A stretch of DNA of 59,484 nt, filler included, from Sphacelaria rigidula (taxonomy: Eukaryota), in assembly GCA_964200075.2 (NCBI GenBank). It is 4 parts of 4 records of this genome, joined end to end, with 100 filler letters (N's around TTAATTAATTAA, not from the genome) between each part and the next. Parts side by side here need not be neighbours in the genome. Positions count along the whole stretch, not along the records: positions 1 to 14,799 come from CAXNAA020002040.1; 3 more parts are not named here. The stretch is one strand, 5' to 3'. Positions 1 to 59,484 of the stretch are shown piece by piece; position 1 is the stretch's first letter; each line of letters opens with the position of its first letter. Under the pieces are notes generated by a model, which made no database searches, had not been told where the DNA came from, and worked only from the letters and a program-made list of their open reading frames with translations. Made by a program: the position numbers and the translations under genes.

Positions 1-1365
1 AAAAAAAAAAAAAAAAAAAAAATATACACCCCCCCCCAAAAAAAAACACCCCACCCCCCCCCCCCCCCCCCCCCCTCCGCAATCACCCACCGATGGTGAG
101 ACACCCATGAGGCAGTGTATAAATATATAGGCCGTGGCTGTCTCTGGAAGTAACGATACCAGAAAATGAAGCAAGTTGTTGCAGGCTGCCATCCAAATGC
201 AAGATGATCAGAACGCTTCGGGCCGAACAATCTTAGCATGATGCAGCTCACCCTTCACACGACTCGCCGAGCACACCACGGGGTGCTTGGTGAATGATTG
301 CGAGCCTGGTCAGGCGAAAACCCGGCGTACTCCGTCCCGGCTTTGTAGGAATGCGAGGTCAATGGTTATATGACTACAAGTTGGGCCGGCAGTAGATCCC
401 ACATTCTCTCTCAGCACTGAAACTTCTCAAGTTTTCCAAATCAGCGTGACTTGAGCATATCGATGTGAACTGCAGACTAACCTGTTAACACACGGCACCG
501 CCGCTGCTTGATTGACGCAGTTTTGGCGATGATGTTATTGTACTGCATTGAGTACCGGGTACGTCTCTTGCCATTGCGTGACAACGTGTCTGGAGACGTT
601 TCGTTCCACAAAATGCGATGGAATTACGGTAGGCCGTTGCGCCGCATAGGCACACGCACAACCAGCATGCCCAGGCAAGAGCACACTGGTAGTATTGCAA
701 GATGGCATCAAGCTCGTCATAAACTCCATAATGGGAGAGAACCTCCAAGCCAACTGTTGTATATCACCGCACGAGGGAGAAGTAATACTTGAAACTGCGC
801 TATACCCCCCCCCCCCAAAAGCAAGACCGTCACCAAAGTATCGAGACCATGTGCAACCCGGAGGTACGAGAGATTATGCACGATTAGTATGCACAAAAAA
901 GTTATTGTCGTGTCGGGATTCGAACTCGTGATCTGTGTAATTTGAGGCTGTTGTATCCGTTTGACCAAAAGGGTCACACAAAGAGTACGACGCGAAGCCC
1001 AATTTTACGTCTTTTGGGCTGAAACTTCACGAGGATGTGGTTGACGCAAGTGCCCGTATGTGCCAGAGCGTTGTCATCGTTCTTTTATCGATTTTTGAGG
1101 AAGTTACAGCATTTCCCCTGTTTTTGCTGAAATTTCAACTCGCTCTAACTTCCTGTTTGTTTGTTTTATCCCGTGACGCCCCTTAGAGGCTTGAGCGGAT
1201 TGATGATAAAAATATCGTGTCAAAATTTCAGCACCCAACTCTTCGAATTGACAATAGCATCTCCTCTCTTCGTTTAAAAATCATTGACGACCGGCCCAGC
1301 TCGTATGGCATGCAAGATTATGGATACACCCAATCCCCGACTCGCCGCCGCGAAACGAAACTTAC

Positions 1366-1834
1366 CTGGTAAAGCAACCGTACCCGCCCCAACCGATCCT
1401 TTCCTCTTCCCCACAAGCACACACCCAGGCATCTTAGGCGTGGTCACCAAACACGCCACACCGACCCTAACAACCCCTTCCCTATGCGACGCAGCCACAG
1501 CCGCCATAGCCATCGCAGCGCTTGGAATCGACCGCACTGGCGAACTCCCCATTCCTCGTGTTCCACCCGGAAGAACTAGTTGCGGCGGGGGCGGGTGCAT
1601 CGGTGAAGGTGTACTGGAGGCGGCGCTTTGCGGGGGGGGACGGAAGGGGGAAATCCCCTGGTTTTGGCGGGAAGGAGATAACGCCTCGGCTGCGCGGGCC
1701 ACGGCTTCGACCGAGTCGGGGCTTTCTTCTTCCTCCTCCTCCTCCTCGCCGCCGTCCCGCTTTTGCAGCTGCTCCTCTGCTTTTCCTTCGGCTTGTGCTA
1801 ACGCCTTGTTGCCTTGTTTTTGCTGGTCATCATC
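1366..1834 (-). CDS. Exon 6: acidic/Pro-rich linker plus N-terminal half of a Nudix hydrolase (NUDT15/AtNUDX1/MutT-like)
   Basis: Acceptor ATACAG|GAT, donor CCAG|GTAAG. Encodes VRVGVACLV...CVLVGKRKGSVGAGTVALPG, which matches the family pattern VGV...VLLGKRKGSHGAGTWALPGG just before the Nudix box. The Nudix-box exon was not found in the contig. Confidence 0.75.
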
Positions 1835-2140
1835 CTGTATTGAATTAGTAAAAATATTAGATTACAAGGCAGACATGCAACCGAGCAAATACGACAAATT
1901 AAAACGTCTTGGTTAAATCCTGTGAACTTCGAACACCTCACGTGTCTCTCCTGATATTTTGCCCGCTCGACAATCTCGTGACTTTCCGGAGGACGCTCTT
2001 GTAGACGTAGCTGGACGCTTACCGGACATGATGAGTCGGCACGAGTGATGCAAAACTAAAAACTCCAGCCAACAGAGGTCCGGCAACCATTGACACGGGG
2101 GAAGAGGGGCGGTGCACGTTCATTCTGTTCATGGATTATC

Positions 2141-2475
2141 CAAAGGTTGTGTTGTGTAGGGTACGGGTACGCGCGGTAGAGTGTGACAATCTCTTGCAGA
2201 ACTTATAGAACTGTCGGGTACGCGCATGAAGGTCTTACAGAACTTACAGAACATTTCGAGGTAGGGTATGAACGTCGTACAGAAACCCTTACCCGCACCC
2301 GGGTAGTCCTGCAAGGGTATGCCCGTGCCCCGAGTACGGAGGCTTGCAGAAAGTACAGAACTGTCGGGTAAGGGTATGAGATGCTTATAAACCTCACATA
2401 ATTGTCGGGTACGGGTGATACCCAGGTGATGACCCCGGGTATACAGAGAATCGTACCCCACTGAACAGAACCTTG
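2141..2475. mobile_element. Non-autonomous TIR element (P/hAT-like) in an intron, with internal CGGGTA / TACAGAACT repeats
   Basis: Imperfect TIR CAAAGGTTGTGTTGTGTAGGGTAC ... GTACCCCACTGAACAGAACCTTG; flanks GATTATC / GATTATT. Confidence 0.6.
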
Positions 2476-2931
2476 GATTATTTCGAGGGTCGGAGTAAAT
2501 AATTCGTCTGGCAATTTCTTGATTTTAATGTGATTGATTTGCACCGTACGAACCAAATCTCAGGCTTCGTTCTCAGCGTTGCAGCCAGGAACGCGTAGCT
2601 CAGGCATGTGGAATGGCGCAAAAATTGCGTGGAGACCTTTTTGACCAGCGGGCAACTTTATCCTCTCTGCCGAGCAACCATGCCTGAAGATTCGCGCATT
2701 TGTTGATTCGAACCGGCGATGATTGGTCCGAACCGTGGATTACTTCCCCTTGTATATTGACGCCTTCGCATATGCGCAGCCACATGCACTCACTGGCGTG
2801 GTCACCGTTTTACTACTTCACAATACTACGATCGCAATATGCTACTATTCGCGGCATATCCTCAAGTAAGTATGACACGGCATATGCGTCGCAAGGGCCT
2901 GCTCTTATGCATGAATTTCCTCTCGATTCAA

Positions 2932-3050
2932 CCCTTTTGGGACCCACTGACGATTTTTGTTTTTTGTGAATCGGCATCATTTTGACTTGAAAATGACTGA
3001 AAACGATGCCGATTCACAAAAAACAAAATCGTCAGTGGGTCCCAGAAGGG
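2932..3050. mobile_element. piggyBac-like hairpin MITE
   Basis: Near-perfect inverted arms CCCTTTTGGGACCCACTGACGATTTT...GAATCGGCATC; CCC...GGG termini flanked by TCAA / TTAA. Confidence 0.7.
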
Positions 3051-3491
3051 TTAAAAACAATTATTTCACGACCCTCATCCGTTCAGCGCACAACCAGGGG
3101 TGGGTTTGGACGACAAAAGGGTAAATATCTGGCTGACTGATTAGATTTGATGACCGGATTTTTCGCACATCAACTGCTCCTAGAGGAATCCAGCCCAGGC
3201 CACAAGATACATGCACCCAAGGTGAAAACAACATATGTTGTCGCAGAGGAAATATCGAGGAAGGGAAAAGACTAAATTATTACAGAACAAACACTAGATT
3301 CAAGCATCCTACTCTACCTAACCTGACCCACTGTATGCTAGTTTGACCATGTAGGCGTGGCGGCCATGTTGACCACAAGAAACGACATGATCTGGCTCGC
3401 GGCTGCAGCAAAGACACAACCACAATCATGTCGAGAACGAAAATTCACGAAAAAAAAAAAGACACGTGAGAAGTAAAAATATATAACTCAC

Positions 3492-3566
3492 CCCTTCCTC
3501 TACGAGCCAATCCTCCAAGCTCCACGCCTCCTGACTGCTTTCAAAAGCGGTAATCCAGTTGTTCGC
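3492..3566 (-). CDS. Exon 5 (ANNWITAFESSQEAWSLEDWLVEEG)
   Basis: Acceptor TTTTTTGACAG|, donor GGG|GTGAGT. 75 nt, phase 0-0. Confidence 0.65.
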
Positions 3567-3902
3567 CTGTCAAAAAATGGGGGGCAGGGATGAGGGGAAG
3601 CCCCCGGAGAACAAACGTACGACGAGAAGGTAGTGGGTGGCGAGGAAACAGAAAAAAAGGGAAGGTAATACATTTCAAATCGTCAAAACGAGGTTACCAC
3701 TGAAGCCTAACGTTTATCGAACGCCATCATAATACACCACTGTTCGGATCTTTCTAGGTCAAACGAGCGTTCACCTTTTGACGGCGAGGGTAGGTCATCT
3801 GGTCGTGCCGTAAATTCTCACGTGAACTTGACGCTGACTCAACAGGTCACCTATGCTCGCCGTCAAAGGGTTACGCGAGGGTACAGCACGGCAAAAGCTC
3901 AC

Positions 3903-3998
3903 CTGAGACAGCGAGCCTTCTGTGTCCGCTAGGGTGAGAGAAAATGCTGACACCTGCGACAGTCCCGCCATGCCCATATCCTGGCTCATCTCCGGTTC
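3903..3998 (-). CDS. Exon 4 (EPEMSQDMGMAGLSQVSAFSLTLADTEGSLSQ)
   Basis: Pyrimidine-rich acceptor TTTCCCCCGTTGCTACCACGACCAG|, donor CAG|GTGAGC. 96 nt, phase 0-0. An alternative acceptor at 4059 also exists. Confidence 0.55.
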
Positions 3999-4099
3999 CT
4001 GGTCGTGGTAGCAACGGGGGAAATATTCGACATTCATACTCAGTTACCAAGATCAACAACTGTCAGCAACGCCAAACATATTGAAGCACTTACAAATTG

Positions 4100-4800
4100 A
4101 CATCATAACAACAACAGCAGCAACAATAGCTACAACGATAGCAACAACCCCAGCAAATACAGGATGTGTGGTTATTACAGGCGTGGTAATACAATCTTTG
4201 GCTTAGATGACAATCTCGCGATGGAGGGAGTCGATGAAAGCATGGTGAAGTATCACTATTACGAGGGAACATTGTTAGCACGAGTGGATACATGAACGGA
4301 CGTGACTCGAGCGTTCACGGGTCGATCTCAACAAACAATAGATAGCTCGGATGAACCACAAGGTCCACGTGATGAACGGCCAGCGACAAAAAAAAAAAAA
4401 ACGTACTCAAGAAGTTGAGGCCCACTTCGTGAATTTTTGCTGTTGGCGTCGCTCCAAACCTGGCTACTACTTTTCTAATACTCCTGATTTTAATAACAAT
4501 GTTCCCCCGTGATAGTGCGAGAAGCACGCGAGTCATACAGCTCGATAGTGTACTGGTTACTTTCGAAAATATTGCTCAATCCCAACGGAACAGCAACAAC
4601 AACAACAGATACAGGATGAGTGGTTGTTACAGGCGCGGTGATACAAGCAAGGCCTCGTGACGGGGTCGATGAAGGCATGGTGGAGTATGATTAGTGCGAG
4701 AAGCACGTGAATCATACAGCCCAACATTGCACCATTTACTTTCAAAATCTTGTTCAGCCCCTACGAAATAACAACGAAAGCAACAAAAACAACGAAAACG
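4100..4800. repeat. Diverged intronic direct repeats (CAA-rich tract followed by ATACAGGATG.GTGGTT.TTACAGGCG; TAGTGCGAGAAGCACG)
   Basis: Blocks recur near 4155 and 4610, and near 4513 and 4692. Confidence 0.55.
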
Positions 4801-5383
4801 TAAATCAGTACAAGCAGAGTGCCACAACTCACACGTAAACACTGTATCCGCATAAGACTGCTATCGTTCTCTAACCCAAGTTCGCGGAGCAGCACGGGCT
4901 GCTTGATCCTACAAAATGAGCGCAAAGTAGGGTCCGGACAGCTAGCAAGCTTCTGGCCGTGGGGGTTGACCTCTCGTGGATATCATCTAGGGGATCAAAA
5001 TTTCGGAAGCCCAGGAACGCCAGGAACATGCGGCCAAAACATGAAAAATATGCGGGATGTAAGGTTGCCACTGGAGCACGGCAATTTTTCGTTGCCTCAG
5101 AAAAACATGCAACCAATCTGCTACACATGGGGTATACTCCGAAAACGTCGGCCATACAACGTTCGACTTCAACGAGGGAAGGGGACCGCCAAACCCTTCT
5201 TGCAATTATTAAGGCAAGCAAGCACGGCAGAGAGAAGATGGACTAATGATAATACAAGAAGGAAAAAAAATCCTGTGTTGACCTTCCACTTGTACGATCC
5301 CGGCTCATGCGCCGACATACACGGAAAGGTTTACACTGGCGTCCAGAATAGGTGGGATGACAACACACACACACAACACATAC

Positions 5384-5509
5384 CTTATATATCGATTCTT
5401 GAGAGCATGGTTCCAGAAGCGCAGCCTCCAGGCTAGCCGCTACTCCTTGGCCTGCTGCGTCCCCCCCCGCGCAATCACCCAGCGAACCTGCCCGTGGTCG
5501 ACCGCAAAC
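5384..5509 (-). CDS. Exon 3 (VCGRPRAG...LLEPCSQESIYK)
   Basis: Acceptor GTGCAG|, donor AAG|GTATGT. 126 nt, phase 0-0; the other two frames contain stops. Confidence 0.6.
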
Positions 5510-6193
5510 CTGCACGCCACAACACCAAACTTTTTTTTACATTATTTTACAGTCGGACAGATCACGATTCGTCTGAAAATTACTCCTTCTCAGTATACTG
5601 AACCGGGTCATGATGCACATCAGTTGGCCCCCCTTTCTCATGTTTACTCCTTTCAACGCCGGACGCCGAGCACACCGAGTACCGCAAAGGTTGCGCTTTC
5701 GGCTTTTCTGACTCCGCCGTCACATATTTCGCGTTTTTGGACCAACAGATTCGAAATTCTTCTTTGATTGGTTGTTTCGGATAGATTGTCATCCGTCCGA
5801 TGTGTGCATTATTTGGTCGTACTGTTCTGTATCCCCTTCTCCCTCGGGACGACCCTGTAGTCTGCCGGGATCACCGTATCTCTGCGTCGGTGCTAGCCCG
5901 CCAATTTTTCTCAACGAGCATCGACTCACCACCCGCACACTTCGTCCATTTTGGTCCAAAGTTCATTCTCATGGTCCAGATCAAGGGTATACAATAGTCG
6001 TACGAGTACGAGTACCATCGGGGTTTCTCTCTAGTGCGGTCATACCGAGCCGACAAGTCACCGCGTTATAGTGGGACCACCGTTGCAACTGTAAATTTAA
6101 CATGGATAAAGTGCATGAGGCTCAAAATCGCGGAGGGAAAGAAAACCCCGTCTACTGGATGCTTTTTCCGTTGCAAGGTTGACTGCTGCATAC

Positions 6194-6327
6194 CTGCTGC
6201 GTCGGCTGGGGCTGCTGCATTTGCTGGTGCTGGGGTGATGCTGGCGGCTGCTGCAGTAAAGGGAGAACTTGCTGCTGCTGGTGGTGGTGTAGCTGTAACC
6301 CTTGCGCCTGAGCGTGTGCCTGCATCA

Positions 6328-6358
<31 letters not shown>

Positions 6359-6499
6359 ATTGGTAGGCTGTGATTGGGTGAGCTGCGACGTGCTGAAGAG
6401 GGAATTGTCATTGTTCTGATATTTCTCGATGATAGCCTGCTGCCGCTTGTAGTCCCTCGCCAGTTGTACCATTGCCGTATTGGCGTCTGCCAACATTGT
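6194..6499 (-). CDS. Exon 2: coiled-coil continuation (TMLADANTAMVQLARDYKRQQAIIEKY) plus poly-Q
   Basis: Acceptor TGCGCAG| at 6500/6499, donor CAG|GTATGC at 6194/6193. 306 nt, phase 0-0, contains a CAG tract. Confidence 0.75.
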
Positions 6500-6729
6500 C
6501 TGCGCAGAATACATGTACGAAACGTCCAACGCAGCAACCAGTAAAAAAGAAATAAGAGGAAAAATTATCGCTGGCTCAACTTCAATTCTGACGACCACGA
6601 ATTACACCATTTATCGCATCTTACTACGACGTTGATTCCGAATCGTAACATTTCTGTTATCGGGTACGTACGAATTTCAACAGGTCCAACAGCGGTTAGA
6701 ACGAAATGAAGGGTGTACCTTACATTCGT

Positions 6730-6910
6730 AATCATGTACAAAAAGTACTTGACTGAGCTTGCTTGACGAAAGTTTACGCGGTGCGGGAGTGCTGACCCAA
6801 TCCGCGAGAACAACACGCGAGGCGTGTAACAGGGAGAGATGGGTCGATCCCTTGAGACCATTAGAGTACGGACTCGTCCCGAGGAAGGGGAGGGGTTCGG
6901 AGTATGACAA
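6730..6910 (+). mobile_element. Body of a tRNA-derived SINE family (head degenerate)
   Basis: Shares GCGGGAGT(GT)GCTGACCCAATCCGCGAGA...GAGAGATGGGT.GATC.CTTGAGACCA...TCCCGAGGAA with 14490-14650. Confidence 0.6.
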
Positions 6911-7672
6911 GTATACACAGATGTATACATAAGGCGCTTATAAACAACATGCACCAGCACAGCACGGGTCGGAATAGAAACGCGCGGGGCGGCCAATACC
7001 ACCGCGGGCACCCGCAAACCTTGAAAAACAAAAACCGAGTCACCGCGCGTACAGATTATTCCTGCAGTACACACAATTGTTCAACATACTCCATCAGGCG
7101 AACAAACCCTGATGTACAGGAACAAAAAAACACCGTCGATCACCAATGAAACCCCATCTATAGCGTGCAACCTTTCAAATTCCTCCTTTCGTAAGAAGCT
7201 TCTTGGCCAGCCTACAACACTGTCTTACTCGGCACATCACCTAACCCCCTCTACAGTTCAGGATAAGGAGCAGGTAAGGTAGGTGGGCATGGGAGTTTTA
7301 AACCGAGTCTGGGTTCAAATCACAGTCTCGCGGGGGGGTATACTCATGATCTTGCATGCCATCGTCATATGGCCACTGGGGGGGCGGAGGGGTGAAGTCA
7401 CGATGAAGTTTGCGCGAGAAGCTGACTTGTGCGTATGTAGAACGCCAAAATGTTGCGCACTGGAATAATCCCCTCTTATTTTCATATCCTCTAAAAATTG
7501 CTTTGCAACATGGCTGGTAACTTAAATGCTCTTTTCTCCTCGCCCTCCCCATTGCTCCGTTTCGAAATGGATGCGTGACGAACGGTAAAACGACTAAGGC
7601 AAGGAAGAACTGGGTACGTCCCCCGCCCGCCCACCCGCCCGCCCATCCCTACCTGAAACCGCCTAATCTTAC

Positions 7673-8434
7673 CCTCGCTTGTGCCAGTTCACGCTCCATT
7701 CTCTCCCGATACACCTTGTGTGTCTCGGGGTTCCGAATGTATTTTTTCTTCGGTTTCTTCGCTGGCGGAGGGCCTTCACTACTCCCACCGCCCCCCGCAT
7801 CAGGCCCCTTCTTTCCGTCGCCTTGCCCTTCAGCCGACCCTGAAGACTCGGCGGCAACGCCGCCGCTGCGATCCATCCCATTCCCATGCCCCGCTTGACC
7901 GTTAGCTGCCGCCGCTGCAGCTCCGCCACTGCTGCCATTGTCCCCACCGGGGGTCCCTCGCGTACTAGCTCGCTGCTTAGAGCTGGCGCCTCCTGCGGTC
8001 GAGTTTGAGACCGGCGGTTTTACGTCCCCGTTGGATGACGTGGCCGACGGAGAGGTTGAGGTTCGATTCGCCGACGAACCGGCACTGGCTGCGCCGCGTG
8101 ATTTTCGGGAGCCCCCGCGGCTGGACCGCCGTCGACCTCCGGCGCCGCCAGAGCTTGCCGTCTGTGCTTTCCCTCCCGAGCCGGAATTGTGTTGTCTGCT
8201 GTTGTCACAGTTCGCAGCGTGGTCAGCGGCCAAGATTTGGTTGGCGAGATCTTCACACCCAACGTCTACTTCTAGGGACTGCTGGGATTCTTCCCTTGAA
8301 TCTACGCCACCGTACCCGCCTCCGGAAGCACGGCAAGCGGCGGCGTGTGACTGAGCTGAGGAAGACGAGGAACTTCCCCTCGTGGTCGCGCCCATAGAGT
8401 GGCTCCGCGAAGATGGGGCTCTCGAGCGCTTCAT
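7673..8434 (-). CDS. Exon 1 of a putative bZIP-like/polyQ/Nudix gene (Gly/Ser-rich region, then basic region KKPKKKYIRNPETHKVYRERMERELAQAR)
   Basis: ATG at 8434 opens 254 codons to a canonical donor AGG|GTAAGA at 7673/7672. The basic region has bZIP-like N-x7-R spacing and an NLS-like KKPKKK. Confidence 0.7.
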
Positions 8435-9431
8435 GTGACGTGTAATCGCCCGGAAAACGCGGGGATATATATGCTTTGCGGAGATACGAAGAGTCTCTGA
8501 AGGAGCGGCAGAGAGTTGACAAGAACCTTGTTTCGTGGTTACGGTAGTGCAGCGAGGGAAAGGTTGCAGGAGTGCGGGGAGATAAAGGTTGCAGCAGTCT
8601 TGGAATCTCTTTTGTTGTTATTTGCCGAATGGGTTCATCGGGGTGGTCTTCGAGATCACTGGGCCTTTGCCCTTGAATAAATACGCCTCTAGCTTTTTTG
8701 GTGGCGGGCCTGAAGACTTTAGAGAAGCCATTCTCTGTTATTCTTACCAATACCAACAGGAAGAGACATCATTAAAAATTGGACAATGTGTCCTGACTTT
8801 TTCACACCCTGGATAATGACAATATATCACGTTGTCAAAAAGTCTAGATCTTGGATCCTATTGCCAATATCCACAATCTGGAACGAGACCACATTCGGGA
8901 GGAGATATCACGGCTCAAACGTTCCGCCCGCGCGTCATCAGGATCAATCAAGAATGCTGGAGATGACTTTCATTTCGGGATTGAAATAACTTATGACGAA
9001 GACTAGACTATCGCAATCAACCGCCATGCCAGTAGCCTATTGCTGGTGTAGTACGTGCCGTTTCGGGAGAAAGAAACTCGCCGGTTTACTGATCTACGGT
9101 TGACATCCTTTGTTACGTTTCAATACTATATGTGTTGTGGTTCGGGTCGTTGTACACATGTCCACTAGTTCACACATGATCCAGCGGAAAATACGCAAGC
9201 CTTTCCCTGGTTCAAAGCTGGTCGTACGTGAGAAACGCCTCTTTTGCCGTGCAGCTCAAGGATGGTCATCTGAGATTTGCTCGGTTCAGAGGTGGCCATG
9301 TGAGAGCTTGCGCTGCACGTGAAAAGCCTTGAAGAAAACTTTCGCAGTCAACCAATTGGTTTACTCGTTGCGCGACCACGCTAATTGTTTCGAGTATTGG
9401 GTTGATAACATTCCCGCGAATACTGAGTGTG

Positions 9432-9535
9432 GGGCGGGGGGGGGGGGGGGGGGCAGGAATTTTGGGGGGGGGAAAAAGGCAGGGGGAAAAGGGGAAAGCG
9501 GGGGCCGGGGGACGGGGGGGGGCAAANNNNTGGGG

Positions 9536-9572
<37 letters not shown>

Positions 9573-9601
9573 GGGGGGGGGGGGGGGGAGGGGGGGGGGG
9601 G
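9432..9601. repeat. Poly-G tract with an internal NNNN (low-quality region)
   Basis: Seen directly; N at 9527-9530. Confidence 0.85.
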
Positions 9602-10930
9602 ACACGAATTTTGAGTGCTGGAAAATGGCATGCAGTATAGGGATAGACGGACGCCAGGTGCACGTGGGGGCTAAACGGACTTTCTTCAAAAGGTATTGCA
9701 GTAGCTGCAGCCGAACAGGAATCCTCTCGGGCGGCACTGCCAAGTGGCGGGGGTCATGGCATGGCCGATAATGACCGATAGGTACTGTTGGCTTCGCGCC
9801 GACGTTATATGACGCCACATACGCGGCGTTGGGTTTGACATTTTTTTTCATGATATGTAGATAGAGATACATGGCTACAAGTACTGCTGGCGATATTGAT
9901 GTTCACGACGTCTGTAGGTGTTACGTTAATAATGGCATGATGGGGCGAGGACATGAATAAATAACGATAGCGAATATGCGGTACTCTTTTCGACTCCAAA
10001 TCCCCACATCTCTTACAGGCACCGTCTCTGTCAAACGCAACTATTCCGAAGTCACGAAAACAGTTCCTCCAACCGGCGTCAAGCCGGAGAGGCCTAGGTG
10101 CTCAAGAGATTAACCGGTTGACCTTCAGTCCCCTCAGATCGCTCAATATGGCTTATGGTCAAATTCATCTACGGATCTGTTGTTTTACAAGTGGCACAGC
10201 ACCCCTACTTACCTGAGCGGGTGGATGTTACGTATGTGTACGGAAATTCGTGCATGTGCACCCCTGGCCCCTGGCCGCTTATTGGGCGATTTCTAGGAGA
10301 ACTTCGTGCATCATTCCACCAAATGAGAACCACTAAAATCGACACCCTACCCCTGTTTAGGCGCGTTGCCCGACCTGTAAATTTCTGGAAACACACTTGA
10401 CTGATCTGGGAAGCATTCGCTGCCGCTCGGGGAACCTGAACGCCCCCCGTCAAAAACATCGAAACCCCTGAACTCTAAGAGGGATAAACTGTTCCGAAAC
10501 GATGCTAAAGGGCCGACGGGATAAATACAAAGTTTTGTTTGAAGTGCGCGACTAGTTTTCCTGGGGTTCGGAAAATCGGAATACGCAGTTGAATAGAGCG
10601 GAGGGACAATGCTCATGTACGCATGATAATGCCGTGCGACATGATGTGCAGCCACCTCTCCTTTCCTTCATAGCGTGTTTCCTCCTCCCCCCTCTCACCG
10701 TCAACCATTTAAAGAAACGCCCGGCCAGCACTAACGGGACTCTGGGCGTGTTTCGACATCACGCTCGAGCTGTAATAGTGAAATCTATCCTCGGCATGGC
10801 AACGCGTCGAGTGCTTGTACTTGGGTGTCGAAACGGTTGGGATTGATTGTGCTGGAGAATCGAGTGAGGTGCAAGCGTAAGAAGAACCATGAACGAAAAT
10901 GATGATGTTTAGTGTGGAATCTGCCATTTT

Positions 10931-11321
10931 TAGAGCTCGGAAATGGTGCCACTTATAACTGGCCATTATGATTATAATGGTGATGATGGTAATGGTTATA
11001 TGAAAAAATTGGATAATTGTTTCAAACCATTATTGACCGTTACCGGCTACGTATGCTACATACAGCCCTTGAAAATTGGCCCAATTTTGACGTATATTTT
11101 ACGTAGCTCTAGTGAAGATAAATCGCGTTAAAACGTGCCTCCGGCACGGCGACTCCAGCGGGGCCCTCCGGCGGGGTCCACTCTACCGGGCGGGGGGCTT
11201 TTCGGCTCGCGGCTGCACCGCTCGATGGCCAAACCATAATGTATCATTCAACTGGTGAATGAGTGCGCTACGCGTAACCATTCAACTGGTTAATGGTTAG
11301 ACATACCATTTCCGAGCTCTA
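10931..11321. mobile_element. hAT-like MITE
   Basis: 17-bp perfect TIR TAGAGCTCGGAAATGGT; degenerate 8-bp TSD GCCATTTT / GCTATTTC. Confidence 0.75.
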
Positions 11322-12180
11322 GCTATTTCCGTGTCCGCGAGAAACTCTTTTCACGATTCAATTATGTCATGCACTAGCGGGACTGTACTGCACGTTCGTA
11401 CTGCCTGTAAATGATAACTCGGCGGAACATTTACTGTAGTATGCTCGCGCTCAAACAGTCACCACTCCCACCCTACTATTCGGTGCAACACAGTAGTGTA
11501 GTGCAACCGTGCAGAGAGAAGTGCACACAGCTTGGGCGTACAGGTACTGTTGTGCTGTATAGCCTACAGACACAAACTGAGCAGATACGAGACTCTCTCA
11601 TACTTTATTCAGGATATGTGGGGCGACTAGGAAGACATATCGCACCAAGTACTGAACACTGAACACTAGAGGTATCCCGAACTCGAGGTTGCTGGCATAC
11701 TTGACAGTAATTTGCTGTTGAACACACCGGGAAGGTTGATTTTGAGATACGAGTGCGTCTACTGAACGCCCAGTGTGAACCAGGAATCCGGTTTCAAGGA
11801 CGGCCCTGCCGAACGGTGCTCTCTTCAAAATTTTCGGCCGACTCTGTTGTGTATTCGACACAACGCCCATACATGAGGATGAGTTTTTGAAGTGAAATGT
11901 GAAGTTCAACCAATCAGAGGCCCTTCAGTGAGGAATCGGCGGAATCTAGCGCCAGTACAATACGACCTTCGTAGTGAATTATGGAGTGAAAACTGCTTGT
12001 GATAGGCTCGGAGGCTCGAGTCACACCTGTACTGTAGTGTACGGCGGGATGGATAGATCAGCAGCACAGAAACGGAGCTGCAAGCAGACACCGAGTGACA
12101 CATTGTGGGTCATTGCGATGCTCGTGCATCAGTGTATCCCCATCTTAGTATGGCTGGTTGTGTCTTTCCGTGGTCGTCAG

Positions 12181-12372
12181 CGCTGGCGCCGGTGCTAGCA
12201 GCAGCAGCCGTCATGCGCAATACCCTGGCGGTGCAGTATATCCGCACTGTGCTGTGCGTTGCTCGTTTCATCGGAGCATGGGGTCTGGTCCAGCCAATCG
12301 AGTGGTGTATACTGGTTCTGGTTGTGTGCCTTTACCCAGCCATGTTCGGTATCGCGCAAGTCATGGGTCCGG
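12181..12372 (+). CDS. Possible internal exon encoding hydrophobic segments (unknown protein)
   Basis: CGTCAG| ... CCGG|GTAACA; open frame LAPVLAAAAVMRNTLAVQYIRTVLCVARFIGAWGLVQPIEWCILVLVVCLYPAMFGIAQVMGP. No partner exons were identified. Confidence 0.3.
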
Positions 12373-14357
12373 GTAACATGAAGTTCTCCAACAGTCAAGT
12401 GTGTAGACAGCACTGCGTCCGGACTGATATTATACAGAAGGACGAACACAACAATACAGCACCTGAGGCAAGCCTGAGGACCCGTTTAAAATCAGCCGAA
12501 GAACTGAAACATGAGACATGTCCTGTTCCACTGTACTGCAGCACAAACACGCTCAGGTCCGCTCTCATGTGCTGTAGCTATCACTGTTTTGTGGTGTGTT
12601 GTGAACCTTGCGAAGACGGTTTGGTCTCCCCTGAGATTGCTTGATGTGTTTGCTGGGTGCCGATCTTGAACGCTCGGACAGAATCGCGCTTCGCGCAAAT
12701 AATTTAATGTCTTACTTCAAAGTACAAATATCCCCATGTATGTGTCCTGTGTAGTGTATTCTCTTGAATTGGCAGCAGGAAACTCATTCAACAAACGTCC
12801 TTTCAGCGTCAACATGTTGCGGACCACAATACGTGACTGCAAGAAAAACATGATGACTCGTGGTAACCTATCTTCCGTCCGTTTTGCATGTTTCTATGAT
12901 TTGAGAATCATGCATGTATTTCTGTAGTTTGGCTTGCTGTTGAACACGATGGCGTCAGCGCGTCCCACAGAAAACTGATTTGCGGTTGCTGTGGACAAAA
13001 CTTTTCAAATTGAAATCTCAGCACCCAACACGAACGAAAGAAGTTCCGATATTGCTTCAATGAGCCAACACACACACACCACCCACGAGGGTAAAGGTTA
13101 TATTATTTTTATTGAGAGGCGAGCTGTTATCAAACACAACAGAGGGAACAGGGAGATTACAGGGTTGGAGAGGAATCGATCACACTGCTGTGTGTGCGTT
13201 TTGGGAAAACCGTCATGCGGGCCTCGACAAAAAGTGCGGGGTTTCCCACACGGTATTCGCGAATTCTCGCAAAACCTGAAAAGCCGTTGCCTCTAATCTC
13301 GAATCTTCTCCCGTCCTGTTTTGGTCCGCAGTTTCCGTTCACTCAGCGAATTTACCTCCCCATGAATACATTTTTGCGCATGAGGAACATAAGGTGCTGT
13401 CGCTGATTTGTCGCAAGAGACTACTGCTCGCAACGTACTTCATCACAGCACAGGGGCCGAATGAGGGTACATAGGGACAGACGCACCGCATGTTTCAGTA
13501 TCTACCCGTCAAATTTCCAGCGCATGCGGACAGGGGATACATACAGTACAGTAAGTAATAATACTGCCTGTACTCTGTAGAGTGCTACACGACTCACGAC
13601 CTACAAATTAAGCATGTGGTGCAACGACGTACCACCACCAGAGATGAGAAGCTGTGCCATTTCTAAACTAGTCCATAGAAATACAATGCTCCTCACACAA
13701 GAAATGAACTCAATACTGTTCCAACGAGGCGATAACAAGCCATGCCAGAGTACAAGATGTCCAAAAAGACGAAAACAAATGCCTTGTCTCCGCAAGAGCG
13801 GATAGTACACAAACAGTAGTGCTGCAGTCCTTACTGTTCGAACAGGCGGCACCCCCACAATAAACAACCACACAGCAGCGCCAGCAGTAGAGGCAGAGGC
13901 AATAGCAGAGGTAGAAGTAGCAGCGATAAGTATAGTATTATCATGTGTGTGCACTCACTGGTTAGTTAACAGGACCTGTCCAGCCTCAAGCGAGCGCACC
14001 ACCTTCAGCACCAAAGCTGTCTGTAGCTGAATATTGAGTGTTGCTTTTACCTGCGAAACCCTTCATGCGTTGTTTGCGAATGGAGGATAAGGGGTAGGGA
14101 ATCATTTCCCCTCATTTGGTATTTGCGGGTTCTCTTTGGAAGCGCTTGGACAATAATTCAGGTATCGCTGTTCGTCTGTTCCGCTGTAAACAACGCGCAC
14201 ACTTTAAATATCTCCGGAATCCGGAATATGATATTTCTTTTGCACACCGACGTACAGATCTTAACACTGAACAATCCCTTTAAAGGTGTGTCTTCCATCA
14301 ACTCTGGCGTGACGTTGTGTCTTCCATCGGCCAAAATACGTAGACTGGTGATGCCGC

Positions 14358-14690
14358 GCCCCGGTGGTGTAATAATGGTCCGACTGTCGCCATTAGAGTG
14401 AAGAGAACGGGGGTTCGATTCCCGGTGTGTTGGGTTTTTTCTTCATGTTTGATTTCCACCGTGGAAAGCGTAAGCACGTACGTGAGTAACCAAAAGTAGT
14501 CGACTCGGTTTGTGTGACGTGAGTTGACGCGATGCGGGAGTGTGCTGACCCAATCCGCGAGACCAAAATGAAAAGGAACGTACGGGGGGAGAGATGGGTT
14601 GATCTCTTGAGACCACGGTCTCATCCCGAGGAACGGGAAGGGTTCAAAGTGTGAGCAAGGATCTGTCGAGCGAAAAATTACGGACACGTA
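14358..14690 (+). mobile_element. tRNA-derived SINE
   Basis: A-box-like TGGTGTAATAATGG and B-box GGTTCGATTCCC (14412-14423), followed by a body shared with 6730-6910 and 32620-32785. Confidence 0.7.
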
Positions 14691-14691
14691 G

Positions 14692-14742
<51 letters not shown>

Positions 14743-14744
14743 TA

Positions 14745-14783
<39 letters not shown>

Positions 14784-14799
14784 TTTCTTTTTATAAAAA

Positions 14800-14899
14800 N
14801 NNNNNNNNNNNNNNNNNNNNNNNNNNNNNNNNNNNNNNNNNNNTTAATTAATTAANNNNNNNNNNNNNNNNNNNNNNNNNNNNNNNNNNNNNNNNNNNN
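14800..14899. other. Artificial contig spacer
   Basis: 44 N + TTAATTAATTAA (stops in all six frames) + 44 N. Confidence 0.97.
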
Positions 14900-15279
14900 T
14901 GGTCCGTGGAACTTGTGCTGGGTGGCTCATAGAGGTTGAAGGTGTTGTTGGTGGCGGCGGGGCACCCGGTGTGGTACGGGCGGCGGACCGGGAGCGTGTG
15001 TTGTCGGAGATAAGGTGGGTGACTGGGGGTGTCTCCGCGAAGAGTTTTGCGCGAGTGCCGAAAGTGCAAAAATCGACGAAATCGGGGGTAGTGGGTTTTA
15101 ATCCACCCAAGACGGCGTCATATGGTAGAGGGCGAGGTCCTCCCATATGCATACCTGTTTCCGGGCACTGGAGGTCGAGAGCGTAATCGGGCGTTGAAGA
15201 ACGTCGGATCGCGTAAATGTCGGGTTCATCGGGTTCCGTTAAACGGCAAGCTGGGCTGGAGTCTGCGGCCGTAGGCGGC

Positions 15280-17700
15280 AGAGGCAGGCGGGAAAGAAGA
15301 TCCGCGTTCCCGTTGGTTTTACCTGGACGGTGCTTAATGGTATACTGGTATGCTGTTAGAAACTCCAACCATCATTGTACACGAGGGTTGTGTTCACCAA
15401 CCTTAGCGAGTTGTTCAAGTGCTCCGTGATCCGTATAGATCTCGAAGGGCACGTGAAACAGATATTGTCGAAGGCGCTTAATGGCCCAAGTGATTACTCC
15501 ACCTTCCAGTTCTAGCGGGCTTCAATTGACCTCGTCGGGCAGGGTAGCGCGGCTGATATAAAGGATGGGTCGGACAGAGCCATCAAGCTGAGGTTGATTC
15601 AAAACTCCTCCAAATCCATTTGTGCTGGCGTCAGTATGGAGTTGCAAAAGGCGGGAGCCTTCTTGTACTGCCTCCCAATCAAGAAAGCAAAGTACGGGCT
15701 TTTCGGTAAGCGTCTTCAGTAATTCGCGGGTGATAGTCTCCATTTCTGTGGTGAAAGAAAACACAGCTCCTTCCTTCAGTAGATCAGTAAGGGGGTGAAT
15801 CCGTTTCGATAAATTCGGCAAAAAATTGCGGTAGTAGGATAGCCCACCCAACAATGAGCGAAGTTGAGAAATGCTAGTTGGCATCGGCAAATCAGTCATC
15901 GCCTTGGCTTTGTTTGTATCCGGATGCAGGCCTGCTGGCGAAATGGAATGCCCCAAGAGGTCCAACTTAGTCGCGCCAAGGCGAGCTTTGGATGGAGACA
16001 GTTTCAAATCGTGCGTACGTAGGCGAGAGAGAAATTCTCGTAGAGTGCGTATATGTGCAATAGGTGAGGCATCGAAAGCGATAGCGTCATCCCAGTATAT
16101 GCTGATGTGCTCGAGGCCCTCGGTGACGCGTTGTATTAAGCGTTGAAAGCATCCCAGGACAGTAGCGGCGCCTTGTGGCATCCGAAGCCACTCATAGAGT
16201 CCGGAAGAGGTGCAAAACGCCGTCAGTGGGACTGTGTCAGGGTTTATAGCATTCTGGGAAAATCCAGAGGCAAGGTCGAAGGTGCTGAATATTTTGCCTT
16301 CGCCTAAGGAGTCGAAGACTTCATCAATGCGGGGAGTCGGAAGTTTACCGACGACAGTGACGCGGTTCAACCGCTGATAATTCACGGTGACGCGTATGTT
16401 CCCATCCTTTTTGGGGACGACCACAAGTGGCGAGGCCCAAGGAGAGGAGAAATGTTGTATTAGTCCCGCTCCCAAATACGCATCCAAGATGGCGTTAACT
16501 TTCTTGGGAAGGATTGAGTTGGTACGGTATGGCCGAGAAGAAATCGGCGAGACACCGGGTTGGAGGTTAACTTCAAGGGGCAGTGTTTTGCAATGCCCAA
16601 GATCCGTCTTGGATCGGGAAAATCGGTCTTGGTACTGTAGCAGGACATCACTGAGTTCTTGGATGACTGCCGGTTCCCAGCCGGGCCCATGAAGGTCAAA
16701 ATTGATGTCGCGCATGTGTGGCGGCAGTTGGTTCTACACGTGCAAGAAACTATTCCGAGAATCTGGTGATAAGCGTTGAAGCACTTCAGCAGGAGGATCG
16801 AAATTTGACTGGGCAGGATCCACGGTGTGGACCTGCGGTGGAATCGCAGAGGTGAGGTCGAAATAGGGTTCATCGACACAATGGGCTGACTCCGCCGGAG
16901 ATGCGGCGTTTGGCGCGGCAGGCTCTGTGACGCACGTCTCGAGTGGGATGTGCATCAGGGGAGCAGCGGCGGTTCCTAAAACATCGCCGGGTTCCAACTT
17001 AGCATGGCCCGTAAGAGGGAGGAGTTGTTGTCCCGTCGACACAAAATGTTCTGTATCGGCTGGTGCGCCAATACGGGGTAATATTTCGGCAAGATCATGG
17101 CCCGTAAGTGCTGGCATTCCATTTCGGCAAACTAGTGCAACTTCGAGAAGTTGGGGGTCGTCGGAGAGTGTAATACCCACGCTACCGTTATATCGTAGGT
17201 GGTAAGCAGCTCCGGCTGCTTGGGGATTCTTTTGATAACCCAGGGCGCCGTGGAGAGTACCGAAGTGCTCGAGTTTGAATTCTCCACGCGGCGTGGAATG
17301 TGGCGTTTGTGGTGGAAGCGTGCGGTAGGTGCGTTTATTAAACCGCATATAGCTGTATCTGCCCAATAATATGGCGTGATGCATTGTGCTGTCGGGGACA
17401 ATGTATGCCCAGACTGCCAGGCTGGCAGATCGAGCGGTGTTGTGAAAGAATTGCACACTGAGTCGTACGGATTAACGTGTCGTCAGTGGTGCGGCAGAAT
17501 CACCAAAACCGCCCCACACGCGAGGTTTGGTGGTGGTTTCGCAAGCTGTAGTAGCAGTGCCAGTCTGTTTCACGTCTTTCCATCTTGATTCTGGAACACA
17601 TGTTTGCGGGCTGCCGCTGTCCAACAAGGATTCGCATTTCGTAAGCGTGATAGCGTTTGGACCGGAATGGATCGCAACGCGAGAAGTGAAAGTGGCCGGA
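15280..17700 (-). pseudogene. pol: Gypsy pol: aspartic protease (LLDSGSPQT), RT (SPWASPLVVVPKKDGNIR, FDLASGF, MPQG, IYWDD), RNase H (TDAST, YTDH, NADLLSRLP)
   Basis: ORFs 17472-17915, 16734-17456, 15522-16715 and 14844-15368. In-frame TAG/TGA stops at about 16734, 15522 and 15372. Confidence 0.93.
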
Positions 17701-19074
17701 TCTACAGACACCTTTACCGCCGACAATATCCGGACCGCGTTCCGGCAAGGTAAACTGGTCGGGGTCAGCGGGGCTGACAGGAAAAACGCACGGCGGGTGA
17801 TCCGCCGGTGGGTTAGATGTCTCACCAGAGAACGGGGTGGACGGCATATTATTTCCAGGTGTGGCACGGTCATTGGCGATTTCGTAAATGATTGTCTTTG
17901 GTTGACAGGGATCACCGTCGAAGGGGGATCCAGAATGTGCGGGGCTGGAGTCGTCGATTGAAGAAGTAGTGTCGTCAGAATTAGGTGATTCTGTTTCTTC
18001 CCGGATACTTGATAGAGCCGTCGAACTCAAAGTCGTTGCATTTTGGGGAGATTGAGGTGGAGGATTTCTGCTCGAAAGAGGTGTACGTAATGATGCACGC
18101 GCGTCCTTGGGGCATGCTTACGAGACTTTCTTTTTTGCCGTGACAAAGGTCGGGGAACTTCCAAAACATTTGAGGGATGAAACCACAAGTGCATCCAGTT
18201 GCGTGGATGGGATTAGCACCGAGACATGAAGGAGCGAAACTTGTGGGCTGCTTTCCGTAGTCAAGCTTGGCTGTTGGGGCATAGCCGAAGATATATTAGG
18301 GCGGTTGTTAGTATAACCGGCCGAAGGTAGGTCCGTGCGTGTTGAAAATCGCGAGGAAGGAGCTCGATCCAACTGATTGGGAATTACATGATCCGATGTG
18401 GTCAAGTTCAAATCAGCAACACTTGGATCAGCTGAAAAAGGCTTTATAATACCTGTGCGTACGGTCGCTGAGGGAAGCCTTTGCCTCAGGGACTGGCGGT
18501 TGGTCTTCCCACACCTCTGACATATACTCGGCACTGAAGGACCAAGTTCAAAGCCGGGTGTAGGTCTGAGTCGCGGGGTGACACAACTGTTACGCGGTGT
18601 GTGCAGGGGTGAAGACGGGGGTCGATATAAACGGCCGTCAGTTGCACTCCTGCATAGTGCCAGGAGAGCCGGGTGGACACTCTTAGTCGCGGGCTCTGCG
18701 GGCTGTGTTGAAACGTTTGTGGAGGTTGGAGACGCGGGTCGACATGAATGGTCGTCAGTTACGCTCCTGGATAGTGCCGGGGGAGTCGAGTGAGCAATTT
18801 TACACACGAACTCCGCGGGCTGTGTTGAGAAAGTCTTCGCTCATGCTATCGGCGGCGTGGAAGACCGAAGAGCGCCGGCGTCGGCACATCATGGATCTAA
18901 GCGATCCGTAGTGAAGGTACCTGGGTTTCTTGTGTTGGAATTAGAGCTTTGTGTTGGTCCCGTCCGCTGGTGTCTATCAGCGGAACGTTTGTGGTCGCGA
19001 AAATTTTGATCGTTCTGGCGAGGGTTTCGGTGATTGTTGTTTTGTCGGTGACCGCGGTTAGAGCTTTTGTTGCC

Positions 19075-19428
19075 ACGTTGGTTCAAATTGTTACGGTAAT
19101 TTCGATTAGGTGGACGGTGGTCGCGCATGCGTTTTTGCCATCGGCGCCACGCGGGATCATTGCTTCGTGCAAGGGAGTCTGCCAGCCCTCTACCCAGTCG
19201 GAATCTTCGAAACGTTGTATGCCAGTCACATCCGCCAAGTGAAGAATGTTACGTTGGTTCGAATTGTTACGGTAATTTCGATTAGGTGGACGGTAGTCGC
19301 GCATGCGGTTTTGCCATCGGCGCCACGCGGGATCATTGTTTTGTGCAAGGGAGTCTGTCAGCCCTCTACCCAGTCAGAATCTTCGAAACGTTGTGTGCCA
19401 GTCACATCCGCCAAGTGAAGAATGTTAC
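19075..19428. repeat. Tandem duplication, 2 x 176 bp, inside the Gypsy ORF1 region
   Basis: ACGTTGGTTC(A/G)AATTGTTACGG starts at 19075 and 19251; the copies are nearly identical. Confidence 0.9.
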
Positions 19429-22400
19429 AAATAGTACGGCGGGTGGACGTGATGAGGGCAGAACTAAACCGGCCGGAACCTCCGTTATGCGCAGCTGGCA
19501 TGGTTTCGATGTGCCAGATTTTTTTCAATACTATCTGATTATATTGTCTCTGTATTGCAGCTACTCCGGCAGACTCAGCTCTATCGGAAGCTGCTTTTTT
19601 GCTAGCTTCGGAACGTTCCTTGTGAGCCGCAGCGGTTGCTCAGGCGCGGGCTGCAGTAGAAGACAAAGGACGGTCAGGTGTTTCTGCATGGGTTAAACCT
19701 AAACTGGGGGCCGAAACATCAGGCAATTTAGGGATCACTTGCCTGGGGGTCGCTGAGCCCGAGGGGGAAGGTCTGTACAAGACCGGTTCCAGCCCGTTGC
19801 GGATGAACCGGAAGAGTTACCTCCGGGGTTCTTGCGGTGCGGTTTGCGAGGCGGGCGGATCGGTCCGGAACCGCCCGAAGAGGATCCCACACCGCTATGG
19901 CGGCGGCGTGAAATCCCTCCGTCGCTGTCGTCGTCATCGCACCTGTGATTCTTCTTCTGACCCCGGCAATTGAATGTCGCGGGAGTCCACCTATCTTCAT
20001 CTTCATCTGCATCGATGGTGGCGCCGGGATGAGTGTTGTAGGCGGCGTGAAGCGCCGCAAAAAGTTGGATGACCGCGGCAACGTGAATTTGGTGTTCCCG
20101 GTGATTGCCAATGGTTGTTCGCAGAACCAGTTGGCCCAAGGTGAGCATTGGGGCGCCCTCTTCGAGGATGAAGTCGTTCTGGTCGACCTAAAATTCTATA
20201 GCAAAAAACAGTCGCTGTGACACTAGGGCTCATGCGTTGCTGGAGCAATGAAGGTGATTTCGGCGTTGGAAGGGACCGGTACAGGTGGCCACGGGACGAG
20301 AAAGCCACTCTCGTTCGTGGGACACCAGTTGCAAGTCTCATGCAGAAACGGCATTCGTCGCCGAGCTAGCTCCATGAGGTGGCGGTGTTGGAGCCGTCGT
20401 GGGGGCAGCAACGGCCGCAGCAGACGACCTTATGTCGGACTTGCGAGGTATGACATAAGTAGATCTGTTGGACGTTTGCTGGCGAGGCTGGCGGACGCTG
20501 AGCAAGTGACCTGCGGAAGACGGAGAGGGTTGATGGTCAGACAACCGTGCCACCGACGAGTCCGCTTCTTGAGCCGTTCGCCGGACATGGTCTTCATGCT
20601 CGTGCACCCGTCTCTGGGCTGCCATGATTGCAGTACGGCCCTCCTTCAGCGCTCGTTCCGCCGCCGTGCTCGTGCATCGAGCATGGGAGGCCTGCCGCTG
20701 AATTTCCTTGAGCTTTTATGCGTGGTCCTCCAGAAGGAGGCGGGCAGCGGCGGCGTTAGCGTCGCGTTGCTGATCAAGGATGTGTTGTGCTGATGTAGGT
20801 GCCTGTGACGCATAGTCATCAATTAGCTGCAGCTGTTCCGCACGGGGGCGGTTTGTGAACAGCCTCAAAAGTAGGCCGGTCGGGCAGCGCTCGTCGCCAA
20901 GTGGAGGGAGAATCTCCACGGATGGGGGCGAGCGCACGGGGACAGTGGTTGAACCACTATCGTCGTCCATGTCAACGGCAGACGGAACGGCGGCGGTTAA
21001 AGGAGCAGCGGCCACGGTAGCGGTAGCAGTAGCTGCAGTGGTTGCGGCAGTGGTTGCGGCAGTGGTTGCTGCGGGAACGCCAGAGGGCTCCGTGGTGCCT
21101 TTGGCGAGAGCGGCTGCGGATCTTGTGAGTTCATGGTTGATAGTTGTTGCTCGAATAATCGCAGCACCGGAGCGGGACGGTGGATCGTGGTCAGTGCGGG
21201 GTCGTCGGTTTTGCGATGAGGTGCGGCCGCATCCTTAAGTAGAGGAGTCCAGAGCCGGTGACATGTCTGAAAATATGTTTTGGATATCATCAGCATGTAC
21301 AGTGTTATCATTTCGTACATGACGGCGGTGTGGCAGATTCGGAGCAGGAGAGGTGCGCGAGGGTGCATGATCGGTGTTATTCGAGCGCCAGTGAACGCGC
21401 GGAGAACTTGATCTGTGCCGCAAGGCATCCTCGTGAGTACGTTCACGTTTAGCATTCACCGGGCCCTTCTGAGCGCGCGATGAAGTGGAACTGTGACGTG
21501 AACTACCGTCATAAGTGTAACCATGAGTGACGTTCTTCGGGCGTGTAGAAACGCGCGATGAATTCAAGCTTTGCTGGGAGTTGCCCTTAGAACTGCCAGA
21601 ACGGGAGACGTGGTCGTGACCAAGTCTCAGTGTGCGGCGCCGGTCAGAAGCGCGAGTATGACTCTGGTGTGAAGTTGAGGAAGGGCTGGACTCATGTTCC
21701 TTGAATTTGTCATGAGTGATGAACGGAGAGCGCGATGTCGCCGAACGGGGCGCCAAACGTACGGGTTTGTGCGTGGCAGGTGCAGAATCATCATTGAATT
21801 GCACGTGAGCAGACGCCGATTGATCTTGGAGCGTGGCGTGGCAAAAAGCCGTGAATGCTTCGATGAGAGCTGGTGCTGGCGAGGGCGATAACTCCGATGA
21901 GGTGCGATGCAGAGTTTGCATGGCAGCATTCATGGCCGCAACTGCCGGTCCGACATTGGACTGCGCAGTAGGGCGCACGGGACTATTGAGAGTCGTGCGA
22001 AGGGGGTCCGTAACGGAAGCAGTCCGCGTGACAAAGTCTCTTGCTCCAGGAGCGATACGCTTCGTCGGGACAGAATCGTCTCGAGAGTTGTCAGCCGTAA
22101 GCGACGGGGTGCCACGGTTGAAGCAACCGTTACAGGGCTAAGCTGGACACGTGGGTCCAGGGGCAACGACTCAGCTGGGGGCACAACCCTGACTTCGGAT
22201 TCCACATTGGGATTCGGAAGAACAGAACGCAGCAAGGGGGGTGCAACGGAACCCACCGTTATGGATTCACGGACATGTCCGTCGGGAACCGATGACTCAG
22301 CCGGTCGCACTACCTTGTTCTCTGAGTCCGAGTCGGAACGTGAGAAAACAGGTCTCGGCGTCATAGTCTTGTCTTCAAGCCTTGAAGGATGAGCATCGCT

Positions 22401-24498
22401 CGAAGGTTGGTCTTCAGATCCCGGAGATTGAAGAGCGCTCGCATACGTGCGGCGATGAGTTGAAGGTGACGTGACGCTCGTATTAAAAGATGTCGAACCG
22501 CTAGTAGTTTGACTCCGGGTCCGACGAAGCGATTGGTTTCCCAATTATGGGGAAGAGCCAGCAGTATTTCTGTGCGACATGATAATCGTACGCAACTTGT
22601 GTGCTTAAGAAGGCAGGGGCAGTGCGTCTGGTTTGCGGCTCTAATCAAAGGAGCGTGACACCAAGAGATGCCACGTGCAAAGGCCGAAGCTTGTATCCGG
22701 AAATACGGGACGATGGAGCCTATTAGCGCCTGAGGGGACCTTGGGACCTGATTTACTTGAGTATATTTATTCAAGCGAATTGCTGTATGTAACAACTATG
22801 TCCGGGGTCTGGTTAACCCTTTTGGGACCGGACCCCCACTATCACAGGGTTGACTCTGTGTTCGTGAAATAATTCAAAATATGTCTTCTAGCGACCTGCC
22901 CAATCACGGCGTGGCGAAATTTATGGACCAGATCTGAACGACCAGCGTGGGGATTGTTGTCGAGTGTGCTGCCACTGCAAAGGTCGTGTGGGGGCCTTAT
23001 CCCTGACCCAGATAAGCCTTCCCAGGTTTCCAAGTGCAGGGTGGTCGCAGTTTGGTTTTATGGTATTACTTGCACTTAGTATACCGTTCCCGAGTTTTTC
23101 CGGAGTGTTTTTTGGGTCTTAATTTTAAACTAAAACGTAGTAATTTCCACTAACACAGAGTGGACCGAAAAAAAACGGGAAGGAGTGTACATGCTACCAT
23201 ATGGTCATTTTCACGAGGCACAAAATCCAGGTGGGCTGTGGAAAGCTAAGAGGAGCTACCGTAATGAATTCTGCGTATCCCTCTGCCGATGACTTGCAGT
23301 GTACAGTCCACGTGTATGTAGTGGACGGGGAGGACAAAGCTGTATATAGATAGCTGATTTCGGTAGCTGAGAATTGCCCAGAGCGTGCAAGGGAGTATGC
23401 AGCGGCAGCTGATGCTTCAGTTGGAGGGACGTACTACACTGTGCTGCACTATTATATACTCTTATATGCATGCGCGCCGCAACGCTGGTAATCTTCGAAG
23501 ATAATTTGCCGCATGCAACAAGGGAGGAAATGGCGGCCCACCCCGACCACAAAGGGCTGTATGGCAAGGTGGTGGGGACAAGAGTATTATCCAAAGCCAC
23601 CAGTGGCGGGCGGCTCGCCGGTCGCCGCATCTTGTTAGAAGCTCTCTACCACGACCCATACTGCTTGCTACATCAGATGTACACCACCTAATGCGCACCC
23701 TGCACATGAAAATAGATTGGATGAAACTTTCGGTCTTCATCACGACCCTGCGGTTACATACTACGCGGAGTTTCAGCAACACGCCACTGTTTCGTGCAGA
23801 CGCCAGACACGTCATTCCTGACCAGCCTCATTAGTCGTTCTGGAGACCCGGTCCCAAAAGGGTCAATACAACTTATATAAGTTGTGGCGGTAATAACTAT
23901 CAACGGAGCTCGGGATTGCGCACAGAACAGACGGATGTCGTCGAAGAAACGCGAATACCCGATTGTCTGCAGCAGCGTTGGTACGTGAAAGTCGTACAAA
24001 TTACACGTGTTCCGGGTGTGGCGTCACGGGCAGACTATAACTGCATTATCCCGGCACAAGCTGAGGAGCGACTGGCGGTGTACAATGTTTATTTGGTTTT
24101 TCAAATGAGCACCAAAATTGTGCAGCGTGAGGCAGCACAAAAGCTTTCATAAAGCTTAGGATGTAGACCGCGAAATCGGACTGCGTAGTGCAGGGCGAAG
24201 GCTTGTTACACAACGGAGTTGAGGCAACGTAAGTACGTGAAACAAAGGTGACGTTGTGCACAACAGGGGCAACGCAGAGAGCGGGTGCCGAAAACAATGT
24301 AGTGCACAGGCAACGGGCACTGGTTTCGAGTGCTGTCTGCTCCAAGTGGGCACGTAACGTAGGTTTGGAATGTTTCAAACGAGTAATATCACAACGAAAC
24401 CGTCTCGGAACAATTAATGTTCTTTTTCGTTCGAAAGAGGGTCAAATGAGGAAAAACGCACAGTTCGTTGTGCTGTGTATCATTACTTACCACGGTGA

Positions 24499-25126
24499 TG
24501 TACCGCGTTGTTCTACGGCTGTGCGAAGTACAGAAGAGGACAACAACAGCAAAGTAGCTGCAAGCAACGAAGTTAAAGTGCCGGAACGGGTCCAAATCTC
24601 GTGTACAGATGCCCGTGGCCCCTTTGTGGGAGCACGGGTTATATTGGTTCAGTAGTTTGGTGAAGGAAAGATACAACGGTCGCGTACAATCGATCCTAGA
24701 AATATAAGAGCAACAGAGTACTGACTTGACTAGGAGCTCAGGTCAGGGACAGCGGCTGACTATGAGCAACAGTGCGCCTTGTGCACTGGTGTTCTGTACA
24801 AACCTGTAGTAGTGTACCGCGATGCTCTACGGCTGCGCGAAGTACAGAAGAGGACAACAACAACAAAGTAGCTACAAGCAACGAAGTTAAAGTGCCGGAA
24901 CGGGTCCAAATCTCGTGTACAGATGTCCGTGGCCCCTTTGTGGGAGCACGGGTTGTATTGGTTCAGTAATTTGGTGAAGAAAAGATACAACGGTCGCGTA
25001 CAATCGATCCTAGAAATATAAGAGCAACAGAGTGCTGACTTGGCTAGGAGCTCAGGTCAGAGACAGCGGCTGACTATGAGCAACAGTGCGCCTTGTGCAC
25101 TGGTGTTCTGTACAAACCTGTAGTAG
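24499..25126. repeat. Tandem duplication, 2 x 314 bp
   Basis: TGTACCGCG at 24499 and 24813; both copies end CAAACCTGTAGTAG. Confidence 0.92.
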
Positions 25127-25734
25127 AAGACTTCAGCTGGCAGAAGGAAAGGGTGCAACAAGACCAAACACGCGAGCCAAGAATGACTTGGCGCGTGATC
25201 GTGCCGGACTGAATCACCAAGGTATTTACGTCGTGCAGTCGGAACTTACACCGTGTAGCTTGCAGGTGTAAATGTTATGGTACGATACTTACGACCTGGG
25301 TAGGAAGATGCGAGTTCAGTGGGCACCGGGGCTAGCAGGCCCAAACACAGTCTTTAGTATCGAAACCATTGAGTTCGATATTATCGAGTGCGAGTCAGCC
25401 ACCGCACCAGTGGTCAGGTGGCATGTCATGAGCCGTGCAGGCTGCAGCACAACATGTGTTGCATGAAGGTCAGGCTTACATTTTGTGAAGACCAGAGAAT
25501 CCTCTGAGATAGCAGTCCCTGATGGCGTAGATGCTCTTGTATTATTGGCGTACAGGCTAACTTGTGCTTTGCTAGTTGAGATGCATGGTCCAAAACCGCT
25601 GTGCCCCAAGGGGGCCGCCAAATCAATCCAATAACACAATGTAGTATGACCCATCAGGTACCAAGCATGACAAAGTATGACAAATGGAACCCAGTCGACT
25701 GGAACATGACCAATAAATCTGTAACATTACTACA
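25119..25734 (-). mobile_element. Putative 3' LTR (~616 bp) with adjacent polypurine tract
   Basis: Termini TGTAGTA...TACTACA (7-bp inverted, TG...CA). On the minus strand AGGGGGGAATG immediately precedes it (25735-25745). No second LTR was found. Confidence 0.55.
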
Positions 25735-25849
25735 CATTCCCCCCTGTCCAGAGCAGCTATTTTGAGGGGCTTTCATTGCTTTACTACGCTAGTAGTAGCA
25801 ATTTGAAGAGCTCCGACTACAGCCAGGAAGCGGAGGAAAGAATTGAAGC

Positions 25850-26060
25850 TTGAGGTAGGTTCACGCAATTAGCGTCTGATACAGTTCACGCGCAGAAAGG
25901 TTTAGTGCCATCGAGCACGAGCGAGAAAAGAATTTGAAGCAGAAGTTTGAGAGAGGTTCACGCAGTTAGTGTCTAACACAGTTCACGCGCAGGGAGCTTT
26001 AGTGCCATCGAGTACGAGAAAAGCGTTCGAAGCAGGAGTTTGAGAGCGTCACGCAGTAAA
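25850..26060. repeat. Diverged short direct repeats in the 3' internal region of the putative LTR element
   Basis: ACAGTTCACGCGCAG, TTTAGTGCCATCGAG and GAAGCAG.AGTTTGAGAG each occur twice. Confidence 0.7.
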
Positions 26061-27499
26061 CACCTACTACTGCAGTTAAGCAGAACAGCAGCAGAACTTG
26101 CGCGTTTAGCGTTCCAGTGCAGTAAAGCACATCGCAAAAAAGATTCGTGAAACAGACATCGTACGGTTGAAGCCTTTTCCGGCTGTTTACCCAGAAGGGA
26201 AACAAACCTGATTTTACAGGGGTTGAAGAAACGTTTTAGCAAAATACGCGCGTACAGATCGATAACCAGCAGCAAGAAGCTAAAGAGATAGATAATTACA
26301 GTCAAGCAGTGGCTACCACAAAGGAAGTAGGTACGGGAGAAATGTTGACACAGAAGTTGCGGCTCATGGAACTAAAGCAGGCGGAGCTCATAGAGGCCGC
26401 AAAACGAGACGCTATTGTAGAGTTTAAGAGAAAAGAAGCATGCATTTTGATACAGGCGCGCAGGGCAACCCTGTGCAGACAAGTACAAACAACGTTTTCG
26501 TAATATTGAGAGTAGAGCGCTGATTGAGAGTGGATCGGTAGTTTGCTTTCACCCGGCCATTTTTTCATTCCGTGTGTGCTTTTCTTTGCCCTTATCACTA
26601 GCGTTTGCTCACAGCTACACGTCGATATCCTACTCAGGGATATCGAGGGCCGCAGTGGCAAGCTACTACAGAAAGCATATCGGGCCTCGTGGAGGGGCAC
26701 TTCGGAACTGAAACGACTCATTCACTGATTGACCGCTTTCCACTGTCGATCATATCCTCTACCCTCAATCGCACGAAAACGTCGTTGACAGTAAACAGAG
26801 ATCATCGAAGCAACCCACGAGTTTTTCCCGAGTCTAGGCAACATGATTACATGGGAGGGCAACAAGTTCAAACAAACATTGTACGAGTACGCAACAACAC
26901 AACCAGTATTCACCCATGGGGCGGATTTTTGAAGGCAGGGTAGAGCCTTGAGTTAGAGTTTCGGGTGTTCCACGTGCATATGTGCGGTTATTCTCGTGCC
27001 CAGAGATGTTATAATGCTCTTTTTGGGCAGGTACGCGTGTTTCATGAGACGGAAGAGGAGTTGAAAAGACAGCACGGATACCAGACAGTCGAAAAGGCTA
27101 AACGAGTCGATGATACTATCTTGGAGAAAATCACCGCACCCTACATTGTAGAGCACTTGGCTATATCCTCGGGTCACCCAGCGAAGCGTGGGATTATTTT
27201 GTTCAGTACTCTTCTGTTTCCCCCACTGGCGAAAAAGCTCGCCTTGAACAGGAATGGACAGATCTAGAGACGCCGTCTGCGGAATCGCCATTAGTTTTTC
27301 TCAGCAGGACAAACCTGATTAGACACAATAGACATCAGTATGTTACGGTAATTTCGGGGTTTGATGCCAACAGGTACTATGCACGCAGACTGTCTTCGGA
27401 TTACGGTATCCAACGTGGCATGCTTCTTGCGATGTCCAGAATAGACACAGAAACCCTACACCGTACAGCGAAGACAGCACATGCTGAGTTGGAACTATG

Positions 27500-29520
27500 A
27501 AAGAGCAGGGTAGGATCACCAAGTAACCATGCTATTTCGACCACGGTTTATAATGCTTCCCACAGTGACGCATCGGTCGAGCGACGTGGAAGTCGGGGGG
27601 GGGCAGAAGACGACACGCAGATGAGTACAGCTCCGATAACCATCAACGCAACCAAAGTACCGATCACCACCGGTACAAACACCATTTCCAAACCCGATCC
27701 GACAATAACCAGCAATACACACCGCGATCGCACAATCAATGCTGCGAGTGCGGTTCAGACCGCAGTGGGTATCATGATTCGGACTGACACACCACGACAT
27801 CCTCATCCTCACGCCGATACCACAACCGAAACCACAACTCATTCCCCAACCCGCATCATATAATATACGCAACTGCAGTGAATGCTATGATCGAGGTATC
27901 GATTCCCATTCCCGAAATGATGGGCGGAGAAATATCGATCGCCAACAAGCAATCGGGATCTCAACCCAGAACATCGTTTCGCACATTACAGGGGAAACCA
28001 CCCCCTCCTGATTACTCCTCCAGCAGCCCCCACTGTCGTGCGAGTTTTGTACAGTGATTCGAGGATTCCGTCACTGATGACGACTTCGTCTCACGGGGCG
28101 ACAATACCTTCGATAACGCAGGATTCGCCCATTCCGTACAGCTCCCGCCTTCATACCATGCCGACCAACAACCACAGTTCCCGCCTTGACATCATTCCCA
28201 CCTCCACCACCAGCCATCCCAATATCATTCCTACTACCAGTAACCGCAACCCCCGTTGCAAAATTGTCAACCGCACCAGCAGCAGCAACACTCTTATTAC
28301 TATCCTCCTCAACAGTACACCGCACACCAACCACACCACCAAACTGCAGCCCCTCCTTCGACTTTGGCACCACCTGCCGATGCGTCACATCAGTCGGAAC
28401 ATCCACGATTGTTTATGGCGCGTTCCATGTTTATGGTGCGTTCCATACGCGAAGGTGAGTCTCGTTCTCGGTTTGGTAGTCTTGATTTGCGTAGGTATGA
28501 TGTGCTACGTGGTGAGACTGCATATCTAGTAATGGATTTCGGATATAGGTTCAACGTACCATGTCACAGGGATGATGTTTTTGATTTTACGACACCCTGC
28601 TCAGGGCCCCTCCTCAGGGCATCGAGAACGTTGCGATGGGTGACGGGACCAGACTCTCAGTCAAGGTAGTAGGGAGTTTGAATTAAAGATTCCACATGGG
28701 ATCTTCAGATCTTTCTGTCCCCTCCACAGACTTCCCTGCCCAGTTGACCGATGTCTACGTCGTAGAATGTGTTAAGTTCAATATTTTGTCCCTCCATTAC
28801 GTACAGAAGCGACATGATATCGTTCTCAATTCGACGGGGATACTTTTATTTGATGGCAGATCACGTATTGACCGCACATCGCGATTTTCATCACAATTGG
28901 CCATGCGTCTTCCCCCAACATATGGTCATATTGTCACACCTACAGCCTCAACTCCCTTGTTCCTCCATGGTGGAGGGGATTATTCTGCGTCTGTAGAGCT
29001 TCGTTCTTCGCCTTACACCCCCACCTCGAGTGGCGGAATTTTCCCCCTACTCCCGTAAAATCTTGTTCCTCAACGAAATGAGTTGATTTTCCTTCACCCA
29101 GTAGCGGAGTTGAGTCGCGTCCTACTGTAGACTCTTCACCGACAACTGCCCGGCCTGTTTTTGATTAGTCTGTTCATCGCCCACTACTGTAGTCTTGTCT
29201 CCCCACTACTGTAGAGCTTTCCCCCGTTTCCGCCGAATCTGATTTTTCGCATGCTACTGTAGAATCTTCGTCGATAGATGCCAGGCCTATTTTCGATTGA
29301 TCTAATTCGTCACCCACCACTGTAGAGTCAGATCCCCGTCCTACTGTAGAGTCGGGTTTTCCCACGAGTAAGATTGATTCCGCTTCTACCGTAAAATTTC
29401 ATCTCCCCACTACCGTAGATTCGTCCCCCGTTTCCGCTTAGTCTGATTCCTCGCGTGTTGCGATAGAGTCTTCACCTACAACTGCTCGGCCTGTTTTCGA
29501 TGAGTCTGGTTCTGTAGCCA
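27500..29520 (+). mobile_element. Decayed Ty1/Copia fragment (gag-like region, protease, linker)
   Basis: WISDIGSTYHVTG (~28532-28570) is a Copia protease motif. QLTDVYVVECVKFNILSLHYVQK is homologous to QLTDVYVLEGIHVNLFSLHQVQK of the Copia near 58450. Confidence 0.75.
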
Positions 29521-29623
29521 AATGATACCAAGCCGTAAGGTTTCAGCATAATCGCATGCATGATTGGAGCAGTGGCAGGGGACACGGGACACGGGATCAT
29601 AGCCCTTTTCTGTTTGTACCCTT

Positions 29624-29695
29624 AACAACAAATTGTGCGAATTGAGGTTTAACTCCGAGATGAGGTTCAAGCCTAAAACAGTGCTTTCCCCACAC
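29624..29695. mobile_element. Truncated terminal arm related to the 51637-52053 foldback element
   Basis: Shares ATGAGGTTC.AGCC.AAAACAGT.CTTTC.CC.CAC; cut by the contig end. Confidence 0.55.
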
Positions 29696-29795
29696 NNNNN
29701 NNNNNNNNNNNNNNNNNNNNNNNNNNNNNNNNNNNNNNNTTAATTAATTAANNNNNNNNNNNNNNNNNNNNNNNNNNNNNNNNNNNNNNNNNNNN
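29696..29795. other. Artificial contig spacer
   Basis: 44 N + TTAATTAATTAA + 44 N. Confidence 0.97.
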
Positions 29796-30040
29796 ATCTT
29801 ATCCCCGTCCTGTTTTGCCGTCTCTGGCCACCATCTATCCCCTAGTATAGCCATCGTTTTCTCCCTACCGGTGATACCGGTGAAGGGTTGGGGGGGGGGG
29901 AGGGGGCTGTCAAGAGCCACGAAGCGGGACTGAATGAACGTATTGTCAAGAGTGTCCTTCCCTCTTTCGTCGTACTGTACCCGCGGGGAAAGCATGGCCC
30001 TCATTGAACGGGTGCTGTTTGCCTTACAGGAATGGGCGGT
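29796..30040 (-). mobile_element. Fragment of a probable non-LTR retrotransposon 3' region
   Basis: Translates EKTMAILGDRWWPETAKQDGDK, a peptide I recall as a high-copy repeat in kelp gene predictions (from memory, not searched). Confidence 0.45.
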
Positions 30041-32239
30041 CTAAATATTCATTTTGTGGCCTTTTGTGATTTTTTTTTAATCGTCGATTTTCTTGGGCTC
30101 TTTCCGCTTGCCACCGCTCATCACGTTGGAGATATGAAGGTATTTGTATCCGCTCCACATTCCAAGAAAAAAAATATCACCTGCACTCAACATTGAGTGA
30201 CTGATGAGCTTACCGGTCATCTGGGATCCTGCCAATTTGCAGCTCAGATTCTTCCTCTTCGGTATTTTCGGTCGATCGAGCCTGTCCCGCTCATATTTAT
30301 GAAAGAATGTTCAGTTTTATTTTTTCGAAATTCTATGTACTCATGATACTAGAACCGAAAAACTGTTTCATGGTCAATAACACCCTCCTGATAAACGGGG
30401 TATTTACTTGTATCGCCCTATAACACCAACTAACACTGACTTGGGCACTGTGTTTCGAGGATGTTCTGCTTATTGTTCCAAAATCTACTGATGCTGGTAA
30501 TTCCGAGTTCTATCGAAGAGCAGTACGCGAGGAAACCCCCAAAACACCCCCGAATAGTTAGAGTGCCCACTACTGTATCTCTTCGCCCACCTGTGCTACT
30601 GTGTGTTTTTTTTTTGTCTATTGAAATCTGATGGCGGCGTAGCTGACGGAAAAAAGGTCGTAAGAAAAATTTATTCTTTCCCCCCTAAAGGTCAGGACTA
30701 TGGCTAGCAAGATAATGGGTATCCACCTCCCCCTGTCTTTGATCGGATTCGGATGGTGTATTTCATGATGTAATTTTGTCCTCTGGGGGTGTTCGTCCTC
30801 TGATTTTCCCTCCTGTTTGTGTATGTGTGTGTTACCCAGATGTGATGGATGTGATCTGCCAGTGTATGGAGGTGCGGTCTTCGACGGAAGATTCAACTCA
30901 GTCCAGGCTGTCCCAGCTCAGCGGCTGCTCTTTTAACATCGAAGCTAGGCGATCTAGCGTGCGTGATGTGAGTACCCCTGTCTGTGTGTGGTGGTATATT
31001 GTCATGTTCCATGAAAGCGTGCCCCCCCCTCACCCCTCCTGTGCGTTGGCGTGTTTTCCTGCTTCCTCTCATGTTGCATGAGTTGCGATTATTCGTTAAG
31101 CGTCACATTTTTTATTCTCCATACCTTGCTTTGTTTGTATGTGTGTTTGCGTGGCATTATTTGTAGCACCCGATCGTCTTGTCAGCGTGGACGTTCTAAA
31201 CGTATCAGGGCTGCGCCCAGGTTGCGCGCATGACGAACAAAAATCTCTTCACGTGTGATGGATCCAGACGGGAAAAAAATGGCGCATAGCTTCCCGCGCC
31301 CATCGCCTCCGTGCTGTTCCTCTCGAGTTGGTGTTCTTGGCATGCCCACAAGTCCGCGAGCAATTGCCAACTATGGCGTCAGTCCAGGAGATGGACCCAC
31401 CCGCCTTGGCCACCTCTAGGGGTTGGTAGATGTCGATGATGATGTGCACATAAGATTTGTTGCTGTTTGTGTTTCTTCCTGCGTACGTGCGTGTTTTCCC
31501 CCTCCGTGTACGTTCCTCTATTGGCCATCCTCCAGTAAACTCGGTGCTGTTGTGATGCGTATGGTGCGGGTATTCTCTGACGTTTTTTTTTTGTCATTTT
31601 CCAATAGTCAACTAGTGCTGTGTCTTGATGTGTGCGCGATTTTTGTTCCCGTCGTGCTTTTTTTTTCGTCATCCTCGAGTTTAAGTAGTGCGGTGTGTAT
31701 GTGGGTTTAATCCCTCGTGCGTTTTGTGTGTTCGGTCATGCTACAGCTGCTATCGACGATGTCTTGGGAGACGACGTTGAGAGCTGGGAATATAGGCACT
31801 ACTGGACACAGCCGGATGGGTTCGCTTTCAGAGTGAGTTCATGAGACTTTGACGTCAAAAAACGTGGTGCACGGAAAGAATGAGGATACAAAGCACACAG
31901 CCCCCTCCTTTGTGCATCGAAATGAGATGGTCTCATGATCGATTTTGTTCCGCAACAGGAATATTTTAGTGCTTCCAGTGTCGGAATCAACTCTGATGAT
32001 TGGTCATGACGCAGACATTTTGACCGCTCACCTAGTGAGCGCTCAACTCAGTACGTGTGTGCACCTCGGGAAGACATGACGCATGAGAGGAGCTCCGGGG
32101 CCAGGGCCCCTCGCAAATCTATCAATTCAAGGCCCGAGCTCTGAGTTCTGCTTTCAATGGATCATGCTTGAAGTGGAACTGCGCACGTTTCTGTTCATGA
32201 AGCAGACAATTTGGCGTTTGAACCAATTTCCATCGCCGT

Positions 32240-32790
32240 GCCCCGGTGGTGTAAATTAAAATGGTACATCGATGGCCAGTCAACCCTTTCGAAACCATTG
32301 ATGGAGAAGTGACGATTTACGATTGCCGGTAATTTGGGCAAGATACTATTGTTTTCTGCAACTGTTGATAATGCAGCCCATCAAAACAGTGCACCACTCT
32401 ACGTTCAAGTATACTAAATGTGACGTATTCGTGCACCAAACTCGAAATGACTTTTTCCGGTGACGAAAGCTCGCATATGAGAGTTTGCAAATCGTCGCTT
32501 TTCTATCAACGATTCCAAAACGGTTAGAGGCGGAAGATTGCGGCTTCGAAATCCTGAAATATACATTTATTTATTTTTTCAATGGAATCTGGTTTCCGTC
32601 GCTGAAAGCATTCGGACGTGGGAAAGCATAGCAAATCTGACGAGTGTTTAACGCCGTATGGGAGCGATGATTATCCAATCGACGATGCTGAGTTGTCAGA
32701 CGTGTACCGGCGTAGGGTTGTGTTGATTCCTTGAGACTGCGGACTTGTCCCGGGGAAGGGAAGGGATCAAGGATCGGACGAATCATGGCT
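32240..32790 (+). mobile_element. tRNA-derived SINE whose head is interrupted by a MITE
   Basis: The GCCCCGGTGGTGTAA head matches 14358. It resumes TTAGAGGCGGAAGATTGCGGCTTCGAAATCC at 32524; body motif CTTGAGAC...GTCCCGGGGAAGGGAAGGG. Confidence 0.6.
32284..32523. mobile_element. piggyBac-like MITE nested in the SINE
   Basis: ~39-bp imperfect TIRs (CCCTTTCGAAACCATTGATGGAGAAGTGACGATTT vs reverse complement CCGTTTTGGAATCGTTGATAGAAAAGCGACGATTT); flanks TCAA / TTAG. Confidence 0.6.
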
Positions 32791-34441
32791 GGTTCTCATC
32801 ACCACATCTACGATTTTTTAGGTCCTAGTGCTTGGAGGAGGGAGATAAGTTAACCGCGGGTCAAGAGCGTCCCTTACCGTATTTCTGCGCTATTCCACGT
32901 GCCCGAGGTGGGGGTACGTGAGGTGCAATCCTAAAAAGAAAAGCCCAAGGATTGATTCGTACGGTACGAATCAATGACACTAAAAGCAAGTCATTTTCAG
33001 ACGAATCATCATTCGTCCGACCCGTGGAAGGGATTGACAGTGGAGAACGACGGAAAAAGAAGGATCTTGCAGGAGGAACATAGATGTGCAGTGGCATATG
33101 CATGTACCCCCAAAACTCTTTTGGTATCCCACCGATATATGCTTGTGTTGCAAGCTCGAGTTTCTCTAGGCACGACAGCTGACACTGTCGAGGATCCAGA
33201 TCTATCGACACTCATGATATCATGAGCATTGACAATCGCCATCGAAAAAAACACGAGTTTTGTAACACGACAGCAAGGGATGCCCCAACAAAGGGTGTTG
33301 AGGTACGGCGGTGCCCCCATTTGAAGGGGGTCCTTTTTCAACCTCTCGACTAACAGGATGGGTAATCTACTGGGTCGACATAATTTTTCACTTGGCAAGT
33401 GAGTAGTGTGAGATCCACATGATCCATACTCGGGCCGCCAAGGGGTAACGGCAGGCCCCCAATTTTGATGATGTGTGTCGGCTTGAACCCCAATTACTGC
33501 TCCGGTATGATATGATAGGTACTGCCCAATCCAGTTCAAGGCTGAGTTTAGTCGTACCTAGGATGCGTTCAATTTTTGCTTTTCACCATACCGTATTAGA
33601 CGTGAACTCCTGCTGCCCGTGAAACACGAGTAGAGAGGTTCGCAATATAAACGTTGCCGTGAATGACGAGTTTAAGCGACCTACGATTGATCAGTCTCTG
33701 GGAATCGAAAAGTCATCCCCCCGGGGTGGTATTTTAGGGGGTGCTTTACAACGTACCCCTTTGTGATACAGAGTGGGGGTCTCGCCACAGTGGGATCATG
33801 ATCACTTGACTGTATAGAAAGTGCATTCCGCTATTCTAATATCAAGTAATTGCACTATCCATTTACGGGACGATTTTTTTCTTGTTCTTCTTTTTGCAGC
33901 CATGATGGCGAATGAATGGCCGAGTGAGCGATGGCGTTTTCCCAGATGAAATGCCAACTAATCCGAAATTGATCTGCGCTCACTTCACCGTTAAAAAAAA
34001 AAAATCAAGATGAGTCACTGGCAATATTCGATGCTGTACGCAGTACACTTTGTGCCGATGTAAACTATCGTCCGATGTATGCTAGTTACGCAGACGGTAT
34101 GCACACAGCACATTTTCGGGCGCTATGTGCAACATATCTAGACTGCGATCGCGTGCATATGTGTTGGCACGTGATGCCGCTGCAAGTACCTACCGCCACA
34201 CGTACTCCACCCCACAAAGCATACGTTACTCTCCATACGTCAGTAGGTACGAGAATAGTGCAACGGCCAAAGGTCTCGGTCATCGTCTCGTCGGGGAGGA
34301 AGTCCAGGAAAAGCAAAAAAAATAGTACTTGTGGGAGGAGCATCTGGTCTACACCCATTTCCACCCCCCCGTTTTTGAAAATATGATGATAACACAAGAT
34401 GCGCACGTGACCAAACTCCATTGTCCATTTCTCGCTTGAAG

Positions 34442-34736
34442 GATGCTAGTGTCATCGGGAGCAGAAGGCGTTGAGACTGATGAAAACCCTAGCACAGGAG
34501 CAGAGGCGGGGGCCGACGCCTCCAGCATCTCGGGACCTGGTAGCGGCGGGTCCGGGAGGGGATCAGGGTCCGGGAGGGGAAGTCCTGGAAACAACAATGG
34601 CAACGGCAACGACAACAACGCCGCTGCCAACCGTAGCAACAATCGAAGTCATAACAGTGCTCGAACGCACCGCAGCTTTCCGTCCTTCGACCCTCATCGA
34701 GGCCTCAGCTCGAGCATAGTCCAGCAGTTTATGCAG
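34442..34736 (+). CDS. Internal exon of an unknown Gly/Ser/Asn-rich protein
   Basis: Acceptor TTCTCGCTTGAAG|, donor CAG|GTACAG; open frame ending SSSIVQQFMQ. Confidence 0.65.
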
Positions 34737-36025
34737 GTACAGTACTAACTTTTGAACATTAAATACATGCATACATACATATTTATGTATGAACATTCAA
34801 GATGCAACCGCGAGGCACATAGGATAATGGCGATACTGTGAAGTTTACTTGCAACACTGCATGGGCCAGGTGTTCACCTTTTGTTGTATTTTTTCGTTTT
34901 GACTGAATATACCTTGATATATATATTCTTCCCCGAGTAGGCTCAGTACAACAGTGGGACGCATTTTTTCCCCGCATGTGTACAGTGTACGCTCACTTTT
35001 TGAATCGTAATACGTACTGTGGCGTGTATTTTGTTATTCTCCACTACATTTGCCGTAACCTCTTGCGCTTCCGTAAAAATTTGCCCAGGGGTTGGGTCGA
35101 AGTTCCCAGGGAAAATGTGTACTTGATTGAAACTATTCCTAAACGGTCATCACATAAAATTATTACTCTTGTGAAATTTTTTGGCCGACTCCTTTTTTTT
35201 CATTATATGGAACTGCACAGTAGGTCGCCAACATTTTTTTTCTTTGTCGAATAAGTTGACAGTATACACTCCCTTTAGGTAACCCCGTTTCTGCGCGTGC
35301 AAACGCCTACTAGGAGTACGCAGAAGGTGCGTAGGATGATGCAGGGATTGCGGTGGAAGCTTCAGGGGCTCTCGTTCATAGGCCCCACCTTTGATCGTGC
35401 CAGGGCTATGTGTTCTCGACTAGACACACCTACAGTAGCGGCGTTATTCCAGTATTTTATACCGGGAAAAAATGTTTTTATTTTTTATTTTTCCCCTGTT
35501 TTTTTCTGGTTCGGATCTAGGAATGAGCCGGCTCTAAAGTTCTTCTCATGTTTCTACGGAATGGCGGCATATTGCAGTTACTCACAACGGACCGTGTTGG
35601 AAATTACTGCGTCATTCACAGTTGCGGGGTTGGGTCATTTGATGTGAGACAATCAACCGACCAGTCGTATCAATCAATTGACCGTTCAATCGACTCGATG
35701 TCTATCAGAATGGTACATGGGTAGGCCTTAATGTGCAGTATCTCCCGTGCGGTGCATCGGTTGTGTTCCATCATGAGGCTTTGGTGTATGGGCAGTCTCT
35801 GCCTAGTATGTTTTCACCCACCATCAAGCATGTTCAGAGGCGGCTGGGACCTACCACCATACTTTGCGTAGCAGTCACCTCACCTGCCGTATCCTGAAAT
35901 ACGATAAAATGGGATAATGACGAAAACTCGCGTAACCCAACTTACCCCTGCCTGCCTATCTGCCTGCCGGCCGGCCTGCTGACGTGTCGACCTACCTAAC
36001 TACCGACTTACCGACCTTGCTATAG

Positions 36026-36526
36026 GTGGGGGGAACGGACCCACCATCGTCATCCAATTCTTCTCTTACGGTCAAGCTCGAGGTGGACTGTCCCTCCATC
36101 GGCGGCGGGAGTGGCAGCGGAGGTGGTGAAGACGACAGCGGGTCTCAGGGGCGTCCTTCTTTCGACGCGAACCGCGGTTCATCAGGCATGCACCCTGCCC
36201 TGCTTCCCCCCGCCGGTTTCGACGGCCAGAGTGTAGGCCCCCGAACCACATCTGCTACGGATATGTCGTCATCATCCACGATATCTGCATCGGGGTCCTC
36301 GACCACGGCGGCCGCGGCGCCAAACGCTGGGAGTCGGGAAGCTCGTGGAGTGGCCAAGCTTTTCCAAAAGTCGCCCGTGCTCGGGCCGTCTGCGCTGCCG
36401 GCTCCCGCAGATGCCAGTTTAGAGTGGGATCTTTCAGGCGGGGGGAACAATGGATGGGGGGGTGACAGGCGTGCCGGGAGCGGTGGTGGTGGTGGTGCAG
36501 GCGTTGGGGGGGAGGAGGCTCCGACG
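36026..36526 (+). CDS. Next exon of the same low-complexity protein
   Basis: Acceptor CTTGCTATAG|, donor ACG|GTGAGC. 501 nt, phase-compatible with the 34736 donor; contains FQKSPVLGPSALP and SLEWDL. Confidence 0.7.
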
Positions 36527-37429
36527 GTGAGCAGTGTTCGTGTCGTTTCTTCAAGTAGTCTGTTTAGCTGAATCTTGGATTTTTGCGATCTCAAACTATC
36601 TTATCGGCACGTACTTGTGGCAATTATGTTGCCACAAGTTGTAGCATTGGAAATACCCCGCGGGAGACGTTCTGGGGAGTGCGAGTGAACTGGGAGTGCC
36701 CGCTCGGGGCATCTTTCTTGTAATCAACCCCTTCCCTCCCTCGCGACGAGCCCGGAGTGTCTTGGGATCAGAGGGTCTTTTTTTCCCTTGTCGGGCTATT
36801 GGTTTTAATAGAGAAAATCAAGACTTTTACAACATTATTGCTCGCGGGCGTGTACGGCGCAATGTTTGACCTGTTCGTTCGCGCAATCTTTTTACCCGTT
36901 CAAAACGGGAAAAATGTGACGTTGCAAAATACGTTGGAGCAACGGAAAACCAAAAATGTACACGTGTTCTAAAATTTACTCGAGGCAGGGAGTGAGTGTC
37001 TTCAATGGAGTCAAGAGGGAATTCCCTAATGAAAAACAGCCCCGAAAGCGCCGTTGTTTATGAAAAAATATCGTGCGAGTGACAGTCTACAAGAGATGTT
37101 TATGGCAGCGTGACTACCTTCTCAATTGGGGGAATGAGACGAAGAGAAGCAATCATCGTTATCGGTTCGTGGAAGTACGTACCCGTGATATAGTCAAGCT
37201 AATTGTAAACTAAAAGACAGCCTGGCGGAAAGAGACAGAAAAAATAGTGCTGTTTCGAAATTCAGCGAACCTTGCAAATAACTTGAGCAATTGAAGAAAT
37301 ATATGGCGACCAACATACTTGAAAACAGCTTATATATGGCCGCGTCACTAAATATTCCACCGGGCAAAGCGACAAAAAAAAAAAAAACGTTATATGGTCC
37401 TAACTATCGGCTTCAACGTGAGTGTGTTG

Positions 37430-37902
37430 CACATATACAGCCATATATGGTCAAAAGGTAACTCCAGCCTGAAGGTAACACAGACGATTTTATTGCGTTT
37501 TGGTTTCTTTTGTGCTCATCGTGTATGCATGTAAGATTGAAGTTTCCGTTTCTCACCATCAAGGCGTCGGAACCACCATCAGGGCTCCGCGTATGGCCAA
37601 ATACGTGCATATTTAGTCACTGAAAGCTTGGGTCGACGCGGAATCTTGCGCTCGTCTAAGGTGAACGGTGATGGAAAATCATTGCACCACCTGATCAACC
37701 TTGACCTTCCGTTATTATGTGTTTTGTACAATACAGCCACACATATACAGCGACATGGTCCAAAGAAAATTCTAGCCTGAGGGAAACAGAGACGGTCTTC
37801 TTGCGTTCTGGTGTCGCATGTATTCATCGTGTATGCGTGTAAAGCTGAAGTTTCCTTTTTTCAGAATCAAAGAGTCAGAACCACCATCAGGGCTCCGCGT
37901 AT
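37430..37902. repeat. Diverged direct repeat (~160 bp, about 309 bp apart)
   Basis: CACATATACAGC...GAACCACCATCAGGGCTCCGCGTAT at ~37430-37593 and ~37740-37902. Confidence 0.75.
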
Positions 37903-37954
37903 TGCGTACGAGCTGGGCCAGCCGAGAAGCGATTCCGCATTTTGCAAGCCCATC

Positions 37955-38208
37955 ATACGGCCAATACTTGGAGTTGGACCCTGAAATCCGGTATGGACAA
38001 CGAGTAGGGCATAATGAAAAAAAATTACTGGTGCACACAAGTTTGTTTGTTTTTTTCCATGAGTTGGGGGCATTTTACCGATACCTGAAAACTGACTATT
38101 ACCATGAACCCATGAAAAAAAAACTTGTGTGCACTAGCGTTTTTTTATTATGCCCTACTCATTGTCCATACCAAATTTCAGGGTTCAACTTCAAGTATTG
38201 GCCGTATA
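37955..38208. repeat. Inverted repeat / MITE-like hairpin (~105-bp arms)
   Basis: ATACGGCCAATACTTG...GAGTAGGGCATAAT...GTGCACACAAGTTT versus AAACTTGTGTGCAC...ATTATGCCCTACTC...CAAGTATTGGCCGTAT. Confidence 0.8.
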
Positions 38209-39200
38209 TTGGGCCGTTTAGTGACAGGGTCAGAAGAAAATCGGAACAATATTTTGCAGGCCATTTACCGGCCCACGTTTGGTGTTTGTGTATTGAAAGT
38301 TTGTGTGGGGTGTGGCTAGGGCATCATCAACAAAACAAAGTGGTTGTGGTCGTTTTTTTTATTTTCTTCATTGGTTTAGGTCGTTCAAGTCTGGTAAAGA
38401 CCATTTTTCCACGAGAACGCCTTAACCTATCCGAAAAAAAAAACGAAGGCCCATTTATTTTTTATATTTTGCATACCTCTGTGGTTCCTTATCCTGAGTT
38501 TCAAATTATAATTCTAAAAGTTGACCTTGGAAATTGAGATAAGGCCCAAAAGCAGTGTTCGTTTCTCCTCAAAACTGCCCCCAAAAACCCGAACAAAATG
38601 AAGAAAAAACGGAAAAAATTGAAAAAGCTGTCTTCGAAAGCTTTATTTTGCACTAGCGGTTCTCCATACGGAATTTTTCAGCATAACTCTCGAAAACTGA
38701 GACGCAATTTTCAGGTTTAGCTAATCTAGCGCATCTGCTGGTAATATACTGATTTTAGTAAGGCAAATTATGTGCGCCATATCTCGAGATAGATTACGAA
38801 TTAGGTGACCGGGAGGGTATCTATCGTCTCCCCGTGCTCCAGGAAATGTCCACACCGAAATCGTCATCCGCTGAATGCATCGATCGGGGGTTTCATGGAG
38901 ATTTTAGTACGGACGCTATCTCCGTTAGGTACAGGAATGACTAGACACGGGGTATAATCAACGAGAAAATATTGGCCCAAAATTTCGAGCAGATGGGCAC
39001 CTTCCCCTTGGTTAGACGATTAATACAATATGCGGATTATGGCCCAACTCGTTCGTCTCGACGAGATATTGCTTTGAGAGCTTAAAACCGTGTCTAGGCT
39101 GGCCCAGCTCGTATTACGCGCAGACTTTCAGGTACTGACAGCTTGTGTCGAAGGTCGAATCTCGCCCTCGTCGAAGGTGAACGATTATTGGAAAACATTG

Positions 39201-39404
39201 CAAGGGCAGGCCGAGTAGAGTATACTCAAATGCGGGGTATTTTCAAAGACGTACTTGAGGTACTCAGGTTAAGGCAGAGTCTAGGAGTCGTATCCAAAAA
39301 ATAACTGGAAAGAGATCCCTAAAACCCTACCCCCAATTCGTGCACTTCAAGTACGACTTTCAAAATCCCCCGCAATTGAGTATACTCTACTCGACCTACC
39401 CTTG
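39201..39404. mobile_element. TIR MITE with a perfect 8-bp TSD (P or hAT superfamily)
   Basis: ~60-bp imperfect TIRs CAAGGG.AGG.CGAGTAGAGTATACTCAA; AAACATTG on both sides (39193-39200 and 39405-39412). Confidence 0.9.
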
Positions 39405-40477
39405 AAACATTGTACTATCTCATCAAGCCTTCGATAATGAATGCCGCGGGGTGACGGAGCTAACGGGGTTTATAAGGTGTACTGTTTCAAGAGTAGGTCT
39501 AATTGCCCCGCTCGCACTGTAGCGTTCACACGTGATCCTAATTGGACATGTATCAAATGCCTTTGAAGGAAGTAACGTATTACGTGTGCATGTTACGGTT
39601 TTCAAGTATGTCCTGAAAAGGGTCAGTTTGTTGCCGGCGTGATGTCCGTGTAGGAAAAGGTTAGCGGCATATGCGGGAAAGTTTTGTGTCGTTTTGACCC
39701 TCCATGGCTTGACAGCTGAGTCACTTGTGTGTACCTTACCGGCTCAAGAGCGGTTTTGGTACGAGATAGAACTGGTGTGCGAACAAGTCTTCGATTGGAC
39801 TTCGCACAGCTCCAGGGATGGTTGCAGCCTGTTCATGTTGGGGATTTGCTCAAGTAGTGCAAAGAAGCCCGCTTTCTCTCCGGTCACGTCTGTTGTTGGC
39901 GTGTGTAGAGTGTCTCCCCACCCTCCATACGCACGCGTACGGGAATGATCGTAGGGCCCGACGTAGTTCTCCTCAAATGACGCATTGAGCATCACTCCGG
40001 TGTTGGAATCACTGAGATAGACCCGCTGTCCGCTCTTTCACTGCGAGGGTCCTCAGAATAGCTCGTGATGAAAAACTCTGAAGAATGGAAACGATATTTT
40101 CATATGGGAATGGAAAAAAGGAGGGGCTTGGAAGTGTTGGAAAATGTACCCCTCAATAGTACCATCGAAGGCGTCTTTTAGGGACCCGGAGGTTGAACCC
40201 TTTGGAGGCCCCCACTTAGAAGGTTGAAGAAACTAGTACATGATGGTGTGGAGATATTTACCTGGTACAGCTGTCTAACTGACCCCGACATGTACTGGTA
40301 TTATTGACCCAGGGAATGCTAGCAGTATGTTTGTCACAAGAGTTGGGATTCTTGTTCCCTAGCGGTTCCCTCGAAGATTGATCTCTCACAATTCCGAACA
40401 TTTTTTTAATTCTCATACGAGGTGGTTCGCCCTCTGAAGACCGCTTCTTCCGGGGTTTTTTTCTCTGACCAGATTTT

Positions 40478-40885
40478 TCAGTTTTGGGATATTTGACCCA
40501 ATTTCTGGCCCCCAAACAAGGAATATCGTCAACACATGTCTCGGATAGTACTCATCACCTCACCAGGAAAACCCTAGCCCATTTTCCCGATTCACTTGAC
40601 AACGATGCATTGAACATGGCCTCTGAACGAAACTCCAACTGCAAATTAAACAAAAAGGCGTCTACAGGAATCTGCAGCGGTTTCTCTTTTTTTTCCACAT
40701 CGTGCTTACATTTCTTCGTGTCCAGCTGGATTTGTGTTCAGAGGCTACTCTCGAAACCTCGGCGTCAAGCGAATCGGGAAAATGAGCTGTACTCCTGTCG
40801 GTGGGGTGGTGCAAAGTTCCCAAGACACGCGATGGCAATATTCCTCGTGTGTGGGTCAAAAACCGTGTCAAATACCCCAAAACTA
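40478..40885. mobile_element. Old foldback/MITE (~160-bp diverged inverted arms)
   Basis: GTTTTGGGATATTTGAC...CATTTTCCCGATTCACTTGAC...GCCTCTGAAC versus GTTCAGAGGC...GTCAAGCGAATCGGGAAAATG...GTCAAATACCCCAAAAC. Confidence 0.7.
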
Positions 40886-43800
40886 AACATTACAGCAACC
40901 CCCTCTCCCCCGGCATTTGTTACGCCCCCCGGCAGATTCGGTGTCACCCAGATTTATTTTATCCACAATTGTTGACGGCCGATTCTTGGAGGTCAAACTC
41001 TGAAAATTTGCGCACGTATTATAAGGAATTGCGAAGCTTCGAAAATGGATGGCGTCTTCTGACTCTTTTTTTTTCCAGTTGTTGGGGGTCCCAGGGTCTC
41101 GGGGAGAAACTAAGCCCTGTGGGACCCCCGATAACTGGCGAAAAAGGAAGAAATCGCAAGATCCCATCCACTTGACGTTTCATTTTGTCGCATCGTATAT
41201 GTGTTCAATTTTTCAGGGTCTGAATCCAAGAGTGGGCGTGAAAATTTGCGCTTTTGTGTGATAAAGTGAGCTTGAAAGGTACAAAGCCGTGGCTACTTGA
41301 TTTTACTACGACACATTATTTCGGGAGATTAGGTAGAAAATGGGTTGGGAGATCGTATGTTCATTCTCATAACAATTCGAAGGGCGCTGATTGATCAAGG
41401 TATCATTTCGACCTTCGCGCCACTGCTACGGCCTTTGAAGAATGATCCGTCCGTCACCCTCTTCAGCTGCCCATGGCAGTCAGTATCATGACAGGTGTGC
41501 CACGATCAGGTAGGTATTGCGAAAGGCAATTGCTGATGACTCAATTTGGGGTGACGGGCGTGGACCAGCTCGTAGAACATTTTCGCTCCCCATTTTCCAG
41601 AACCCTCTGCTTACGGAAGTGATGGATAAAACATGTGTTCATTTGTCGACTCCAAAGTATAATATTTCGTTTGTTGCTACCGATTGTTGTCTTTCCCCTA
41701 TCCAAAAATAGATCCAACCATCTATCAACCATCCCCAAACAACCATTAATTAATTAGTTAATTTATATATTCTGCATTTATTGTCATCGTCTGGGACTTC
41801 GATATGCTGATGGCATTTTGCACTGAAGAACACATGCATGTCCTCGATTTGTAGAGATTTTTGCTGTAGTCCATCTCCTTTGTATCGTGCTTGTTTTTCC
41901 CCCCCTCCATGTCCATGTGGTTGACATTTTCCCGCGGGGGGAAGCTATTTGTTGCACGGGGGAGTCGCCGGTTTGAAGTGCCGCTGCGAGCACGCTTTCA
42001 TTAACAAGAAGCTCTTGGTATATCCACAACGTAACACGCAATCCCCCTGCTCAAGATTGTTTTTCGGCCACATACAACGGAGCACAGCGAATGTGTGTGG
42101 TCATGTGTACCACATCCTCGAGCACCTTTGCGTCGTGTCGTGAGGCTGATTGCGAACAAAATGCCATCCCCTTGGCCGTGTCCCGTGTCCCGTGTCCCGT
42201 GTCCCGTGTGCTGTCTTCCGTCCCCGACAGATGGAGTCGGCGTGGGGATTACCTGACCCAGGCACTTGTCCGAGACCCGCGTTAGTCGTGCCATCACCCA
42301 CCGGAAATGCACAAGGGCAGGCGCCAGGTACTGCTTCTGCACATGACATGTACAAGACGATCACGCGCATGATTTTCGGTCGTACTTGGCACTTGAATTT
42401 ACGGTGTACTCTGGACAAGGAATTTGCCGTTTTACTTGGCGAAACTCGTACATTTTGTCTTTGGAGGTAATTGTCTGACCTGTACTGCTTGTCGGGGGGT
42501 ATGGTACCCTCACATCGTTGAGGGTCTTGGTCATTTTGGCCGACTCCGGCAGGATTATGTTTAGTTCAAGCGAAGTGCATGTGCCGTATGCGGGGGGATG
42601 CACGGCCGAAAGCGTGTGTTTTTGTTTTGAGGATGGACGGGGGGTGGCCGTCGAACTCAATGTAAGTTGATTGACTAGTTGATTGACAGATAGTCGCACC
42701 TTGACTGATCCCCCAGGAGTCATGATCCAGTCGTGGTCATTATCCAGATGATGGACGTACCCGAAATGAACACGAAACGGAAACACTCACTGAAGCAAAG
42801 TGAAGAAAGCAGAAAGGTAGAAAAAGGCAAAGTAGACTAAGAATACAAGAGAAAATGAAGTAAAAACAAAGCAAAGACGAAGAGAAAAAAACTAGATATG
42901 ACCGACCCCTGCAACATGCGTTCGGCGCAAAAGGTCTTGTGCTAAAAGCATACCCATACGTACTCGTGAGGAACACACAGCCGTGGCAACAGATTGCGGC
43001 TCATCTATTTGTGACCTCACGATCATGAGGGTGCCTGGTGCCTGGGGGTTATTGCGTTGACCCTCGCTTAGTGGCCATGCTGTGCCCCTTCTGTCATGTG
43101 TCTTTTCTCACCTTGTCTTTCGGTATGCTTTGTCGCATATCTGTTTTTTTTTTCCTTTCACCCCGATGAGCTCGGGAGATCTGTTTTTCTCATCTGCATT
43201 CTTGGCGTCTCACTTGTTATTCTCATTTTGTAATATTTTGGTTGATCGTTCCTGTTTTGGTTTTTGGTGTGGAATCTTGGAAAAAACGATGAAAGTTCCA
43301 TTTCTTGTCAGGAACAGCGGGGAAGGCATTGAAAAGACGAGCCTGCGTTTGTGACCACGGGTTCGAGAGAGCGGGCTGATGAAATATTAATAGTAGGTCT
43401 AGGGCATGAAGCGCTTATCCATGAACCTTACGGAAGTGAGGCACCAAACTGCTACTTGCATGCACCGAGAGGACGGAACATACGCATAGAGGGGGAGCGG
43501 GAGGGGGGGAAGAAGAGAGAAGGAGACTACAAAAGGGATGAAACCAAAGGACACAGTATAGGGGCAGAGAGCCGGTTCAAACACACACCTGGGGGCACCG
43601 CGGAACCACCGAGCAAGGACGACGTCAACAGCCAGTAGGAGAAGACACGGGTACATCACTTCCCGTATTACTCCAATGTTGCAGTCGAACCCCTTTGCTC
43701 CACTTGGGACTCACTGCCTTTGATTATCCGACTGGCCAACCTCCACCATCGTGGCGAGGTTAGCGATTGTAGTAGGGCGAGAGACCTCCGAACGCGACGT

Positions 43801-44059
43801 CGCACCCCGTGTTCGTCGCTAGCACCGGGACCAGTACTAGCTGTTTTTTTCTTTTTTCTCTTTTCTTTATTTATCTTTTTTCCCCTTCGTTCTTCCTTCT
43901 TTTTTGTTTTTCTCTTTTTCCTTTTCTTTTTTTTTCTTTTCGATATATACATATACTCCTTCTTCCCATTTTCTCGGTTTTGTCAGCCAACCCTGTTCGT
44001 TTCCTCCCATTTTCCATTGGATTTTGCGTATTCTTGTCGGATTTTTCCCGATTTCCGTT

Positions 44060-44320
44060 TATGCAGCATGAATCATGTGTCCATGTTTCCCACCTTGCAT
44101 TCATGCGAGGTGAATCACAGGTACATGTTTCCCAATTTCGGTTCATTCAGCAGGAATCATGTCTACATGTTCTCCGCCTTTCATCCATACGAGGTGAATG
44201 AAGCATACATGTCTTTCATTTTCCGTTCATGCAGCATGAATCATATGTTCATGTTTCCCACCTTCCAATTGTATGAGGTGAATCAAATGCACATGTTTTC
44301 CACCCATGATTCATACAGGA
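44060..44320. repeat. Minisatellite: about six 42-bp units arranged as 84-bp dimers
   Basis: GAAT..CATGT core recurs every 42 bp, with units alternating CAGCA(T/G)GAAT and GAGGTGAAT. Confidence 0.85.
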
Positions 44321-44590
44321 ATTGTGATTCGTACAGATGTTACACCACTCTCGATTCGACTGGTACCATTTGGAGAATATACATTCCCAGTTCGTGATTC
44401 GTGCGGCATGACCTTGAACGTACAAGTTCGTGCAGCCTGAAACCAAACATGAGGCCCTGTATGCCCATTTTATTCGTGACAGTTTTGGGCTGGGTTTGGG
44501 CCAGGGGGGGGGGGGGGGGGGGGGGGAAATTTTTTTTTGCTTTTTTTCTTTTTGTCAGTAGACCCCACGTCTGTTCTCCGGGCGCGCCTC

Positions 44591-44690
44591 NNNNNNNNNN
44601 NNNNNNNNNNNNNNNNNNNNNNNNNNNNNNNNNNTTAATTAATTAANNNNNNNNNNNNNNNNNNNNNNNNNNNNNNNNNNNNNNNNNNNN
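44591..44690. other. Artificial contig spacer
   Basis: 44 N + TTAATTAATTAA + 44 N. Confidence 0.97.
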
Positions 44691-44793
44691 GTTCTATTTC
44701 CTTGGTTTTCCTTTTCAATGGGGCGCCCCCCCCCCCCCACCCTACCCTACCTCGGCTGCTTCTTTTCGTCATACCTTCGGTGGCCCATGTTAG

Positions 44794-44889
44794 ATCGTGG
44801 GAATGTTCAGCATGTTACCCCTGCTGGGGCGCGAAGGCTTGCTCGTACCGTGCTTCGTCTGCACGACTTTCTACACTGCCTTGTCGGTG
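44794..44889 (+). CDS. ALG6: Internal exon of a dolichyl-P-Glc alpha-1,3-glucosyltransferase (ALG6 family)
   Basis: TGTTAG| ... GTG|GTAAGT, 96 nt. IVGMFSMLPLLGREGLLVPCFVCTTFY resembles the ALG6 motif FSMLPLLxKDxLxxP. Confidence 0.8.
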
Positions 44890-47800
44890 GTAAGTGGTGG
44901 AACAGAAGTCAGCGCGTTCGTCGTAGCTATCGGTTCGCAAAATTGGATTGCGACAATCGCTACGTTCAAAATCCACGATGCTGCATACCAAAGAGTGGTG
45001 TATGTGCCGGAAGGGCACCGCACAGCGCAGTTTTCATTTGGGCCCAAAATGAGGATAGGGTTATCGGAAACTCCAGGTGATTTAGCTTCCAGACGCGGGC
45101 AGGCCTTCAACCTGACGTTGAATCAGAAGTGTTGAAAATCTGTCATCGAACTTGAGGTGCAGTAGGGATGTGTTGTGTTCCCTCGGTCGTATTTCCCAGT
45201 TTTTTCTGGTCGCTATGTATTTGTCTTGTGTTTCCCACCTTCATGTTTTTTTAGCGAGAGTTTTCGCATTGTTGATCTTGGGTACGTCTATCGTCCGGAT
45301 AATGACCACTGCTGTGTACCTCTTGTGGATAATGGACAGCAAACGGTACGACAAAATAAAATGAATTAACCGTTCTGAGGCCGTGTGGACCCCAAAATTG
45401 CAGAAATGATTTCTGATCCGACTTGGCTAATTTTTTGTTTCGGGTCGAGCTGATTCCACACCGAATAGTTGTACCTTGCTGGCATCCGTGACGTGTCTGA
45501 ACACAGGCGCATTTGATCGACCGATACCTTCGTCTCAGCCGCGGAAGAAGCCTATTTGTTCGCAGGTATCGGTTCAGTAGGTAATGGACAATCAATCCAA
45601 GGCGTGCGGAATGAAAAATGAAAAATTGGCGGATTTGCATCACGTTTGCATCGTTTTGACTGCGTCATGACTACATACGGCAAGCATTAGTTCGCATCCA
45701 CTTCTCCTCGCGTCGAACGCGAAGCTAGTAGACCGTAATTGGTTCATGAAGAGCTACATATCGGCGTGTATTGCCTGTATCACGGGCAGTACAGCGCGCA
45801 CGGCGTAGGTGAGCAATGCTATGGTAGGGGTTGCAGGTTTTGTTTCTGGGTCTCTTTTTTGTAGTAGCCCAAATATATGGAGCTTACTGTGCAAACCAAA
45901 TCTCCGGGGAGCGGGCTCTCAGAAAAATGGTGTTTGCACGCAGGGGTTTTTACGTGAATCGGCATCATTTTCAGTCTTTTTGAAGTAAAAATGATGCCGA
46001 TTCTCAAAATGATTCGTCCAACACCCCGAGCAGCCCCGAGAAACGTTTTCGCTACAAAAGTGCAACCCCCACCGTAGCATTGTTCAGCTATGGTGCTGTG
46101 TGCATCCAGGCCGGTGTGAATCCACCACGGTTCTGCGCATGTTTCCGTTCGCCCGCTCGTTCACGCTTTCGGAGCTCCCAACCCCTGCAAGAGTTGGGAC
46201 GCCAGAACTGTAAACCAAGACCCTGAAAACGATTATCGAGGAATACGGGGCCTGCCTATCAAATGTCCGCGAGGAAAGTTTTCAATAGCCAGTCAGGATA
46301 TCAGATCTCAGATTTGGGTCAAGGCACAACCTGAGAAATACGAGCTTGTCAACGATCGGTCGTTAGGTAGAGACGTAAACCGTGTGTGATGACTCGAAGG
46401 AAAACCCAGCTGGGTTTTGGAGCTTGCTGAAGACTACCACACGCCTCGTGAAGAGGGAGCGGCAAAGATGGGGTCGGCAAAAGACCATTTCATAGGATTT
46501 TCTCCTGGATCTGCGACAGTTGCCTTCAAAGTGCTTTTAACGCGCTCTTCGGCCAAAGCACCACACATTGGTTGTCCTACAGCACGTGGGCGATGGGGGC
46601 TCGGGGTGCGGTGCTTTATCGGAGACATTCCACCCCTTGGTGCTTCTAGTCTCGAGGACGTTATTTTATTACTGCTTTGCCAGGAAGAGAAGATGCTGGC
46701 TTTATTTTTATTGCAGTCAGCCTTAAGAATGACGGATATATCACTGACAGTTGTCGTGAAGAATGATCAAACAAGCGGCGAAAAACACGCTTGCCTCCGA
46801 CCAAGTTGCCGACAAAAAACGCCCAACCTGTGGACGCTCGCAGGGCTTTTTGAAGGAGAAATATGCACGGAATTTGATCACTTGTATGCCTGCCGATTGC
46901 GTCGCCGTCCCACATGTACCGTTGGCAGCTGTTTTCATCAATTGGAAATGCGGGAGAGCCCGTGGGACGGAAGGCTGGGACACACTTCCCGTACGGCAGG
47001 TATGTGCCTGTGAGCGTGCGTGTCCGTGTGAGCGGTTAGTATTTGGTAATATCACTCGTCAACGTAGTCATACTTCCTCTGTGCCATAAGTAAAGTTCGT
47101 TATGAGCGTTTAATTGTTTGGGTATTTCAACGTTGACGATCATCCTATGGTCGGATTCGTTGGAGAGGTAAAGCGCAGACGAAGCTGGTGAAAAAAAACC
47201 CGAAAAAAAATGTTTTCATCCCTAAAATTATGTCGAGATATACTCCATTTTGACCCTTTTTGATCCACTTATACCCCATGATTGGCCGGTTTTCGACGTT
47301 TTCACATCAAGTACAAGCAATTACATGCTAACAAAATGTTGGATGGGGCGTGCGTGGGTTGAAATCACGGAAATGTCCAAAATCAATGGTGGTTTTGCGA
47401 CTTTCACATTTGTGGGCCATTTTTGGCGATTTTTCGTGTTCCCGGGTCTCTCATGCTTTGCTGGGGAAACGAGCGAAAAATGACCGTTTTTGGACCGACC
47501 TAGGTTTTCTCGGCCGCGCGGCTGCATGGGTCAAGTACCCATGCTGTAAAAAACATGTTGGTTGTAGCTCAAAAAACGCACACGAATGCAATGAAAAGAT
47601 CGAAATTCAAATATCACACCGTTAAGGGCCCGTGTAATCATAACGGACTTTACTTATGGCACAGAGGAAGTACGCGTTTTACGACCACTTGGGGCAGTTC
47701 ACGTGTTGCACCGAAGCATGATAGCATGAGTTGCGCTCTGTCAGTGTGCGCTAGGGTGTACCGCTTGGGGTCAGGGTTCGGACCAATATGGTTGAGGGTG

Positions 47801-48607
47801 AGTCGCAGAAACGACGCTGGCGGAATTTTCCTGCCGCGTCATAATCGGGAACAAACATTCGCCGTACTGACCGTCACAACCGGGTTTGAATTTCGCCGCA
47901 AAGTGAAAGGCAGGCCTTCAAGTACGGGTATTGGGCAGGACGAATGAAAACAAGTAGTGGAAAGCGGATGGACCTCCAAGGCTTTTGTCGCACAATGGAT
48001 GGGGAGGGTGCTCCGACAAACCAGATGGTGGAATGCATCCTGACTTGATTGGGCCGTACCTGCTCTTGGTCCGGAGGGGTTCTGGTATGCCTGATCGTGT
48101 GATATTTCCAAGAAAGTGCCGTAGTGACGACGTTCGGCAGCTGCATGGGCAGCCTATTTTCGCCACCACAACGTTGCTATCGTAAGACTTAGATCAATCT
48201 TCGCTCGAGGCAACAAAGGGCTGGGTCACCAGCGTAAACCTTCAGCACGTACCACATACCAGCACCGGGTGCTTTTATCGCAGATCGCAGGTGCGTTTGC
48301 TGCTCGTCCTCATACCTGCATCGGATATTGGCTCACCGTCGATGACAAGAACTGCAACTAGTGCAGGCCTCTCCCATCATCACTTTATCAGCTGGCGTGT
48401 CGCACGTTTTCCCGCGATGCTTAATACGTGTTTCCTCCTCGCGCTTACAGTTGTCTCCAAAGCATTACGAACGCAACTGTTGCAGCCCCTATGCCCGCCA
48501 TGCCCGATTATTTCGCGAGGGGATGGGAAATTTGCACGCTTCCGGTATCCCCAGCCCTCATAAGTAACAAGCGCGATGCCGCCCACCATCCTCCTCTAAT
48601 CTCGCAG

Positions 48608-48873
48608 CGCTCCTTCCCTTGGTGTTCAGAATAATCACGCAACCTCGTCTTCGCGCTATCGTGGGGATATCCGTTGGCGGGATGGCGATACTGCTGTTGT
48701 TGGAAGTGGGCGTCGCACCGCCAGAGGCGTTGCCTCACCTATACCCCACCTTGAACGCGCTCTTCTCCTGCGGAAATCTAGCCTTGGCATATATTCTGGG
48801 CGTGTACTGGCAGTGGAAACAGGGGGATCGAGTAGGATTTACGCGACATGCGAGCCGGAGCAAAATCCAGTGA
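48608..48873 (+). CDS. ALG6: Terminal exon of the ALG6-family glucosyltransferase
   Basis: Branch/acceptor CTAATCTCGCAG| (alternative acceptor at 48629). Two TM helices and PPEALPHLYPTLNALFSCGN resemble ALG6 PPxxxPDLxxVL...SC; basic ER-type tail, then TGA. Confidence 0.8.
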
Positions 48874-50229
48874 GATATTTGACGGACGGAAGCGCTCGCT
48901 TAGTTAGGGGTCTTGTCACGGGGGTAGTTGGGCGTAAGGGGAACAGTAGTTCTCGGTGACGGCACCACACGCATGTTTTTATACATTCATGGAGCAAGTG
49001 CAGATTGGTGCGATACCGTCAAGGCACACTGCGGCTTGCACGGGAGTACACTTGAGCTCTAGGGTGTGGTTGCCTAGGTTACAGCGCAAGGAGCATGTGG
49101 TTGCGACCACGTTGCATATCATTCTGCACTGCGATTATGTGAGGAACGACGGCAGAGATGATGGATTGAGTGAAACAGACGCGCTCCCTGCGGTTCCTGT
49201 TGCAAGTGTGGTTCCGTAGCCCAGGCGACGCGACACAAGCAGCTGGCTTCAATTTTGCACTGAAAGCTTGAAGATTATACCAGCTGGTTCCACCGAGGAA
49301 CATCGCGGTGGGGTTGAACCTGCTCCTGGAATTTCGTCATTCTTGTGTCGATGTTTGGAGCAACGGCAGCACTTTCGCCGAGGGTATTTGTGTTTAAGGC
49401 TACGCATATGTGGCTGGGTGTATCGTATTCATTCAGTAACATTGGTATCGATGACGATGTCACCGGAGGAGCAATGAATGGCGGAGAGGAAGCTTCTCGC
49501 CCGTGTTCTTCGTGTATCTGCGTTCGGCGATTCCCAGTCAGTCGAGAGATTGGCATCCGGTCACCGCCACGTACCCAGCCTTTTCGTTGGCACTAAAACG
49601 GCCGGCGGTGAGTTGAGCAGGCCTAAGGCAAAGATCGGGATGCCGAAGCTTGACTCATGTATCCGTGTGTTCCATGTCGCGCTGACCAGTGCAAATATCG
49701 ATTCCTTTCCGCCTCTTTTATTGGATAGGACGTGTCTCTGTGCGCTCCAGAGCACGTCTTCGAAAAACAGGGCGATGTTTCCGTCACCGCCATCCCGTTG
49801 TCACGTGTACACGTGCGAGCAATGATCGTTCCGCGAAAATTCAATCGCGTGTGTGGGATGTTATGGTTAATTCTGGTCCACGGCTTCCTACATGGACAGG
49901 CGTACACATTCGGATTGGGGTGATGTAGTAGAGAACCAAGTACTATAAAGACTTTCTTGACAGGCCTCGTGAAACGCAGTACCTCTGGCGGTGACTTAGC
50001 TGCTGCTAGCGTGGCCAACATAAGGGCTGGGGGATACTGCAAGCTGTGATCTGCCGTGCGCTTTTTTTATGTACGGTCGATGCGCACTCCTGGGAGGGGT
50101 GGTATCCTCAATATTTCGATAGTCATCATTCTGCCGGGGTCGCCGCTACCATTTTCCTCAGGTGAGACGGAACCATGAGTAAGCGCGTTCTCGGAACGTA
50201 TGGGTTACTTGCCGCTTCATCCGTGACAC

Positions 50230-50945
50230 AGTCGTTGAGCGCTAGCCAAAAAAGTCTTGTCTGAGATAGCTCTGGCATAGTTCCAAGGAGCACAGCAGCA
50301 GGCAGCCCAGTGATATTGTTCTCCTACGTAAAACTCGTGCAATTCATTGTAAGTGACTCTTGCCAGCCGATGTGCATATGCGAAAGTGTGGGTATGTGAA
50401 AGACCAATGAGTGGAACCATGACATTGAGCTTCTTATAGCCTGGAAATGGCCGCGAAAGGCGGAGAGGAGGCGCTTTTCTCAGCTCCCCAAGGCGCGAAG
50501 GACATGATGCCAGGATTTTTCCGAGTCATACGGAAATTCGCGAAGGACAGGAATTTTTCAGCGAGTTACCATTTTCACAGTTGAAGAATGTTTTCAGCAA
50601 CAACATTTCCGTTCCGAAACACGAATGGATGCACTTTACTCCTCTTGAATACTATTCCCTGTATATAATTTCCTTGATGCCTGAGGAAAGCTGAGGAAAG
50701 CGCCTTCTGACAGCTTTTCGCAGCCGTTTTGAGTCTACGAAATAGCTCCGCCTTGAATTTCATTTATTGTTTCTTCACATACCCAAGTGCTTTGGCATAT
50801 GCACATCGGCTGACTACAGTCAGTGACAGCGCATTGTATGAGCTTCATAGAGGGGGATAACAGCACCGGGCTCCCCGCTGCTGCGCCTCATGAAACCGTA
50901 ACCAAGCTATTTCAGAGAAGATGTTTTTGGTCAGCGCTCGACACG
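50230..50945. repeat. Diverged inverted repeat (~175-bp arms around a ~360-bp spacer), probable old TIR element
   Basis: TTCACATACCCA...GCATATGCACATCGGCTG...AGCTAT.TCAGA.AAGA..TTTTTGG..AGCGCTC on opposite strands at 50230-50405 and 50770-50945. Confidence 0.65.
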
Positions 50946-51636
50946 GGGTTTGAGGATGTGGGAGAGCATGCGCCGAGCTAGAATGTGTACGCTTACGACG
51001 AAGGCGCGTGGAAGCTAGCCCCTGGCGCGCGGGGAAACGACAACACTACAAGAAAGGAGACCTCTCGTACTTCTTGGCGACGATGTTCGTCAAAGCTGTG
51101 CTACAACGGTCGTACGGGACTCCCTACGACTTCGTGCTCCCCAGGTGCTGTAATCTTACAGAGTTACCAGGAACGTCAACGATCCCCGTCCGACCCTGAG
51201 GCTCTGTTTGTCCGGCAGACAATGTATCAAGCGAGAGGACTTCATCGTACAGTCGGCACGAGAGTAAGGTGTCATTCCGCCATCACGGGTACACGTTGGA
51301 CATTATCGGGTGCAACATAAGACAACATAGGGTACAAGAAAAAACTGATGGGTTTTGGCGGGTACACCTACCCCACTCTCGGACAAGATAGGGTGCTCTG
51401 CGAGGCCCTCGTTTCCCGCGATGCTGTTCGGCCCTAAATAACGCTAGTTTTCGCGAGCGTTGGTTTACATGCTCTGCATGGGCTGTGGGCGCCTTCCCTT
51501 TGCTTCGGGATTGAGTTTTAAGATGTGGGCCTACCATGGACAACTCTAACTTGCGCGTGTACCTGTACACGTTTGGGCTGAAATAGATGGTGGTATACCC
51601 AACTCCGTATTTCGCCCGAAGATGTTTTTGGGGCTT

Positions 51637-52053
51637 AACAGGCAATTCTAAAAAATAAGGTTCATCAGTTAAATGAGGTTCGAGCCCAAAACAGTACTTT
51701 CTCCGCACTTTCAGCGATGGTGCCCTATGACATTCTCATCGGCCTAATGCCTCTCGATCGCGTAGATACTTCTTCAGGGCATTTTACCGACTCAGTGAGC
51801 TTACAGCGCTGACCGAAACCGCTGTTTCCCCTGCTATCACCCCCCCCTATAAAATAAGTCGGAATGGCGGTTTCGGACAGCGCTGTAAGCTCACAGAGTC
51901 GATAAAATGCGCTGAAGAAGTATATACGCGATCAAGGGGCATTAGGCCTACAAGAAAGTCATTTTTGCACCATCGCTGAAAGTGTGGAGAAAGTACTGTT
52001 TTGGGCTCGAACCTCATTTAATTGATGAACTTCATTTTATAGAATTGTCTGTT
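51637..52053. mobile_element. Foldback MITE, ~190-bp TIRs, ~40-bp loop
   Basis: AACAGGCAATTCTA...CGAAACCGC versus GCGGTTTCG...TAGAATTGTCTGTT; GCTT flanks both ends (possible 4-bp TSD). Confidence 0.85.
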
Positions 52054-52318
52054 GCTTGTCCTTTCAGTCTGTGCGTGACATCCTTTGTATCTGCACGTAC
52101 CATTTACGAAATGCCCTTATTATGCCGTACAGTAAGGACGGTCCAGTCACGCGACAGTGCAGACCACAGTGCTAGACCGTGCGCACTACCGCCGCAAAAT
52201 GCGAGCCTACCATCCCACCCGCCTACGAGTGACTGTACTCCGTACTTTATTTGCAATGTACACCCTGTACTAATAACACTCTCCTGGAAAACGAAGTTCA
52301 ACGTCAACATGGGGTATT

Positions 52319-52570
52319 GACACTTTCTACGATAGTCCCCCCCCCAAAACCAGCCCAAAAGTGTCACGAAAAAAATGGCAAAACACAGGGCCTGATGTCT
52401 GGGTTCAGGCTGCACGAAGCACCTCATACTGGCAACATTGGCTAGAACGATTCCAAGCGTGGGAATGCCCAGCTGCTCGTTATCCTCGGCTTTTCCCATT
52501 TCGATTCACGTCAAGATTTCGCTTCCCAAAACCACGCATTTTTTTGGGGGGGACTATCGTAAAAAGTGTC
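52319..52570. mobile_element. MITE with a 3-bp TSD (PIF/Harbinger-Tourist-like)
   Basis: TIR GACACTTT.TACGATAGTCCCCCCC; ATT on both sides. Confidence 0.8.
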
Positions 52571-54214
52571 ATTGTTCTAAAATATCGACATTTATACACG
52601 AAGATACAAACTATGTCGTCTGAAGTCGTAACACGCATCAGTGATAAACTCCGCCACATTGATCTACCCCGCGATTTCCTTTGTAGCGACGCTGAATCTC
52701 TCGTCTCTGTGAGCTGATGCAGGCCTCGCGTCACCCCCCTGGCCCTGGTGGTATGCACAAATATCTCCCCGCTGCCCTCGCCCAATAAGTTCTCAACAGC
52801 TACTCGACCAAGTCACCGCCATACCACGTCACCGACGACATGACTGAACCAGTCGTACAAGACGTGAACAGAATCTCCGGCCGTCAGATCTTTCATGGGC
52901 GCGGCGGCAAAACTACTGGTATTTATAGGGCACACCGACAACGTCTTCGGAGAGCGTCCTGGAAACTTGACTTTAATCTTTGACTGCACCGCCGCGCCAT
53001 CCTTTTGTGTTAGACGCAACTTCAATAGCGACGCCTTGCCTAAAGGCTGAATTTCCTGCTCGGCGCAAGGGTCTATGTTTGAGAAAGGTCGTGGGACCTC
53101 TGTTGTTGAATTGATTGCCCGGTCGAAAAATGTATGATATACTCTCCATGTAAAACGTCTAAACCCACTTTACCACTACCCAAAAGGGGGGGTTCAATCA
53201 TGAAGAATCGCTCATGCGAAAATAACAAGTCATAGCCTCATTCTTTGGCCACGCGATGAGGCACGTACCCCTCAGAAGATATTTGCTGCAGCCACCACAT
53301 CGGGTATACCTTTAAAAACAGAACTGTATCTCTTTCTTGCCCTTCCCCCATATGTCATGATCCAATAATAATATCCACTTCCCTTGCATCCACGCATGTT
53401 CACATGTACCTATCCTTGAGTGTGATATATTTGAATAGCCCTCCTACTCACGGCTCAACTCTACTCAATTCTCAAGTCTCATATTCTCATATTCGATTAA
53501 GCCCTCCTACTCACCTCTCAATCCTTCCAATGTCTCATACCCTAATAGAAGACGTGTTTTCATCTGAATGTACAAGGATGTTTTATCCCGGAAACGACAA
53601 TACCCAATTCTATATCACGAAGCACAAAACAAAATCGTCCCAGCCGTGTACAGGCATACGATAACGTCATCTACTTAGCGAATGAAAACTCCTTCCTTTC
53701 GTCCTTTTCCTCAATACTTCATGATATAATCATGCTCTTTATCTATACCATCACGCCTTTCAGTACTGAAAAAAAATGGATTCAAAAACTCAAATCATCA
53801 CAAACCAAATTGTCAAAAATCCCAGAGATATATTCGACAATATAGAAGAATGTATCAACCAAACGCAAAGTCGGAAACCAGTCCAGTTTGCGATATTTAC
53901 TACGGCAATTTTTGTGGCACTCGAAGTCCAACAATGAAAACCATGAAAAATATTTTGTCTACAACAAGAAAAATCAAATCTGGTCGTGCCCGTCGAAGAT
54001 CGAAACCCAACACTAAAAACCGTTGAAAATATTTTGTCTGCAACAAAGAATCAAATCCGGTTGTACCTGTCGAGGATGAAAACAACATTTCACTGCAAAA
54101 TTGAAGATCTTGCAACCATGACTTCGTACCCCTCCTTTTCCGGGGTGGATAAATGTCCCCGAACACAAATCAAACCCATTCAAACCAAACCAATGTACCA
54201 GTGTGCTACAGACT

Positions 54215-55830
54215 CTACATAATATTCATGACAATATTACGATGAAACTCAAAAGCCTCTGTCGGCAACACTTTAGTAAGGAAATCCGCATGTTGATACT
54301 CCGATTTCACGTGGGCAACCGAAACCTCATTCCGCCCAACCAACTCTCTGATAAAATGATGCCGTACGTCGATGTGCTTGGAGTTGGAGTTCGCGATTTG
54401 GCTCTTTGCCAAATGAAAAGCTCCCTGATTATCCTCAAAGACAAGGAGGCATGGCATTCCCATCTGCGGCAACATGAAACGCCAAACCTATATAAAAAAC
54501 GATACCTCCTTCAGAATATCTGTCATGGCAACTTACTCTGCTTCCGTTGTGGACAGCGTCACACACTTCTGAGTCCTTGAACACCAAGACACACATCTAC
54601 TTCCACACATCACTATCCCTCCTGATACCGACCGCCTATCAGCTGCCTTACTTGCGTAGTCGGCATCTATCTGCAAACACATGAAAGCTCAACCTCTGTA
54701 TACTTCCTCTGCGAAAATAAATCCCCAGCGAACTTGTTCGCCTAACATACCCCAACATACCAAGCTCAGCACGCCAATGGAAGTGTTTTGGCGAGGCACA
54801 GTACCTCGCTACTGCACGTACTGCGTTAGATATGTCCGGCCTCGTTTGGGGTGCCAGCCGCATCAGTGACCCTATCAACCCCCGAAACGGAAATTCGGTT
54901 GCCTGCTCTTCTACACTGAGCTCTTCAAGCTTCGCACCAACAGCGATGGGAATACTCTTCCCCCACTCTACTCCGTATTCCTTCGCCAACTCCTCTGCGT
55001 ATGTTTGTTGTAAAAGTTTCAGAGTCCCCCTTGCAATATCTCTCCCGTAGTACAGTCCAGAAATACCAACGCAAATCCCCGAGGTTCTTGACTGGAACCA
55101 TCGTGTTGAGATCTCTACCAAACTCGCTACATCTGTCCTTCTCTACTACTGCGAATATATCATCTACATGTACTACAATGGTGATAATCACCCTGCCATC
55201 CTCACTCAACCGAAATACACATGAATCCGCCAAGCACTGACCAAATCCCAAAACAAATAAACACTCCGCCAAGTGATTATGCCATTGCCTATTTGCCTGT
55301 TTTAATCCGTACAAAATTTTGTTGAGTCTTACTTTTTCACCAGATAAGCTTCCACACCCAAGTGGCAACCGCATGAAAACGTCCTCGTCCAACTCAGACT
55401 GTACAACAGCCTGTTCGATATCAAAATAACGCAACGCAAAATTTTTCTCACAAGCTAGAGTCACCAACAAACGTACGCTAGAAACTGCTAGGGTGGGGGC
55501 ATACAGTTCTCCAAAATCTATGTTCTCTCTCTGCGTGTCTCATCTTACTATTAGTCTCGACTTCATCTTCGTGGGCCATCCAAACTCGTCCGCCTTCCAG
55601 TTATATATCCACTTTGGATGGATATAGTTGTCCAGGAGTTGCTTTTCCGCTGAGTCAATCGTCCCCGCCTCCAGAATTTCACGCCATTCCGGCCCCATCG
55701 AGTCCCTCCATGAATCACCGTACTCCGAGCGCACCGCCTGCGGGTATCCGTTGGGGACCTTGAGGTCCTCTGCTGGACACTGTAGGAGTTCCGGCGGGAT
55801 ATGCGGCGGGCGCTGCTCGCGCAAAGCGGC
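54215..55830 (-). pseudogene. pol: Copia reverse transcriptase plus RNase H
   Basis: KWIYNWK, FDIEQA, LYGLKQA, VHVDD, TRPDISNAV, FEDNQGA, KHIDVRHHFIRE and ADFLTK, split by frameshifts and stops. Confidence 0.93.
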
Positions 55831-56994
55831 ATCTATATCTTCACCCGTCGCCAGCCTCGTCGCGAGTCACATCGGTATCCCTCCGCGCCCCCCTTTCTCA
55901 CCATCCTTGCCGTGTCGCCCGGCATCAACTACGCCGCGCGTGAGGAGACCAGACAGTACAGATCGCTTATCCAACTGCTGCATGAGTCCCCAGCTGTGGT
56001 GCAAGAGTGCAGCCTTGTCTGTCTTGTATTGCGTCGACCCCCCGACCGCGTCCGCCCTGGCTGCCGAGGGTGTGTTTCCAGATCTAGCTCCTTCCTCACG
56101 TTCATTAAAGACTGCTGCCGAGATAGCCCCCCGCCCAAACCGGCCAAAAACGTGCACGGAGGCGATGATCATAACCGCCGTTAAAGTCGGTTTTGTGCTG
56201 CACGACGCGACTGATTTGGACGTTATAGCTGATGTTCGACTGCTACACGCCTCTCATGTGGGCGAAATTACTGCAAAAAGGCCCAATAGTGAGATCGCAG
56301 CCGGTTCGTTGGATGGTGCCGGTGCACCTTTTGTGGGGGGGCTATCTCGGCATTAGTCTGGGAGCGGCGAGAAAGAATGGTCCATCACTTCAGAGGCGGA
56401 TGATGCATCGCGCGACGCAGTCGAGGAACATGCTGATAGAATCGGGGATGGAATCGGGGCCGAAGAGCTGGAGAAGATCGGCGGGGATGTCTGCGGCGAT
56501 TGATGCATCGGCGGAGTGGACGAGCGCGGCGGCGTGTGCTTCACCGATAGAGATGTCGGTCGCGGCGGCAGCGGTATCATCGGCTGAGTCGGTGGAGTCG
56601 GCGGGCGCGGCGGCGTTTGCTGCATCGGCGGAAAGCTCGGTCGCGGCGGCGGCAGCGTCGGCTGAGTCGGCGGAATCCACTGGCGCTTCGACGGCGGCGG
56701 TGGCTCGAACTCCACTGTGTGATATGTCGGCGGGAGAAGTGGTGTGGCGACAGCGGCGGCGGTGCTGCCATGAACCTCCTTTCCCCCGACGAGCGGCGTC
56801 TGGACCCCCCCCCCCCCGACGAGCGGCGTCTCGTGGTGCTGCTCTGCTGACGGCACGGCGGCGGCGGCGACGGTAGTGGAATGGGCTTCCTCCCCCCCGA
56901 CGAGCGGCATTGCCGACGATTGCAGCTGCGCACGTGGTACCGTCCAGACAACGTTTTTGATTTAGCAGACTGCACCGGTAGCAGCCTTCAGGAC

Positions 56995-58710
56995 CTACAC
57001 CGTCGATGAAGAATGGTTACTGCCATTGTTGAGGTAATGGCAGGCCACGGACTGAACATCCATTTTTCCTTGGTGGTTAACCCGCATCATGCCAGGTTGC
57101 AGAAATGGCACAATCTGTAGCGGCGGGCGCTTTCTGGTGACCATTTCATACGGCGACAGTCTTCCCGGGTTCGCCGTAGTAGCGGAACGATTGAATCCGT
57201 CCGCTGCCCACACCGCGGCCTCCAGCCACAGACGCTTCATGCTCTCCCCCAGGTGAGGTATGTCGTCGAAGCGGCACTCCGGGAACAGACGTCGCGCTTC
57301 GAGACGGGTTGTGTGGCCCCCCTTCATGACGCTCCAAATCGCATTTCCCACCACAGCGTTGTGCTTCGGAGTGTCGGGAGCAGAGTACTCACGACGAGTC
57401 GTTGCATCGTCGCAGAAGGCGCCAAAATCATTGGAGGTGAACTTGCCCCCGTTGTCCATGCGAAAACAACCGGGGGTACCGATGGCGCCGACGTCGGCGA
57501 TGAAGCGCTTCACCTTCGCCAGAGTGTCAGACTTACGTGCGAGGCCATAAACCTTCATGAAGCGCGATTTGCTGTCGACGCAGCCCAGCATTTGAGTTGA
57601 TGCACCCAGAGTACGAGGGTAGGGGCCTGTGAGGTCGAGATGAACCCTGCCAAGTGCAGTCTTTGCCCTCGTGCCCAGTGCTCGCGGAATACCTGTCCTC
57701 TGTCCCTTCGCTTCCAAATATCCCGCACATGGCGCCAGTAACCCCGTCAAAGTAATGCCCTGTCGTTTCGCAGTTTCTTGCAATAACGTCTCATGGATGT
57801 GGGGAAGGGAAACGTGAAAACAACTAATGTCGACTTCTTGTTTCGGTTTTCCAAATGAAAAGGGGTGAGAGCTGGGGGCAAGGACAGCAAGGGCCGTCCC
57901 GTTTTCAGCCTCAATTCCCATTCCTTCACTCAGAAAGCGCGGAAAAACATCTTGGGGAGGGGTCACGTCAAATCCAGCCATCAGAGCTTCATCCTTGAAC
58001 ACACTCAAGTCTGGGCAGTGGAGCCCTTGGACTGCACGGAGGGAACCAACACCGTTCGTGGTGGCAGGTACAACGCTTGCCTGTGAAACGGACTCTGTAC
58101 GCCAACACTTGAAGTCACAACGTTCGCTGGTGGAACGGACTGGACTTGAACGCTTGGGGGAGGGGAAGGAACAACACGTCCAGGTGAAGCGGACTGTACG
58201 CCAACACTTGAAGTCACAACGTTCGCCGGTGGAACGGACTGGACTCGAACGCTTGAGGGGGGGGGGAGGAACAACTACTGCTGGCACGGCAAGTGGGGTT
58301 TTTTGGTATGTTGGCGGTAATCGAGTGGCCCTTTGTGTTAAAGACCGCTCATTGCGATCGAAGCGAAGCTGGCCGTCAACCATATGTACCCCTGTTTCAG
58401 TCAAAAGTACATCCTGCTTTTTCTGCACTTGGTGCAGAGAAAAAAGGTTAACATGTATACCTTCAAGAACGTAAACATCAGTTAGCTGCACGCAAAATTC
58501 TGAGGACGCGCCGACGGATTTTGGGGCGGTGGAACTTGATATGTGAAATTTGAGCTTCGAACTCCCTACTGCTCGGACAGGGAGAACTGTTCCGTCCCCC
58601 ACGATCACGTGTTCATTTCCTTTCGGGGGGGCGGGGGGCGTAGATCAAACATACCACTCACTGAACCAGTGGTATGATGTGAAGCACCATCGTTCGCTAT
58701 CACTCCTCTG
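56995..58710 (-). pseudogene. pol: Copia protease plus integrase (rve)
   Basis: Degenerate NDGASHHTTG; HHCC-like HVSLPH...CAGY; VHLDLTGP, VDSKSRF, RMDNGGKF, YSAPDTPKHNAVVG (catalytic E replaced by G), LWLEAAVWA. Confidence 0.9.
58090..58262. repeat. Direct repeat (period 99 bp) in the Copia PR-IN linker
   Basis: TGTACGCCAACACTTGAAGTCACAACGTTCGC at 58096 and 58195; peptide KRSSPVRST.ERCDFKCWRT occurs twice. Confidence 0.9.
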
Positions 58711-59388
58711 TACCATCACCCACATGAACCCCCGACCCACTCTGGTTAAGCAAAGCAACCCTCAGAGTAAAATCTCCCAACTCAAAACGTGACTCGCCTT
58801 GTGACACAATGTGTGCCATGCACAGGTGAAGCGGCGCAGAGGATGAAGCTGAAACGGAGGAAGACAGATTGGAATCAGGTTGGGCATGATGAGGTGGTTG
58901 CTGCTGGTGTAATTGATAAGGGTGTTGCAGTTGAAGTTCACCTTGCTGCCGTGGTGACTGGATCTGGTTGTTGGTGGCGGCTGCGGAGGATTGCGGGGGA
59001 TTGCAGGGAAACTTGATACAGTGCGCGTAACCTGCACCGCTGAAGTTGCTGCTATGTTCCAACACCCACCCGTCTTCTTCCGTTCCGTTCCAGTATTCTT
59101 CGATGTGACTGATTTCTTCGTACCCCCCTTGATCACCGTACAGTTGCACGGTGTTGACCGATCCATAGGAATGGGTCCAAGGGGGGGGGGCTGGTGTCCT
59201 AGATGATGAGGTTGATTGTGGGCAGGATACACATGACGTACCCCCGAATCGACTCGCGGCGTAACTACTCTACGCCATGGGCAAAACGTATGCACGTGGC
59301 TCAATTCATCACATGTGATGCATCGTTTACGAGGGTCTTCGTGGTGGATTAGGGGTTCATTGCCTGCAGGGCGGTATAAACCATCAGG

Positions 59389-59484
59389 GACACTTTCTAC
59401 GATAGCCCCCCCCTAAAAGTGCATGGTTTTGGGAGGCAAAATCTTCACGTAAATCGAAATGGGAAAAGCCGAGTACAACGAGAA
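59389..59484. mobile_element. Second, truncated copy of the 52319-52570 MITE, in opposite orientation
   Basis: GACACTTTCTACGATAGCCCC...AATCGAAATGGGAAAAGCCGAG matches the reverse complement of 52480-52570. Confidence 0.85.

Follow-up and report, generated by a model that had tools for sequence, protein, structure and literature searches.

The gene and its transcripts

What kind of protein results when a basic stretch, a coiled coil, a glutamine-rich tract and a cluster of SQ sites are joined to a Nudix hydrolase domain? This question is raised by a locus of the brown alga Sphacelaria rigidula (GCA_964200075.2, record CAXNAA020002040.1), at positions 1366 to 8434, minus strand, of the window, by which we mean the whole stretch of DNA analyzed (59,484 nucleotides, filler included). 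The original prediction saw a bZIP-like DNA-binding region fused to a MutT/NUDT15-type Nudix domain.

Inspection of the sequence located six minus-strand exons exactly where they had been predicted, every internal boundary having AG before and GT after the exon. Exons 1 to 5 are divisible by three (762, 306, 126, 96 and 75 nt) and join in phase 0, and exon 6 (469 nt) runs up to a GT, where it breaks off in phase 1. Spliced together, the exons make 1834 nt and 611 stop-free codons. The start codon at 8434 is the first ATG of the 8434-8526 stretch, with none upstream of it there. The features are as follows.

8435..8526, minus strand: 5' UTR, to the farthest point covered by RNA-like contigs (X1 and X3 contigs to 8526, X2 to 8493)
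7673..8434, minus strand: exon 1, 254 codons; after the ATG mostly disordered S/G/A-rich sequence, then the basic patch and the first part of the long helix (translation, GT donor, joint 6499/7673 in 3/3 RNA-like runs)
7733..7759, minus strand: KKPKKKYIR, a basic patch resembling an NLS, aa 226-234 (relatives have KKRRT/KKKNET at this place in the alignment)
7673..7732, minus strand: coiled-coil helix, part 1, aa 235-254, from NPET (heptad register, predicted helix 236-253)
6194..6499, minus strand: exon 2, 102 codons; rest of the coiled coil, invariant motif, Q-rich tract (translation, RNA-like contigs, family alignments)
6419..6499, minus strand: coiled coil, part 2, aa 255-281 (a/d heptads in 13 aligned sequences)
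6383..6409, minus strand: invariant motif D-x-S-L-x3-S-Q (DNSLFSTSQ), aa 285-293 (family alignments)
6194..6358, minus strand: Q-rich/polyQ tract with CAG repeat (25 Q within aa 301-350; contigs break at 6320-6367)
5384..5509, minus strand: exon 3, 42 codons, linker (translation, RNA-like contigs)
3903..3998, minus strand: exon 4, 32 codons, SQ cluster (MSQ, LSQ, LSQ; translation)
3492..3566, minus strand: exon 5, 25 codons; an SQ within an acidic/aromatic motif (..SQEAWSLEDWL..; translation, contigs, relatives)
1366..1834, minus strand: exon 6, 156 codons and one further base; an acidic run and a P/A-rich linker lead to the start of the Nudix domain (translation and contigs; phase-1 GT donor at its end)
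1366..1492, minus strand: opening strands of a Nudix fold of the NUDT15 type, to ..ALPG right before the Nudix box (NUDT15 match)

The RNA-like sample consists of contigs of three runs (X1, X2 and X3), with one contig per run showing a given joint. All three runs contain the joints 1833/3491, 3565/3902, 3997/5383, 5507/6192 and 6499/7673, each of which reads CT..AC on the plus strand and thus GT..AG on the minus strand. Once cut offsets are applied, the joints coincide exactly with the five introns of the prediction (1657, 336, 1385, 684 and 1173 nt). The DNA-like run X5, at ~27x throughout, shows none of the five junctions, and RNA-like depth falls to zero in the intron bins 4765-5075, 5698-6008 and 6942-7252. 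Although X1-X3 were labelled RNA by guess only, they behave as RNA because their contigs are spliced. The rival acceptor at 4059, whose use had been named as evidence against the prediction, does not appear among the joints listed, which rank ahead of 45 weaker ones.

In each run one contig links exons 2 to 6 and another links exon 1 to exon 2; the two break off within exon 2, flanking the CAG repeat at 6320-6367, which no single contig bridges. The exon 1/2 junction is backed by homology: in the relative P0021, residues 16-112 match aa 220-320 of the spliced protein (E 3.4e-12), and aa 246-611 are collinear with the orthologue P0001 (E 2.3e-81). The brown-alga gene is real and transcribed, and the region is the 5' four-fifths of a single expressed nuclear gene. 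Because the exon 2-6 contig extends ~2.2 kb past exon 6 (contig positions 1-2198 of its record, not placed on 100-1364 of the window), the remaining Nudix sequence lies off the window, as do the stop codon and 3' UTR. The product has at least 611 aa; with the off-window exons added, we estimate ~730-800 aa for the full protein.

A NUDT15-type Nudix domain

Residues 115-156 of exon 6 (42 residues) match residues 8-48 of NUDT15 (7b67_A, E 1.5e-6), and all five PDB matches of the exon 6 peptide at E ≤ 0.01 are NUDT15. The Nudix-box peptide itself is absent from all six frames of the window and lies outside it. Going by orthologues, in which the box is intact, the domain is probably catalytic. In Ectocarpus the orthologue matches NUDT15 at E 1.8e-31 and AtNUDX1 at E 1.9e-28, but MTH1 only at ~6e-7, and a model of P0021 superposes on NUDT15 5bon with a TM of 0.84 by target and 39-41% identity.

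Human NUDT15 (MTH2; 5bon/7b67) is the best match in both sequence and fold, and its strands before the box are nearly identical to those of the Sphacelaria protein. However, NUDT15 is a stand-alone domain of 164 aa that lacks the conserved coiled-coil/SQ module, while the Sphacelaria protein places at least 570 aa ahead of the domain. Plant NUDX1 enzymes (AtNUDX1 5gp0/6dby; rose 6ypb) belong to the same Nudix subfamily (TM 0.77-0.86) but are ~150 aa long and have no extension; they act on 8-oxo-dGTP, DHNTP and geranyl diphosphate, partly according to PDB titles. Small size is usual for such enzymes, as had been stated: among the 150 Nudix matches listed, 98 are of 200 aa or less, with a median of 171.5 aa.

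An N-terminal module shared across stramenopiles

The architecture of coil, SQ sites and NUDT15-type Nudix domain is found among algae (brown, xanthophyte, phaeothamniophyte and pinguiophyte) as well as in four oomycete genera. The named sources are the algae Hapterophycus, Ectocarpus, Tribonema, Phaeothamnion and Pinguiococcus and the oomycetes Aphanomyces, Phytophthora, Globisporangium and Albugo; for Laminaria, a partial model spans the SQ/acidic-to-Nudix part only. These orthologues and family members appear as uncharacterized "Nudix hydrolase domain-containing proteins", for example in Ectocarpus siliculosus (CBJ29960.1), Aphanomyces euteiches, Phytophthora idaei, Albugo candida, Tribonema gayanum and Pinguiococcus. 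They share one order of parts with the Sphacelaria protein: basic patch, coiled coil, D-x-S-L-x3-S-Q, SQ/acidic region and NUDT15-like Nudix domain. Against distant members the spliced protein aligns in two blocks, module and Nudix. A regular expression found motif and Nudix box together in 9 of the 159 proteins scanned, and further ones were recognized by eye. The expected linkage of coiled coil and Nudix domain in orthologues was borne out, including in compact oomycete members of 297-335 aa and in the Hapterophycus model. The exon 6 search recovered the orthologues P0001, P0002 and P0003; public brown-alga models are split or shortened (P0002, 299 aa; P0003, 381 aa; P0004, 202 aa; P0006, 433 aa), lacking exon 1 and at times exon 2. 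The prediction had also called the architecture one not known to be described in algae. Our literature search found no paper on the coil/SQ/NUDT15-type Nudix architecture, but the architecture itself is stramenopile-wide, not limited to Sphacelaria, and already represented without a name among public proteins.

In the 13-sequence alignment the a/d pattern of the coil is conserved over about six heptads. The single-sequence AF2 model of exon 1 puts 171 of 254 residues below pLDDT 50 and has its sole confident helix at 236-253; the homologous helix of P0021 (residues 32-77) reaches pLDDT ~90. The D, L, S and Q of the motif that follows are invariant in 17/17 (A2) and 13/13 (A3) sequences; the P0021 model shows this motif as disordered, with pLDDT ~50. 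The Sphacelaria protein has 10 SQ/TQ sites, five of them within aa 392-441 (392, 403, 412, 429 and 441), a region conserved in Hapterophycus and Ectocarpus. SQ/TQ counts exceed the composition expectation in 12/12 relatives and reach at least 3 per 100 aa in 11/12; S- and Q-rich low complexity could account for part of this enrichment. PolyQ is missing from oomycete, Tribonema and MMETSP members, which marks it as an expansion within one lineage that does not belong to the conserved core. Side by side, the polyQ, acidic/aromatic motifs, basic patch and coiled coil would also suit a transcriptional activator.

No support for a bZIP domain in the basic coiled coil

Pfam bZIP models matched none of the six exon peptides (E ≤ 10) and none of 11 relatives (E ≤ 1). 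The predicted N-x7-R stretch, NPETHKVYR, has Pro directly after Asn, no Ala-Ala and no Cys/Ser, leaving the signature slots N-x2-AA-x2-[CS]-R unfilled. At R+10+7k stand A, A, L, Q and Y; the real heptad, L-L-M-Y-I, lies three residues off the bZIP register set by N-x7-R. The coil had been said to lack Leu heptads, which holds only in part, since a conserved a/d heptad of some six turns exists. Neither N nor R is conserved across the family: Arg occupies the Asn column in 4/6 covering sequences, the four being oomycete, and the seven columns after Asn (14-20) are mostly acidic in oomycetes. The predicted helix begins past the basic patch, and the module profile yielded 12 PDB matches, none of them bZIP and all of them keratin or other generic coiled coils, the best at E 0.14. 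Absent profile match, unfilled slots, wrong register and non-conserved N/R together speak against a bZIP DNA-binding domain. The patch and helix start are much more basic in brown algae than in oomycetes, so that lineage-specific nucleic-acid binding may still occur there.

Alternative explanations

A transcription factor in which basic region and dimeric coil bind DNA, with Nudix as nucleotide sensor or enzyme, is accordingly very improbable. It could draw on the basic patch directly N-terminal of the heptad helix, the N-x7-R spacing in Sphacelaria, and polyQ and acidic/aromatic motifs that look like activation regions. Stramenopile aureochromes combine bZIP with LOV, and bZIP factors likewise place a basic stretch before a heptad helix and pair modularly with a small-molecule-binding domain, but the Sphacelaria protein has no bZIP profile match, lacks the signature residues, is off register and has a basic stretch that is not conserved. 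There is a bacterial precedent in NrtR, whose DNA-binding domain is a winged helix and whose Nudix box is often degenerate, in contrast to the intact box of our orthologues. The NrtR report (PMC2330246) describes a Nudix domain fused to a C-terminal DNA-binding domain and used as an effector sensor; no DNA-binding domain is detectable in the Sphacelaria protein, and NrtR, of the ADP-ribose branch and not the NUDT15 type, is a weaker fold match (3gz8, E 1.9e-9). Regulation could instead be indirect, by a protein that has no DNA-binding domain of its own, the coil pairing with a chromatin coiled-coil protein while polyQ and acidic stretches activate and Nudix acts as local enzyme or sensor. Such a co-regulator would fit the conserved coil, the NLS-like patch and, in brown-alga forms, the Q-rich sequence with its short acidic/aromatic helices. 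We nevertheless consider it improbable: polyQ lies outside the conserved core, the coil has no known partner, and the conserved pieces past it are S-Q motifs and not classic activation motifs.

Also unlikely is the same architecture with another chemistry, a NUDX1-like enzyme that hydrolyzes isoprenoid diphosphates or dihydroneopterin triphosphate and whose extension serves localization or turnover only, with no DNA-damage link. The matches to AtNUDX1 and to rose geranyl-diphosphate hydrolase (E 8.6e-23) come close to that of NUDT15, which itself binds geranyl monophosphate (PDB 7r0d) and is reported to hydrolyze isoprene pyrophosphates (bioRxiv 10.1101/2023.11.29.569174); yet a nuclear enzyme linked to damage accounts more readily for the NLS-like patch and the conserved SQ cluster. 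That a Q-rich coiled-coil gene and a small Nudix gene lie adjacent and were joined on paper or by read-through is barely conceivable. Split or truncated public models and the unbridged CAG repeat would allow it, but the contigs on the two sides of the repeat both stop within one exon, the P0001 alignment is collinear, and a single chain carries coil and Nudix in the Hapterophycus model and at least nine distant relatives.

A proposed nuclear-targeted Nudix hydrolase

We think it fairly probable that the product is a NUDT15-like hydrolase, targeted to the nucleus and probably dimeric, whose conserved module serves regulation or targeting, and not a sequence-specific DNA binder. Such an enzyme would cleave nucleoside or other diphosphate-linked substrates. 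Its N-terminal extension is long and for the most part disordered, with a core that runs from a short basic patch through a long amphipathic helix and D-x-S-L-x3-S-Q to further hydrophobic-S-Q sites and acidic/aromatic short helices. The patch, which we take to be an NLS from the K-K/R-x-K/R consensus, would bring the enzyme into the nucleus. The helix, with its six or so heptads, may be a dimerizing or partner-binding coiled coil that strengthens a NUDT15-like homodimer or docks the enzyme on a partner. Through the SQ cluster the enzyme may be a target of ATM/ATR-type kinases, which could couple hydrolysis of non-canonical or surplus (d)NTPs to DNA-damage or replication signaling. Human NUDT15 is a homodimer with minimal 8-oxo-dGTPase activity (PMC4532830). 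Together with the isoprenoid diphosphate hydrolysis ascribed to NUDX1/NUDT15 enzymes, this leaves a role in the nucleotide pool insecure.

The Nudix-domain tree, which does not resolve the module-bearing proteins as a single clade, counts against this reading. On the same reading the core of the extension is a conserved and undescribed stramenopile module of ancient origin, which brown algae have enlarged: their version has a polyQ tract, a linker rich in P and A, and an S/G/A-rich head of ~225 aa in addition.

Gene structure and transcript evidence

The original prediction described a minus-strand gene, and all six of its exons, with AG acceptors and GT donors, were found in the sequence.

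Exons of the gene (window coordinates)
8434-7673, minus strand, exon 1: GT donor; supported by translation and an RNA-like contig joint
6499-6194, minus strand, exon 2: AG acceptor, GT donor
5509-5384, minus strand, exon 3: AG acceptor, GT donor
3998-3903, minus strand, exon 4: AG acceptor, GT donor
3566-3492, minus strand, exon 5: AG acceptor, GT donor
1834-1366, minus strand, exon 6: AG acceptor; GT donor one base into a codon

Joined, the exons make 1834 nt and the predicted 611 stop-free codons, with exons 1-5 each divisible by three. Because exon 6 stops one base into a codon at its GT donor, the gene continues past it. No other ATG lies between the start codon (8434) and the farthest 5' transcript evidence (8526).

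We placed three RNA-like sequencing runs (X1-X3) and one DNA-like run (X5) on window positions 100-9400. Runs X1-X4 have a low share; their RNA label is a guess, and no run is on record as RNA. Four high-share, DNA-like runs carry the same organism code. Each of the runs X1, X2 and X3 has one contig that links exons 6-5-4-3-2 and another that links exons 2-1; once cut offsets are applied, their joints reproduce the five introns exactly, and all are GT..AG when read on the minus strand. Coverage by X5 is ~27x throughout, yet this run contains none of the five exon joints, and several intron bins have zero depth in the RNA-like runs. A rival acceptor at 4059 is absent among the joints listed, besides which there are 45 weaker joints. 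Within exon 2, the two contigs of each run end on either side of a CAG repeat (6320-6367), so that no contig shows a single molecule spanning this repeat.

The 3' contig runs ~2.2 kb beyond exon 6 without matching window 100-1364, and no Nudix-box peptide occurs in any of the six frames of the window. The catalytic part, stop codon and 3' UTR therefore lie off the window. A "FEELG" peptide near 1230 (minus strand), considered as the tail of a Nudix box, is a chance occurrence, with no G-x5-E or R-E upstream. Positions 1-80 consist of long homopolymer runs of A, C and G/T, perhaps a contig end or sequence of low quality, and it is beyond this start of the window that the remainder of the Nudix gene is lost. 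A scan of 1-9500 found no tRNA gene (a tRNA-like stretch lies near 930).

A NUDT15-type C terminus

Exon 6 carries the N-terminal strands of a Nudix domain in NUDT15-like form (V-G-V-G..V-L-x-G-K-R-K-G-S-x-G-x-G..L-P-G). Its last 42 residues (115-156) match residues 8-48 of human NUDT15 chain 7b67_A (E 1.5e-6), and all five PDB matches of the exon at E<=0.01 are NUDT15; Pfam, run on the exon 6 fragment alone, did not report NUDIX. A protein search with this exon returned three brown-alga proteins: a partial model from Hapterophycus canaliculatus, which ends just after the Nudix box, and two Ectocarpus models with the full Nudix domain and an intact box (GX5EX7REUXEEXGU). PF00293 was above cut-off in 10 of the 11 relatives scanned.

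Compared with PDB chains, the Ectocarpus orthologue matched NUDT15 at 1.8e-31, AtNUDX1 at 1.9e-28, a rose geranyl-diphosphate hydrolase at 8.6e-23 and MTH1-type chains at ~6e-7. When the AlphaFold model of a compact relative was searched with Foldseek, ranks 1-22 were all NUDT15 or NUDX1, and the model superposed on NUDT15 5bon with a TM score of 0.84 by target and 39-41% identity. The subfamily test placed the protein closer to NUDT15/NUDX1 than to the MTH1, MutT or ADP-ribose branches. The exon 6, Ectocarpus and fold matches all bear out the NUDT15/AtNUDX1-type label originally proposed, and the enzyme part is nothing out of the ordinary for this subfamily.

According to PMC4532830, human NUDT15 is a homodimer whose preferred substrates are dGTP and 6-thio-dGTP and whose 8-oxo-dGTPase activity is minimal. 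Isoprenoid diphosphates are also given as substrates of NUDX1/NUDT15 enzymes in a preprint (bioRxiv 10.1101/2023.11.29.569174) and in PDB titles. Among the collected proteins, one of 311 aa from the scallop Argopecten irradians (P0009) has two tandem NUDT15-like domains with an intact box in each.

The fusion extends from brown algae to oomycetes

In the Hapterophycus model the Nudix start follows coil, polyQ and SQ region on a single chain, and the spliced window protein is collinear with it over aa 246-611 (46% identity, E 2.3e-81). Searched with phmmer against 1.84 billion representatives, the Hapterophycus protein gave 975 matches at E<=1e-3; the best 150 of the 975 are mostly small Nudix proteins (median 171.5 aa, 98/150 of 200 aa or less). 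We then counted proteins carrying both module and box by applying a D/E-x-S-L..S-Q regular expression and a Nudix-box expression to 159 collected proteins. Nine satisfied both, and further cases with the same order were recognized by eye.

Stramenopiles with the module
Brown algae, module-bearing: Hapterophycus, Ectocarpus
Brown algae, partial model spanning the SQ/acidic-to-Nudix part only: Laminaria
Other ochrophytes, module-bearing: Tribonema gayanum (Xanthophyceae), Phaeothamnion confervicola, Pinguiococcus pyrenoidosus
Oomycetes, module-bearing: Aphanomyces euteiches, Phytophthora idaei, Globisporangium ultimum, Albugo candida

The predicted one-chain fusion thus holds beyond Sphacelaria, with basic patch/coil and Nudix linked in brown algae, other ochrophytes and oomycetes, and judged from these alignments it is real and old. 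The compact oomycete proteins have only 297-335 aa, so the conserved core is small; the S/G/A-rich head, polyQ tract and P/A-rich linker of brown algae appear by the same comparison as lineage-specific inflation. Window residues 220-320, which span the exon 1/2 junction, align to the N-terminal modules of three distant relatives (P0021, 3.4e-12; P0019, 3.2e-7; P0163, 9.8e-6), giving independent support for this join. Searched singly, exon 1 had no homologue at E<=0.1 among 8000 scored longer-band candidates, and residues 1-47 of exon 2 retrieved one fragment among longer proteins, the brown-alga model P0004.

A Nudix-domain tree was built from 72 rows, near-duplicates having been removed by hand; 8 of the 11 labelled module-bearing proteins fell within the length filter, which left out P0019, P0023 and P0090. 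The module requires six changes on the free tree, and starred branches force only one; 15/500 shuffles are as low. Either a single gain of the module or several would be compatible with this poorly resolved tree. A NUDT15-like protein of the diatom Proboscia inermis (P0160) has a different, coiled-coil-looking N terminus of ~110 aa without D-x-S-L..S-Q; this extension may be diverged or independent in diatoms.

The public brown-alga models of the locus (P0006, P0002, P0003, P0004) are truncated or mis-spliced. P0006 (Ectocarpus siliculosus CBJ29960.1) has its first Met within the last part of exon 1 and lacks the equivalent of exon 2; the others start in later exons or extend into intron sequence. 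Their missing 5' half (exon 1, and exon 2 in one) can be restored from the RNA evidence.

Anatomy of the conserved module

The module comprises five basic columns, an invariant Thr, an amphipathic helix and then D-x-S-L-x3-S-Q. Along the helix, hydrophobic columns follow a strict 7-residue spacing over about six heptads (columns 13, 20, 31, 38, 45, 52 and 41, 48, 55 of a 13-sequence alignment). The D, L, S and Q of the motif and an earlier Ala in the helix are invariant in 17/17 sequences, as is a Tyr near the helix end in the 13-sequence set.

AlphaFold models residues 32-77 of P0021 as a single 46-residue helical rod (pLDDT ~90), with the motif disordered and weaker short helices in the SQ/acidic region. 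A single-sequence model of exon 1 is disordered over 171/254 residues and has a confident helix from residue 236, the position next to the Asn, so that the basic patch lies before it. The a/d heptads and the one long helix fit a coiled coil that would be dimeric, and a coil is predicted on this basis; a homodimer prediction for two copies of the 73-residue P0021 module, with the alignment unused, scored 0.18 against a mark of 0.32, which weighs neither for nor against a dimer.

Database searches gave the module no name. Pfam, run on 11 relatives, has no family matching it, and a PDB profile search returned generic coiled coils only (best, keratin at E 0.14), with none of the 12 matches at E<=10 a bZIP. 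ESM Atlas, queried with the N-terminal 165 residues of P0021, gave no usable match, and our literature search on Nudix/NUDT15 in brown algae and oomycetes and on Nudix-bZIP fusions found no paper on it. We regard the module as a candidate new short domain, so far unannotated.

The basic patch is not a bZIP

A bZIP-like DNA-binding region had been proposed for this part of the protein, which would make the gene a possible transcription regulator. The Pfam bZIP models PF00170 and PF07716 matched none of the six exon peptides (E<=10) and none of 11 relatives (E<=1); the window exons were scanned singly, and the uninterrupted relatives stand in for the spliced junction peptide. In 10 of the 11 relatives NUDIX was the sole Pfam match above threshold. 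The bZIP basic region has the consensus N-x2-A-A-x2-[C/S]-R, and the first zipper Leu falls about 10 residues past its Arg. The window does have the N-x7-R spacing, as NPETHKVYR, in which N and R alone fit: both the Ala-Ala and the Cys/Ser are missing, and the residue next to the Asn is a helix-starting Pro. The zipper slots at R+10+7k read A, A, L, Q, Y, and the best heptad d series (L, L, M, Y, I) starts from R+7. Six sequences of the family cover the Asn column, which is N in two of them and R in the other four. Columns are basic only at 7-11; among columns 15-19, three of five are 67-71% acidic, and those after the Asn column are acidic in oomycetes, a substitution that a DNA-contacting basic helix would not tolerate.

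Profile, signature, Leu register and basic-region conservation all fail to identify a bZIP, and with the PDB profile search we reject this identity. Because the patch and helix start are more basic in brown algae than in the rest of the family, non-specific nucleic-acid affinity may nevertheless exist in that lineage. The gene adds no new class of algal transcription factor. The bacterial regulator NrtR (PMC2330246) is a transcription factor that uses a Nudix domain, but it has a different DNA-binding domain and belongs to a different Nudix branch. In a diatom Nudix paper (PMC13515168), "bZIP" occurs in a reference-list entry only and NUDT15/NUDX1 is not named.

An SQ/TQ cluster accompanies the module

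An SQ/TQ cluster domain is defined by three or more S-Q/T-Q sites within about 100 residues. The window protein has ten such sites; three of them are at aa 292, 295 and 297, and aa 392-441 holds another five. All 12 relatives have more sites than their composition predicts, and 11/12 reach at least three per 100 aa, at 1.7-3.6 times the expectation. Many S-Q sites are preceded by a hydrophobic residue, the preferred context of ATM/ATR-type kinases. The region is thus an SQ/TQ cluster domain by sequence, with a putative role as a kinase target. Three SQ within 37 aa have been counted as a putative cluster domain (PMC8254504).

Repeats and other features of the window

Intron 5 contains a palindromic element of ~130 nt (2927-3055), with outer arms 2927-2964/3018-3055 that are 89% complementary and inner arms 2955-2983/3000-3028 that are 97% complementary. 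DNA contig depth in its bin (2899-3209) is ~50,000 against ~27 for unique sequence, and the element is present in the RNA-like runs too; it resembles a MITE-type repeat of very high copy number. Summed DNA-like contig depth is also high in bins 100-410 (536,713), 2588-2898 (18,806), 5076-5386 (12,612), 6631-6941 (103,838) and 7253-7563 (15,244), again against ~27 for unique sequence. These bins, in introns of the Nudix gene or flanking it, are dispersed repeats.

Retrotransposon remnants lie at 15522-16733 and 56995-58644, both on the minus strand. One remnant ORF encodes reverse transcriptase and RNase H (PF00078 E 2.8e-19, PF17919, PF17917), and another has a weak integrase core under the Pfam cut-off (PF00665 E 8.7e-5). 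Pfam matched none of nine further long ORFs in 9.5-59 kb. Paired 44-N runs, 12 bases apart, occur at 14800-14899, 29696-29795 and 44591-44690; their near-equal spacing of ~14.9 kb suggests masking or scaffolding, not biology. A further run, of 4 N (9527-9530), is embedded in a long tract of C/G homopolymer near 9440-9640.

Discussion

The gene produces one transcript whose protein joins a conserved module of basic patch, coil and SQ region to a C-terminal NUDT15-type fold. The main value of the finding lies in this unannotated conserved module and in the correction of truncated public gene models.

As to how the module might work, the basic patch would act as a nuclear localization signal, the coil would strengthen a homodimer of the NUDT15 kind or dock a partner, and the SQ cluster could serve as a handle for checkpoint kinases. 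Taken together, the patch, six-heptad coil and D-x-S-L-x3-S-Q/SQ cluster might form a stramenopile-wide, checkpoint-controlled targeting domain that brings a NUDT15-type hydrolase to sites of chromatin, replication or repair under an ATM/ATR switch, a proposal to which we give a slim chance. In a bolder variant of this checkpoint-domain reading, the basic start of the helix would have gained nucleic-acid binding in brown algae. If true, DNA-damage signalling would be physically linked to nucleotide-pool cleaning, an arrangement whose counterpart is undescribed in animals, plants and fungi. NUDT15/NUDX1 enzymes have been studied as small free-standing proteins. Here a conserved, putative targeting or regulatory module has been retained from oomycetes to kelps, which suggests that stramenopiles place and control NUDT15-type activity and do not merely possess it.
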